53,235 bases of DNA from a virus (IMGVR_UViG_3300025083_000044:1-53235), one strand, 5' to 3'. Counted from the first letter of the stretch, positions 1-53,235 are shown. Numbers and translations: made by a program. Notes: generated by a model from the letters alone, not told the origin.

Positions 1-88
1 AAAAGAGGGCCAAGAATAAAAAAATTTATCCCTGGAATTATAGAAAATGACAGCTCCGCAAGGCTAACGGCTGCTAGGCGGCCAAAAG

Positions 89-117
89 TAGAAAAAAAGG
101 CCTAAAATTGCTATAAT
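89..117 (+). promoter_or_regulatory. sigma70-type promoter (extended -10) for the left early operon
   Basis: TGcTATAAT at 109-117, TAGAAA 17 bp upstream, AGGA RBS before ATG 153. Confidence 0.6.
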
Positions 118-152
118 TTACTTACCCGCAAGGGCATTTATAGGAAAAAAAA

Positions 153-425
153 ATGAATAAGCTAAATAGCACTTTTAAACCCTCCAATACTTTTAGGGGA
201 TCGCGTCATATCGTCAAAGGGCAAATCATTCAAGGGGATGATTTCGAGGTTGACGGAATTAGACGGGCATTTTGGTCTAATCCCGATAAAACGCACTCTT
301 GTCATCTGTTCCGCCTAAAAGGTGGCTCGGTTATTGATCGCGTAACCGTTGACTCATTCGAGAATGAAACCTTGAATGACTTTATCGCAAGAACTGAAAC
401 TATTTTAATAGGGGGTAAAAAATGA
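153..425 (+). CDS. hypothetical early protein
   Basis: ORF with RBS after promoter; ATGA overlap with next ORF. Confidence 0.7.
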   Translation: MNKLNSTFKPSNTFRGSRHIVKGQIIQGDDFEVDGIRRAFWSNPDKTHSCHLFRLKGGSVIDRVTVDSFENETLNDFIARTETILIGGKK

Positions 426-565
426 ACGATAAGAAAATAGAAAAGGCTTTTTTAGAAATGGCTAGTAAATCAAAAGCGGTTGAAAAATTGCTTATTGACT
501 ACAACCCAAACAATAAGAAAGTTATTGATAAATATAAGAAAAATCTTCAAGGGGGTTCAAAGTGA
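422..565 (+). CDS. hypothetical 47-aa protein (not in ORF track)
   Basis: MNDKKIEKAFLEMASK...QGGSK; GGGGG RBS; 4-bp overlaps with both neighbours. Confidence 0.65.
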   Translation: MNDKKIEKAFLEMASKSKAVEKLLIDYNPNNKKVIDKYKKNLQGGSK

Positions 566-1092
566 GTATTTTAAAAAGTGAAATAGATTTGAAAGGAACT
601 AAACCCGATTATCTAAGAACAACAAAAAATCTTTATAGCCATTCAGTAGATGGCTATAAGTTGTTTTTTAGTTATCAGACCTTAGTAGCTATTGACGATT
701 TAATTAGCGTTAATTATTGGTCTAATACAACTGCAAGGCATTTGTATTGGATTAATCCTAATAAGGATATAAGGGTTGAGAACTTTGACGAACTTGCAAG
801 AAAGATATTAGGAAAGGCTCAATTGCTTGAAAAAGAAAGATTACCTCTTGCTAATATCTCGGCAATATCCTCTATCTTTTCAATTATGGCAAATGCTGAA
901 ACAGAGGAATCAATCCGAGCAAGTAACGAGCAAAGGAAAAGATTTTACCTTACTCAAGAGGGAATCTCTTTCCCTAGCGATTGGGATTCTCTAAGCGTTG
1001 CCGATCAAAAGAAACGCTTAGATATGTGCGATTATATTGGATTGAATAAGGCTACCGAAGTCTTGAACAATTCGACATCTAAAACAATATAA
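562..1092 (+). CDS. hypothetical early protein
   Basis: 176-aa ORF, GTG start coupled to upstream stop, followed by terminator. Confidence 0.75.
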   Translation: MSILKSEIDLKGTKPDYLRTTKNLYSHSVDGYKLFFSYQTLVAIDDLISVNYWSNTTARHLYWINPNKDIRVENFDELARKILGKAQLLEKERLPLANISAISSIFSIMANAETEESIRASNEQRKRFYLTQEGISFPSDWDSLSVADQKKRLDMCDYIGLNKATEVLNNSTSKTI

Positions 1093-1109
1093 ATAACTAT
1101 CGGGAAACT

Positions 1110-1135
1110 AAGGCGGGACAACCCGCCTTTTTTTT
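1110..1135 (+). terminator. intrinsic terminator
   Basis: AAGGCGGG-acaa-CCCGCCTT followed by T run. Confidence 0.85.
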
Positions 1136-1515
1136 GTCTTGAATAAAGGGACTCTATACGATATGAAACGGGTGAATGAAACGGGACTAAAACAAAAGGC
1201 CACACCCCATATTGTATATTGGGACTCCGTCAGGTGCAGAGAAGAACAATAAAACACATACTCAATCTCTCATATCTAAAGATTGCCTTTTTTTTATCCC
1301 TCATATATCATTCGTATGCAGGTAAGGTATTTTTGCACTTCGTTCAATCTATCTTCTCCAAGATCTTTACTTTGCCTGCCCTAAAAAAATTTTTTCCAGC
1401 CAAAAAAAATCCTGAGACAAAAAAGTTATTCACACTTTTTCCCCAGATCAAATCCAAATAAACAAAAGGGTACCCATACCCCCCAAAATTTTTCTATACT
1501 TTTTAAACTTTTGAG

Positions 1516-1524
1516 TGTTAGAAT
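1516..1524 (+). promoter_or_regulatory. extended -10 promoter for the packaging/structural arm
   Basis: TGtTAGAAT upstream of AACCGAGG and ATG 1545. Confidence 0.45.
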
Positions 1525-1544
1525 AAAGCAACCGAGGAAAGGAT

Positions 1545-2405
1545 ATGGGATTTTTAAGTAAAGCATTTAAAAGAGTTAAGAAACAAATACGGCCTAACAA
1601 TATGATGATTGGCAATATACGTAAGATGCCAAGACGTCCAGGTATGATAGGAGACATGCGTTTTCGAGGTAGAATGCCAAGACGTGGCGGTTTTGGATTC
1701 GGATTAGGTGAAGCCATTCGCAGGTTAAAAAAACAACGCGATATGGGTATGCCAAGAAGACCAAGTACGCCAGGTATAGGTTTTCTAGGCGGATCTCTTG
1801 GATTTTACGATAGAATGATTGGAACACCCCAACCTATACCAAGAGCAGAAATAGACATTTCAGCTTTAGAGCCTTTGCCGATGGGCGAGATGCCGATGAC
1901 TCAAGACCTTCCAGAGGTTTCACCTGTTGGAATGATGGCGGGCAGAACTTTACAACAAGACTTTCCAGCTGAGCCACGTATGATGATGGCTGAGGGTGAT
2001 GAGGCTGACTCAGATGATTTCCCAGATTTAAGCGGAGACGGAGAAACAACTTTTAAAGACGTATTAATTGGTAGAGGAGTTCAACTTAAAGCCGAGGGAG
2101 GCGAAATGATGACTCAAGAAAATGAAATAGATGCCATGTTAGGCGGTATGGATTCTGAAGAATCTGGAGCAATGGAAGACCTAGAGCAGATGGCTCCAGA
2201 AATGGAGATGATCGATCAGCTTGTAACAATGGTTGTCCAAATGATTCAGCAAGGCGCAAGCGAAGAAGAGGTAATAATGTTCCTCAGAGAGCAAGGGCTC
2301 GACGATGAAGATATTGGTACTGTTCTCCAACTTGTAGCTGAGATGGCAGAAGCCGAATCGATGCCTGAAGATGGTATCGACGCAGAACTAGAACAACTAG
2401 CTTAG
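1545..2405 (+). CDS. low-complexity probable virion-internal protein
   Basis: R/M/G-rich N-half, acidic C-half, FPDLSGDGETTFKDVLIGRG EF-hand-like segment, AEGG motif. Confidence 0.7.
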   Translation: MGFLSKAFKRVKKQIRPNNMMIGNIRKMPRRPGMIGDMRFRGRMPRRGGFGFGLGEAIRRLKKQRDMGMPRRPSTPGIGFLGGSLGFYDRMIGTPQPIPRAEIDISALEPLPMGEMPMTQDLPEVSPVGMMAGRTLQQDFPAEPRMMMAEGDEADSDDFPDLSGDGETTFKDVLIGRGVQLKAEGGEMMTQENEIDAMLGGMDSEESGAMEDLEQMAPEMEMIDQLVTMVVQMIQQGASEEEVIMFLREQGLDDEDIGTVLQLVAEMAEAESMPEDGIDAELEQLA

Positions 2406-2407
2406 CA

Positions 2408-2845
2408 ATGGCCAACGAGCCAACCAATATAGAAAATCTTTTACAGATGCTGAATCAATCAGCGCCTGTAACTGAGGCTCCCCCAAGTACTTTCGATCTA
2501 GGTACTATTGAACCATTCAATCCGATAATGGAAAGGTATAAACCTAATCCTTTGGATGAGTTTGTAATGATGATGGCTGACCCAACCAAAAAATTAAAAG
2601 TTATTTCTACTCCAATTAAAATGCAACTCAAGCCTTTATTTGCTAAAAGAAATAAAATCAAACAATTAATAGATAAACAAAAATTTAATTACGATAGAGG
2701 TCAAGACTTAGCATCTAAAGCTGACCCTGACGCTATAGATCAAGGCAACTATATGATGAATGCTGCGATTAAAAGCGGTCAAAGATTTCAAAAACAATTA
2801 AATGAATTAGAAGAAAAGATTAGAAAAATATACCAAAGTAAATAA
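2408..2845 (+). CDS. hypothetical coiled-coil protein
   Basis: 145-aa ORF tightly packed between 1545 ORF and terL. Confidence 0.7.
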   Translation: MANEPTNIENLLQMLNQSAPVTEAPPSTFDLGTIEPFNPIMERYKPNPLDEFVMMMADPTKKLKVISTPIKMQLKPLFAKRNKIKQLIDKQKFNYDRGQDLASKADPDAIDQGNYMMNAAIKSGQRFQKQLNELEEKIRKIYQSK

Positions 2846-4306
2846 ATGGATTTTTCCAAACTTACAGAGGCTGAACTCAAAGAAGCCCTGCTGCTTTTAG
2901 AAAAGCAAGACGGTTACTCAACGCAAGATGAGTGTCAAGAATCTTTTTTGAGTTACGTCAATCACATGTGGCCAGAGTTTGTCTGCGGTCGTCATCATCA
3001 GATATTTGCAGAAAAGCTAGAACAAGTTGCTCGAGGTGAAATCAATCGTTTGATTGTTAACATGCCGCCTCGACATACCAAATCTGAGTTTGCTTCGACC
3101 TTCTTTCCGTCTTGGGTGATGGGGCTCAAACCTAAAATGAAAATAATGGAGACGACCCATACGGGTGAACTCGCCGTTAGGTTCGGTCGTAAGGTGCGTA
3201 ACTTGATGGATCAAAAAGAATACAAACAAGTTTTTCCCGATGTCAGTTTGCAGGCTGATAACAAATCAGCAGGACGTTGGGAAACCAATAAGGGTGGCGA
3301 ATACTTTGCAGCAGGTGTGGGTGGAGCTGTAACTGGGCGGGGTGCGGATTTGTTAATCATCGACGATCCGCATTCTGAACAGGATGCACTTTCGCCGACT
3401 GCTTTAGAGTCTGCCTACGAGTGGTACACTTCTGGACCCCGCCAGCGTTTACAGCCTAAAGGTGCAATTGTAATAGTGATGACGCGCTGGTCTTCGATCG
3501 ACCTAACCGCTAAATTACTAGACGCGCAAAAAGAACCTTTGGCTGACCAATGGGAAGTGATAGAGTTCCCTGCCATCTTCCCCGATACCGAAAAACCTCT
3601 TTGGCCCGAGTATTGGGCTTTAGATGAATTGCAGAAAGTTAAAGCGTCTTTACCTGGAATGAAGTGGAATGCTCAATGGATGCAAACGCCGACCGCTGAA
3701 GAGGGTTCGATTATCAAACGAGACTGGTGGCAAAGATGGAAGCATGATTCTTTACCCTCCGTTCAATATATTATGCAGTCTTATGATACGGCGTTTTCTA
3801 AAAAAGAAACGGCTGACTTTTCGGCTATCTCAACTTGGGGCGTTTTTAGACCCAGCGAAGATTCGCCCGATTGCGTCATGTTATTGGATTGTCAAAAAGG
3901 CAGGTGGGACTTCCCCGAACTCAAAGAAATAGCGATGCGCGAGTATCAATACTGGGAAACCGATATGGTTTTGATTGAAGCCAAAGCAAGTGGCACGCCG
4001 CTTACCCATGAGCTAAGACGAATGGGCATACCTGTAGTAAATTACTCGCCGACTAGAGGTCATGATAAAACAACAAGAATGCACTCGGTTGCTCCCATCT
4101 TTGAGTCTGGTATGGTGTATGCTCCGAATATGGCATTTGCCGAGGATATGATTGAAGAATGTGCATCATTTCCGTTTGGAGCTCACGATGATTTATGTGA
4201 TACTATGACTCAAGCGTTGATGCGATTCCGCGAGGGCGGTTTTGTAAATTTAGATAGTGATTACGAAGACGAAGAACGCGAACCTAGACAGAGAGTTTAT
4301 TACTAA
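2846..4306 (+). CDS. terL: terminase large subunit
   Basis: Walker A-like MPPRHTKS, Walker B LLIIDDPH, nuclease motifs SYDTA and HDDLCD; precedes portal. Confidence 0.95.
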   Translation: MDFSKLTEAELKEALLLLEKQDGYSTQDECQESFLSYVNHMWPEFVCGRHHQIFAEKLEQVARGEINRLIVNMPPRHTKSEFASTFFPSWVMGLKPKMKIMETTHTGELAVRFGRKVRNLMDQKEYKQVFPDVSLQADNKSAGRWETNKGGEYFAAGVGGAVTGRGADLLIIDDPHSEQDALSPTALESAYEWYTSGPRQRLQPKGAIVIVMTRWSSIDLTAKLLDAQKEPLADQWEVIEFPAIFPDTEKPLWPEYWALDELQKVKASLPGMKWNAQWMQTPTAEEGSIIKRDWWQRWKHDSLPSVQYIMQSYDTAFSKKETADFSAISTWGVFRPSEDSPDCVMLLDCQKGRWDFPELKEIAMREYQYWETDMVLIEAKASGTPLTHELRRMGIPVVNYSPTRGHDKTTRMHSVAPIFESGMVYAPNMAFAEDMIEECASFPFGAHDDLCDTMTQALMRFREGGFVNLDSDYEDEEREPRQRVYY

Positions 4307-6813
4307 TGGCAATAGAAAGACAAACACCCGATCCTGCTCAAGAAGTAGAAGACATGCAAGATATGACAACTGAAAGGTCAACCGAAGATATTGATAATGA
4401 AATTATTGAAATCTTAGAAGGTTTAGACGAAGAAGAGGGCATTCAAGTTCAAGACGATGGCTCAGTTATTTTGGGTGAGATGGAAGAAGAAATGGGGGCT
4501 GTTGGTTTTAGCGAAAACCTAGCCGAAGTTGTTTCTCAAAATGAGCTAAGTAAAATTTATATTGAGCTAACAGCCGCGATAGAAAACGACAAGTCTGCTA
4601 GAAAAGATTGGGAAAAAACTTATACCGATGGACTCAAGTATCTAGGTATGAAGTTTGATGATGGCAGGTCTGAACCTTTTGAGGGTGCAAGTGGTGTTAT
4701 CCATCCGTTGCTTGGCGAATCTGTAACTCAGTTCCAAGCGCAGGCTTACAAAGAATTACTACCCCCGCAAGGCCCAGTTAAAACTCAAGTGGTTGGTGAA
4801 TATAGTTCAGCTGTAGAAGAACAAGCCCAACGTGTTAAAGAATTTATGAACTATCAAATAGTTCACGTGATGGAAGAGTACGACGAAGATCTAGATCAAA
4901 TGCTTTTCTATTTGCCTTTAGCAGGCTCTGCTTTTAAGAAAGTTTATTACGATGAAACTTTGCAACGACCTGTTTCTAAGTTTGTTGCACCCGAAGATTT
5001 AATTGTTCCTTACTATACAACCGATCTAGAATCTTGCCCAAGAATCACTCACGTGATTAAGATGCCAGAAAACGAAGTTAAAAAACTTCAAGCAATTGGT
5101 TTTTATAGAGACGTAAGAGTAAGTGATGGCAGCGATCTATCAAACGCATCTGGCGTTAAAGAAGAAATAGAAAAGCTAGAAGGAATGGAACCATCTTACG
5201 ATACAGGTGAAGTTTCTAATCTTTACGAAGTTCATTGTAATTTAGACCTTGAAGGGTTTGAAGATGTAAATGAAGAGGGCGAGTATACAGAAGTTAAGTT
5301 GCCTTACATCGTAACAATTGATAGCAACAGCGAAAACATTTTATCTATTCGTAGAAACTTTGAAGAAGACGATCCGATGAAAAATAAAATCGAATACTTC
5401 GTTCACTTCAAGTTCTTGCCTGGTTTAGGCTTCTACGGATTTGGCTTAACTCATATGATTGGTGGTTTATCCAAAGCCTCAACTTCAATCGTTAGACAAT
5501 TGATTGATGCTGGTACTTTGGCTAACTTGCCAGCTGGTTTTAAAACTAGGGGTATTAGAATTAGAGACGAAGATTCTCCGATTCAACCAGGTGAGTTTAG
5601 AGATGTGGATGCACCCGCAGGATCTTTGCGAGACGCAATTCAACCTTTGCCATTTAAAGAACCAAGCGGAACTTTACTTTCTTTATTAGGCTTATTGGTT
5701 CAAAGCGGCCAACGATTTGCATCTATTGCTGAGATAAATGTAGGCGAAGGTAATTCGCAAGCACCTGTAGGAACGACGGTTGCTTTGTTAGAAAAATCTA
5801 CCAAGGTTTTATCTGCGATTCATAAGCGTTTGCATGCAGGCCAAAAGAAAGAGTTTAATTTATTAGCAGATATTTTTGCCAAAAGTTTACCCGAAGCATA
5901 TCCATATGCTGTATCGGGTGGACAGATGGAAATTAAGCAGGCTGACTTTGACGATAGAGTAGATGTATTCCCTGTCTCTAACCCAGACATATTCTCTACC
6001 AGCCAAAGAATTATTATGGCTCAAGAAATGATGCAATTGGTTCAATCCAATCCGCAGATTCATGGTCCAAATGGTATGTATGAAGCTTATCGCAGAATGT
6101 ATGCTGCGTTAGGAACAGACAATATTGATGCGTTATTAATTCCACCCCCAGACACTCAACCTAAACCGATTGAGTCTGGAATGGAAAACAGCACCTTATT
6201 AATGGGTGGAACAGCGCAGGCATTTATTCAGCAAAACCATGATGCTCATATTGCATCTCACGTTAACTTGTTGAACATGCAACCAGTTCAAATGAACGCT
6301 CAGATTCAAGCAAACATACATTCGCATATCATGCAGCACTTACAAATGAAAGCTGACTTGATCGCGCAACAACAGATGCCGCCCGAGGCCATGCAGCAAT
6401 ATCAACAATTGCAGCAACAAGCCCAACAATCCACACCTGTTGACGCGGCGGCGCTCAATCAACAAGCCAACGAACTGTTGGCGCAGTTTAGCTCGCCAAT
6501 AATGACCGATCTAATGGCTCAGTTTGCTCAGCAAGTAGCAACTCCGCCGCAAGAAGATCCGTTGGTAGCAATTAGAAAACAAGAGTTAGCACTCAAAGGT
6601 CAAGAGTTGCAACAAGACAAAGAACAATTTGCCGTTAAAGAGCAAATGCGTGCAGAGGAAAAATCCCGACAAGATCAAATAGACCGAGAACGTATTGACG
6701 CCCAGCGAGATATTGCTAGAATGAAGGACGATACGACTCAAGATAGACTTGATCAACAAAAAGAATTAAAATTGATTGATATCGGTCTAAAACAGTTCGA
6801 TCAATTTAGGTAA
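4306..6813 (+). CDS. portal protein (P22-like, long Q-rich C-terminal barrel)
   Basis: directly after terL; 835 aa; LPLAGSAFKKVYYD, FYGFGL, helical Q-rich tail. Confidence 0.9.
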   Translation: MAIERQTPDPAQEVEDMQDMTTERSTEDIDNEIIEILEGLDEEEGIQVQDDGSVILGEMEEEMGAVGFSENLAEVVSQNELSKIYIELTAAIENDKSARKDWEKTYTDGLKYLGMKFDDGRSEPFEGASGVIHPLLGESVTQFQAQAYKELLPPQGPVKTQVVGEYSSAVEEQAQRVKEFMNYQIVHVMEEYDEDLDQMLFYLPLAGSAFKKVYYDETLQRPVSKFVAPEDLIVPYYTTDLESCPRITHVIKMPENEVKKLQAIGFYRDVRVSDGSDLSNASGVKEEIEKLEGMEPSYDTGEVSNLYEVHCNLDLEGFEDVNEEGEYTEVKLPYIVTIDSNSENILSIRRNFEEDDPMKNKIEYFVHFKFLPGLGFYGFGLTHMIGGLSKASTSIVRQLIDAGTLANLPAGFKTRGIRIRDEDSPIQPGEFRDVDAPAGSLRDAIQPLPFKEPSGTLLSLLGLLVQSGQRFASIAEINVGEGNSQAPVGTTVALLEKSTKVLSAIHKRLHAGQKKEFNLLADIFAKSLPEAYPYAVSGGQMEIKQADFDDRVDVFPVSNPDIFSTSQRIIMAQEMMQLVQSNPQIHGPNGMYEAYRRMYAALGTDNIDALLIPPPDTQPKPIESGMENSTLLMGGTAQAFIQQNHDAHIASHVNLLNMQPVQMNAQIQANIHSHIMQHLQMKADLIAQQQMPPEAMQQYQQLQQQAQQSTPVDAAALNQQANELLAQFSSPIMTDLMAQFAQQVATPPQEDPLVAIRKQELALKGQELQQDKEQFAVKEQMRAEEKSRQDQIDRERIDAQRDIARMKDDTTQDRLDQQKELKLIDIGLKQFDQFR

Positions 6814-6817
6814 ACAA

Positions 6818-7000
6818 ATGGCTAAAAATATAAAAGTAGACAAAAACAAACTATCATACAGCAACAAAGGAACTGTCCCTTCTAAAAATAATGAAGGCAC
6901 TTTCTCTGCTGACGCTTCGCCAAAGCCAGGAATGGGTAAAGGCAAAGCTAGAGGTATGGGCGCTGCTGAGTTCGGCGGTAAGTTTTCTGGCATTTATTAA
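6818..7000 (+). CDS. small basic protein
   Basis: KARGMGAAEFGGKF; coupled between portal and next gene. Confidence 0.7.
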   Translation: MAKNIKVDKNKLSYSNKGTVPSKNNEGTFSADASPKPGMGKGKARGMGAAEFGGKFSGIY

Positions 7001-7212
7001 TGTCAACGATTTGGGTAGCTGACCAATTAAAAAAAAGGCTAAAGGAGAAGAAAGACGATACCCAGAGTCAATTACTCAATGGTGTTCAATCTTTCGACGA
7101 CTATCAATATCTACGTGGGCGTTACAATTCCCTCGTTGACGTAGAGGAAGAACTTAGGGAGTTGCTAGAGAGGATAGAAGAAAATGACGAAGAACAAAGT
7201 ATTGGTACCTGA
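7000..7212 (+). CDS. small coiled-coil protein
   Basis: helical ORF directly upstream of groES, stop/start coupled. Confidence 0.75.
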   Translation: MSTIWVADQLKKRLKEKKDDTQSQLLNGVQSFDDYQYLRGRYNSLVDVEEELRELLERIEENDEEQSIGT

Positions 7213-7681
7213 CCATATTGCAGCTGAATTAGAAAACGACAAAGCCGCAGAAACAAAAGCAGAAGAAAACAAATCTGAAGTTGACAAAGCTTTTGTCAGC
7301 GCAGAAGAACGTGTTTTAGATCCTACCTTGGTTGATAAAACCTTAATAGAAAGAATGCCTAGTCCTACTGGATGGAGAATGTTGATTCTTCCTTACAGAG
7401 GCAGAGGTGTATCTAAGGGTGGAATTGTATTAACAAAAGAATCAGTTGACAGAGAAGCTTTGGCCTCAGTAGTCGCGTATGTGATTAAAATGGGCCCGCT
7501 CTGTTATAAAGACAAAGACAAATTTGGAGACACACCTTGGTGTGAAGAGAAGCAATGGGTGCTAATTGGTCGGTATGCTGGAGCTCGCTTTAAGTTAGGC
7601 GATGATGCAGAATGCCGTATTATTAACGACGACGAAGTTATCGCGACCATTCAAGATCCCGATGATATCGTCACGCTGTAA
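7184..7681 (+). CDS. groES: co-chaperonin GroES/Cpn10-like
   Basis: PTGWRMLI...SKGGIVL...MGP...YAG...RIINDDEVIA matches the Cpn10 pattern. Confidence 0.9.
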   Translation: MTKNKVLVPDHIAAELENDKAAETKAEENKSEVDKAFVSAEERVLDPTLVDKTLIERMPSPTGWRMLILPYRGRGVSKGGIVLTKESVDREALASVVAYVIKMGPLCYKDKDKFGDTPWCEEKQWVLIGRYAGARFKLGDDAECRIINDDEVIATIQDPDDIVTL

Positions 7682-7696
7682 ACGTGAGGAGGACTC

Positions 7697-8608
7697 ATGC
7701 TAGAAGAAGAAAATAATCAAGCTCCAGAACAAGAGGTTGAGGAAGGCGAGGTTGTAGAACTTGATGTTCCAGAGGAAGATCAAGAGGAGCAAGCCGCTGT
7801 AGAAGAGGTTCCCGAAGAGGAAACTAAAAAGGATGAAGAGCAAGACGAACTAGAGAACTATTCAAAAAATGTTCAAAAGCGTATTGCTAACTTAACCAAA
7901 AAAATGCGTGAGCAAGAGCGTGCCGCTCAATCTGCTTACGAGTATGCAAAAAGCTTACAAGAAGAGAATGAAAATTTAAAAACCAGCACATCTGAGTTAA
8001 ATAAAAACTACTATGGTGAAGCTGAAAATAGATTAAAGTCTCAAAGAGCTCAAGCTAATACTGTTTTAAAAGGAGCCTATCAAGAACAAGACTGGGACAA
8101 GGTAACAAAAGCTCAAGAAATTCTTGATAAGATTACTGTTGAAGAAAGTAAATTAGCTAATAACAGAATGCAAATTGAAAGAGAGCCTCAGTATCAAGAA
8201 GTTCCAAATCAACAAGCATTTCAAGAACAAGTTCAAGCTCCGCCTCCGCAAGCAGACCCTGCTGCAGAAGGTTGGGCACAAAAAAACGAGTGGTTTGGTC
8301 AAGATGAAATCATGACTATGGCCGCTTTTAACATTCATCAGAAATTAATTGAGGAAGAAGGGTTTGATCCTAGCGACTCAATGTACTATGATGAGATAGA
8401 CAAACGTATTAGAGTCGAATTTCCACATAAGTTTAACGACGGTGGAGAAGCAAAACCTAAAGCGAAGATGCAACAAACCGTTGCTCCAGCTGGAAGGTCA
8501 GAAAGCTCTGGTAAGAAACGACAAGTCAGACTTAGCAAAAGCGAAGTTGAAATGGCTCGTCGTTTAAATGTACCAGTTCAAGAATACGCTAAGCATATTA
8601 AAAGGTAA
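7697..8608 (+). CDS. capsid scaffolding protein
   Basis: acidic N-terminus, long coiled coil, C-terminal VRLSKSEVEMARRLNVPVQEYAK; upstream of capsid. Confidence 0.75.
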   Translation: MLEEENNQAPEQEVEEGEVVELDVPEEDQEEQAAVEEVPEEETKKDEEQDELENYSKNVQKRIANLTKKMREQERAAQSAYEYAKSLQEENENLKTSTSELNKNYYGEAENRLKSQRAQANTVLKGAYQEQDWDKVTKAQEILDKITVEESKLANNRMQIEREPQYQEVPNQQAFQEQVQAPPPQADPAAEGWAQKNEWFGQDEIMTMAAFNIHQKLIEEEGFDPSDSMYYDEIDKRIRVEFPHKFNDGGEAKPKAKMQQTVAPAGRSESSGKKRQVRLSKSEVEMARRLNVPVQEYAKHIKR

Positions 8609-8613
8609 TAAAT

Positions 8614-9087
8614 ATGGCTGATAATAAAAAAACTAATAACAGAACTCCTCGTTCTGCTGATACTCGAGCTACTATGAACGCTCGCAAACCATGGCGTCCC
8701 CCATCTATGTTGGAGACACCACCTGCACCTGAAGGTTATACCTATAGGTGGATAAGAGCCGAAATTGTCGGTCAGGAAGATAAAAAGAATGTAATGTCTA
8801 GGCTACGTGAGGGCTTTGAGCTCGTAACTGCTGATGAGATTGGAGACTTTGAACTTCCTTCGATTGATGATGGAAAGCACGCTGGTGTTGTATCCGTGGG
8901 TGGTTTGCTTTTGGCTAAGATTCCGAATGAAACACGTGAAGAAAGAAACGCCTATTTCTCAGACCGTGCTCAACAGCAACAAGAAGCTATTGATAATGAT
9001 CTATTAAAGGAATCAGATCCAAGTTCTCCGATGTTAAAACCTCAGAGAACATCAAGCGTAACTTTTGGTGGCGGTAAAAGAAGTTAA
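8614..9087 (+). CDS. conserved head-module protein
   Basis: WRPPSMLETPPAPEGYTYRWIR; between scaffold and capsid genes. Confidence 0.75.
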   Translation: MADNKKTNNRTPRSADTRATMNARKPWRPPSMLETPPAPEGYTYRWIRAEIVGQEDKKNVMSRLREGFELVTADEIGDFELPSIDDGKHAGVVSVGGLLLAKIPNETREERNAYFSDRAQQQQEAIDNDLLKESDPSSPMLKPQRTSSVTFGGGKRS

Positions 9088-9129
9088 TTCTTATACCGTT
9101 AAATAAATATTTAATTTAAAGGTAATAAT

Positions 9130-9711
9130 ATGTCTAATCAAAATGCACCTTTCGGATTAAAACCAGTAGGAAAAGTTGGTTCGGGCTACAACAGCGAAGG
9201 AGTAACCGAATACAAAATTGCTTCTGGTGCATCTGGAAACATTTTTTCAGGCGACCTAGTGAAGATGACCAACGCGGGAACTATTTTAGTTGCTGGCGCT
9301 ACGGATAATCCTGTACTAGGAGTCTTTAGAGGATGTCAATATACAGACTCAAGCGGAGATACGATTTTTTCATCGTATTGGCCAAATGGAACTGTGACAT
9401 CTGACGCGGTGGCATTCATAGTTGACGATCCTAATGCCTTGTTTGAAGTTCAATCAGCTGCTACTGGTTCAGTAGTGCAAACAGTTGTTGGTAATAATGC
9501 TGACTCTGTTTACTCAACTGGTTCAACACAAACAGGTATTTCTGGAGTTAAAATTAGTGGCACTACTGCTGCTACTACAGCTCAGTTAAGGATTGTGGGC
9601 GTTTCTACTGATCCTGAAAACAGCACCCTAGGTACTGGTTCAGCTTCAACAAACGTGAACTTGATTGTTAAAATTAACGAGCACTTCTATGCTCAAACCA
9701 CAGGGGTATAA
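9130..9711 (+). CDS. capsid decoration/minor capsid protein
   Basis: APFGLKPV N-terminus, beta-rich G/T/S composition, directly before MCP. Confidence 0.65.
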   Translation: MSNQNAPFGLKPVGKVGSGYNSEGVTEYKIASGASGNIFSGDLVKMTNAGTILVAGATDNPVLGVFRGCQYTDSSGDTIFSSYWPNGTVTSDAVAFIVDDPNALFEVQSAATGSVVQTVVGNNADSVYSTGSTQTGISGVKISGTTAATTAQLRIVGVSTDPENSTLGTGSASTNVNLIVKINEHFYAQTTGV

Positions 9712-9714
9712 ATA

Positions 9715-10623
9715 ATGGCTATTAATAGATCCCAATTAGCAAAAGAACTAGAGCCTGGTCTTAATGCCCTTTTCGGCATGGAGTATGCAAGGTACGATTC
9801 TGAACACGAAGAAATCTACGAAACAGAATCTTCAGATAGAGCGTTTGAAGAAGAAGTAATGATTGTTGGTTTTGGTAACGCTTCAGTTAAAGCTGAAGGA
9901 GCTGGAGTATCGTTTGATAACGCTACTGAAGGCTTTACATCACGTTATAACCATGAAACTGTTGCTTTAGCTTTTGCTCTTACAGAAGAAGCTGTAGAAG
10001 ATAATCTTTACGATAGACTTGGTTCAAGGTATACAAAAGCCTTGGCTAGATCTATGGCTAACACTAAGCAGATTAAAGCTGCTTCTGTGTTAAACAATGC
10101 GTTTGACAGTAATTTTACTGGTGGCGACGGTCAACCACTTGTTTCTAGCTCTCACCCTCTCGGTGGTGGCGGAACTGCAAGTAACAGACCTTCAACATAT
10201 ACAGACCTTAACGAAACTTCATTAGAAGATGCGTTAATTTCTATCTCAACTTTAACCGATGACAGACAATTACAAATTGCTCTAAAAGGTATGAAGTTGA
10301 TTGTTCCACCTCAATTGCAGTTTGTCGCTGATAGATTGATCAACACTCCTGGCAGAGTTGGTACATCTGACAATGACATTAACGCTATTAGGAATATGGG
10401 TATGTGTCCTGATGGATATGTGGTTAACCACTATCTAACAGACAATGATGCTTGGTTCTTAAAAACAGATTGTCCAGATGGCTTTAAACACTTCCAAAGA
10501 AGTCCTATGTCAACAGCCCTAGAGGGTGATTTCGATACTGGTAACATGCGTTACAAAGCTAGAGAAAGATACTCTTTCGGTTTCTCCAATTGGAGAGCTG
10601 TTTTCGCTTCTCAAGGTGCTTAA
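9715..10623 (+). CDS. major capsid protein (HTVC010P-type/Mu gpT-like)
   Basis: MAINRSQLAKELEPGLNALFG...DFDTGNMRYKARERYSFG; followed by strong terminator. Confidence 0.9.
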   Translation: MAINRSQLAKELEPGLNALFGMEYARYDSEHEEIYETESSDRAFEEEVMIVGFGNASVKAEGAGVSFDNATEGFTSRYNHETVALAFALTEEAVEDNLYDRLGSRYTKALARSMANTKQIKAASVLNNAFDSNFTGGDGQPLVSSSHPLGGGGTASNRPSTYTDLNETSLEDALISISTLTDDRQLQIALKGMKLIVPPQLQFVADRLINTPGRVGTSDNDINAIRNMGMCPDGYVVNHYLTDNDAWFLKTDCPDGFKHFQRSPMSTALEGDFDTGNMRYKARERYSFGFSNWRAVFASQGA

Positions 10624-10638
10624 TTCTTAGCAATTGAT

Positions 10639-10667
10639 AAAAGGGGAGCATTTGCTCCCCTTTTTTT
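10639..10667 (+). terminator. intrinsic terminator after MCP
   Basis: AAAAGGGGAGCA-loop-TGCTCCCC followed by T run. Confidence 0.85.
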
Positions 10668-10739
10668 ATACAAAAATTTACAAAAAGCTACCTATAATTA
10701 GATTCTTGATGTAGAATTTGAGTAAACCGAGGTATATTT

Positions 10740-11156
10740 ATGAATACTGGTTTACATATGAGTATTAGCTTAGCTAACTCACCCTGCAATGGGCGTTGTT
10801 CAACGTCAATGGCTCCCTTTGACGAAAGATGTCAAGGTTGCGGCCGAGATATAGAAGAAATAAGAGACTGGGAAACATATCCAGACTTCAGCAAAAAACT
10901 AATTAATGTAAAAAACTGGCTGGATGGTTATAATATTAGACAGAAAAAAGAATCTACAATGACAGCAAAAGATATTCAAAAAATAAAAGATATAGATGGC
11001 AGAATGACAACTGTTATAGCTCTAGTTGAGATGATTGGTAAAGATATGATAGATGAGTTTGGCAAAGATCCAGCAATTAAAGAGTCTTATCAAGCTTTAT
11101 TTAAATGCAGAGAAGAAATTTTAAAATCTAAAGAAAACTTCCCTCAAGACCTCTAA
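10740..11156 (+). CDS. DUF1289-like Cys-rich (putative Fe-S) protein
   Basis: SPCNGRCS...CQGCGRDIEEIRDW matches the DUF1289 pattern. Confidence 0.75.
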   Translation: MNTGLHMSISLANSPCNGRCSTSMAPFDERCQGCGRDIEEIRDWETYPDFSKKLINVKNWLDGYNIRQKKESTMTAKDIQKIKDIDGRMTTVIALVEMIGKDMIDEFGKDPAIKESYQALFKCREEILKSKENFPQDL

Positions 11157-11175
11157 AGTAGTATAGTTATCTAAA

Positions 11176-11231
11176 CCGAAGTAACCCGTTGTACCAACTG
11201 ATTCGGCAGACTTACTCCAAGATGGCGCAAC
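11176..11231 (+). ncRNA. pseudoknotted structured RNA downstream of capsid gene (possibly the Mu-gpT-DE motif)
   Basis: CCGAA/TTCGG stem interleaved with GTTGTACCA/TGGCGCAAC; family name is from recollection of context, not a search. Confidence 0.5.
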
Positions 11232-11252
11232 ATATTTAGTTAGGAGACAATA

Positions 11253-11762
11253 ATGGCTAAATCAACTTTTTCAGGTCCAGTCAAATCTTTGGCAGGATTT
11301 ATTTCAGCAGGGGTTAATAACTCTGTTTCTTTAACCGCAGATACTACTTTAACAGTAGATGCACATGCAGGGAAAATCTTGTTGTGTAACGATGCAGATG
11401 GTAAATTTACTTTGCCTTCAATCGTATCAACAACACCAAGCGATCCTACAGATCCTAATCAGACAAACAATATTGGTGCTACTTTCAATTTCTATATTGA
11501 AACAGCAGCTACTGATCTTGATATTAAAACTGATGGAACTGATAAATTCAAAGGTGCAATTCTTATCGCTATCGATGATAGTACAAAGAAAGCTTTTGTT
11601 CCAGGTGCATCCAATGATGTTATAACAATGAATGGTTCAACCAAAGGTGGAATCGTGGGAAGTATTGTTAGCTGTACAGCTATTGATACTGCTACATATC
11701 TTGTTCATAATTCATTATTAATTGGTTCAGGAACTATAGTTACACCATACGCTGACGCGTAA
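11253..11762 (+). CDS. virion structural protein
   Basis: MAKSTFSGPV N-terminus, beta-rich, strong AGGAG RBS. Confidence 0.75.
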   Translation: MAKSTFSGPVKSLAGFISAGVNNSVSLTADTTLTVDAHAGKILLCNDADGKFTLPSIVSTTPSDPTDPNQTNNIGATFNFYIETAATDLDIKTDGTDKFKGAILIAIDDSTKKAFVPGASNDVITMNGSTKGGIVGSIVSCTAIDTATYLVHNSLLIGSGTIVTPYADA

Positions 11763-11776
11763 TTTAGGAGCTAACT

Positions 11777-12076
11777 ATGGCAGGTAGAATTGTAGGCTCA
11801 GATGTAAAAACAGCTACTAGCACCAGCTCCGCTACTGGCGGAGCTGTTTTGCAAGCAGGCAGATCTAGATTAAGAGGTTATGTTATCGCAGGAGGATCTT
11901 CTGACGGTACTGTAACTTTTAGAGACGGTTCTGTTACTGGCACCACTCTTCTTATTGCTCCTTGTAATGCAAATGATACTGAAACTATGAATATTCCAGA
12001 TTCTGGGGTTTTATTTTCAGATGGTATTCATGTTGTATTAAGCAATATAGACAGAGTAACTGTTTTTCATTCTTAG
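11777..12076 (+). CDS. small virion structural protein
   Basis: IPDSGVLFSDGIHV beta-sandwich-like; AGGAG RBS. Confidence 0.7.
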   Translation: MAGRIVGSDVKTATSTSSATGGAVLQAGRSRLRGYVIAGGSSDGTVTFRDGSVTGTTLLIAPCNANDTETMNIPDSGVLFSDGIHVVLSNIDRVTVFHS

Positions 12077-12088
12077 TTTTTATTTTTG

Positions 12089-12113
12089 TAGTAGCACTTC
12101 TATAGTGCTACTA
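12089..12113. repeat. 10-bp perfect inverted repeat
   Basis: TAGTAGCACT-tctat-AGTGCTACTA in intergenic DNA. Confidence 0.7.
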
Positions 12114-12124
12114 TATTAAGTGTT

Positions 12125-12427
12125 ATGGCAGAACGAAAAAAAGCAAAACCTATACGTAAAACAACTAAAGGTAAAGGCGCTAATTACCGCCCCACCAAGT
12201 CTGGTGCTGGTATGACTAAAAAAGGTGTGGCAGCCTATCGTAAAGCTAATCCTGGATCTAAATTAAAAACAGCTGTAACAGGCAAAGTTAAAAAAGGCAG
12301 CAAAGCTGCAAAAAGACGTAAATCATATTGCGCTAGATCTCTTGGACAGCTTAAACGTAGTTCAGCTAAAACAAGAAATGATCCTAACTCAAGAATACGT
12401 CAAGCAAGACGAAGGTGGAAATGTTAA
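12125..12427 (+). CDS. small highly basic protein (DUF6321-like)
   Basis: GMTKKGVAAYRKANPGSKLK...RRKSYCARS...ARRRWKC. Confidence 0.7.
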   Translation: MAERKKAKPIRKTTKGKGANYRPTKSGAGMTKKGVAAYRKANPGSKLKTAVTGKVKKGSKAAKRRKSYCARSLGQLKRSSAKTRNDPNSRIRQARRRWKC

Positions 12428-12661
12428 ATGGCTAGTGGAAAAAAAGATGCTTGTTATCATAAAGTAAAGCGTAGTGCGAAAGTTTGGCCTAGTGCATATG
12501 CTAGTGGCAGATTAGTCCAATGCAGAAAAGTTGGCGCAGCTAATTACGGCAATAGCAAGAAAAGAACAAAAAAATTTGCTGGTGGCGAAGTAACATTTGT
12601 TAAAGCAAAAGGTTTAAACAAGATGCTTTCAGGCAAAAGAACAAAAACCAAATTAAGCTAA
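12428..12661 (+). CDS. small basic protein
   Basis: KKDACYHKVK...WPSAYASG; coupled to neighbours. Confidence 0.7.
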   Translation: MASGKKDACYHKVKRSAKVWPSAYASGRLVQCRKVGAANYGNSKKRTKKFAGGEVTFVKAKGLNKMLSGKRTKTKLS

Positions 12662-12960
12662 TGGCTAAAAAAGAAACACTTAGAGATTGGTTTTCTAAAA
12701 ATGATGGTACAGGATGGGTGGACTGTAAAACTGGCAAGCCGTGCGGTAGAAAAAAAGGTGAAAAACGCAGAAGTTATCCTGCCTGTAGACCAACAAAAGC
12801 TCAATGTACATCAGCAGCCAAAAAAAAGACCAGCTCCAAAAGAATTAGCTGGAAAGACGGTAGGACAAAAAAAGCAAAAGGAGGTCCTATAAATATCTAT
12901 ATAGCAAGAGGTTGTGGTAAAGTAATGAGCAACCGAAGAAAGAAAACTAAAGAATATTAG
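12661..12960 (+). CDS. small basic Cys-containing protein
   Basis: LRDWF...WVDCKTGKPCGR...YPACRP...ARGCGKV. Confidence 0.7.
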   Translation: MAKKETLRDWFSKNDGTGWVDCKTGKPCGRKKGEKRRSYPACRPTKAQCTSAAKKKTSSKRISWKDGRTKKAKGGPINIYIARGCGKVMSNRRKKTKEY

Positions 12961-12968
12961 GAGTAATA

Positions 12969-13184
12969 ATGTTTAAAAAAACTAAAGGCTACTCTAAAGG
13001 TGGCAAAAAAGGCGGAATAAAATCCAAAGGTATGTCTAAAGGCGGGAAAAGAGGCGGAATAAAAAAAATGTCTAAGGGCGGTATGGCTAAAGGATATAGG
13101 AATGGTGGCGTGACTAAAGGATATAGGAATGGCGGCATGACTAAAGGAAACTCAAAAGGTGGGAAAAAGGGCGGAAAAGGATAA
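12969..13184 (+). CDS. K/G-rich repeat protein
   Basis: repeated KGG/NGG units; AGGAG RBS. Confidence 0.75.
   Translation: MFKKTKGYSKGGKKGGIKSKGMSKGGKRGGIKKMSKGGMAKGYRNGGVTKGYRNGGMTKGNSKGGKKGGKG
13083..13163 (+). repeat. 27-bp tandem repeat (two near-perfect copies, one degenerate)
   Basis: RTGRCTAAAGGATATAGGAATGGYGGC at 13083 and 13110, degenerate copy at 13137. Confidence 0.85.
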
Positions 13185-13190
13185 GTAGTA

Positions 13191-13868
13191 GTGTCTTATC
13201 TATATAGTAATATTCCTCATTTCAAATGTTGGGTGAGGAAAGAATATACGCACAATCATGATAAGTATCATGGTGAGTTTTTGCATGCTATGGCTGTTGG
13301 CGTTACAACAATGCCAAACAGATGTCTTAGTTTCCATATAATTTTTACTGGTGTTGAAGCAGAAGGCGAGCCAGAAGATACGATTCATGGTGGCGCTATG
13401 TGGGCTCGTATGCCAATTACAGCTTTAGTTGGTGATACTCCTTTTGAAGAATGGCCAGAGCCAATGCAAGTTCATGACGCTCAGCCCTGGGATTGTTCTT
13501 CTCATCATAATTCAGTCTACGTTATTGATAGGGCAACTCCTTGTCCTTGGTTGGCTAAAATAGACGGTAAAATGTTTCCAGCAAAATATTACTTTACTGT
13601 TGATTATGCAGAAAGCGAGATAGCAGATGATCCTGCCCAGCATAAAAGCAGTCATGTTTTAGAGTTATTAGACGCAGGAGAATGGACTGGAAATATAGTT
13701 GCTCTGCCAAATAATAGAGTTAGGGTTACACACCCAGCTTGGTTCCAAGTTGGCTCTGGGGCGCCTGACTTTAGACCATCTCAACATATACATTATTCTA
13801 AATCTGATTTAGACTATACCTTAGATGTAAATCGAGTTTTCGATAATTTATATAACGAGGATGAATAA
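13191..13868 (+). CDS. conserved phage protein of unknown function
   Basis: 225-aa ORF, His/Trp/Cys-rich, in structural arm. Confidence 0.8.
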   Translation: MSYLYSNIPHFKCWVRKEYTHNHDKYHGEFLHAMAVGVTTMPNRCLSFHIIFTGVEAEGEPEDTIHGGAMWARMPITALVGDTPFEEWPEPMQVHDAQPWDCSSHHNSVYVIDRATPCPWLAKIDGKMFPAKYYFTVDYAESEIADDPAQHKSSHVLELLDAGEWTGNIVALPNNRVRVTHPAWFQVGSGAPDFRPSQHIHYSKSDLDYTLDVNRVFDNLYNEDE

Positions 13869-13993
13869 TGGCTGATCTATCAGTTGCTCAAAAAAGAAAA
13901 TTAATAAAAGAACTTAAAGGCGCTTCTAAGCTTCATGCAAAGCAAGCGGCTCAAATAGAAAGATCTTTAAAAAAAACTAAAAAGAAAAAATAA
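13868..13993 (+). CDS. 41-aa basic protein (not in ORF track)
   Basis: MADLSVAQKRKLIKELKGASKLHAKQA...; GAGG RBS; TAATG coupling at both ends. Confidence 0.7.
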   Translation: MADLSVAQKRKLIKELKGASKLHAKQAAQIERSLKKTKKKK

Positions 13994-14664
13994 TGTCAGT
14001 TTCAGGCAGTACAGATTTTGAACCGAATGTAGCTGAGTTCGTTGAGGAAGCGTTTGAAAGATGCGGCCTAGAACTTAGAACTGGTTATGATTTAAAAACT
14101 GCTAGAAGATCTATTAATTTAATGCTTGCTGAATGGGCTAACAGAGGTCTAAACCAATGGACAATAGAACAAGACACTCAAACTGTTACTAAAGGAACGG
14201 CTGAATACACCTTAAATTCTAATGTAATTGACATTCTAGATGTTGTCTTAAGACGTACAACAAATGGAGAGCAAACTGATATTTCTATAGAAAGATTAAG
14301 TAGAAGTTCTTATTTGAATATTCCTAATAAAACAACTCAAAGCATGCCGTCTCAATGGTTTTTAGATAAGCTAAATACACCTGTTTTAAAAGTTTGGCCT
14401 ACGCCAGAAAACTCAACAGACATTTTGGTTTTTAACAAAATGGTAAGAATGGATGATGCCGACGCTGGAACTAATACAATGGATATGCCATTTAGGTTTT
14501 ATCCTTGTTTTGCAGCAGGTCTTGCATATTATATTGCAATTAAAAGAGCGCCAGAAAAAGCTCAACTACTAAAACAATTATACGAAGAAGAATTTGATAG
14601 GGCCATGTCTACTGATGAGGATAAAGCATCATTTAGAATTAGGCCTTTTAATAGTTTGAGGTAA
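13993..14664 (+). CDS. head-tail adaptor/tail tubular protein
   Basis: EEAFERCG...LKVWPTP...AGLAYYIA...YEEEFDRA typical of podovirus adaptors. Confidence 0.7.
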   Translation: MSVSGSTDFEPNVAEFVEEAFERCGLELRTGYDLKTARRSINLMLAEWANRGLNQWTIEQDTQTVTKGTAEYTLNSNVIDILDVVLRRTTNGEQTDISIERLSRSSYLNIPNKTTQSMPSQWFLDKLNTPVLKVWPTPENSTDILVFNKMVRMDDADAGTNTMDMPFRFYPCFAAGLAYYIAIKRAPEKAQLLKQLYEEEFDRAMSTDEDKASFRIRPFNSLR

Positions 14665-14665
14665 C

Positions 14666-15388
14666 ATGTCTTACGCTTCAGGTAAATTTGCAGTAGGTTT
14701 ATGCGATAGATGCGCGTTTGAATATCCTTTAAAAGACTTAAAAAAAGAATGGACTGGTTTTAAAGTTTGTAGTGAATGCTTTGAACCAAAACACCCTCAA
14801 TTAGAACCGCATACAGCTCCAGCTGATTCTCAAGCAATTTATCAGCCAAGACCAGATACAGATAAAGAAGTAGGCGAAGGTCAAGTTGTCGTTGTTTATA
14901 ATGATATTTACAAACCTCACTTTATGAGTTCAAGCATTATAGGTTCAAATTTTTCATTGCCTCAATCAACTGGTGATATTGGAAGTATAACTGTTAGTAC
15001 AGATGGATCAGTAACACCTAGTCCTAGCCCAACACCTGCACCAACACCTAGTCCATCTGTTACAACCTATACAGTAACTGTTGCTAGTTATTATGGATCT
15101 AATTATTATTATATAGATGGGTCTAGGGCTCCAACCCTTTCTTTAACAGAAGGACAAACTTACAAATTTGACCAGTCTGATAGTACAAATAACAATCATC
15201 CCTTAAGGATTTCAACTACTGCAAATGGAACTCATGCTGGTGGATCTGAATATACAACAGGAGTTACAACAAGCGGAACGCCTGGAAGCTCAGGAGCATA
15301 TACTCAGATAGAAGTTGCATCAGGGGCACCTACGCTTTATTATTACTGTACTAACCACTCAGGTATGGGTGGGCAATTAAATACTTAA
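14666..15388 (+). CDS. Zn-ribbon protein fused to cupredoxin-like domain
   Basis: CDRC...CSEC N-terminus; PSPSPTPAPTPSP linker; HPL...YYYCTNHSGMG C-terminus. Confidence 0.7.
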   Translation: MSYASGKFAVGLCDRCAFEYPLKDLKKEWTGFKVCSECFEPKHPQLEPHTAPADSQAIYQPRPDTDKEVGEGQVVVVYNDIYKPHFMSSSIIGSNFSLPQSTGDIGSITVSTDGSVTPSPSPTPAPTPSPSVTTYTVTVASYYGSNYYYIDGSRAPTLSLTEGQTYKFDQSDSTNNNHPLRISTTANGTHAGGSEYTTGVTTSGTPGSSGAYTQIEVASGAPTLYYYCTNHSGMGGQLNT

Positions 15389-15389
15389 T

Positions 15390-16073
15390 ATGAGCAGTCC
15401 TTTAACATTATCAGAATTAAAAACTTTAATTCAAGATTTTTCAGAAAACTCTGAAACAACTTTTGTTAATACTTTAGATGATATTATTAAAAATGCAGAA
15501 GAAAGAATATTTGAATTAGTTCAGTTTGATTATTTTAGAAGAAATGTTCAAGGATCTATGACAGCTGGCTCTAGGTTTTTAACAGCACCAGATGATTTTG
15601 AATTGTCTTTTTCTCTTGCATGTATAGATAGTACAGGTAAATATTATTATCTTGATAAAAAACATCCGAGTTTTATGCAAGAATATACTCCAGATCCAAC
15701 AGATTCAGGATCAAGAGGTCTTCCTTTATATTATGGTGACTTTGACAAAAACTTAAATACTGGAACAAAAGAATCAACACTAATCATTGCTCCAGTTCCA
15801 GATCAAAATTATACAACTGAGCTACACTATTTATATAAACCTAACTCTTTAGTTACAGATACAACAGGGACTTGGATGTCAGAACATGCAAGAAATGGGT
15901 TATTATACGCATGTCTAGTTGAGGCTTATATTTTTATGAAAGGCGATGCTGATATGATGAAACTATACGAAGATAGATTTCAACAAGAAATGGCAAGATT
16001 AAAAAATAAAGCAGAGGCAAGAGGAAGAAGAGACGAATACAGATATGATTCGTTGAGAACACAGATTACTTAG
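15390..16073 (+). CDS. second adaptor/tail protein
   Basis: IKNAEERI...IAPVPDQNYTTELHY...LLYACLVEAY. Confidence 0.65.
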   Translation: MSSPLTLSELKTLIQDFSENSETTFVNTLDDIIKNAEERIFELVQFDYFRRNVQGSMTAGSRFLTAPDDFELSFSLACIDSTGKYYYLDKKHPSFMQEYTPDPTDSGSRGLPLYYGDFDKNLNTGTKESTLIIAPVPDQNYTTELHYLYKPNSLVTDTTGTWMSEHARNGLLYACLVEAYIFMKGDADMMKLYEDRFQQEMARLKNKAEARGRRDEYRYDSLRTQIT

Positions 16074-16093
16074 TTTTTAAAAAAGGAGAAGAT

Positions 16094-16837
16094 ATGAAAC
16101 CAATCAAGAAACTTGAAGGTAAAACCGTAGCTATTGTCGGAATGGGTAGTAGTTGGTTTGATTATAATTTAGCAAAATCGCATGGAGCTCATTTTGATGA
16201 GGTTTGGGCTATTAACTCAGTAGCCTCTGTTATATTTCATGACAGGGTGTTTATGATGGACCCAGCTTCTAGATTTTTAGATACTGATGATGCGGGCGGC
16301 CAAACCAATAGTATGTCTAAACTTCTTACAGAGCATGAAGGCCCAGTTTACACATGCGAAAAAGATGATCGTTGTCCTGGGTTAGTAGAATACCCGATTG
16401 AAGAAGTGTTAAGTGCATGTGGCTGTCATTATTTAAACAATACAGTTTCTTATGCAGTAGCATTTGCTGTTTGGAATAAGGTTGCAAAAATAAAATTATT
16501 TGGAATTGATTTTAGTTATAAAGGTAATTTGCATTTTGCTGAATCAGGCAGAGCATCTGTAGAGTTTTGGTTAAGCAAAGCTATGAATCAAGGCATCCAA
16601 GTTGAAGTTGCACATACAAGCTATTTGCTTGATACAGCAGTTCCTGCTGATGAAAAACTTTATGGCTATCATAGGCTGGATGACCCCTTGGTTGTTATTA
16701 CAGATGAAAATGGAATATTAATTGCTAAAAAAAGAAGCCAAGTTCAACAGTTTAAACAAGAGCAAGAACCTGTTTTAATTGATAGAAATGATAGCCACCT
16801 TAAAAAAAATAAAGTAGGAGAGCCTAACAAATGGTAA
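16094..16837 (+). CDS. Rossmann-like putative enzyme (MptE/glycosyltransferase-like)
   Basis: VAIVGMGSS...DEVWAIN...TVSYAVAFA...IKLFGIDF. Confidence 0.5.
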   Translation: MKPIKKLEGKTVAIVGMGSSWFDYNLAKSHGAHFDEVWAINSVASVIFHDRVFMMDPASRFLDTDDAGGQTNSMSKLLTEHEGPVYTCEKDDRCPGLVEYPIEEVLSACGCHYLNNTVSYAVAFAVWNKVAKIKLFGIDFSYKGNLHFAESGRASVEFWLSKAMNQGIQVEVAHTSYLLDTAVPADEKLYGYHRLDDPLVVITDENGILIAKKRSQVQQFKQEQEPVLIDRNDSHLKKNKVGEPNKW

Positions 16838-17124
16838 TGAGTTATAAAGCTGGTCCAGAGCTAGGCGTAATAGAGGTTCATACAACAGATGAGGGAGGAC
16901 ACTCTACTGAGTTTTGGGCAAAGCGTTGTATAGAAAAAATGATTCATGTTAGTGATGATGCGCCTGAAGAAATAAAAAAACAGGTGCAGACCTACAAAGA
17001 CAATATAGAAAAACTTATTGAACTATATATGCAAAATGCTATAAAATCTGATAGGATTACAATTAATAATCAATTAGATAAAGCAGGCTTAAAAGAGGCT
17101 GCCGATTTAATTAGGAAACTATAA
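16831..17124 (+). CDS. conserved hypothetical protein
   Basis: overlap-coupled ORF in tail region. Confidence 0.7.
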   Translation: MVMSYKAGPELGVIEVHTTDEGGHSTEFWAKRCIEKMIHVSDDAPEEIKKQVQTYKDNIEKLIELYMQNAIKSDRITINNQLDKAGLKEAADLIRKL

Positions 17125-17128
17125 TATT

Positions 17129-17554
17129 ATGGCAATATCATCAACACTTACAACAAGCTTTAAGAAAGAGCTTCTTCTTGGCAATCATAACTTTGCTACC
17201 AATGGAGATGCGTTTAAATTAGCTTTGTATACTTCATCAGCTACTTTAGGAGCTACCACAACTTCTTTCACCACTACAGGTCAAGCATCTGGTACTAACT
17301 ATTCTTCAGGTGGAGGAACTTTAACTAAAGTTGCACCTACAAGTTCTGGTACTACAGCCTTTACTGATTTTGGTGATTTGACTTTTAGTACAGCTACTAT
17401 TACTGCTAGAGGATGTATGATTTATAACAGCTCTGACAGTAACAAATCAGTAGCAACAATTGACTTTGGTGGCGATAAAACATCTACCGCTGGAGACTTC
17501 ACTATTGTATTCCCAGCAGCAGCAGCTTCTACAGCGATTATAAGAATCGCCTAG
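17129..17554 (+). CDS. tail structural protein
   Basis: TSFKKELL...FKLALYTSSA...DFGGDKTST; T/S/A-rich. Confidence 0.7.
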   Translation: MAISSTLTTSFKKELLLGNHNFATNGDAFKLALYTSSATLGATTTSFTTTGQASGTNYSSGGGTLTKVAPTSSGTTAFTDFGDLTFSTATITARGCMIYNSSDSNKSVATIDFGGDKTSTAGDFTIVFPAAAASTAIIRIA

Positions 17555-17560
17555 CCTTAA

Positions 17561-18208
17561 ATGGCTATCATTAACGGTTGGGGTCGAGGCACCTGGGGTC
17601 AATTAACCTGGGGCGAACCCATTCCCGTTACTCTTTCAGCGCCTTCGGCGGCAACATCTGCTTTAGGTACTGTATCAGTTGTAGCGAAAGCAAAAGTATC
17701 ACCTAGCGGTTTATCTGCCACAATTACTAATGGAGGCGTAGCAGTTGATGCTGCTGGTGAAGTTGGAGTCAATGGCTTTGCTGGTGTATCAGCGGTTGGA
17801 GTTCCGACAACTGTATCTACTAACAATATTAGCGTAAGTGGGCTAGCGGCCACATCTGCTCTAGGTGCGCCTGGAGTAAACGGTCAAGCTGTAGCATCAG
17901 TTGCAGGGCTTACATCAACTCTTGGCTCAGTATCAGTAGATGTAGATGGTGAGGCTAATGTTGCAGTTACAGGTGTAGCAGCAACAGGAGCTGTAGCCAC
18001 ACCTAGCACCATAACTGATAATAGGTTTAGTGTAAGCGATACTCTTGGCAACCTTCGTAGTTCTGACCCGTTTGTTAATCCAACGGTTAACGCAGCATGC
18101 AACTTTACAATAACAGGCGTATCAGCTACAGGAGAAATAGGACATGTATTTAAATGGCAAGATATTGATGAATCTCAAACGCCTAATTGGACAGACGTAG
18201 CTGCATAA
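17561..18208 (+). CDS. tail structural protein
   Basis: GWGRGTWGQLTWG N-terminus; quasi-repeated VSGLAATSALG units. Confidence 0.65.
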   Translation: MAIINGWGRGTWGQLTWGEPIPVTLSAPSAATSALGTVSVVAKAKVSPSGLSATITNGGVAVDAAGEVGVNGFAGVSAVGVPTTVSTNNISVSGLAATSALGAPGVNGQAVASVAGLTSTLGSVSVDVDGEANVAVTGVAATGAVATPSTITDNRFSVSDTLGNLRSSDPFVNPTVNAACNFTITGVSATGEIGHVFKWQDIDESQTPNWTDVAA

Positions 18209-18262
18209 TTTAATATACAATAAGCAATTTAAAATGGCATAATAAATGCTCAGAGGTAAGAA

Positions 18263-19243
18263 ATGGCAACTTATGTAAATAATTTAAGACTCAAAGAAAT
18301 CGCTACAGGTGACGAAAGCGGAACTTGGGGTACTTCTACAAATACCAACTTAGAATTAATTGGTGAAGCTCTCGGTATAGGTACTGAAGCTATTACCACC
18401 AACGCAGATACTCATACAACTACAGTCGCAGATGGATCAGCAGATGCTGGTCGAGCCATGTATCTTAAATATACAGGCACGTTAGATTCAGCTTGTACGA
18501 TTACGATTGGTCCAAATACTATGAAGCGAGTTCAAATAATTGAAAACGCTACGAGTGGATCTCAAAATATTATTATTTCACAAGGCTCAGGAGCTAACGT
18601 AACTATTGCTGCTGGCAAGGTGGCTATAGTTCAATTAGACGGAGCAGGTGCGGGAGCAGCAGTTTTAGATGTGCTTACCGATTTACAACTTTCCGACAGT
18701 TTAACTTTAAATGGCCCAACGCTAACGATAGGTGATGCAACAGCCGAAGATACTAAAATAGTATTTGACGGTAATGCTCAAGACTACTATGTAGGACTTG
18801 ATGATAGTGCTGATGATTTGGTTATAGGTCTTGGTTCAGCAGTAGGTACAACTCCTGGTATTTCAATAGATGAAAACCAGTTTGTTACTATGCCTAAAAA
18901 AGTTACAGCTTCTACTTCAGCTAATATTAGCCAAGTAGCTATTACCTCAAGCTCTAATGCAGTAGCTTGGGACGCAAGAGCTGCCGCAAACGCATATCAT
19001 GTAACCACAGAAAATACGACTTTCTCAGCACCAACTAACGCTGTAGAAGGTGCGATTATTTCTGTAGAAATAGCTCAAGGTGGAACAGCAAGAACGATAG
19101 CGTTCAATACTGTGTTTGAATTTGCTTCCAGCACAGCTCCTACTATCACAGCTACCGCAAACAAAACAGATATACTAGCCTTTCGTTATAATGGCAGCGT
19201 TTGGCAAGAAATTGGTAGAGTTCAAAACCTAGCACAAACATAA
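18263..19243 (+). CDS. tail fibre protein (proximal)
   Basis: LKEIATGDESGTWGTSTNTNL anchor; C-terminal QGGTARTIAF...TDILAFRY domain. Confidence 0.7.
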   Translation: MATYVNNLRLKEIATGDESGTWGTSTNTNLELIGEALGIGTEAITTNADTHTTTVADGSADAGRAMYLKYTGTLDSACTITIGPNTMKRVQIIENATSGSQNIIISQGSGANVTIAAGKVAIVQLDGAGAGAAVLDVLTDLQLSDSLTLNGPTLTIGDATAEDTKIVFDGNAQDYYVGLDDSADDLVIGLGSAVGTTPGISIDENQFVTMPKKVTASTSANISQVAITSSSNAVAWDARAAANAYHVTTENTTFSAPTNAVEGAIISVEIAQGGTARTIAFNTVFEFASSTAPTITATANKTDILAFRYNGSVWQEIGRVQNLAQT

Positions 19244-19244
19244 T

Positions 19245-20675
19245 ATGGAAACGCTACAGCGTACAGCAAATAGAGGAAGCATATCTACTGGTCCTTATGA
19301 GATTGATAATTCTATAAAGCTAGAAGATTCTAATTTCGAGCATATCACTAAAAATTACAGTGGTGATGGTGATATGAAAACTTGGACATACAGCACCTGG
19401 GTAAAAAAAATGAAGTTTGGCTCAGACTTCGATTACATGTATATGTTTGCTGGTCAAAATACTTCTATACATTTTTTGAACAATGGTATTTTGAGAGTTG
19501 CATTATATAATGGTTCAAGCACTGTTTATGCTGACATTGATCGAGTTTTTAGGGATGGATCGGCTTGGTATCATATAATTGTTGTTTTAGATACAACACA
19601 AGGTACTGCGGCAGATAGAGTAAAAATATATATCAATGGGGTAAGACAAACAGAATTTGATAATTCTACATACACTAGCATGTCTCAAAATGAAGAATTC
19701 ACTATTGGTCAGGCATCTGCTAATTATCAAGTTGGTTATTTTTATGCAGGTGGTGGTTCTAATTATGGGTTTAGTGGCTACATGGCAGAAACACACTATG
19801 TTAATGGAACTGCATTAGATGAAACTTCTTTTGGTGAATTTGATAGTGATACTGGTATCTGGATTCCTAAAAGATATACAGGCTCACATGGAAGCAAAGG
19901 TTTTTATTTAAAATTTGATGATTCTTCTAATTTAGGCAAAGATTCAGCAAGTAGTGGTATAGGAGATTTTACTATATCAAATATTGCAGCTATAGACCAA
20001 GCGACAGATACACCAACCAACAATTTTTGCACCATTAACCCTTTGGTAGACAATGCTTTTGCAATATGGCATTTAACAGAAGGTGGTACAAGGGGACCGA
20101 ACACAGCAGAAGGTAATAAAGCTGTAGGCACTTTTGGTGTAAGTTCAGGCAAATGGTATTGGGAAGGTGTTACTACAGCCGCTTCAGGAACTAACTATTG
20201 GCAATGGGGAATAACTCGAATAGATATGCAACAAGGTTTAAGTCACGACCCAGGGCAAGGATCAGCGTGGTACTCAGCAGAAAATACTTTTCTTACTCAA
20301 ACAGGTGTAGGTGCTAGTGACCCTACTTATAATACAGGAATTACATCATATACTGTTGGAGACATTTGGAGCATTTCTTTAAACTGTGATGTTAATCCTT
20401 ATCAAATGACACTTAGATTCAATAATTCAGTAGCTGGAACTTCTGCTAACAATACCGACAGGTCGGTTGGTACTTTTGCAAGTGCAGATGCAGTAATGCC
20501 TTTCTATTTTTTATACAATATTGCTAGTGATGATACATGGCACAATTTTGGCAATCCATTTATAGCAACATTAAGTGGTGGAAATTCTGATGAAAATGGA
20601 TATGGAGATTTTAAATATGCACCCCCATCGGGCTACTACGCTTTGTGTTCAAAGAATTTAGCAGAATTTGGATAA
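19245..20675 (+). CDS. tail fibre/receptor-binding protein, concanavalin A/LamG + SPRY-like
   Basis: WTYSTWVK, FRDGSAWYHIIV, GFYLKF, DTPTNNFCT, SGKWYWE motifs. Confidence 0.8.
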   Translation: METLQRTANRGSISTGPYEIDNSIKLEDSNFEHITKNYSGDGDMKTWTYSTWVKKMKFGSDFDYMYMFAGQNTSIHFLNNGILRVALYNGSSTVYADIDRVFRDGSAWYHIIVVLDTTQGTAADRVKIYINGVRQTEFDNSTYTSMSQNEEFTIGQASANYQVGYFYAGGGSNYGFSGYMAETHYVNGTALDETSFGEFDSDTGIWIPKRYTGSHGSKGFYLKFDDSSNLGKDSASSGIGDFTISNIAAIDQATDTPTNNFCTINPLVDNAFAIWHLTEGGTRGPNTAEGNKAVGTFGVSSGKWYWEGVTTAASGTNYWQWGITRIDMQQGLSHDPGQGSAWYSAENTFLTQTGVGASDPTYNTGITSYTVGDIWSISLNCDVNPYQMTLRFNNSVAGTSANNTDRSVGTFASADAVMPFYFLYNIASDDTWHNFGNPFIATLSGGNSDENGYGDFKYAPPSGYYALCSKNLAEFG

Positions 20676-20681
20676 TTAATT

Positions 20682-21764
20682 ATGGCTTATACAACAATAG
20701 ATAAACCTGAAGATTTCTTTAACACGGTTACCTATACAGGAGATGGAAGTGCTGACCAAAGCATGACTGGTGTAGGATTTAAACCTGACTTTCTTTGGAT
20801 AAAAAGAAGAAATGCAAGTGAACGACATGTATTAACAAATGTTCAAATGGGTGTTTCTAGTGGTGCTTATAAATGGCTAGACTCTTCTGATAGTGAAGCG
20901 GCATTTAGTGGTGGAACTGGTGTTGAATCTTTTGATTCAGATGGTTTTACAATTAAAACTTCTGATTCTACTTGGAACGCTAGTGGTAGCACTTATGTTT
21001 TTTGGAGTTGGAAAGTAAATGGCGGTACAACTTCTTCAAATTCGGATGGAGATATAACCTCAACTGTACAAGCTAATACTACATCAGGGGTTAGTATTAT
21101 GAGTTACTCAGGTACAACTGGTGATGTTCATACTATAGGACATGGACTAGGAGTAACACCTGAAGTTTGGATTGTAAAATCAAGAAGTGATGGTGGAAGT
21201 TTTGATGATTGGTTCTTTTGGCATCACCGAATGGCGGCAAGTAATATTATTGACAACAGAGTAATGTATCTTAATTCAAATGACCCACTACAAACATACA
21301 CAGGTATTAATGCTGTTACGAGTAGCACCATAAGAGTAAAAAGTTCCACAACAGCACAAAATGGAGAAGATTACATAGCTTACGCCTTTGTAGGAAAAAA
21401 AGGCTACAGTAAGTTTGGCAGTTATGTCGGTAATGGCTCTGGAAACGGTCCGTTCGTCTATACAGGTTTTAAACCTGCTTTGGTTATTTTTAAAAGAGTT
21501 GGAGATCAAAGTTGGGATATGCACGATAATACAAGAGACCCCTTTAACCCAATGCCAAAAAGATTACTACCTAATCTTCAAGCCGCAGAAGAATCAAGAC
21601 CAACATCAGGAGGTAGTATAGATTGCATGGATTTTTTATCGAACGGATTTAAAATAAGGTCAATAGAAAGCATACTAAATACAAGTGGTGATACATACGT
21701 TTACATGGCATGGGCGGAAAATCCATTTGTGACTTCAACAGGGATTCCAACAACAGCTAGGTAA
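20682..21764 (+). CDS. tail fibre protein (repeated YTGNG/GFKP domains)
   Basis: YTGDG...GFKPDFLWIK; HGLGVTP; YVGNG...YTGFKPA. Confidence 0.75.
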   Translation: MAYTTIDKPEDFFNTVTYTGDGSADQSMTGVGFKPDFLWIKRRNASERHVLTNVQMGVSSGAYKWLDSSDSEAAFSGGTGVESFDSDGFTIKTSDSTWNASGSTYVFWSWKVNGGTTSSNSDGDITSTVQANTTSGVSIMSYSGTTGDVHTIGHGLGVTPEVWIVKSRSDGGSFDDWFFWHHRMAASNIIDNRVMYLNSNDPLQTYTGINAVTSSTIRVKSSTTAQNGEDYIAYAFVGKKGYSKFGSYVGNGSGNGPFVYTGFKPALVIFKRVGDQSWDMHDNTRDPFNPMPKRLLPNLQAAEESRPTSGGSIDCMDFLSNGFKIRSIESILNTSGDTYVYMAWAENPFVTSTGIPTTAR

Positions 21765-21792
21765 AAAAATTAATTTGAGGTAATATAGAATC

Positions 21793-22416
21793 ATGTGGGC
21801 ATCAATAGATACAGACAATAACGTAACCAAGGTTTATACAAGACCGACAGCCATTACTTATGGGGATGTAAATTATCCCTCAAACGTAATGTCTTCTTGG
21901 TCTAATTCTGAACTAGCAACGATAGGGGTTTATCCAGCTATAACTGACAATAGTAATTACGAAGACCCTGCTTACTATATTAATACTAACGAAACTTTTA
22001 CTTATTACGATAGCGTAAGCGTAGGTGGCACAACTTATACAAAAACAGTCGTAGGAGCTTACGGAACAGCAACACCTATGCCTTTAGGCGATACAACAAC
22101 AACCGATTCTGATGGTGAAACAATCACAACTCCAGGTTTAAAATCAAAAGCTATTTCAACTCAACAAACTGAAGCGTATAGCATTCTTCAACCTTCTGAT
22201 TGGTATGTAGTACGCAAGTCTGAAAACGGAACAGCTATACCTACGGATTGGGATGATTGGAGAGAGTCAATTAGAACGACTTATCAAAGCCAAGTAACGA
22301 TGATTAACGCTTGTACAACGGTTCCTCAGCTACAGGCTTTGTATGTGTATAACAATGCAACGCCGCCAGTTAGGCCGTTGCCTGTATTTCCACCTTCACC
22401 TGATCAAACTTCATAG
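21793..22416 (+). CDS. tail fibre assembly/chaperone-like protein
   Basis: LQPSDWYVVRK...WRESIR pattern after fibre genes. Confidence 0.6.
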   Translation: MWASIDTDNNVTKVYTRPTAITYGDVNYPSNVMSSWSNSELATIGVYPAITDNSNYEDPAYYINTNETFTYYDSVSVGGTTYTKTVVGAYGTATPMPLGDTTTTDSDGETITTPGLKSKAISTQQTEAYSILQPSDWYVVRKSENGTAIPTDWDDWRESIRTTYQSQVTMINACTTVPQLQALYVYNNATPPVRPLPVFPPSPDQTS

Positions 22417-22425
22417 GAGTAAAAT

Positions 22426-22554
22426 ATGGATATATTAATACCATTAGCAATTGTTCTTGTAGTTGCATGTTTAGCGGCCAAAAAATTTTCACCCAAACAT
22501 TGGGATATAGGCGTTTCTAATTTTAAAAAAATAATTTCTAAATTTAAGAAGTAA
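22426..22554 (+). CDS. 42-aa membrane protein (not in ORF track)
   Basis: MDILIPLAIVLVVACLAAKKF...; AGGAG RBS; one hydrophobic helix. Confidence 0.65.
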   Translation: MDILIPLAIVLVVACLAAKKFSPKHWDIGVSNFKKIISKFKK

Positions 22555-22555
22555 C

Positions 22556-22759
22556 ATGTCTTGGTTTAAAAAAGTATTACATTTTTTTACTCCTCTTAGT
22601 TCAGCAGAACTACCCAATCCTCTTAAAGAGAAAATGGAAACAGTTAGAGCCAGAAATAAAAAAGGCAGATATGTTGCTGACGATCCTAGCACTCTAGACG
22701 TAAACGAAGCTTATACAAAAGTTCCAAAAAAAAGAGGCCGACCTCGTAAGAAAAAATAA
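22556..22759 (+). CDS. small basic protein with AT-hook-like tail
   Basis: RARNKKGRYVADDPST...KKRGRPRKKK. Confidence 0.65.
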   Translation: MSWFKKVLHFFTPLSSAELPNPLKEKMETVRARNKKGRYVADDPSTLDVNEAYTKVPKKRGRPRKKK

Positions 22760-23202
22760 TGTATGAGTATAGTTGCCAGGTCACTAGGGTGGTTGATGGC
22801 GACACTATTGACGCTGATCTGGATCTCGGTTTTAATATTCATCATAAGTGTCGCGTACGTTTATACGGTATTGACACTCCCGAGTCGAGAACTCGCGACA
22901 AAGACGAAAAGGCTAGAGGTAAGATAGCTGCTAAGTTTTTACAAGACGCCATATCAAATGGCAAGCACGTCATCTTACAGACGCAATTAAAAGACTCTAA
23001 AGGTAAATTCGGTAGAGTTTTGGCATCAGTTATCGTAGATGGAATAGATATTAACCAGCAAATGATTGAAAAATATATGGCGGTTAAATATACAGGCCAA
23101 AGCAAGCAGGATATTAAATTAGAGCATATGAATAATAGAGCTAAATTAATTGAACTAGGAGTTTATAAGCCAAATGGACAAGGAGCAGCAACATCACGAT
23201 AA
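22759..23202 (+). CDS. thermonuclease (SNase-like)
   Basis: RVVDGDT...VRLYGIDTPE...GKFGRVLA...INQQMI. Confidence 0.9.
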   Translation: MYEYSCQVTRVVDGDTIDADLDLGFNIHHKCRVRLYGIDTPESRTRDKDEKARGKIAAKFLQDAISNGKHVILQTQLKDSKGKFGRVLASVIVDGIDINQQMIEKYMAVKYTGQSKQDIKLEHMNNRAKLIELGVYKPNGQGAATSR

Positions 23203-24280
23203 AATAATAGCTTGGTCGGCTATTGGGTTTTTAGTAACTTTAGTTATTGGTTTATCTGTAAATGTTAGCGCTCAGTCCTCTCAACAGTCTGGTACAGCTT
23301 GCGTCAACGGATCTCAGTATTGCGAAAACAATAGTTTGGATACAGTCAATACGACTACAACCACAAATACCAACACGAACACCAACACCAATCAAAACAC
23401 TAATACGAATACCAATACTAATTCTAATACCAACGTATCGACTAATACGAATAATTCGACTAATACAAATTCCAATACGAATGTTTCGACTAATTCAAAT
23501 ACAAATGTAAATACTTCGACCTCGAATAACACTAATACGAATAACAACGTCAATACTTCGACATCTAACTCAACGGTTAATTCAACCGTTAATCAAAATG
23601 TTAACAATACTAATAACTCGACTTCGACTAGCTCTAATACAAATCAAAACACCAATATTAATCAATCGACTTCAGATTCTAACGTCAAAACTGACAACAG
23701 AAACGTAAACGAAAATAATACTAAATCTGATAATACAAACCGAAATATTAACGAATCTAATTCTACTCAAACAATTAATCAAAACGTCAAGAGCAAGGCT
23801 CCTCCAGCGTCTGCAATAGCCCCAAGCATTATGTCCTATTCGCAAGATCTTTGTACTGTAGGCCGCTCTGGTGCGTTCCAGGGACAAGTATTTGGCTTCT
23901 CTACAGGAGCTACTGTTACTGACGAAAACTGCGAACGGTTAAAACTATCTAAGTATCTTTACGATACTGGTATGAAAGTAGCCAGCGTTAGTATTCTTTG
24001 CCAAGACGAAAGGGTGTTTAAAGCTATGGAAATGGCTGGTACTCCTTGTCCTTACAGAGGCAAAATAGGAGCAGAAGCAACTTTAGCTTGGGCTGAAAAT
24101 AAATCTAAAAGACCAGATGTTAAAGATCAAGAAAAGTTATTCATACAAAAATGTACACACGATTCAAACCCCAACAGAGAAAAAATAAATAAAGATGTTG
24201 TTGGCGCAGTTAAAGTTATATATACAAGAAAAACTAAAACCAACAAACAATGCCGAAACGAATTCTATGCTACGCAGTAG
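23174..24280 (+). CDS. secreted/membrane-anchored Asn/Thr-rich protein
   Basis: N-terminal hydrophobic helix, long N/T/S tract, Cys-containing APPASAIAPS...ENCERLK domain. Confidence 0.75.
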   Translation: MDKEQQHHDKIIAWSAIGFLVTLVIGLSVNVSAQSSQQSGTACVNGSQYCENNSLDTVNTTTTTNTNTNTNTNQNTNTNTNTNSNTNVSTNTNNSTNTNSNTNVSTNSNTNVNTSTSNNTNTNNNVNTSTSNSTVNSTVNQNVNNTNNSTSTSSNTNQNTNINQSTSDSNVKTDNRNVNENNTKSDNTNRNINESNSTQTINQNVKSKAPPASAIAPSIMSYSQDLCTVGRSGAFQGQVFGFSTGATVTDENCERLKLSKYLYDTGMKVASVSILCQDERVFKAMEMAGTPCPYRGKIGAEATLAWAENKSKRPDVKDQEKLFIQKCTHDSNPNREKINKDVVGAVKVIYTRKTKTNKQCRNEFYATQ

Positions 24281-26406
24281 CTAGTCTGCTATCCTTTAGT
24301 GTATATGGACAATACACTTATGAATCAGGACAAGACTTATATCACCTGCAAACAAACGCAAACAGCTTTGAAGGCGAGTTAGCTTACGAGGTAGTAGATG
24401 ATGGCATTTCTCCCGCAATTGATCTTTCTTTTAATTTTACTTTTTATGGCTCTACATTCAGCCAAGCGAGGATGGCTACTAATGGATGTCTCCATTTTGG
24501 CGCTAGTGGTAGCTACTGTAACGATTACACTCCTGACCCTATTAACGGACAGCACACCTACACTATATATGCTTTTTGGACTGACTTAATTAGGGATAAC
24601 AATTCTCGTATGAAGTCTTGGGGAGACTCAAGCAAAATGATATTTGGTTGGTATGATCTTAGAGAGTACAACAGAAGCAATACAGACAACAGCTTTGAGA
24701 TTATACTTTGGAACAACAACTCGTTTGATCTTCGTTATGGCCATCTAGATATTATTAATCATGATGTATTGATAGGAGAGGTAGGATCTAAAAAAGAAGA
24801 CTCATACACTTATTACTATCATGATGAATGCAGCACAGGTACAACCAACTCATCCTCTTGCGTCAATAAAAATTGGAATGCAACATCTATCAATACCACG
24901 CTAGAAAATGGTGGATCTTTATATGGCGCAGGTAGTGGCAACGGTATTGATTGCAGCAATCCTTTAAATGATTCTAGTTGTAGTGGTTATGCAGATGCTT
25001 TATTAACCCAACAATGTAATATAAGCTCTCTTTATAGTGAGTCATGTCCTAACTATTGGGACGCATACGATGACCAGCAATGTGATTTAGATCCTCAGTA
25101 TGGCCCTTTCTGCCCTGGATACAGACAACAAGAAGATGTAGGTTACTTTCAAGAAGATCAATTTGATTACGGTTATGAAGAAGAAGAGCAGTTTGGTTAT
25201 GAAGAAGAGCCTATATTTGAAGAGTTTGTATTTGAGTTTGATGAGCAGAACTTTGATGAACAAGAGTTTATGTTTGAAGAAGAAATAATCTTTGAAGAAA
25301 TGTTTCGTCAAGATGAGTTTGTAGATCCGTTTCCCTTAATACCAGATTTTGAAATGCCGCGTGAAGAAATATTTATCCCTGTAGAAGATTTAATTATTGA
25401 AGAGTTTATTTTTCAAGAAACATTTTTAGTAGAAGATTTTAGAGAGCCTGAAACTTTTATTGAACTAGAGACTATCGAAGAATTAGAAGAATGGTTTGAA
25501 GAAGAAACCAGAAGAGAAGAAGAGATTGCAGTATTAGAAGACCCAGAGGAAGAGTTTATAGAAGAAATTTTTGAAGAAGAAGCCGTTGAGGAGGTTTTTG
25601 AAGCTATAGAAGAAAGATTGGCTGAAGCTGAAATAGAAGAAGAAAGAATAGAAAGAGAAGAGACTATAGAAGAAGATGTATTTGAAGAAGAGTTCCAAGT
25701 TGCTGAAAGAGAAAATGTAAAAGGTGAAAGCTCAATTAGCAGAGAGGTTGCTCTTAGGGTGGTTGCATCTACAATAAGAACCGCAAATCAGAGTGTTAGC
25801 GGTACTAACGCTGGCAATTCTATACATGCTACAGGCAATAGCGTAGCTGCTGGAAATGCCGTAAGTAACTCATCTACCGCTGGTTTTAGTACCAGTAGTT
25901 CACCTAGCATGTCAGATCAGTTTGCATCATCTACAGCTCAAACCAATCAAGTTCTTGATATGAGCAGTATGTCTATATCAAATTCTTCTTTTGGTTCAAC
26001 AGCAGAAACAGAAACGGTAACAGCAGAGGTAGCAGTTGCTAACGTAACAACAGAAAAAACGCAAGATCAGATAGATACGTCTATTGCATCTGTTGATTCT
26101 GATTCAGAAACTACCGTTGAAAATATTATTGCTCAAAACCTACAAACAGCTCAAGAGCAAGTTGCGGCCCAACAAGAAGAAACTGGAGAATATGGCTCAG
26201 AAAACGCTATTATAGAGGTTATGGGCTTTTTGCCAGGTTTTAATAGTTACAGAGCAGTAAACATACCCGAAAAAGAATTTTGGTATGAACCAAAAAGCAT
26301 TTATACTAATAGCAACCTTTCAGATAATACTGCGGCTTTTTATGGGCTAGCAGGACAGAGTATAAAAACTTTGACTGAATTAAAACAAATGCAGCCAACT
26401 CTTTAG
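24250..26406 (+). CDS. secreted protein: nidogen-like domain, Cys-rich repeats, Glu-rich tract
   Basis: signal-like N-terminus; DLSFNFTFYG...TNGCLHF...FWTDL; CSNPLNDSSC-type repeats; EEE-rich region. Confidence 0.7.
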   Translation: MPKRILCYAVASLLSFSVYGQYTYESGQDLYHLQTNANSFEGELAYEVVDDGISPAIDLSFNFTFYGSTFSQARMATNGCLHFGASGSYCNDYTPDPINGQHTYTIYAFWTDLIRDNNSRMKSWGDSSKMIFGWYDLREYNRSNTDNSFEIILWNNNSFDLRYGHLDIINHDVLIGEVGSKKEDSYTYYYHDECSTGTTNSSSCVNKNWNATSINTTLENGGSLYGAGSGNGIDCSNPLNDSSCSGYADALLTQQCNISSLYSESCPNYWDAYDDQQCDLDPQYGPFCPGYRQQEDVGYFQEDQFDYGYEEEEQFGYEEEPIFEEFVFEFDEQNFDEQEFMFEEEIIFEEMFRQDEFVDPFPLIPDFEMPREEIFIPVEDLIIEEFIFQETFLVEDFREPETFIELETIEELEEWFEEETRREEEIAVLEDPEEEFIEEIFEEEAVEEVFEAIEERLAEAEIEEERIEREETIEEDVFEEEFQVAERENVKGESSISREVALRVVASTIRTANQSVSGTNAGNSIHATGNSVAAGNAVSNSSTAGFSTSSSPSMSDQFASSTAQTNQVLDMSSMSISNSSFGSTAETETVTAEVAVANVTTEKTQDQIDTSIASVDSDSETTVENIIAQNLQTAQEQVAAQQEETGEYGSENAIIEVMGFLPGFNSYRAVNIPEKEFWYEPKSIYTNSNLSDNTAAFYGLAGQSIKTLTELKQMQPTL

Positions 26407-26415
26407 GAGGTTTAA

Positions 26416-26769
26416 ATGAATTGGTTTGAAAATAAAACAACGCAACTCATAGCTCTTGTTGGTATTGTTACAACACTTGCTGGCTTTGGCTATCAAGGCG
26501 CTCAGTATGTTAACAGATTAGATAACCTAGAAGCTCAAATAGGCGGTATAGGTGATACCGAACAAAAACAAAAAGTTATTGAGGAAAGATTTGCAGGTAT
26601 AGAAAAGTCTGTACAGTATTTAGAAAAACAAATAGACGGCATTTCTGTTCCAGATGTTACTGAAATAAAAACAGATATAGCTACAATTAAAGCTGACATT
26701 CAATCTTTAAACAAAGAAGTAGATAAGATAGAAGCAAAGATGAATGATAAAAATCCATTAGCGGGGTAA
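26416..26769 (+). CDS. membrane-anchored coiled-coil protein
   Basis: N-terminal TM followed by heptad repeats; AGGAGG RBS. Confidence 0.7.
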   Translation: MNWFENKTTQLIALVGIVTTLAGFGYQGAQYVNRLDNLEAQIGGIGDTEQKQKVIEERFAGIEKSVQYLEKQIDGISVPDVTEIKTDIATIKADIQSLNKEVDKIEAKMNDKNPLAG

Positions 26770-26771
26770 TT

Positions 26772-27260
26772 ATGAAATTTGGTTTAATTAAAAATGTAGT
26801 AGGAGCGCTTGCTCCAACTTTAGGATCTGCATTAGGCGGGCCGTTAGGTGGCCAAGCAGCGTCCGTTATTGCTGGTGTACTTGGCTGTCAATCAGATCCA
26901 AAGTCTATTAATAAAGCTATACAAGAGGCTACTCCAGAACAAATGTTAGAGCTTAAAAAAGCTGAACAAGGTTTTGAGCTTCAGATGAAAGAGCTAGATG
27001 TAGATATATTTAAATTAGAAACAGTAGAAAAACAAGACGCTAGAAAAACTTTTAACAAAGATTGGACAGCTAGAATTATGGGTATTGCTGTTGTTGGTGG
27101 ATTTATGGGCTATATATTTTTAGTAACTTTACAACCGCCAGAGCAAAATTCTGAAGCTTTAATTAATTTAGTGTTAGGATATTTAGGTGGGTTGGCATCA
27201 GCAGTTATATCGTTTTACTTTGGAGCATCCAATACGGGTGATAAAAAAGATGGCGAATAG
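26772..27260 (+). CDS. holin-like protein
   Basis: APTLGSALGGPLGG; C-terminal TM helices ending VISFYFG; near lysozyme. Confidence 0.7.
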   Translation: MKFGLIKNVVGALAPTLGSALGGPLGGQAASVIAGVLGCQSDPKSINKAIQEATPEQMLELKKAEQGFELQMKELDVDIFKLETVEKQDARKTFNKDWTARIMGIAVVGGFMGYIFLVTLQPPEQNSEALINLVLGYLGGLASAVISFYFGASNTGDKKDGE

Positions 27261-27465
27261 AACTACAGTTCAATCTGTTGCATCAGACTTAAAATCGCAC
27301 GAAGCGAAATGTGAGGAAAGATGGAAAACCATATTCAAAGAAACAGCAGAGATAAAGCAAGAAATGAACGATTTAAACAAAACCCTAAGAATAGCAATGT
27401 TTGGGACTTTTGGTTTTATAGGAACTTTATTCATCGCTTTTGTAACAATCGTATTTGGAAACTAA
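27250..27465 (+). CDS. small membrane protein (start refined to ATG 27250)
   Basis: SHEAKCEERW coiled coil plus C-terminal TM helix. Confidence 0.65.
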   Translation: MANRTTVQSVASDLKSHEAKCEERWKTIFKETAEIKQEMNDLNKTLRIAMFGTFGFIGTLFIAFVTIVFGN

Positions 27466-27911
27466 TGCACACTTCAGACAAAGGCTTTGAGCTTATAAAA
27501 AAATTTGAAGGCTGTGAGCTTGAGGCTTACCAATGTGCTGCAGGTGTTTGGACTATAGGATATGGCCATACTAAAGATGTACAAGAAGGTGATAAGTGGA
27601 CCGAAGAAAAAGCAGACTTTATGTTATGGCGTGAGCTTGATGATGAGTATGAACATTATGTTAACTCATTGGTAACTGCCCCAATGAATCAATCCCAATT
27701 TGATTCTTTGGTTTCTTGGACATACAACTTAGGACCAAATAATTTAAAAAAATCTAGCATGCTTAGAGTTTTAAATGAGGGTAAATACGACGAAGTTCCC
27801 GCGCAAATGAAAAGATGGAATAAGGCAAAAGGCAAAGTTTTAGCTGGTCTTACAAGAAGAAGAGAAGCTGAGGCTTTGATGTTTGAGGGTAAAAGCTGGG
27901 AACACATATAA
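27465..27911 (+). CDS. endolysin, GH24 lysozyme (start refined to ATG 27465)
   Basis: IKKFEGC...AYQCAAGVWTIGYGHT...GLTRRREAE. Confidence 0.93.
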   Translation: MHTSDKGFELIKKFEGCELEAYQCAAGVWTIGYGHTKDVQEGDKWTEEKADFMLWRELDDEYEHYVNSLVTAPMNQSQFDSLVSWTYNLGPNNLKKSSMLRVLNEGKYDEVPAQMKRWNKAKGKVLAGLTRRREAEALMFEGKSWEHI

Positions 27912-27912
27912 A

Positions 27913-29790
27913 ATGGGTTTACAAAAAACATTATTCAAACCAGGGATAAACAGAGAGGGAACTGATTATAGTAACGAAGGCGGTTGGTTTGATATTAATC
28001 TTGTAAGATTTAGAAAGGGCTTACCAGAAAAATTTGGCGGTTGGGCAAAAAACAATTTAAATATTTTTTTAGGAACTTGTAGAGCTTTGCATTCTTGGGT
28101 TTCTTTAGGCGGAACAAAATTTTTAGGATTAGGAACAACATTTAAATACTATATAGAAGAAGGATCTACATTTAATGATATTACCCCAATAAGATCTACG
28201 ACTAGCGCTGGAGATGTTACCTTTTCTGCTTCTAATGGCGATGCGACAATTACTGTTGCTGATACAGCCCATGGAGCAGTTGCCAATGATTTCGTAACTT
28301 TTTCTGGAGCAGCGTCTCTTGGCGGCAATATTACTGCTACCGTACTTAATCAAGAATACCAAATAGCGACAATCGTAAATGCTAACTCTTATACAATAGA
28401 AGCCAAGAATACTAGCGGAGCTACTGTAACAGCTAGCGCAAGTGACAGCGGTAACGGAGGTGGTTCTACGGTTGGAACTTATCAAATAAATGTAGGTCTT
28501 GATGTTTATGTTCCTGGAACTGGGTGGGGGTTAAATGGTTGGGGCGAAGGAACTTTTGGTTCTGTTACTGCTTTATCTGTTACCAACCAGTTAAGACTCT
28601 GGACTCATGATAACTTTGGCGAAAACTTAATTATAAATGTTAGGGGTGGCGGCATTTATCAATGGACTGAGAACAATGGGGTTACAACAAGAGCTGTTGA
28701 TATGTCTGGAATAGCTGGCGCTAATTTAGTGCCTACAGTTGGTTTACAAGTTATTACTTCAGAAATTGACAGACATTTAATTGTTTTAGGCGCTGATCCA
28801 ATTAATGATGCAGGTTCAGCTAGAACAGGAACAGTTGATCCTATGTTAATTGCTTTTAGCGATCAAGAAAACAATTTAGACTTTGAACCAACAATTACCA
28901 ATACTGCTGGGTCTTTAAGATTATCTTCTGGCTCTTCAATTATTGGGGCTGTTAAATCAAGACAAGAGGTATTGGTTTGGACTGATACTGCTTTATACAG
29001 CATGCAGTTTGTTGGACCGCCGTTTACATTTTCAGTTAACTTAATTAACGAGGGTACTGGCTTGGTAGGGCCAAAAGCTGCAACAACAGCTACTTCTGCT
29101 GTTTACTGGATGGGCTACAACAACTTTTACGCTTATAACGGTAGCGTACAAACTTTGCCTTGCAGCGTTCATAATTACGTATTCAACGATATTAACCTTA
29201 CGCAATCTTTTAAAGTTAACGCTTTTACAATTGCTGATAAAAATGAAGTGGGTTGGTTCTACTGCTCTGCTTCAAGCAACGAAATAGACAGATATATTAT
29301 TTATAATTATGCAGAACAAACTTGGGTGTATGGTCAACTTAGCAGAACGGCTTGGCTAGACGCTGGTATAGAGAACTATCCTAGAGCTGTAAGTAGTGGT
29401 TATCTGTATCAACAAGAACTAGGCTTTGACGATGATGGCTCGCCGATGACAAATGTGTTTATTGAAAGCTCTGACTTTGATATAGGTGATGGCGAACAGT
29501 TTACTTTTATTAGAAGAATCATACCCGACTTTAAATTTATTCAAAATGACAACGAGAATGGCTCAGTCAATATTGTTGTTAAAACAAGAAACTTTCCTGG
29601 AGATTCTTTAACAACCAACTCTACCAGCGCTATACAAGCCAGCACTCAGCAAGCTTACGTTAGAGGCCGAGCAAGACAAATGGTTCTTAGGTTTGAATCA
29701 AATGATGACGCTGAAAACAACGGTAATTTAGGAATTGGCTGGAGACTCGGCGCAACAAGAATAGATATCAGAACTGACGGAAGGAGATGA
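27913..29790 (+). CDS. tail nozzle/DNA stabilisation protein (P22 gp10-like)
   Basis: KPGINRE...VRFRKGLPEKFGGW; beta-propeller-like repeats; precedes internal proteins. Confidence 0.7.
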   Translation: MGLQKTLFKPGINREGTDYSNEGGWFDINLVRFRKGLPEKFGGWAKNNLNIFLGTCRALHSWVSLGGTKFLGLGTTFKYYIEEGSTFNDITPIRSTTSAGDVTFSASNGDATITVADTAHGAVANDFVTFSGAASLGGNITATVLNQEYQIATIVNANSYTIEAKNTSGATVTASASDSGNGGGSTVGTYQINVGLDVYVPGTGWGLNGWGEGTFGSVTALSVTNQLRLWTHDNFGENLIINVRGGGIYQWTENNGVTTRAVDMSGIAGANLVPTVGLQVITSEIDRHLIVLGADPINDAGSARTGTVDPMLIAFSDQENNLDFEPTITNTAGSLRLSSGSSIIGAVKSRQEVLVWTDTALYSMQFVGPPFTFSVNLINEGTGLVGPKAATTATSAVYWMGYNNFYAYNGSVQTLPCSVHNYVFNDINLTQSFKVNAFTIADKNEVGWFYCSASSNEIDRYIIYNYAEQTWVYGQLSRTAWLDAGIENYPRAVSSGYLYQQELGFDDDGSPMTNVFIESSDFDIGDGEQFTFIRRIIPDFKFIQNDNENGSVNIVVKTRNFPGDSLTTNSTSAIQASTQQAYVRGRARQMVLRFESNDDAENNGNLGIGWRLGATRIDIRTDGRR

Positions 29791-30116
29791 GCAAGCTACT
29801 TCCAACTCAGCTCCCGCAAGCGCAAGGAGAGGGCGTTACTTCTTCTACTTTTAATAGACTTATAAGAATTTTAGAGATAAACTTAGGAGCAGTAGACCCT
29901 GATAATACTTTGCAATTATCAACTACTCAACGTGATAAGTTAAATTTTAATCTTGGCACGCTAATCTTTAATACAACAACCCAAGTGTTGCAAGTATTTA
30001 ACGGGACTGAGTTTATTGATTTAATGAATGAACCCAATCCTCAAGGATACGAAGCCCAAGGTTTACTGGGTAGTATTTCGGTAAAAACAAACGGAAATAT
30101 TACAATAACCTTGTAA
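29787..30116 (+). CDS. small tail-associated protein
   Basis: GTLIFNTTTQVLQVFNGTEF motif; coupled to nozzle gene. Confidence 0.6.
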   Translation: MSKLLPTQLPQAQGEGVTSSTFNRLIRILEINLGAVDPDNTLQLSTTQRDKLNFNLGTLIFNTTTQVLQVFNGTEFIDLMNEPNPQGYEAQGLLGSISVKTNGNITITL

Positions 30117-30132
30117 AATGATAATATAACAT

Positions 30133-31557
30133 ATGGAACAAGGTATGCTAAACAACGGACAGAGAAAGCAACTAGAAGGAATTGCAGCTTTAGGCAGAAA
30201 CGAAGATACTTATTTGGCTCACGTGGCGCCAGATGAGATGATCGTCCCAGCTCAAGCTTTACGCGATAACCCACTTTTAAAACAAGCAATTCAAAAATCT
30301 ATTTCTAAGTATGGGATTGATCCTAATCAATTCTTAGTTGGAAATGGCAGTATGGATTTAAACCCTTTAACGGGTCTACCAGAGTTTGGATTTTTATCTA
30401 AAATTTGGAAAAAAGCTAAAAAGATAGTTAAAAAAGTTGCTCCTGTAGCGGTTAATTTTATTCCTGGCGTTGGCCCTTTAGCTAAAGCAGCCTTAACAAC
30501 AGTTGCTGGTAAAGCTTCGGGTTTATCAACCAAAGAAGCTTTGTTAGGTGGCGCTTTAAGTTACGGAGGTAGCAAGCTATTTGGAGGAACTCCAGGTACA
30601 GCTACTTCAAAAGGCGGTAGTCTTTTTACAGGTGGTGGCGCTGACGGTATAGGCAGATTTGGTAAAGTGGGAGATTTTTTCGGCAACGTAAGAAAAGGTA
30701 TTGGCAGTCTGTTTGGCGGACCTCAAGTTCCAGAAGGATTACAAATGGGTGCAGACGGCATGTATGTAGATGCCGCTGGAAACACTTACGATTATCAACA
30801 GTTAGTTGATATGGGCGTGATGGATCGATCTGGAAATATAATTAATACGCCTCAAGCTGATTTAAGCAACAGAGGTGGATTTTTAGATACAGTTAAAAAT
30901 GTAATTCGACCAGACCAACCAGGTCAAAGTCAGTTAGGTCTTATTGAAGATATGATTAAAGGAAAGACTTCAGATCCTGTAAGAGCAGGTGGAGGATTTT
31001 TAGGCGGCTCTCCAGGTCAAGGCGGGGGCGGTAACGCTTTTAGCGGACTGATGGGCGGATTAACAAGTCCGATGGGTCTAGCTGGATTAACAGGACTAGC
31101 AGCATATATGGCGGCCAAGAAAGAAGAGGGTGGCTTGTCAGAAACTCCTAAAGTAACGATGGATCAACTGGGTAGATACCAAATGGCTCAAAACTTAGGA
31201 ACAGGCGGTAGTAGAGCAGACTTCGGTTTAGCTCCTGCACCTGTAGCTTTAGAGTTTGCTAACGGCGGTGAGGCTAGACAATATTTTAATCAAGGCGGTT
31301 TAGCAACGATGATTGGTGAACTAGATATGAGAGACGGCGGTGAATCTGCTGGACCAGGTACTGGAACTTCAGATGATATACCAGCGATGTTAAGTGATGG
31401 TGAATTTGTAATGACTGCCAAAGCTACACGCGGAGCTGGAGCATTTGACGTTAACAAAACCAAATCTGGTATCGAGCTTATTAAAGGTGGCAGCGCTTCA
31501 CGTGAAGAAGGCGTAAAAAATATGCGCGAGTTAATGAATATTTTTGAGGCAATATAA
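30133..31557 (+). CDS. internal virion/ejection protein
   Basis: LNPLTGLPEF, amphipathic helix, G-rich body, GPGTGTSDDIPAMLSDGEFV. Confidence 0.7.
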   Translation: MEQGMLNNGQRKQLEGIAALGRNEDTYLAHVAPDEMIVPAQALRDNPLLKQAIQKSISKYGIDPNQFLVGNGSMDLNPLTGLPEFGFLSKIWKKAKKIVKKVAPVAVNFIPGVGPLAKAALTTVAGKASGLSTKEALLGGALSYGGSKLFGGTPGTATSKGGSLFTGGGADGIGRFGKVGDFFGNVRKGIGSLFGGPQVPEGLQMGADGMYVDAAGNTYDYQQLVDMGVMDRSGNIINTPQADLSNRGGFLDTVKNVIRPDQPGQSQLGLIEDMIKGKTSDPVRAGGGFLGGSPGQGGGGNAFSGLMGGLTSPMGLAGLTGLAAYMAAKKEEGGLSETPKVTMDQLGRYQMAQNLGTGGSRADFGLAPAPVALEFANGGEARQYFNQGGLATMIGELDMRDGGESAGPGTGTSDDIPAMLSDGEFVMTAKATRGAGAFDVNKTKSGIELIKGGSASREEGVKNMRELMNIFEAI

Positions 31558-33137
31558 TGGCAACGACCGTTGATCCTATTTTATCTGGAATAGACAGAAC
31601 TGAAGTTATTTCAGATCCTGCGTTAAGAGAGCTATATTTTGGCTCTACTGATACGCCAGGTTTAATTAATCAAGCAACAAGAGCCGCTCAAAAAGCTTAT
31701 TTAGATCAACCTGCTATTTTACAAGAAACAGCTGGCTTAACAGCGCAAGAGCAACAAGCAAGACAACTTGCTCAATCTGGTATTGGTTCTTATCAACCAT
31801 TTTTAGATAGACAGAGAGGTTTAATAGAGCAAGGTATATCTGATTTAGGTACGCAAAGAGGTTTGTTAGATGAGTCTTTAGGTGGTTATAGAGCCGCTTA
31901 CGGCATGCAACAACCTTACTTTGGACAAGCTGAAGGACAATTAGGAGCGGGGCTTGGCGGTCTTTTTGGCAGTTTAGGTTTTGGCGGGCCATCAGCTAGA
32001 CAGCTTCTTGGTCAATCTTTACAAGGTTACGATCCAAGAATGGCAGGCCAGTTCTACAATCCATTTGAACAACAAGTTGTTGACCAAACAATTCAAGACG
32101 TTCTAAAAGCTGGAGAAATGCAGGACATCCAACAAAGGGCATCTGATATTTCTCGAGGTGGCGAATCAGCGTTTGGCTCAAGAGCTAGGTTAACAGCTCA
32201 AGAAAGACAAGAATCTTTAGGTAGAGGTTTAGGCGACGTATTAAGCAAAATTAGATCTGGCGGATTTAATACTGCTCAAGAAAGAGCATTACAAGAATTA
32301 CAAAATCAAAGATCAGCAGCTCAAAGAGGGGCTCAGCTAGAGGCTGGGTTTGGAGCGCAAGGATCTGAAGCTCAAAGACAATACGCTCAAGATCTACTTG
32401 GTTTAGGTCAAGGCAGATCAGCAGCAGCAAGACAGCTGGCTGGAGATATCTCTGGCGTAGGTACTGGGATTGCTGGAATAGGAGCTAACTTAGCAGGATA
32501 TGGAAGTTCTTTAGGTCAGCTAGGCGAAACTCAACAAAGATTAAGAGGGTTAGACGTTGCTCAGTTAGAAAACTTGGGTGCGACTGAAAGGGGTATTGAA
32601 CAACAAAGATTAAATAATCAGTATGCTCAACAACTTGAACAAAGACAATCTCCATTGTTGGCCGCTCAGTTTGTACAAGGCTTTGCTCCTCAGTATCAAG
32701 CAAGCAAAACTCAAGTGGGTAAAACTTACGGCATGCCTGTTGATCCTTTATCGCAAGGACTAGGAGCGGCGTTAAGTGCATATCAAGCGTTAAAACCGCC
32801 GATGCAGTATCAGCAACCTCAGTACAACCCACCACAATCAAATCAGCCTGCTCAAACTAGCGGAAATAATCAAGCATATTTTAGTCCAGATATTTACAAC
32901 CCGCAGTCTTCTTTATATCAATCTCCAAATATTAATGCCTCGACTCCAGCTGGACAACAACAAATTTTAGCTGGCGGACAATTTGCAGGACAGATGGGTC
33001 CTCCAAACCCAATTAATCTACCTAACACTTTGCCAGCCCAAACATACGGGCCATATGGTATAGGACAAGCTCCAACTTTTAATCCTAATAACCTAGGCGC
33101 TAATCTACCTTACAACCCATTCGGACCAAGAAGCTAA
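31557..33137 (+). CDS. internal virion/DNA injection protein
   Basis: Q/G/A-rich helical protein, FYNPFEQQVVD and AFGSR motifs. Confidence 0.7.
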   Translation: MATTVDPILSGIDRTEVISDPALRELYFGSTDTPGLINQATRAAQKAYLDQPAILQETAGLTAQEQQARQLAQSGIGSYQPFLDRQRGLIEQGISDLGTQRGLLDESLGGYRAAYGMQQPYFGQAEGQLGAGLGGLFGSLGFGGPSARQLLGQSLQGYDPRMAGQFYNPFEQQVVDQTIQDVLKAGEMQDIQQRASDISRGGESAFGSRARLTAQERQESLGRGLGDVLSKIRSGGFNTAQERALQELQNQRSAAQRGAQLEAGFGAQGSEAQRQYAQDLLGLGQGRSAAARQLAGDISGVGTGIAGIGANLAGYGSSLGQLGETQQRLRGLDVAQLENLGATERGIEQQRLNNQYAQQLEQRQSPLLAAQFVQGFAPQYQASKTQVGKTYGMPVDPLSQGLGAALSAYQALKPPMQYQQPQYNPPQSNQPAQTSGNNQAYFSPDIYNPQSSLYQSPNINASTPAGQQQILAGGQFAGQMGPPNPINLPNTLPAQTYGPYGIGQAPTFNPNNLGANLPYNPFGPRS

Positions 33138-34667
33138 ATGAATGTATTACAAAGAAAAATGTTTGCAACAGGAGATGTTGCCACCAACCCTTTTGTTGAT
33201 TCGTATGACGAGTTTCAACCGTATGAATTAGATTTTAATATTGAGCCAAAAGGCGAAGGATATGTAGCTATTCAAAGAAATCCAAGAGGAGAGGTGGTCA
33301 AGGAAACCCCAATCAATCTTGCTCTTTCTGCTAAAAGAGATCCTGTTGAGGCTTTTCAAGTGCAAACAAAAAACGAGGGTTTAAGGGCTGTCAAAGAAGC
33401 AGGTTTAGGAATTGCAGGTTTAGCTGGGGGAAGAGGTGCTTTAACATATGCTGGCAAAAAAATTGCTCCATATATTACTCAAGCAGTTACTTCAAATAGA
33501 TTTTTAAATCCTTTTACTTCAGTTAAAAAACCTGGAGTAGCAGTACCTGGAAAGAAAGGGTTTCAAAGCTTAGACCCAACAAAACTTTCATCTTTTAACG
33601 TAGGTATAAAACCTGGCGCTAAATATGGTTTTTTAGGAGCATTAGGTTTTGGCGGTTTAACAGCGGCTCAAACAACTGAAGAAGAAGTTGCCGAAGAATT
33701 AAAAAAGTTAGAAGAAAAAAGCTCTACAGAAACACAAGAGAAAAAAGATAAAGTAGCGCCCGATCCATATATGGGTGGTATTTCAGATGAAGAGATAGAC
33801 GCTGTTATTGGAGCTGATACAGATGCTGTTACAGAAGCAATGGCGAAAGCTGATTACGACGTAGAATATGCTGAAACAGTAAGAGACTCAATAACTGATT
33901 TTCAAGATCGTTATATGGACAATAAAAATATGGATAGATTCCTTAGAAATATTGGCAAAAGTCTTGTTGAAGAAGGCAGATTTACTGGAATTGCAACAGG
34001 TGCTGTAGCTGCGGCCGACGAAAGAGAAGCTGAAAGAATCTTGGAAGCAGAAAGAGAAGCTGATATAAGTTTAGCAAGCGCCAAAGCAGGATTGAAGGAC
34101 AAACCAAGCTCAAAAGTTATTACTGATTATAAAATAGATTTGGCAGCTTCTGCAGCAGATGTTGAGCAATCTGAATTAACAGGTCAACTATTAGACCAAG
34201 TTGAAGGGATTATTACAACAAAAGACATTACGGGCTTTTCCCCAATATTACAAAGCGTTTATAAAAAAGCGTTAGGTTTTGCAGGCGTTCAAAGCCCTCT
34301 TGATCCAAGAGAAAGAGCAATTGTTTTATTAGAACAAATTGCTAACGGAAATATCAAAACCATTACAGGCGAAAGCGGAAGAACAATTTCAAACGTAGAT
34401 AGGCAAATAGCTCAAAAACTTATTGGAGATTTAAAAAATCCATTGACAAGAGAGGATGAAATTTTAGGAAATTTAAGATCTCAGCAAATTAATGTTTCCC
34501 AAAGAAGAAATGCTGCTTTTAGTAAATATAGAGTTCTTGCTGAGTTTTTCCAAGAGCAAGGATTGCCAGTTCCTGTTGGAATACAAGGCTATGACACATC
34601 TTCTATATTTGGTCAAAAAGGATCTAAAGTTATTACTTTAGACATGGATGGAAATAAAATATCGTGA
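33138..34667 (+). CDS. internal virion protein
   Basis: position in ejection cluster; MNVLQRKMF N-terminus. Confidence 0.6.
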   Translation: MNVLQRKMFATGDVATNPFVDSYDEFQPYELDFNIEPKGEGYVAIQRNPRGEVVKETPINLALSAKRDPVEAFQVQTKNEGLRAVKEAGLGIAGLAGGRGALTYAGKKIAPYITQAVTSNRFLNPFTSVKKPGVAVPGKKGFQSLDPTKLSSFNVGIKPGAKYGFLGALGFGGLTAAQTTEEEVAEELKKLEEKSSTETQEKKDKVAPDPYMGGISDEEIDAVIGADTDAVTEAMAKADYDVEYAETVRDSITDFQDRYMDNKNMDRFLRNIGKSLVEEGRFTGIATGAVAAADEREAERILEAEREADISLASAKAGLKDKPSSKVITDYKIDLAASAADVEQSELTGQLLDQVEGIITTKDITGFSPILQSVYKKALGFAGVQSPLDPRERAIVLLEQIANGNIKTITGESGRTISNVDRQIAQKLIGDLKNPLTREDEILGNLRSQQINVSQRRNAAFSKYRVLAEFFQEQGLPVPVGIQGYDTSSIFGQKGSKVITLDMDGNKIS

Positions 34668-37600
34668 TATACAAAATAAAGACTCCTGATGGAAGATTTA
34701 TTGAAGTCGAGGGAGAAGAAGGTCAAGAAGCAAAAGCTATAGAGGCCGTTAGAAAATATCTAGCAAACGAAACTGTATCTAGCGATTTTGACGCAGAAAA
34801 TTTTGATTATCAAACAGGTGTAGACGCACCAGGTTTACGAGCTCAGCTAGACTTAGCTGAAACAGTTGAAGAAAAAGAACTTGTTTTAACCAATAGAGTT
34901 GGTAGCCAAGGCTTTACTAGGGATTCATCTGGAAACTTTGCGCTTACGCCAAGTGGTTTAAAAAGACTTGGTATAAGAGGTGGTAGCGATAAAAACATTA
35001 TTATTGATGAGTCAGGTCTTGCTAAAGGAGACTTTGCGGATTTGGCTGGAATTGTTGGCCCTATCGCAGGTGCTGTTGCTGCCTTGTCACCACATGGCAG
35101 AGCTTTAAGATTATTAAAAAATGTTTTTAAGAATGACAGAATATCTAGAACTGTTGCATCTGCTCTTGGTACAGCTGGTGGTAAAGGTGTTGAAGAGGCT
35201 GGAGAGTTGGCTGTTGGATTGCAAAGACAATCTGCTGGCGAAGTAGCAGAAGATTTAGCGTATGAAGCGGCAATAGGTGGTATATCTCAAGGTTTATTTG
35301 AGGTGGGTGGTATGGCTTTGCATGGTCTTCTAGGTAGAAAAGCACCAATTATAGATGTAGATATATCTAGAGCTATTGCTCAAGGTGCAGATCCTTCAGA
35401 GTTAGTAACCTTGGCAAAAAATTTAGGCAGAACTCCTACATTTAAAGATGTACAAGAAGCTCAAAAAAATAAAATTATCGAAACATTTACTCCTGCAGCA
35501 GTATCTCAAAGAGCTTTAGGTAGATCTATTCCAGGTCGAGTTCAAGCAGCGGCCGAAACTGTATTTGGTAGAAAGGAAAGAGATGAAAAATTAATTGAAT
35601 ATGGCAACCAAAGACTGCAAAAATTTTTAGAAAAATTAAACGCTCAAGATTTAACTTTAGAAAACTTTGAAGCTGGAATAACCGCAGGAAGATTAACAAG
35701 CGCTCAAGTAGATGATTATATAAAAAATCTTTCTAGAGACTCAGATGTTGCTAATAAAGAGCTGAGAGAAGTTATTAATAATTCTGTTAAAGCTATTGAT
35801 GAGGGTGCTTTTTCGGGCAGCCCAGATTCAGCAGCAACTGGAAGATTGATAAGAGATCAATTAAAAGAAGCCTACGAACAGGGTGTAATTAAACCATTCC
35901 AAAGAAGAGAAAGAAATATTGATACTTTTTTACAAAAAAAAGGATTGGATGCAGTATATGGACAAATAGGAATTAAATTAAATAGTTTAGAAAGATATGT
36001 AGATAACTTGGTTAAAAAAAATCCAACCATAGACAAAATATTGGCAGATGAAATATCTGCATCCCCCATAAAAGTTATTAAGGATGTTATTAAAGAAGCT
36101 AAAAAAGATGGGGGAGGCCTATCAATAGAAGCTTTAAATAGCGTGCGAGGAGCTTTGCTAACAATTGACAGAGCTAAAGGAGCTTTCTCTGGTAAACAAG
36201 GATACTATTTAAAACAAACCTTAGATGAAATAGATAAAATATTTGACGATTTAGCAAGCGGAAATAGTTTTGTTGCAGATATGATAAAAGTTGGTCCAAG
36301 AAGACAGCAAAAAGCTGCAATTAAAAATGTAACCAAAGCAGCTCAAATGATTAGAGGCTACAACGCAGATTATAAAGCAGCAGTTCAAGCATTTAACGAT
36401 CCTGTTATTGCTAAAATTACACATGATGCGGCTAGAGGTGCTTTTGACGTAGATACAATTTTTAATCAAGTTGTTAAAAATAATAGACCAGAATTAATTA
36501 ATAAAGTTATAAACGCTTTGCCTAGCGAAGCTGAAAAAAAACTTGTTCTAGAAGGATTAAGGGAAAACATTATTAAAAACGCAGTTAGAGATTCTATAGA
36601 TATAACAACCAATGAAATAAATCCTGTATTCTTTGCTAAACATTTTGGAAAACTTGGTAGTACCGCAGACGTTATATTTAAAGACATACCAAATTTTAAA
36701 AGCACAATAGATGATTTTTTAAAAATTAATACTAACTTTAAGGCTGAAAAATTAGCTAGAATATCAGCAGATTTAAACTCTAAAGAATTTACCCAAGCTT
36801 TAAAAAGATTTACTGACGCTGAAAATGAACTCGCGATAGCAAACTCAGACAGATTTTTAACTAGAGTGTCTAGCGCAAGTCCAGATGAGGTGGTTGGAAC
36901 TTTGTTTAGAAATGGCCAAGCAGAAAATATTTCTAAAATGAAAAAAATATTAGAAAACGATCCAGATACATTTCAAAAAATTCAACAAGAAGGCATGCGT
37001 GATTTGATGAGGTTAACTTCTGGACCTGGTACAAGAGTAGATGAGGTATTTGATCCGAATGCTTTAGAGAGAGCTTTAAACTCTAAGGGCGATAACGTCC
37101 TTAATGAAATGTTTGGCAAAGAAACCACTCAAAGTTTAAGAGCCTTAGTTAGAGATTTAAGAGTAATGACAGAACCAGAAAAAGGTGGAGCTGGTACTTT
37201 AATTGCTGGAGCAATTGCTGTTAACGCTTTTAATCTAGCAATGCTACCGACTGTAGCAAAATTAGGAGTTATTGGTATGGTTATGAGACAACCATCGGTT
37301 GTTAGAAAATTAGCTAAATCAGACGCTGAAAGTGTGAATGTTGTTTATCAAGCTTTTAAAGATGCTGTTAGATTATACGCTCCAATGCAACTAACTGGAG
37401 ATGTAGTTGGGGGTCTTAGAGATGTTGGATCAGTCGCAGCTGAAGAAATAAGTCAACTAACCGAAGACTCTAATCTAGGAGCCATATCACAACAATTAGG
37501 CACAGAACTTCAAACCACAAATCGCACACTCCCTAGACTTCCAAATTTAACAACATCCGCACAATTGCCACAAGTACAACCTGTTGCAGGCGGGATTATG

Positions 37601-37669
37601 AGCCCTAGCATTTTAGGATATAACAGAGCAAACGAAGACATAGCTAGAAGATTCTCAAACACGGTCTAA
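34664..37669 (+). CDS. large internal virion/ejection protein
   Basis: 1001-aa helical protein, last gene of the structural arm. Confidence 0.65.
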   Translation: MIYKIKTPDGRFIEVEGEEGQEAKAIEAVRKYLANETVSSDFDAENFDYQTGVDAPGLRAQLDLAETVEEKELVLTNRVGSQGFTRDSSGNFALTPSGLKRLGIRGGSDKNIIIDESGLAKGDFADLAGIVGPIAGAVAALSPHGRALRLLKNVFKNDRISRTVASALGTAGGKGVEEAGELAVGLQRQSAGEVAEDLAYEAAIGGISQGLFEVGGMALHGLLGRKAPIIDVDISRAIAQGADPSELVTLAKNLGRTPTFKDVQEAQKNKIIETFTPAAVSQRALGRSIPGRVQAAAETVFGRKERDEKLIEYGNQRLQKFLEKLNAQDLTLENFEAGITAGRLTSAQVDDYIKNLSRDSDVANKELREVINNSVKAIDEGAFSGSPDSAATGRLIRDQLKEAYEQGVIKPFQRRERNIDTFLQKKGLDAVYGQIGIKLNSLERYVDNLVKKNPTIDKILADEISASPIKVIKDVIKEAKKDGGGLSIEALNSVRGALLTIDRAKGAFSGKQGYYLKQTLDEIDKIFDDLASGNSFVADMIKVGPRRQQKAAIKNVTKAAQMIRGYNADYKAAVQAFNDPVIAKITHDAARGAFDVDTIFNQVVKNNRPELINKVINALPSEAEKKLVLEGLRENIIKNAVRDSIDITTNEINPVFFAKHFGKLGSTADVIFKDIPNFKSTIDDFLKINTNFKAEKLARISADLNSKEFTQALKRFTDAENELAIANSDRFLTRVSSASPDEVVGTLFRNGQAENISKMKKILENDPDTFQKIQQEGMRDLMRLTSGPGTRVDEVFDPNALERALNSKGDNVLNEMFGKETTQSLRALVRDLRVMTEPEKGGAGTLIAGAIAVNAFNLAMLPTVAKLGVIGMVMRQPSVVRKLAKSDAESVNVVYQAFKDAVRLYAPMQLTGDVVGGLRDVGSVAAEEISQLTEDSNLGAISQQLGTELQTTNRTLPRLPNLTTSAQLPQVQPVAGGIMSPSILGYNRANEDIARRFSNTV

Positions 37670-38079
37670 CCTTTAATTAAATAAAGATCCCAGTTATTTC
37701 TTAGCACTTCCAACCATTCTTCGATTGGCATAACTGTTACCTTATCGTTATCTTCGTCCCACTCTGGATTAATTGCATATAACGGAACGCAAACCCGAAT
37801 AGGCTTACGATTGTATTTAAAAATTAAAACAGGGATACGGCCTTCTGTCGCTTTGCAGACTTGATCCCACCACCCTTGTTGATACCAGTCTCCTTCCTTA
37901 TAAAACTTGCACTCTACGGCGTGATGAGGAATATTTATATCGCAAAGATCTTTAGATTGATATTGGTCTAGGTTACGCTTACAAACGTAGTCAATACCTT
38001 CAGATTCAAAAAACTCGTTTAATATTTTAGCAACGTCTCTTTCAAACGTCGCTCCCTTGGTTCTTGAGTTGATCGGCAT
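37666..38079 (-). CDS. Holliday junction resolvase (Hjc-like PD-(D/E)XK)
   Basis: SRTKGATFERDVA...D...AVECK...WWDQ. Confidence 0.8.
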   Translation of the reverse strand: MPINSRTKGATFERDVAKILNEFFESEGIDYVCKRNLDQYQSKDLCDINIPHHAVECKFYKEGDWYQQGWWDQVCKATEGRIPVLIFKYNRKPIRVCVPLYAINPEWDEDNDKVTVMPIEEWLEVLRNNWDLYLIKG

Positions 38080-38194
38080 TCTTCTTCTCCTTGATATCTC
38101 TTTCTTTCATTAGTAACTCTAGCTCATGCCAGCGGTACATTCTTTTATTTACATGATCCCAAAACCAACCTTTGTAACGGGCGGTGTTTTCCAT
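38042..38194 (-). CDS. 50-aa hypothetical protein (not in ORF track)
   Basis: MENTARYKGWFWDHVNKRMYRWHEL...; coupled to upstream stop; AAGGA RBS. Confidence 0.6.
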   Translation of the reverse strand: MENTARYKGWFWDHVNKRMYRWHELELLMKERDIKEKKNADQLKNQGSDV

Positions 38195-38685
38195 TATTTA
38201 TCCTTTTTGTAATTATTAACCAAACCCATTTCTTCTCTGTCAAAACCCAACGGGTGAGGCGATAAACACTCCAACTCATCCTTGTTAAAATGAATATAAG
38301 GTTCTGAATCTTCTTCATAAACAGGCTCTGCTATTGTACCAAATCTAACATCGTATATGTGATCTCTTTTCCAAGTATGACTGTAAACGCTATCTGTCAT
38401 TGCATAAACAATTACAAACGGCTGGTTGGTTGCTAAAGATAAAGCTGAACCCATCCTTAACTTACTGGCAGAAAGTAATAAAGTGTCATACTTTGTAATA
38501 CCAAAAGTTCTGCATTTTACTTCCAGCCAAAAAGAAACTTCTTTTGATTCACACCAATAATCTAGGCCATAACTAACTGGTAGCTTATGACACCTAACAT
38601 TCCAAAGTCCTTCTATAAAACCAGCAACACGCTCTTCGCGTTTTTGGTCGTTAATGTTTTCCATTTTTGGTTTTGGTTTATCCAT
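38194..38685 (-). CDS. PD-(D/E)XK nuclease-like protein (start refined)
   Basis: YGLDYW...WLEVKCR; GGGAG RBS before MDKPK. Confidence 0.6.
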   Translation of the reverse strand: MDKPKPKMENINDQKREERVAGFIEGLWNVRCHKLPVSYGLDYWCESKEVSFWLEVKCRTFGITKYDTLLLSASKLRMGSALSLATNQPFVIVYAMTDSVYSHTWKRDHIYDVRFGTIAEPVYEEDSEPYIHFNKDELECLSPHPLGFDREEMGLVNNYKKDK

Positions 38686-38899
38686 TGATCTCTCCCTTTT
38701 TAAATACAATACGAACACAATACTTGCGAACAATCGCAACAAGCGTAAATACTGTTGTTTGAATAACAGAGGTGGTTAACAAACTGGCATTAAAATAATT
38801 GCACATGTTAAGAACAAAAAAAGATAAAGGCAAAGCTATTACAACGCCAACAGCTACATCGCTAAGACTTTCTTTTAAAGCGCGTCTATCAATCTTCAT
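38678..38899 (-). CDS. small two-TM membrane protein
   Basis: ESLSDVAVGVVIALPLSF...VFTLVAIVRKYCVR. Confidence 0.65.
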   Translation of the reverse strand: MKIDRRALKESLSDVAVGVVIALPLSFFVLNMCNYFNASLLTTSVIQTTVFTLVAIVRKYCVRIVFKKGEING

Positions 38900-41012
38900 T
38901 AAAAAATTCTGGATCAATCGCAACAATACGTTTTGTTGGCCGCCCAGTTCCTTTTGCCCTTAAATCTTTTTCTTGTATCTCCCCTGAGTTTTTTAATCTC
39001 TCTATAATTTCTTTAACTTCGTATGACTTCATTGATCTGAATATTTCACGTCGATCAATATCACGCTTACTTATACCCCAATCTCCTTGCGATCTAATAA
39101 AGCTAAGTATCTGTTTGATACGGCCTTCCATTTCAGATCCCGCAACCTTGTCTTTACAATTCTCTATTAGCAACTGATCGTAGTAATAGACATAATCTAT
39201 CGCCCATTGAGTTATATCGCCTTTAATTGTTTTGGCTTTCCTATCATCTGCAAGCGCTCCAATCAAAGCTAAACGCATTGCTTTTTCTCTTGTTCTAGAC
39301 AATAAAACCTCAAGCCCTTCTTTCTCCAAAGCATTTTGCTGATCTACTAATTTGTATGCCAAGCTGTCCAACAAAGCATTTGAATCATCATCAAACTTTA
39401 TAATTCTTTGTTTAAAATCTAACTCAGCATTGTCTCTAGATATCTGTTCCATTTCGTTGTCAACCTGTCTTACATGTGAAACCCAGTTGTATGTTGATTG
39501 AGGAGGCTCAACGAAAGCTACCATTTTGCCGACAGTTCTTGGCACGTGAGATTCAACAACAATAAATCTATTTAAAAATCCGTCAACAATACGACCTGTT
39601 GATAAAGCGCCATAAAAGTTTTTAGGCACACTCATACCGACCAAAGTGATTGCGGGTTTAATTGTTGATCTATCTAAAACTTCTTTTTGTTGTTTATTGG
39701 TTAGAGTCATCATTGAATAGTTATCTGGTCTTAAAACACCATGACATCTTCCCCAAGTCTCCATAAGAATTTGTAATGCGTCTTCTTTGTTTGAGTTAGA
39801 AGATTTAGATATGCTTTCCAATCTTTTACCAAACTCATCCATAACAGTTATATGAGTTGGTTTATATCTAAGTAAGCTGTAGATAGCTCCGCTTGATGTA
39901 TAGCCGTCTCCCGCCATTAAATCGCTATGCTCTGCATGATCTAAAATAGTTTCAACAACTGTCTTGACATTTTCCTTGCCTTGTCCCGACTTAGCAATAC
40001 ACATAAAAAACAAAGATGAAAAGTTATTCATATTGGTTCTATACATTCTTCCTAAAGCTACCGAGCCTAAAGATAATGCTGCTTGCATACTAATGGCTGG
40101 CTGAGATATGTGCGCTATCTTTTCTGAGTATTCATAAATGTCTTTTAATACACCAGGCGGAGAATAAAGATTAGCTGGCTCTTTTACTGTTTTGGTTGTT
40201 GATATATAAGCAGGTGCTTGTTGGTTTTTTCTGTCATGAGTTTTTTGAACTGAATTAACTGTTGTTGATATTTCACTTGCTGATAAAGGTGGAGAGTTTT
40301 GTTCGTTCCAAGACTGCACAAAGAACTCTGTAAAATCTGTATTTAAACCTTTAGCTATTAAATAACCCGCCAGTCTTGCCGCTTGATCGTTACGGCCGCC
40401 CTCAGAAACACCTTGAATAGATAAAGGTGTAGAGATTGGTTTGCCGTTGAGTTTCTCAACCCCAGTTATCTTCACCCATAATTCTTGAGTTAAGTTTGGT
40501 AAATCATCAACATCATTTAAATCCCAATCTTCAATTCTTGTAGGGGTATATATAGCTCCTGTTGCATGGATATTATGCGGAGCAACAATCAAACCACCCA
40601 CACCTCTAATATCAATAAGCTTGGCTGGATCATAGCCTTCAGTTCTTTTGGCTACCCAAGTAGTAAAATTTTCTGGATTGTTGTAATAATAATGAACCCC
40701 CTTACCTGTTGCTACTTTAAAAGGTGTTACTGGTAAGTTGGCCTCACACCAATTTACCGCTTCGGGTGTATCTGCATCTATAACAATAAACTTGCCACAG
40801 ACTAAAGCGACGACTAGATCATCTCGCCCCTTAAACCATTTCTCTATTTCTTCCGTCGTCGGCTGTCGCTCTTGGAATTTTTGCCACCCCCCTAATTCTT
40901 TGGGCGGAACTTTATTATGCCTATGGAGAGGTACTACACTTATCCCATATTCTGCATAAGCCAGAGCTAAGTCCAACGCAGAGTCTTGCGCTGTTACTTG
41001 TAAATTGAACAC
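38889..41012 (-). CDS. bifunctional primase-polymerase + PriCT + DUF3987-like helicase
   Basis: VIDAD, TGKGVHYYY, IDIRGVGG, EGGRND, KSGQGK Walker A, MDEFG Walker B. Confidence 0.88.
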   Translation of the reverse strand: MFNLQVTAQDSALDLALAYAEYGISVVPLHRHNKVPPKELGGWQKFQERQPTTEEIEKWFKGRDDLVVALVCGKFIVIDADTPEAVNWCEANLPVTPFKVATGKGVHYYYNNPENFTTWVAKRTEGYDPAKLIDIRGVGGLIVAPHNIHATGAIYTPTRIEDWDLNDVDDLPNLTQELWVKITGVEKLNGKPISTPLSIQGVSEGGRNDQAARLAGYLIAKGLNTDFTEFFVQSWNEQNSPPLSASEISTTVNSVQKTHDRKNQQAPAYISTTKTVKEPANLYSPPGVLKDIYEYSEKIAHISQPAISMQAALSLGSVALGRMYRTNMNNFSSLFFMCIAKSGQGKENVKTVVETILDHAEHSDLMAGDGYTSSGAIYSLLRYKPTHITVMDEFGKRLESISKSSNSNKEDALQILMETWGRCHGVLRPDNYSMMTLTNKQQKEVLDRSTIKPAITLVGMSVPKNFYGALSTGRIVDGFLNRFIVVESHVPRTVGKMVAFVEPPQSTYNWVSHVRQVDNEMEQISRDNAELDFKQRIIKFDDDSNALLDSLAYKLVDQQNALEKEGLEVLLSRTREKAMRLALIGALADDRKAKTIKGDITQWAIDYVYYYDQLLIENCKDKVAGSEMEGRIKQILSFIRSQGDWGISKRDIDRREIFRSMKSYEVKEIIERLKNSGEIQEKDLRAKGTGRPTKRIVAIDPEFFNED

Positions 41013-41014
41013 TC

Positions 41015-41350
41015 TTAACTTTCACTAGTTTCTTCAATAGGACCAAAAATGGATTCAAAATCTAACTTACCGCCAGAAGCTTTAATAATTTTTTTTGCCT
41101 GTTTAATAGAAGGTTGTCTAAGGCCATACCTCCACGCTTTAGTTGACGCTGCTGAACAATCAAACAGCTCCGCAGCTGGCTCTGTACCAATAAATTCTAT
41201 GTACTTCTTCAAAGTTATTCTTTGCACTTCTCTCTCCTTATATTGTGGTTCTAGATTTTTTTTCTTAAATGATTTAAGCTCTTCTTCGGTAAGACTTTTT
41301 AACCGCCATAGGTAGTTTACCTTCCATTGATTTCGGTCTACTTCTCTCAT
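41015..41350 (-). CDS. Cro-like HTH regulator (start refined)
   Basis: AAELFDCSAASTKAWRYGLRQPS helix-turn-helix. Confidence 0.7.
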   Translation of the reverse strand: MREVDRNQWKVNYLWRLKSLTEEELKSFKKKNLEPQYKEREVQRITLKKYIEFIGTEPAAELFDCSAASTKAWRYGLRQPSIKQAKKIIKASGGKLDFESIFGPIEETSES

Positions 41351-41382
41351 TTTACATTCCGTTAAAAAATTAATGTTCACAC

Positions 41383-41412
41383 ATTGTAATTCATATTAAA
41401 ATAAATTAAAAT
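41383..41412. promoter_or_regulatory. overlapping divergent sigma70-like promoters
   Basis: + TTGTAA-17-TAAAAT (41384-41412); - TTTTAA-17-TACAAT (41411-41383). Confidence 0.5.
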
Positions 41413-41442
41413 AGTATTTTTAAATAAAACGGAGAAGATTAA

Positions 41443-42153
41443 ATGTCTGATATTTTAAGTAGAATTGTAAGTCCTAGCGAATTGGTTGAAAATCAAGGCG
41501 CTAAGATTTTAATGTATGGAGCATCTGGAGCTGGTAAAACGACTGCATGTGCTACATCACCTGGAAAAACTTTAATCATAAGTATGGAAGCTGGTTTGTT
41601 GTCTATTAAAGATGCAAACAATGTTACTGCTATTGAGGTTAAAGAAGCTTCAGAAATAGAACAGATTGCTGAAATGCTTGAAAGCGGAGATCTTGATTAC
41701 GATACTGTCTGTTTAGATAGTGTTACCGAGATGTCTGAACTTTTATTAGCGCAAGAAAAAGCAAGGTCTAAAGATCCTCGACAAGCCTACGGAGAAGTTA
41801 TTAATGTAATGACTAGAACGATGCGTAGGTTTAGAGATCTTAAAATGCACGTTATTTTTGTTGCTAAAGAGGACAAGCTTCGAGACGAAGCAACAGGTAT
41901 GTTTCATTATCAACCAATGATGGTTGGCGCTAAACTACCTACCCAAATTCCTTACTTCTTTGATGAAGTGTTGTGTCTTAGGACTTTCACCGAAGAAAAT
42001 GATGAAGGGAAAAAAGTAACCAATCGTTGGTTGCAAACAGTTCTTGGGGATAATTACATCGCTAAGGATAGGAGTGGCAAGCTAGATTCTTTTGAAGAAC
42101 CTAACTTGACATATATTATTAATAAACTTGGATTTTCAAAAGGAGAAAAATAA
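41443..42153 (+). CDS. AAA_24/Sak4-like recombination ATPase
   Basis: YGASGAGKTT, VCLDSVTE, AKDRSG; adjacent to SSB. Confidence 0.85.
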   Translation: MSDILSRIVSPSELVENQGAKILMYGASGAGKTTACATSPGKTLIISMEAGLLSIKDANNVTAIEVKEASEIEQIAEMLESGDLDYDTVCLDSVTEMSELLLAQEKARSKDPRQAYGEVINVMTRTMRRFRDLKMHVIFVAKEDKLRDEATGMFHYQPMMVGAKLPTQIPYFFDEVLCLRTFTEENDEGKKVTNRWLQTVLGDNYIAKDRSGKLDSFEEPNLTYIINKLGFSKGEK

Positions 42154-42665
42154 TGAGCGATTTTGCAGACGTCAAGTTTGATTTTGAATCTGGTGGTAGT
42201 GGTGAATCTACTATTCCAGAAGGGGACTATTTAACAGAGATAAGCAAATGCGAGAAGACTACTTCTAGCAATGGCAACGACTATCTTGCGTTAGAGGTCA
42301 AAGTATGTGGTGAAAAATACAAAGGCTGGATTGCTAGAGACAATCTAAACCTTTGGTACAAAAATAGCGACGCTGAAAAGCAAGAAATGGTTAGAGAGAT
42401 AGCCTCTAGGAAATTCTCTGGCTTGGTCAAAGCGTTAGGCAGAAAAGACAACCCACCCGCTAATGGTGGCGAGCTGGTTGGTAACAAAGTGATTTGTACT
42501 TTTGGCATTGAGAAAAGTAAAAATCCTGACTATCCCGACGATAAAAACAATATCAAGGGTTTCAAGCCGTTGGAAAAGATGTCGCCTAAACAAGCAGACG
42601 ACACCCCAGCTTGGGTAACAGAAGGAACTTCTGAAGCCAAAGCTCCAGCTAAACCAAGCTTGTAA
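42153..42665 (+). CDS. single-stranded DNA-binding protein (DUF669-like)
   Basis: IPEGDY...GNDYLALE...YKG...NNIKGF; follows Sak4-like gene. Confidence 0.75.
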   Translation: MSDFADVKFDFESGGSGESTIPEGDYLTEISKCEKTTSSNGNDYLALEVKVCGEKYKGWIARDNLNLWYKNSDAEKQEMVREIASRKFSGLVKALGRKDNPPANGGELVGNKVICTFGIEKSKNPDYPDDKNNIKGFKPLEKMSPKQADDTPAWVTEGTSEAKAPAKPSL

Positions 42666-42670
42666 TTGTT

Positions 42671-42736
42671 AGGCTTTGCTAGGAAGCCTTAAAGGTATTA
42701 TCTCCCCCCATTTAGATAGTATGTACCTACCTAGCA
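42671..42736 (+). ncRNA. candidate H-type pseudoknot RNA (PK-A)
   Basis: AGGCTT/AAGCCT interleaved with TGCTAGG/CCTAGCA, internal AGGTA/TACCT hairpin, then T run. Confidence 0.5.
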
Positions 42737-42744
42737 CTTTTTTA

Positions 42745-42836
42745 GACAGGGGCCTTAATAAGAGTTATCCCTTAGTGTCTGGTCCTGTAAAGTGTCTTGA
42801 GAGCGCAGGCATTGTCGAAAAGCGCTCTACCTTTTA
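42745..42836 (+). ncRNA. candidate three-way junction + pseudoknot RNA (PK-B)
   Basis: GACA/TGTC, GGGGCC/GGTCCT, GTGTCT/AGGCAT, loop AGAGCGC pairs with downstream GCGCTCT. Confidence 0.5.
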
Positions 42837-43043
42837 ATGAATGGTTAGACTAATATGGTGAGCAGGATCTATTTCACTAACGTCTAAAATTTTTCCAAAC
42901 GTATAATCGGAACTTTCTTCCATAGAACGAAGCAAAGCAAATAGCTCTGCGGTATCAGAGTTTCTGGCCTGTAAAACAACCATATGCAGGTTGCTGTCTA
43001 TCTCATAGACGCACAGATATTGAGGAATGCTAGGAAATAACAT
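42834..43043 (-). CDS. hypothetical protein (start uncertain)
   Basis: ORF converging on the RNA elements. Confidence 0.6.
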   Translation of the reverse strand: MLFPSIPQYLCVYEIDSNLHMVVLQARNSDTAELFALLRSMEESSDYTFGKILDVSEIDPAHHISLTIH

Positions 43044-43065
43044 ACCTATCATCCTAGCATAATTT

Positions 43066-43323
43066 TTATTGATCGTTGACGTACAAAGCAATCATTGCAT
43101 AGTGAATGATTTTAAGAAGCTCTTTTTTCTTATCGTCTTTTTTGCCATAGCGCATGGCGTATTTCATTATATTACCAATACAAAACCCTTCGCCAAAACC
43201 AGCATCTACAATCATATCTGTTGCCTGGTACTTGCCCTTGGCATAGTGCTGATCGTAGGTGCTGTCTATATAATCTTTTAGCTCAGCAAGAGTAATATCT
43301 TCCTTGAATTTATAATCAATCAT
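43066..43323 (-). CDS. DUF3310-like protein (start refined)
   Basis: QHY...GEGFCIGNIMKYAMRYGKK...LLKIIHY. Confidence 0.75.
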   Translation of the reverse strand: MIDYKFKEDITLAELKDYIDSTYDQHYAKGKYQATDMIVDAGFGEGFCIGNIMKYAMRYGKKDDKKKELLKIIHYAMIALYVNDQ

Positions 43324-44182
43324 GGCAAAAACAATCCATGTTATCGTCATCAAATGGAAACTCTTGTTGCACATCAACCAAAGTAATTAATTCTCTATAA
43401 CTTGGTCTGTCAGTTCTAAATCTATTATTAAATTTTTCTTCAGTTTCCGCCCACCACTTTGCTTTTGACTTATCCTCTTTAATAATTTGGTTAATTTTTT
43501 TTCTGCTTTTTAAAAAACATAAATCGCAATTACCATGAGGGGTTTCGTTGTCTATAATTGGTAAATTAAGATCAAAATTTTGTTTTCTCCAAAAGTTATT
43601 AACATCTTCTTTTGTTGCCTTGGCTTCGTAAAGAGGTGTTAAATTAAATTTCTTTTGTGTATTTTTTGCTTTTTGTCTAGCTACCCTTCTTGGTTCGTCA
43701 TACCTAAGACCAAGAACAGTATCGTAAATCTTTATGCCTTGTTGCTTCATGTAATCGTTAATTCTTACAATTTTTAATTTATCAGTACAAAATCTAGCAA
43801 CAGGATTTGGCAATAATGCTGAATCTTTGTCATATTTGCCTGGTGTATTTAGTTCGGTTCTTGTTTTGAAATACTTAATCATTTTTGTAAATGGTTCACC
43901 ATTTCTGCTTGCTGTTTCATAATTAACTATTTTTGTGATCTGTTTATCACCACCGATCCAATCAAACTCTAACCAAATAATGCTTACACCCCATTTTTCT
44001 TGACAATCTTTAACAAAATCTAATGTTTCTGGACATTCTTTACCTGTATTGGCAAAGATCACATATAAATCTTTTGGCAGCTTTCCATTGTGTGCTTGAA
44101 TTATGTGATACAACATATAAGCAGAAGTTCTGCCACCACTAAAACTAATTAATGCTGGGCCGTTTATTTTGTATGGATTCAC
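43316..44182 (-). CDS. PAPS reductase-family (PP-loop) protein
   Basis: ISFSGGRTS, FANTGKE, RFCTDKLK, GLRYDEPRR, GNCDLCFLK, C-terminal CFCHD. Confidence 0.85.
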   Translation of the reverse strand: MNPYKINGPALISFSGGRTSAYMLYHIIQAHNGKLPKDLYVIFANTGKECPETLDFVKDCQEKWGVSIIWLEFDWIGGDKQITKIVNYETASRNGEPFTKMIKYFKTRTELNTPGKYDKDSALLPNPVARFCTDKLKIVRINDYMKQQGIKIYDTVLGLRYDEPRRVARQKAKNTQKKFNLTPLYEAKATKEDVNNFWRKQNFDLNLPIIDNETPHGNCDLCFLKSRKKINQIIKEDKSKAKWWAETEEKFNNRFRTDRPSYRELITLVDVQQEFPFDDDNMDCFCHD

Positions 44183-45015
44183 AAGGTTAGTGTAACGATA
44201 TTAGGCGAGTTATAAACAGATAGATGGCCACCTTCTGAGTGATTTTTGTACAGCTCCAAAAAGCCTTCCATCTTTTCCCAGCCAAGATTCATTTGTTCTT
44301 CTGAGATGATAAATACTTTAGATGCGTATGGGTAGACCTTCTCTTGCGCTACAAAGACAAACTCATCTAATTTAAAGCCAGCTTTCTCCATACCTCTGCG
44401 ATACCAAGCAGCCTGCATATCATAGCCATATTTTTTAACTGAATAAGCAAACTCTACTGGATCACATGATTGGGTGGTCTTGTAGTCCACTACACATATG
44501 GCGTTGTCTGGGTATGGGCTTTGGACTGGCGGACAGATAACATCTGGTCGGCATTTACAAAGAACCTCGCCTTCATACCAATAGAAACTAGCCTCTGCTA
44601 CTTTGCCTTCAGCGTTAAGGTAGATGTTGCCCTCTTCAATCATATGCTCTTTCATACCTTTAATTGCTGTCATTTCAGCTTCTTTAATAACTGTTAGGCC
44701 GCGCTCCTCATACTCTTTTTTCAGTTCTTTGTTGGCATTGGTATAGGGAGATCCCATTACAACTGCTACTGTTTGGTTAAAAGCTTCCTCACCTTCTACC
44801 AGCAAAGCGTGAGCAGCTGTACCAAAGTTCATTGCAGGAGTTGTCTCTTGGACTCTCTCCACCGCATGCAGTTGCGATTTGCCAAAGGCTCTAATCTTAC
44901 TGCTACTAATACCAACACCCGCATGGTAAACAGGGTTAGGTATATCTGAGAACACCAGGGTGTCGCCCTTTTGCTCAGACTCAAACTCTTTTAGTTCTTC
45001 TATTATCATATTCAT
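44179..45015 (-). CDS. RecE/exonuclease VIII-like (DUF3799) nuclease
   Basis: YHAGVGISSS, MNFGTAAH, KCRPD, VDYKTT, YDMQAAWY. Confidence 0.85.
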   Translation of the reverse strand: MNMIIEELKEFESEQKGDTLVFSDIPNPVYHAGVGISSSKIRAFGKSQLHAVERVQETTPAMNFGTAAHALLVEGEEAFNQTVAVVMGSPYTNANKELKKEYEERGLTVIKEAEMTAIKGMKEHMIEEGNIYLNAEGKVAEASFYWYEGEVLCKCRPDVICPPVQSPYPDNAICVVDYKTTQSCDPVEFAYSVKKYGYDMQAAWYRRGMEKAGFKLDEFVFVAQEKVYPYASKVFIISEEQMNLGWEKMEGFLELYKNHSEGGHLSVYNSPNIVTLTL

Positions 45016-45292
45016 ACTCCAAAATCATCGTTTGCACGACACTATCATTAAGCATTGGCTGAGGCCAATACCGCAACTTATTGTATAAGTTTAGCATGTT
45101 GCCTTCAAAAGACAGTTGCTTGTTATACATAGGGTTTCCTATCGAATCCCAAAAATCTTCTATTTGTTCTAAGGTATTTCTACCACCGCCAACATATTTT
45201 AATTCTGCTTCTGTATAGTCATAAGGTATAAACATAAAATCTCCCGTCTCTTTCCTAAATGGATAACAACGTGTTGGCTTACCTATCTGCAT
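44981..45292 (-). CDS. hypothetical protein
   Basis: overlap-coupled ORF between helicase and exonuclease. Confidence 0.65.
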   Translation of the reverse strand: MQIGKPTRCYPFRKETGDFMFIPYDYTEAELKYVGGGRNTLEQIEDFWDSIGNPMYNKQLSFEGNMLNLYNKLRYWPQPMLNDSVVQTMILEYEYDNRRTKRV

Positions 45293-46892
45293 AAATATGA
45301 TTAACGATATTAGGGAACTTGCCCGAATAATCGACTTTAATTAAATCTGGTTTGTTAACTTCTGTTTGTCTAAACAAAGCTTCATCTACTGTAGAGGGTG
45401 GGGATCTTCGCAAGCTATCACCACTTACCATTTTGTTCCACCAAGCCACAGCTTTCTCTCTTGCATAACCCGAATGCTCAAAGCAGATGTACTCACTAAT
45501 AATCTTATTGGGTGTCTTGTAGCTGACCTTTAATACAGGCAACGGCTTGCCTTGTTTCTGATGATTGCCAAACCACATGTTTATAACCTTGGTATCGTAG
45601 CGTTCTTTTTTGGCTGTCTTAGAAATAATATCTAACTTAGATGCAACCAGCTCTAGCTCTAGCTTACGCATAGGATAGACATAGCCACAATCAGGGCAAG
45701 TGGTTACAGCTTTAGGTACATATGATTGGCATTCTGGACAGCTCTTGACCAAAGCCTCGCCTGTTTTTTTGCGCTTGCCTTTTTGGTTGGGCGCTATTTG
45801 ATTGATAGGGCCATGACGTTCAATATTCTTGGCAAAGTCTAAAATCAAACAATCTTTCTTGCCCTCTGCTATACGCATGCCTCTACCCATCATTTGCACA
45901 TATAAGCCTGGTGAATGTGTAGGTCGCAGCATTATAATTAAATCTGTATTTGGCGCATCAAAACCTGTTGTTAACACATCGCAATTAACCAAAGCTCTAA
46001 TCTTGCCAGCTTTATAATCTGTTATTAGCTGATCTCTTTCGTTTTGATTTGTATCTCCTGTTACCACGCGAGAGGTTATATTGTTGGCATTTAAAATACC
46101 GCTGACCATTTCCGCATGATTGATACCAGCACAAAAGATTAACCATTGTTTTCTGTTTGCGCCTTTGATTAAAACTTCTTGCATGGCTTTGTTGGTTCGG
46201 CCGCTATCGTTCATCTTGGCCTGCAAATCTGTTTGAATAAACTCACCCCCTCTCAAACCTATATCATCAATCTCGTACTCAGTATCCATACATTTAGTTA
46301 CTAGAGGTGATAAGTAGCCGTCATCAATCAGCCGAATAAAGTTATCACCACTACCAAAGTCTATTGCGACATCATCAAAGATATATCCCTCGCCTTCAGT
46401 CAACATACCAGAGTTAAGTCTGTATGGAGTAGCCGTAAAGCCAACCACACGTAAATTTGGGTTGCGTTCTTTAAGGGCGACAACGAGGGAGCGGTACATT
46501 CCCTCGCCGTCTTTTGGAACAAGATGCGCTTCATCAATAGCGAGAAGATCGAATAAGGGCAGTTGATCTACCTTGTTCCAAACTGATTGAAGCTGAGCAT
46601 AGATAATATCGTTATCTGTATCTCGACTCTTTAAGCTGTTGCCATACAAACCTATATCTCCATAAGGCCAAGCGTCTTGTAGCTTTTCATAATTTTGAAA
46701 AAGTATTTCTTTAACATGCGAAACAATTAAAGTTTTTTGTTTTTTTTGTTCATTCATATGCAGCACAAAGTCTGCAATCACATGAGACTTACCAGAGCCT
46801 GTTGGCATAACAACCAAAGGATTGCCGTCCTCTATAGCAATATAATTTTCTAAAGCATCTAGAGCTTCTTGTTGGTAATCTCTTAACGGCAT
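45279..46892 (-). CDS. superfamily 2 helicase (RadD/YejH-like) with Zn finger
   Basis: LRDYQ, PTGSGKS, DEAH, TATP, QMMGRGMR, CPEC...CPDC. Confidence 0.92.
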   Translation of the reverse strand: MPLRDYQQEALDALENYIAIEDGNPLVVMPTGSGKSHVIADFVLHMNEQKKQKTLIVSHVKEILFQNYEKLQDAWPYGDIGLYGNSLKSRDTDNDIIYAQLQSVWNKVDQLPLFDLLAIDEAHLVPKDGEGMYRSLVVALKERNPNLRVVGFTATPYRLNSGMLTEGEGYIFDDVAIDFGSGDNFIRLIDDGYLSPLVTKCMDTEYEIDDIGLRGGEFIQTDLQAKMNDSGRTNKAMQEVLIKGANRKQWLIFCAGINHAEMVSGILNANNITSRVVTGDTNQNERDQLITDYKAGKIRALVNCDVLTTGFDAPNTDLIIMLRPTHSPGLYVQMMGRGMRIAEGKKDCLILDFAKNIERHGPINQIAPNQKGKRKKTGEALVKSCPECQSYVPKAVTTCPDCGYVYPMRKLELELVASKLDIISKTAKKERYDTKVINMWFGNHQKQGKPLPVLKVSYKTPNKIISEYICFEHSGYAREKAVAWWNKMVSGDSLRRSPPSTVDEALFRQTEVNKPDLIKVDYSGKFPNIVNHIYADR

Positions 46893-47000
46893 TTACTTCT
46901 TTTTCTTTTTAGGAAAAACTTTCTTTACAACTTTAGATAACTTGCCAGACTTCATAATTCGATCAAGCCTGTTAATTGTTTTAGCCTTTTTATTCTTCAT
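46893..47000 (-). CDS. 35-aa basic protein (not in ORF track)
   Basis: MKNKKAKTINRLDRIMKSGKLSKVVKKVF...; fills gap before helicase. Confidence 0.5.
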   Translation of the reverse strand: MKNKKAKTINRLDRIMKSGKLSKVVKKVFPKKKKK

Positions 47001-47166
47001 CTTTATTTGCAAAATTAGTTTTAGTTTCTTTACCGCTTGCATATTTTAATTTTCTAAAATGTTCTCCAGCGCCTTTTTGATATTCATACCAAACTATTTT
47101 TTTATCATCTTCTTCAGCTTGAAGTTTTTTTCTTTGCTTCTCTACATTTTTTTTATACTGAGTCAT
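46990..47166 (-). CDS. hypothetical protein (start refined)
   Basis: MTQYKKNVEKQRKKL... within minus-strand operon. Confidence 0.55.
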   Translation of the reverse strand: MTQYKKNVEKQRKKLQAEEDDKKIVWYEYQKGAGEHFRKLKYASGKETKTNFANKDEE

Positions 47167-47229
47167 TTTCTCTTGATCCCCCTGGTAATTGTTCAACGTC
47201 AAACCAACCGCACGGATAATTTACACCTC

Positions 47230-47364
47230 TCATTTTCCTTGACCTCTATATTTTTTACGCGTTTTGCGTTTGTTAGTTCCAGCGCCTCGGCTAAGCCTTG
47301 AGTCGCCAATAGATGTTTTCTTTTTAATACTTTGTATTTTTTCTTTAATCCAAGTCTTTGCCAT
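47230..47364 (-). CDS. 44-aa basic protein (not in ORF track)
   Basis: MAKTWIKEKIQSIKKKTSIG...RKKYRGQGK; GAGG RBS. Confidence 0.65.
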   Translation of the reverse strand: MAKTWIKEKIQSIKKKTSIGDSRLSRGAGTNKRKTRKKYRGQGK

Positions 47365-47821
47365 TGTTTTTTTCCTCTAGTTGTTTATAAAATTCTGCAA
47401 CTGCCATTATCTCCTGCCAAGTGCCGTCGCTTTTAATACAGTTGGCCCGATGAGAAACAATAAGAATGTTGCCTATAACATAACCTTTGTTGTTGTCTAT
47501 TCTCTCCATTGTGGGTGAGTTGTATCTGTTTTCATATCCATGCACAAGCTCAATACCAAGAACTGGACACTTAAAATCTTCTGGCCATACGTTCCAAATA
47601 TCTTGAGGTTTAAGAGTGCAAGGCGGCCAACCCCTGTCCAAAGTTCTGCGCCTTGCTCCAGATAACATCTTATGCGCCCAATAAGAAGGTTTGTTTCTTT
47701 TGTTTTCGTTATAGCAAGATCGACACTCCCACCTAAAAGGCGGAGCTTTCTTTAGTTTTCTATTGGGAAAGTTTACTGAGTTCAATTCTTTTGTTTCCTT
47801 GCATATAGGACATTTTCTCAC
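47345..47821 (-). CDS. HNH-type endonuclease with Zn-binding N-terminus
   Basis: CPIC...CRSC; CPVLG...SPTMERIDNNKGYVIGNILIVSHRAN. Confidence 0.75.
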   Translation of the reverse strand: MRKCPICKETKELNSVNFPNRKLKKAPPFRWECRSCYNENKRNKPSYWAHKMLSGARRRTLDRGWPPCTLKPQDIWNVWPEDFKCPVLGIELVHGYENRYNSPTMERIDNNKGYVIGNILIVSHRANCIKSDGTWQEIMAVAEFYKQLEEKNNGKDLD

Positions 47822-48084
47822 TTTGGGTCAATAGCCTTTAAATATAGTTCTTGCCAAAACTTAACTTGGTGTAAGAGATCGTTGTTTTGTTTTATTATTT
47901 CTTCTATATCTATTTTTCTGTTGTCTCCTGGTATGCAAATAGAAAAAAATATATTGTTTCTATCTACCTCAGTCTCAAACTTATCTCTCAATAAATCTGG
48001 TATGTTGGGAGCGTTTGGATCTACCTTATCTACATAAAACTTTGCTTGAACTAAAACTTCCCGCTCTTTCTTTAGTTCTTTCAT
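47818..48084 (-). CDS. hypothetical protein
   Basis: coupled ORF in operon. Confidence 0.65.
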   Translation of the reverse strand: MKELKKEREVLVQAKFYVDKVDPNAPNIPDLLRDKFETEVDRNNIFFSICIPGDNRKIDIEEIIKQNNDLLHQVKFWQELYLKAIDPK

Positions 48085-48176
48085 AAATGTTTATTCATTA
48101 ACCAAATAAAATAAAGCAAGCCACCTACAAGGTAAGTGGCTATCACACCTAAGATCCAAAGAAAAAACTCAAGCAT
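48081..48176 (-). CDS. 31-aa single-TM protein (not in ORF track)
   Basis: MLEFFLWILGVIATYLVGGLLYFIWLMNKHL; overlap-coupled. Confidence 0.5.
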   Translation of the reverse strand: MLEFFLWILGVIATYLVGGLLYFIWLMNKHL

Positions 48177-48318
48177 CGTTTGTAAATAAGGTTTCTTCAG
48201 TATTTCTCCAAATATCAATAAATTCTGGAGCCGCGCCTGAGTGCTCTACATATATAGTTATATCTCCTACCTTTATATACGCAGAAACTTCAGACCTTTG
48301 ATCTATCTCAATACTCAT
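48169..48318 (-). CDS. 49-aa hypothetical protein (not in ORF track)
   Basis: MSIEIDQRSEVSAYIKVGDITIYVEHS...; AGGAGG RBS. Confidence 0.6.
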   Translation of the reverse strand: MSIEIDQRSEVSAYIKVGDITIYVEHSGAAPEFIDIWRNTEETLFTNDA

Positions 48319-48506
48319 TTGGATGCCTCCTTATAAGCATGCTCAAATAAAGCTGGGTGATGTTGGCGAATGTACTCAACAAACTTGCTCAACCTTTCGG
48401 TTGATTGCATGTCTTCTTCTACATCCGAAGTATGTTTGGGAGCTGGTAATCCTGGTTGTAAAGCTTTCATACCTTCCCTTATAAAATCTATTTCTGTCAT
48501 TGACAT
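48315..48506 (-). CDS. hypothetical protein (start refined)
   Basis: AGGAG RBS before MSMTEIDF. Confidence 0.65.
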   Translation of the reverse strand: MSMTEIDFIREGMKALQPGLPAPKHTSDVEEDMQSTERLSKFVEYIRQHHPALFEHAYKEASK

Positions 48507-48551
48507 AATCTTCTCCTGATTAATTATTTCACTAATAGTATAAAATTTAAG

Positions 48552-48579
48552 TTGCTTTGTAAACACCTTTTGATATACT
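48552..48579 (+). promoter_or_regulatory. sigma70-like promoter in divergent region
   Basis: TTGCTT-16-TATACT with TGn extension. Confidence 0.55.
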
Positions 48580-48607
48580 AAAGGTATATTTATTTTGGAG
48601 AACATAA

Positions 48608-48826
48608 ATGACGATAGATAAAAGAATGTCAGATTACGTAGACCACACTAGAGATTACTTACAACAATTGGTATGCCAAATCATTAAAGTTTATTTGCAG
48701 TCTGCCAGCGTTGAGATTTCTAACCCAGACGCAACCTTGCAGCAAATAGAAGCTGACAAGGATCGCTTGATCGATATGGTTAATAACTTGGCCGAGGTCG
48801 AAAAGAGAAAGATTAAGACGCATTAA
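48608..48826 (+). CDS. hypothetical protein
   Basis: GGAG RBS; first gene after promoter. Confidence 0.7.
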   Translation: MTIDKRMSDYVDHTRDYLQQLVCQIIKVYLQSASVEISNPDATLQQIEADKDRLIDMVNNLAEVEKRKIKTH

Positions 48827-48827
48827 C

Positions 48828-49082
48828 ATGGTTGAATATCAAGGCAAAAAAGTTACAGTTAGAACTAAAGTCAAACATGAATTGTCTGATGTGGTTATTG
48901 CTTGGGTCAATCAGGTTGTCAAAAATCCAGAGGATGTCATTGTTGATTGGAGTCAGATGACAACAAAGGAACAAGAAGAGTTTGAAAGACAGGCTTTCTT
49001 GTTAGAGGGTAAACTCCACAAAGTTATCGGCGTGGCGTTTGCAGAAATAATTAGTAGTAGCAACTACACTAAAAAGATATAG
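48828..49082 (+). CDS. hypothetical protein
   Basis: packed ORF in operon. Confidence 0.65.
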   Translation: MVEYQGKKVTVRTKVKHELSDVVIAWVNQVVKNPEDVIVDWSQMTTKEQEEFERQAFLLEGKLHKVIGVAFAEIISSSNYTKKI

Positions 49083-49090
49083 GAGGAGAT

Positions 49091-49279
49091 ATGAGTAAGA
49101 CAGGAGATTTACTTATCGACATTCAAGCAGATGCTCAGATAGTCGTAGGTGATTGCGAAAACTTTCAAGAGTTTTGCGATCGCATGTATGACATCAATTA
49201 TCTGTATTCGCCAGGAATGATACAGCAGACTTGGAATGATTATAAAGAAGAATGCCGTTGGAAGTACGGCGAAGGCTAA
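49091..49279 (+). CDS. hypothetical protein
   Basis: AGGAGG RBS. Confidence 0.7.
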   Translation: MSKTGDLLIDIQADAQIVVGDCENFQEFCDRMYDINYLYSPGMIQQTWNDYKEECRWKYGEG

Positions 49280-49324
49280 TCGCGAACAGGCAATCATTCG
49301 GCTTGTATAAACAATAGAAGTGCA

Positions 49325-49402
49325 GTTGCGACGAGGTTTATTCATCCTCGTCTCCAGAGACTTTGAGGTGTAGTCTTGCAACGATACACACCTCACCTTT
49401 TA
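49325..49402 (+). ncRNA. candidate three-way junction + pseudoknot RNA (PK-C) in methyltransferase leader
   Basis: GTTGC/GCAAC, GACGAGG/CCTCGTC, GAGACT/AGTCTT, loop TGAGGTGT pairs with ACACCTCA. Confidence 0.55.
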
Positions 49403-49413
49403 GGAGAAAAAAT

Positions 49414-50469
49414 ATGAATGTATTAAGTTTGTTTGACGGAATGAGTTGCGGAATGATCGCTTTAGATCGGCTGGGCATTAAAGTTGATAAGTATTACGCA
49501 AGCGAAATAGACAAATACGCCATTCAAGTCAGTCAAAACAATTACCCAGAGATTATTCAAATCGGAGATGTTTGCGACATTAGGGCTGAAGATTACCAAA
49601 ACATAGATTTAATATTATCTGGCTCGCCTTGTCAGGGTTTTAGTTTTGCGGGCAAGCAGCTTGCCTTTGACGATCCAAGATCCGCTTTGTTTTTTGAATT
49701 TATTAGGTTGTTAAAAGAAATTAAACCTAAATATTTCTTATTAGAGAATGTCAATATGAAAAAAGAGTTCTTAGATGTCATTTCAGAGCAAGTATCGTCC
49801 TGTTATCCCGAACTTCCTTTCGGTATTGAAAGAATCAAGATCAATTCAGCTCTTGTTTCAGCTCAAAACAGAGTGCGTTGGTATTGGACAAACATACCAG
49901 ACATTACCCAACCCGAACAAAGGGGGATTGTTTTGCGGGATATATTAGAAACAAATTCGTTTGAAAACTCAGCAGAAACCCACGATACCCCCAAACAAAT
50001 AGCAACGGCTATAGATGTAAACGGACACGATATTTTAAAAAGAGTTTATTCAGAAGATGGTAAGTCTCCTGTTGTTACTACTTGCGGGGGCGGTAATACT
50101 GAACCAAAAGTGGTTGTTCAATCGTATCGAGAAGTAAGAACGGAAGAAGCAAAACGATTAAGACGAGAAAGCAAACAAAAGACAGGCAAAGATCATACGC
50201 CTTTTCGAGCCAAGAAGATTGTACCCAGAGAAGATGGTAAGGTCGGAACAGTTACGCCTGGTTTAAATAACGATCACATGATTAGCCTTACTAGAGATAA
50301 AGATCAGGATGTTTATTGGCGAAAGATTACTCCGATTGAAGCGGAGAGGTTGCAAACAGTTCCAGATAACTACACCGATTGCGTTTCAACAACGCAGAGA
50401 CTCAAATGTTTAGGGAATGGTTGGACGATTGAAGTGATTACGCACATCTTAAAAAATATGGATGTTTGA
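49414..50469 (+). CDS. C5 cytosine DNA methyltransferase (start refined to ATG 49414)
   Basis: motif I VLSLFDG, motif IV GSPCQGFS, motif VI LLENV, motif VIII QNRVR, motif X LGNGW. Confidence 0.92.
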   Translation: MNVLSLFDGMSCGMIALDRLGIKVDKYYASEIDKYAIQVSQNNYPEIIQIGDVCDIRAEDYQNIDLILSGSPCQGFSFAGKQLAFDDPRSALFFEFIRLLKEIKPKYFLLENVNMKKEFLDVISEQVSSCYPELPFGIERIKINSALVSAQNRVRWYWTNIPDITQPEQRGIVLRDILETNSFENSAETHDTPKQIATAIDVNGHDILKRVYSEDGKSPVVTTCGGGNTEPKVVVQSYREVRTEEAKRLRRESKQKTGKDHTPFRAKKIVPREDGKVGTVTPGLNNDHMISLTRDKDQDVYWRKITPIEAERLQTVPDNYTDCVSTTQRLKCLGNGWTIEVITHILKNMDV

Positions 50470-50500
50470 TTGCTGCGACACTATCCTTTAAACTATTTGA

Positions 50501-50776
50501 ATGAAGATAATTAAAATGGAGAAGGGCCCACCCACAATCGAAGAAGGTCGACGCAGACTCGATACACTCTTTGAAGATTTTATTTCCAGAGGAGCTGACG
50601 CAGAATTTGTTGCCTTACTTATCTTTACTTACGGCGTAACCGAAACTCTGAATTACGCGCAATCGGTCGAAGAAGGCGTTAGAAAGATCGACGATATTCT
50701 AAATGCAGAGTTTGGAATGGAGAAAGAAATCGTCTTTACTCCCGAGTTCTTAACAGAAGAAAAAGATCCCGAATAG
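50501..50776 (+). CDS. hypothetical protein
   Basis: 91-aa ORF preceded by TTGATT-17-TAAACT. Confidence 0.7.
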   Translation: MKIIKMEKGPPTIEEGRRRLDTLFEDFISRGADAEFVALLIFTYGVTETLNYAQSVEEGVRKIDDILNAEFGMEKEIVFTPEFLTEEKDPE

Positions 50777-51106
50777 TTTTGTCATAAAACTTTGACAAAA
50801 GTACCCCCTTTTGGGTCGATTTTGGCTGGAATTGGCTTAGTTTTGTCAGAGTGTCAGAAGTCTCTGACAGCTGGAAAGGTGATAGTAGTAGGGTTTAGGC
50901 GTTTTGTCATATTGTCAAGACACCCCTTAAATAACCCTTATATTTACCTCATAATCGTAAAATAAAGGGGGGAGTAAAGAAAAGTATGACAAAAGTATAT
51001 ATATAGGTATAAATATAATAAAATATATATAATTATTTACTGTATTAGTAGTACTTTGAGAGGTATTGATAGTTTTGTCAGAGTTTTGTCAAGAGCTCTG
51101 ACAAAA
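50777..51106. repeat. iteron-like TTTTGTCA repeats around an AT-rich tract (candidate replication origin)
   Basis: 8 exact copies in both orientations plus partial TGTCA copies; AT-rich tract about 50996-51045. Confidence 0.75.
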
Positions 51107-51118
51107 GTAGGAGAAGAT

Positions 51119-51274
51119 GTGTATAAATTAGTAAAGAAATGTCGGGAAGTTTTACCGCCAGAAGTTATAGATTTGCTAGAAAGACCAGATGTAGTAGAAT
51201 TAGTTAGGTATTTTAACGGACGATTAATCAGTTATAAGGTAGCAGATGAGCAAAAACCCAGAAAGGAGACTTAG
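51119..51274 (+). CDS. hypothetical protein (start refined to GTG 51119)
   Basis: AGGAG RBS at 51109; overlaps terS start. Confidence 0.55.
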   Translation: MYKLVKKCREVLPPEVIDLLERPDVVELVRYFNGRLISYKVADEQKPRKET

Positions 51275-51911
51275 AAAAGGTATTAAGGTTGAGCCTACAC
51301 TTGAAGATGTAGATGATATGCCTATTGAATACGCCAACTTGCATGAAAAAAATCTAACTAAGCGACAGCGTTTGTTAGTTTGGAATGCAGTTAACGATCC
51401 CACGCTTTCATTTACGGAAGCTGCAAAGAAGGCAGGGTTTAAAAATCCAATAGTTGTTAGTCGGTACATGACTCCTGACGGAAAATATGCTCACGTACGT
51501 CGGGAATATGAAAGACTGATGATCGAGGCCAAGAAGAAGTTTGAACTGACACATGAGAAAGCTGTTGAAGATTTGTATAAATTAAGAGATGACGCCTGGG
51601 CGCAGGGAAATTTTACGGCCGCCATTAACGCTCAGAACTTACTTTTGAAAGTCGGGGGTTTAATCGTTGATCGTCGGGAAGTCTTGCATGGGAAAGTAGA
51701 TCAAATGAGTCGGGGAGAAGTTGAAAGACGTCTGGCTGATTTATTAGGCAAACAAGCTATTGAGCATAAGTCGGGAATTGAGATCGAGGACAAGTCGGGA
51801 TCTGAAGAAGTCGGGGAAATTGTCGGGGAAGAACCCATTGAAGATAAAGGGCCAGAAAAAAAACAAGTTAGACCTATCCCTAAAGCAGCCGAAGAAGAAG
51901 ACGAGGATTAG
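51246..51911 (+). CDS. terS: terminase small subunit
   Basis: LTKRQR...TEAAKKAGF HTH; LRDDAWAQGNFTAAINAQNLLLKVGGLIVDRREV. Confidence 0.75.
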   Translation: MSKNPERRLRKGIKVEPTLEDVDDMPIEYANLHEKNLTKRQRLLVWNAVNDPTLSFTEAAKKAGFKNPIVVSRYMTPDGKYAHVRREYERLMIEAKKKFELTHEKAVEDLYKLRDDAWAQGNFTAAINAQNLLLKVGGLIVDRREVLHGKVDQMSRGEVERRLADLLGKQAIEHKSGIEIEDKSGSEEVGEIVGEEPIEDKGPEKKQVRPIPKAAEEEDED

Positions 51912-52099
51912 GCCTCATCTTCGGTTTCCATTAGCCAATCTTTGCAACATCTTTGACTCATATAATAATATGCAGAACGATCGCCGAAACGATATTCTGT
52001 AAGCATTTCTTTAGCGTATTTTCGTCCTTCTGTAAATTCATCAACTGTTTCAAAATTGCCATAACAATCTTCTCTATTTATATAAATAGTTTTACTCAT
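51908..52099 (-). CDS. hypothetical protein (start refined)
   Basis: AAGGAG RBS before MSKTIYINRE; ETVDEF motif. Confidence 0.65.
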   Translation of the reverse strand: MSKTIYINREDCYGNFETVDEFTEGRKYAKEMLTEYRFGDRSAYYYMSQRCCKDWLMETEDEA

Positions 52100-52397
52100 C
52101 TTCGTTCTCCTTAATTTCATTGACTTCAACAATTTCTTCATCTTCATAACCATAATCAAGTCCGTTGCCTGTTAAGACTTCTTTGTTAGGATCGTAGTTT
52201 TTCTCCTCAACTAAATCAAAAGCCTGTTCTTCGGTTTCAGCTTGAACAGTTATTTCTGAATAGCCTGTCCACTTCGTAATTACTTTAAATGATTTCATTT
52301 GGTCGGGGGCAGCTAACTTAGTTTTTAGCACTTGTCTAAATTCTTCGCTAGTTCCCTCAAACCTTTCGTTGCCGAAATTAGTTATTATCTTGGCCAT
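52092..52397 (-). CDS. hypothetical protein
   Basis: GGGGGTG RBS; ITVQAETEEQAFD motif. Confidence 0.7.
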   Translation of the reverse strand: MAKIITNFGNERFEGTSEEFRQVLKTKLAAPDQMKSFKVITKWTGYSEITVQAETEEQAFDLVEEKNYDPNKEVLTGNGLDYGYEDEEIVEVNEIKENEDE

Positions 52398-52542
52398 TAT
52401 TCACCCCCTTTTTAAAAAATTGACCTTCTGAGATGCTCTCTAAGGCGTTTTGTTTACCCAACCCAAGCCTTACCCTTAACGAAGTTAAGCCATTTGTCGG
52501 GATTTTTATTAGTTTCAGGTTTTGATTTTTATTCATTTTCAA
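52378..52542 (-). CDS. hypothetical protein (start uncertain)
   Basis: fills gap between coupled minus-strand ORFs. Confidence 0.45.
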   Translation of the reverse strand: MKMNKNQNLKLIKIPTNGLTSLRVRLGLGKQNALESISEGQFFKKGVNNGQDNN

Positions 52543-52741
52543 CCCCAATAACATTAATAATATCGTAAGGAATATCATCTATTGATGTAGACCTTATAAA
52601 ATTTGCATCAACCTCTACGAGATCAAATTCGTTTGCCCATTTATGTTCAAGGCCAACTAACTCTTTTTCGTTTGGGGCAGTTCTTGTTAAGATAACATCT
52701 ACTCCATATTTGGTTGCAACTGTAGTAATACAGATATTCAT
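52529..52741 (-). CDS. hypothetical protein
   Basis: AGGAG RBS, ATGA coupling. Confidence 0.65.
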   Translation of the reverse strand: MNICITTVATKYGVDVILTRTAPNEKELVGLEHKWANEFDLVEVDANFIRSTSIDDIPYDIINVIGVENE

Positions 52742-53235
52742 TTTTCTTCTCCTTTGTTTTGGGTAATATAATCACCCCATTGTTTTGCCATAGCTTTAGC
52801 AATTCCTTGATAAAACAGACTCCTTTCTTTACCTTTGCCACTTCCTAACCACCAAATTCTATTTTTTTCTTTGGGGTGTAATTGATCTGTTTCTGCTTTC
52901 ACATTATCAGTTTCAATTAGCTTGGGTAAATCTTTTAACCATAAGCAAGTTCTTTTGTATTCTTTATGACCGAATTGATATGGGTTAATCATTTGGTCGG
53001 ATTTTCTTATATAAGATGAGATGACACTTACGGGATTTTCTATTGCGATATGTTTTATATCAGCGTCCATAAGTTTTTGAACAAAAGCTATTGCGTCATC
53101 TCGTAAGTGCATTGGCTTTTTGCCCTCAGTAAACCACCTTGCGCCACTTACTGATAAATGGGTACAAGGTGGGTGAGCAATCATTAAATCCCAATTCTGA
53201 TTTAGGATTTCCATAACATCTCCTTGATGATGTCG
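52738..53235 (-). CDS. second, short C5-methyltransferase-like protein (5' partial)
   Basis: frame open to window end (RHHQGDV); DLMIAHPPCT, IENP, GIAKAMAKQW. Confidence 0.75.
   Translation of the reverse strand, partial: RHHQGDVMEILNQNWDLMIAHPPCTHLSVSGARWFTEGKKPMHLRDDAIAFVQKLMDADIKHIAIENPVSVISSYIRKSDQMINPYQFGHKEYKRTCLWLKDLPKLIETDNVKAETDQLHPKEKNRIWWLGSGKGKERSLFYQGIAKAMAKQWGDYITQNKGEEK

Follow-up and report, generated by a model that had tools for sequence, protein, structure and literature searches.

The window analysed here, the whole stretch of 53,235 nt of viral DNA, carries two intergenic elements, PK-B and PK-C, which by comparison with their relatives are two copies of one RNA family. 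That comparison confirmed the family as a real structured RNA on the + strand, in which a three-way junction is combined with a pseudoknot between a loop and the tail, and this family of knotted phage RNAs is apparently undescribed. By its distribution, the element is a discrete portable cassette of about 75 nt that lies between genes of marine phages.

An earlier note had proposed that the two RNAs share a three-way-junction and loop-pseudoknot fold, and inspection of the sequence located every segment that it listed for either of them. PK-B (42745-42836, + strand, 92 nt) is situated in the 3′ region of a DUF669 / SSB-like gene (42153-42665, + strand; Pfam PF05037, E = 5.5e-11; PHROG single-strand DNA-binding protein families), between the stop of that gene (42665) and the stop (42834) of a convergent ORF (42834-43091). 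Its P1 pairs GACA (42745-42748) with TGTC (42813-42816). The P2 hairpin (42749-42786), which is of the long form, has a GGGGCC/GGTCCT stem with two G-U pairs (42749-42754 with 42781-42786), and its 26-nt loop holds GAGTTATCC in the apical part. The variable junction strand J2/3, GTAAA (42787-42791), is followed by the P3 hairpin (42792-42812), in which a GTGTCT/AGGCAT stem, again with two G-U pairs (42792-42797 with 42807-42812), encloses a loop (L3) made up of TG (42798-42799) and the 5′ strand of the pseudoknot, AGAGCGC (42800-42806). Past P1 are the A-rich linker GAAAA (42817-42821), the pseudoknot 3′ strand GCGCTCT (42822-42828), which forms 7 bp with 42800-42806, and the tail ACCTTTTA (42829-42836), the TTA of which overlaps the stop of the convergent ORF. 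PK-C (49325-49402, + strand, 78 nt) lies between an ORF at 49091-49279 and the Shine-Dalgarno (SD) site and ATG of a C5 DNA methylase gene. Its P1 joins GTTGC (49325-49329) to GCAAC (49378-49382), its P2 (49330-49352) is a GACGAGG/CCTCGTC stem with a 9-nt loop, and its P3 (49357-49377) is a GAGACT/AGTCTT stem whose loop consists of T and the pseudoknot 5′ strand TGAGGTGT (49364-49371). The linker GATAC leads to the pseudoknot 3′ strand ACACCTCA (49388-49395), which in the register of the family amounts to 7 bp (49388-49394) and then the invariant A at 49395; the tail CCTTTTA, the SD site GGAG (49403-49406) and the ATG (49414) follow at 49396-49416, all on the + strand.

Taken by itself, the window gave a weak signal for PK-B and PK-C. 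A loose descriptor of the architecture matched at five distinct places, versus an average of 1.15 places over 20 Markov shuffles, and ACCTTTTA occurred 7 times where 4.06 occurrences were expected. PK-B had a fold z-score of -0.71 and PK-C one of -3.5; nested MFE folding of both copies favoured P2 together with the ‘PK’ hairpin. The strong evidence for the family lies in its relatives. Covariance model R1, built from 22 PK-B-type sequences and zero PK-C-type sequences, found PK-C in the window at exactly 49325-49402, over its full length, with 34.2 bits and an E-value of 6e-5 (R2: 61 bits over 49330-49402). PK-B scored 76.9 bits (E = 3e-13) with R1 and 65.4 bits with R2; the next R1 match in the window had an E-value of only 0.35, and the search brought up no further copy there.

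Covariation was assessed in 41 distinct members of the family, which come from contigs of uncultured marine viruses. Standard pairs occupied 96.0% of the pair cells, and both-side changes were seen in 18 of 23 pairs, over all four helices (P1 3/4, P2 6/6, P3 4/6, PK 5/7), which agrees with the earlier claim that the stems differ while pairing is kept. Examples are the P1 variants GACA/TGTC, GGCA/TGCC and GTTG/CAAC and, among relatives of PK-C, the P2 stems GACAGGA/TCCTGTC (L004) and GGCGAGT/ACTCGTC (L185) and the P3 stem GAGATC/GGTCTT (L004). P3 was paired in 98.4% of cells and the pseudoknot in 100%, the pseudoknot helix having been left out of the model that produced the alignment; slid controls were 33-48% paired, and the observed values were reached by none of 500 shuffles. 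Two of the checks that had been proposed for the fold, the covariance-model search and the covariation analysis, came out in its favour, with R1 recovering PK-C and all four helices covarying. The numerous G-U pairs in the family alignment (17, 12, 25, and 26 cells at four pairs) fix the strand as +, as had been proposed from the G-U pairs of the two copies.

The suggestion of a phage RNA family without a counterpart in Rfam also held. Rfam 15 yielded no match at the gathering threshold in the whole window or in 58,437 b of sequence from six related loci, the best sub-threshold matches of PK-B and PK-C had E-values of about 1, and zero copies of the family were found in GenBank phage records and prokaryote genomes. 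A catalogue of structured RNAs from IMG/VR, a data source common to the PK family, comprises 879 candidates located at most 25 nt upstream of genes, and for four of them the gene encodes a DNA N-6-adenine methyltransferase (Fremin et al., 2023; PMC10690425). The main text of that paper presents no motif with the PK-family fold, and the family may be among its unnamed supplementary entries.

Members of the family are about 73-92 nt long, with 4-5 bp in P1, 6 bp in P3 and a variable P2 hairpin, whose long and short forms are 17 nt apart. The 7-bp pseudoknot joins the P3 loop to a segment 4-5 nt past P1 and closes a loop of 14 nt in 24 of the 41 members, 15 nt in 13, 16 nt in 3 and 13 nt in 1. 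Helix lengths are fixed across the family, J2/3 takes 19 different strings among the 41 distinct members, and topology outweighs sequence. Conserved unpaired bases are confined to the A-rich linker and to an A-C that follows the pseudoknot. Two features that had been read from the two copies did not extend to the family: the linker does not regularly start with GA, its first base being G (30), A (9) or U (2) among 41 members and its final three columns A in 38-39 of 41, and the tail is shared only as A-C-(C/U), its U-run not being conserved. The base after the pseudoknot is A and the next C in all 41 members, and the third is C in 28 and U in 12. Many members have tails lacking a U-run (ACTAACA, ACTATACA, ACCTAACA, ACCAGTTT), and 3-7 U follow A-C-C in PK-B and in the last copies of tandem arrays.

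These latter U-runs, the nested MFE structures of both copies and the position of PK-B at the expected end of the Sak4-SSB operon are what one would expect if the loop-to-tail helix and the U-run formed an intrinsic terminator or attenuator, perhaps a regulated one. We consider this very unlikely. In such a hairpin the loop would span 14-16 nt and the U-run would be set off from the stem by three bases, a terminator scan listed neither PK-B nor PK-C, many members have no U-run at all, 25 of 53 copies stand directly before an SD site and start codon, and the covariation of P1 and P3 would be superfluous. Even more doubtful is a role as a ligand-responsive riboswitch or as a new self-cleaving ribozyme. 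A three-way junction with a pseudoknot is typical of both at this size, and small ribozymes are known to occur in tandem copies and in association with phages. Against this, a J2/3 that varies to such an extent leaves no highly conserved unpaired junction core, the flanking genes are mutually unrelated and one type of site lacks a downstream gene, none of the Rfam riboswitch and ribozyme models matched PK-B or PK-C up to an E-value of 10, and no conserved SD-masking segment was apparent by eye. Together, the variable junction and the unconserved U-run argue against a riboswitch, a ribozyme or a terminator.

The genomic positions of the element were surveyed in 53 distinct flank contexts. A same-strand ORF ended at most 250 nt upstream in 52 of them, and every located copy was in the sense orientation relative to its flanking genes. 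An SD site and start codon lay 18-28 nt past the invariant A in 25 contexts, where the downstream genes, judged by length and N-terminus, were at least five different ones; in another type of site (13/53), the element stood at the end of an operon and its tail overlapped a convergent ORF at the stop. Copies often stand in tandem, in arrays of 2-3. Copies identical in 74 of 75 bases were present at an SSB site (L102) and before a gene for 62 aa (L177), with unrelated flanks, and the helicase of the latter lineage, measured in L172, was only 31.6% identical to that of the window. Among phages with 100% identical SSB the element was either present or absent, and in L104-L107 it replaces another pseudoknotted element directly after the SSB stop. 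PK-C travels with a 45-nt spacer (49280-49324, + strand) that is kept in relatives with different upstream and downstream genes (L037, L004, L185, and L171), and the spacing from a PK-C-like tail to the SD site and ATG recurs before other genes. The nearest cultured phages, whose hosts are Pelagibacter, share only 60% terminase identity; the only RNA runs with relatives are stored as contigs, none of which spans PK-B, and no transcript ends were seen.

The element is multi-copy, has sharp borders and is present or absent between close relatives, as MITE/REP-like elements are, and its mobility could be that of a selfish element without benefit to the phage. A selfish mobile cassette of this kind, its fold serving its own spread only, or a site of recombination at the DNA level, in either case without a role in phage mRNA, would accommodate the near-identical copies at unrelated sites and in unrelated lineages, and the fact that the modules all end in an A-C-Y-U-rich tail would make an inserted copy look as if it were flanked by short repeats. 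We regard it as quite improbable, given that all located copies in the 53 contexts are sense-oriented, that G-U pairs, like the compensatory changes, speak for an RNA fold under selection, and that the strict SD spacing suggests use by the phage; an unsystematic look found no transposase or terminal inverted repeats. REP/BIME repeats and phage T7 RNase III sites are short intercistronic structures that shape mRNA ends and stability. The element resembles REP in being multi-copy, variable in presence and arranged in arrays. However, REP/BIME repeats and T7 RNase III sites are simple or interrupted hairpins, whereas the element combines a junction with a pseudoknot, occurs only in the sense orientation and lacks a long duplex for RNase III.

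The same positions bear on a translational operator, in which a phage RNA-binding protein, for example the SSB-like one in the manner of T4 gene 32 and its autoregulation, would nucleate on the pseudoknot, spread over the U-rich tail and the SD site, and repress the downstream gene. The fixed spacing that 25 of 53 contexts show, in which a U/A-rich tail without structure separates the pseudoknot from the SD site, and the occurrence of elements in DNA-metabolism modules, one of them adjoining an SSB gene, are consistent with such a role. The leader of T4 gene 32 is similar in that an H-type pseudoknot in a phage mRNA is followed by an unstructured A/U-rich stretch and a ribosome-binding site, in an SSB-type gene module. 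In the element, however, the pseudoknot lies inside a three-way junction, copies are tandem and mobile, they precede several unrelated genes and follow an SSB gene, and no binding protein is known. An operator is unlikely for further reasons: a downstream gene is absent from 13 of 53 contexts, PK-B is 3′ rather than 5′ of the SSB gene (in the loci seen, the element never precedes it), internal copies of tandem arrays do not adjoin an SD site, few conserved unpaired bases are available for a protein to read, and no protein gene was seen to accompany the element.

The reading that we favour, while holding it tentatively, is that the element is a protein-independent mRNA boundary and stability module. 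It would act in cis and without a dedicated protein, its knot-like fold stopping enzymes that move along RNA. On its 5′ side it may block RNase J or another 5′-3′ exonuclease, or else RNase E as it scans from a 5′ end bearing a monophosphate, and on its 3′ side it may block 3′ exonucleases; the adjoining cistron would gain a defined, protected end, and an SD site 7-17 nt further on would be left free. Because this proposed function is independent of context, the cassette could move between intergenic sites and phage lineages. As described in PMC8374639, folds of exoribonuclease-resistant RNAs (xrRNAs) block any 5′-3′ exonuclease, bacterial RNase J1 included, and also occur in series. RNase E that scans from the 5′ end is reported to be impeded by obstacles (PMC9943677, PMC11194081). 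The boundary reading leaves the invariant A-C after the pseudoknot and the strict 7 bp unexplained.

The resemblance to flavivirus class 1 xrRNAs on which the earlier note had drawn stands in part. The order of P1, P2 hairpin, P3 hairpin, P1 3′ strand and then a partner (‘latch’) of the P3 loop is that given in PMC8374639, the junction is three-way with P1, P2 and P3 all supported by covariation in the 41 members, and serial occurrence and variable stems with conserved topology are common to both. The closed loop of 13-16 nt compares with an xrRNA ring quoted as 15-16 nt (PMC8374639), threading not being readable from sequence. On the other hand, the element lacks PK1, the defining pseudoknot of class 1 xrRNAs, in which the 5′ end pairs with the junction and is threaded through the ring: the longest pairing of the 8-nt 5′ flank with J2/3 averaged 2.29 bp, versus 2.34 +/- 0.13 for permuted partners. 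Because this 5′ pseudoknot is missing, a block by a ring that encircles the 5′ end is not established for the element. It also shows no sign of the conserved base triple of xrRNAs, its latch helix is 7 bp long, it is encoded by DNA phages as a mobile intercistronic element adjoining SD sites, and no xrRNA model was among the Rfam matches of PK-B and PK-C up to an E-value of 10. The likeness is one of topology and loop size only.

Another reading is a tRNA-like processing signal, in which the 7-bp helix of the pseudoknot would stack on P3 and imitate an acceptor/T arm whose 3′ end carries A-C-C. Cleavage by host RNase P would fall in the P3 loop, immediately 5′ of the pseudoknot strand, such that the downstream cistron would start with a paired 5′ hairpin near the SD site and the upstream cistron would end in P2. 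We consider this reading rather unlikely, and it is a resemblance in five short features that may have other causes. ARAGORN found no tRNA or tmRNA gene in the window, no Rfam tRNA or TLS model matched PK-B or PK-C at an E-value of 10, there is no T-loop-like arm, and at the fourth tail position 31 of 41 members have U and only 6 have A. In TYMV-type TLSs and other non-tRNA substrates of RNase P, as in the element, a 3′ strand and a hairpin loop form a 7-bp helix followed by A-C-C; the element differs in being internal to mRNA rather than 3′-terminal, in having no equivalents of the T or anticodon arms, and in a tail that is mostly ACCU, not ACCA. By the account in PMC11143913, GGU of bacterial RNase P pairs with an RCCA motif, the ruler is the 12-bp acceptor plus T stem, and further substrates of the enzyme are the pseudoknotted, tRNA-like termini of plant virus RNAs, together with phage RNAs and mRNAs, that of T4 gene 32 among them. 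P3 and the pseudoknot form a stack of 13 bp, which comes near this length but is not 12. In favour of the tRNA-like reading, RNase P is universal, which would suit the spread across hosts, and the pseudoknot always has 7 bp, with a first pair that is G-C in 35 and A-U in 6 of 41 members, a preceding base that is U in 31 of 41, and A-C and then C or U after it.

All segments that the earlier note had listed for the two RNAs were found where it placed them, and ORF positions in the window bear out that both lie between genes. PK-B (42745-42836, +) is situated 3′ of the gene pair encoding Sak4-like and DUF669 SSB-like proteins, and its final three bases form the stop of a convergent ORF, while PK-C (49325-49402, +) ends 11 nt before the ATG of a C5 DNA methylase gene, with GGAG in that gap. 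Statistics from the window alone are only weak. The nested MFE favors the P2 helix plus a loop-tail hairpin; its z-scores are -0.71 (PK-B) and -3.5 (PK-C). The 8-mer common to both tails is not enriched in the window, and our architecture descriptor, which finds 5 distinct places in the window versus 1.15 per shuffle, is too loose to count as evidence. Promoter and terminator scans, in which counts were near or modestly above chance, list neither element. When evaluated apart, the junction helices P1 and P3 add -5.8 (PK-B) and -9.8 (PK-C) kcal/mol and the loop-tail helix adds -11.0 and -9.9 kcal/mol, respectively, indicating that both sets of pairs, which have no bases in common, are stable.

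We fetched 80 loci with relatives of the SSB-like gene (42153-42665, +) and 80 with relatives of the methylase. The family members come from uncultured marine viral contigs, and loci are designated here by L-numbers. A complete PK-B-type element was present at the same site in 20 of the 80 SSB loci, in 12 sequence variants including the window's own. A core-pattern scan of IMG/VR returned 40 stretches, three of which were discarded as chance matches in G+C-rich coding DNA. We used 22 PK-B-type sequences to build a covariance model, R1, whose structure comprised P1, P2 and P3. Run over the window with filters off, R1 scored PK-B at 76.9 bits and recovered PK-C, a type absent from the model, at full length and exactly at 49325-49402, with 34.2 bits and an E-value of 6e-5, the next match standing at 0.35 (these E-values are rough, calibration having been shortened). 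The proposal that the two RNAs share one fold was thereby confirmed. R2, a broader model, again matched PK-B and PK-C only, and the matches to both models indicate that these are two copies of one family. A minus-strand stretch inside the primase/helicase gene (40283-40355), with E-values of 0.35-0.55 in R1 and R2, was rejected; it has many broken pairs, ends in CACCTTTAT, and is probably a chance match or possibly a decayed copy. Of the 80 methylase loci, 3 also gave PK-C-type matches to R1. A second scan, in which only the pseudoknot strands were fixed, gave 52 stretches, 32 of them new loci, and R1 confirmed 19 of these 32. Pattern scanning combined with R1, in place of the covariance-model search of marine viromes suggested in the earlier note, found further family members.

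The whole element spans 73-92 nt. Its three-way junction comprises a P1 of 4-5 bp, a variable P2 hairpin and a P3 of 6 bp, with 3-5 nt between P2 and P3 (J2/3) that take 19 different strings among 41 members. The P3 loop has 9 nt, of which the first two (U in 39 of 41; then U in 31, G in 9 and A in 1) precede a 7-nt pseudoknot strand. An A-rich linker of 4-5 nt separates P1 from the 7-nt 3′ strand of the pseudoknot, and the loop that the pseudoknot closes measures 14 nt in 24 members, 15 in 13, 16 in 3 and 13 in 1. The tail that follows starts with A and C in all 41 members, then C in 28 or U in 12, and this A-C and the A-rich linker are the only unpaired bases that are conserved. The U-rich tail shared by the two window copies, which had been taken as part of the common architecture, proved not to be a family feature, other members reading ACTAACA, ACTATACA, ACCTAACA or ACCAGTTT. 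A junction this variable, with so few unpaired bases conserved, speaks against a ligand pocket or catalytic core. Two further pairings were considered and dropped: masking of the SD by J2/3, which by eye works only in PK-C, and pairing of the tail with the 5′ strand of P2, which by eye works only in one subfamily. P2 is short in most members and extended in a subset (window 42755-42780; L168, L173, L189, L241), where a conserved tip, GAGTTATCC, absent from the short form, sits on a small extra stem. This tip is an optional sub-domain that could provide a tertiary contact or a binding site.

Covariation was assessed in an alignment of 45 matches to R1 (41 distinct), into which the pseudoknot was written by hand. 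Standard pairs accounted for 96.0% of 931 cells, compared with 33-48% in a control in which partners were slid by 1-3 columns. Changes on both sides were seen in 18 of 23 pairs: 3 of 4 in P1 (100% of cells paired), 6 of 6 in P2 (86.4%), 4 of 6 in P3 (98.4%) and 5 of 7 in the pseudoknot (100%). The observed covariation score was reached by 0 of 500 shuffles, a count that is not a probability; the rows are related, and the alignment was fitted to P1-P3. Because the pseudoknot helix is absent from the model, its perfect pairing is independent of that fit. G-U pairs were frequent (17, 12, 25 and 26 cells at four pairs) and would be A-C mismatches on the other strand, indicating that the RNA has the same sense as the flanking genes. 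Two claims made from the two copies, that stem sequences vary while pairing is kept and that G-U pairs point to the + strand, therefore hold in the family alignment, the former in all four helices across 41 distinct members. Coding by a 53-codon frame (42676-42837) was ruled out by P2 length variants that differ by 17 nt.

We classified the copies by position, using 53 distinct flank contexts drawn from metagenomic fragments that overlap; the contexts are not mutually independent. A same-strand ORF ends no more than 250 nt upstream in 52 of the 53, the exception being cut by a contig end. In 25 contexts an SD and start codon begin 18-28 nt past the invariant A, and the genes that follow are of at least five kinds by length and N-terminus, namely the methylase, 74-aa, 62-aa and 99-116-aa ORFs, and a 106-136-aa group. 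Another 13 contexts are operon ends at which the tail overlaps the stop of a convergent ORF; the remainder comprise inner members of two- or three-copy tandem arrays, copies at contig ends, and sites where a spacer of at least about 120 nt follows the element. The 13 sites lacking a downstream gene, together with the inner array copies, argue against a pure translational operator, and an intrinsic terminator is argued against by the non-conserved U-run, the 14-16-nt loop and the location right before an RBS. PK-C belongs to a cassette of 45-nt spacer, element and SD that precedes the methylase in the window, L004, L037 and L179 and a different 74-aa gene in L185 and L171. The spacer itself (49280-49324) is kept from the upstream stop codon on, despite an upstream ORF that differs between L037 and L004 and the window. 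It may contain a promoter or a further RNA feature; it is not among the sites listed by a sigma-70 scan.

Among phages with 100% identical SSB-like proteins, PK-B is present in some and absent in others. At the empty sites the preceding structured element is joined directly to its A-C-Y-U-rich tail, and in L104-L107 the element occurs 12 nt past the SSB stop, in place of that other structured element. The L102 copy, from the SSB site, and the L177 copy, which precedes a 62-aa gene, share 74 of 75 bases, counted from AGACA to CACCTTTT, with unrelated flanks. The helicase of the L177 lineage, for which L172 was measured, has only 31.6% identity to that of the window. Several copies, sharp borders and presence or absence between close relatives are traits of the MITE/REP-like kind. 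As judged from these sequence comparisons, the element is a discrete, mobile cassette, and it shows non-coding RNA modules being exchanged by phages as discrete units.

While the predicted fold, strand, positions and mobility are established at the level of sequence, the mechanism is something we infer: the element is plausibly, though somewhat short of probably, an mRNA boundary and stability module. It would act as a shape-dependent barrier to enzymes traveling along the RNA, a role compatible with a partner-free element that works in any intercistronic context, tolerates tandem repetition or profits from it, and is used at operon ends as well as 5′ of an RBS. In addition to this fit, the boundary and stability reading draws on two precedents, the stopping of bacterial RNase J1 and any other 5′-3′ exonuclease by xrRNA folds, as described in PMC8374639, and the slowing by obstacles of RNase E scanning from a 5′ monophosphate, as described in PMC9943677 and PMC11194081. 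The main rival, a tRNA-like RNase P site, appears rather improbable to us, even though it would account for the strict 7 bp, the G-C first pair, the preceding U and the invariant A-C-(C/U), and RNase P is described as cutting pseudoknotted tRNA-like ends and phage mRNAs, including T4 gene 32 mRNA (PMC11143913). Such a site would also define RNA ends and could coexist with a boundary module.

The xrRNA-like topology proposed for the two RNAs stood in part. Like class 1 xrRNAs, the element has a three-way junction, a latch pseudoknot and a comparable loop size, and it occurs in series. Unlike them, it lacks PK1, as 5′ flank and J2/3 can form 2.29 bp versus 2.34 +/- 0.13 bp with permuted partners, and it matches no xrRNA model. 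On both grounds we do not regard it as a member of the xrRNA family, though it may work like one. To our knowledge, xrRNA-type folds are so far known only from RNA viruses of eukaryotes. Many Gammaproteobacteria lack RNase J, an enzyme that occurs in Alpha- and Epsilonproteobacteria, Firmicutes, Actinobacteria and cyanobacteria. It is a doubtful but conceivable extension of the boundary-module reading that the element represents the first RNA of a DNA phage to act as a nuclease roadblock. Knot-like and evolved independently of flavivirus xrRNAs, it would mechanically halt 5′-end-dependent decay by RNase J or scanning RNase E just 5′ of the RBS and spread between marine phage lineages as a self-contained, portable 'mRNA stabiliser cassette'. 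If this fold, with its xrRNA-like topology, turned out to be a roadblock in DNA phages that infect marine bacteria, bacteria would join the organisms in which RNA decay is controlled mechanically, and convergence between the two folds would be directly testable. Whatever the mechanism, a small covarying family with a fully specified pseudoknot is a good target for structure determination, and a context-independent mobile cassette found by RBSs is a candidate part for insulating or stabilizing cistrons in synthetic operons.

In agreement with the earlier claim of a family outside Rfam, Rfam 15 at gathering scores gave no match in the window or in six related loci, and permissive scans of both elements returned only NsiR4, freshwater-2, snoR30, ES173 and RsaD at E-values of about 1. 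The freshwater-2 match (window 49312-49416; 17.4 bits, E 1.1) mostly covers a 3′ part made up of a U-rich stretch, AGGAGAAAA and AUG, an SD and start context also present 3′ of the element, and may reflect an RBS style common to aquatic phages rather than homology. A tRNA/tmRNA finder reported nothing in the window. The core pattern gave 24 stretches in genomes of prokaryote species, none confirmed by R1, and the element was found in none of four cultured relatives (HTVC027P, HTVC023P, 023Pt_psg01 and DSL-LC04); the single HTVC023P match, at E 0.03, was set aside as it lies antisense inside annotated genes and does not resemble the element. In blastn comparisons with GenBank phage records, PK-B yielded one 23-nt chance match and an L183 copy none. 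The fold was not described in the literature searched on xrRNAs with phages or RNase J, nor in that on structured phage or marine intergenic pseudoknot RNAs. A catalogue described in PMC10690425 contains 10,006 candidate structured RNAs without names, drawn from IMG/VR and RNA viruses, and the PK-B/PK-C family may be one of its unnamed entries.

The 53,235-b IMG/VR record is estimated to be 97% complete and represents a tailed phage with large terminase, portal, structural and tape-measure-like genes on the + strand. Its replication and recombination module, from ~38.9 kb onward, includes genes for a primase/helicase, Sak4-like AAA_24, DUF669 SSB-like, DUF3310 and PAPS-reductase-like proteins, a PDDEXK exonuclease, a helicase, an HNH/EndoVII-like endonuclease and the C5 DNA methylase. 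By terminase, the closest cultured phages are the Pelagibacter phages HTVC027P and HTVC023P (~60% identity), and the lineages that carry the element are without close cultured relatives. Contigs from four marine metatranscriptome runs of one study, compared with 41400-50500, comprised short, low-depth pieces of relatives that left PK-B uncovered and barely covered PK-C. Some of these contigs join across 43320-44181, 47372-47837, 48176-48317 and 49097-49275, each interval corresponding to one whole ORF of the window: the PAPS-reductase-like gene (43316-44182), the HNH/EndoVII-like gene (47345-47821) and two small ORFs (48169-48318 and 49091-49279). These four genes are therefore variably present among close relatives, and for the HNH gene such presence or absence fits a homing endonuclease.

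Two other stretches deserve mention. One lies 5′ of the arrays in L164 (7035-7111) and L195 (1889-1970), where it comes before confirmed copies and its first bases are the stop codon of the ORF upstream. Its sequence diverges from theirs, but by eye the family's four helices can be drawn in it (AGCAA/TTGCT, CCGG/CCGG, GCAACT/AGTTGT, and loop GAGAC with GTCTC); it scored 12.7 bits with R2 (E 0.82) and was not counted as a member, and it may be a distant third subfamily. The other, at 42669-42744 (+), directly follows the SSB stop just 5′ of PK-B and matches nothing in Rfam. It consists of a hairpin whose loop includes GCTAGG, a hairpin with a C-rich loop, and a CCTAGC able to pair with the first loop as a pseudoknot. 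Of the 75 SSB-relative loci that extend far enough downstream, 71 contain the GCTAGG...CCTAG motif, which takes 35 distinct forms. RNAalifold predicts the long-range pairing, which is invariant, and the second hairpin, in which 3 of 4 pairs have both-side changes. With its similar A-C-Y-U tail, this stretch looks like a sister module.
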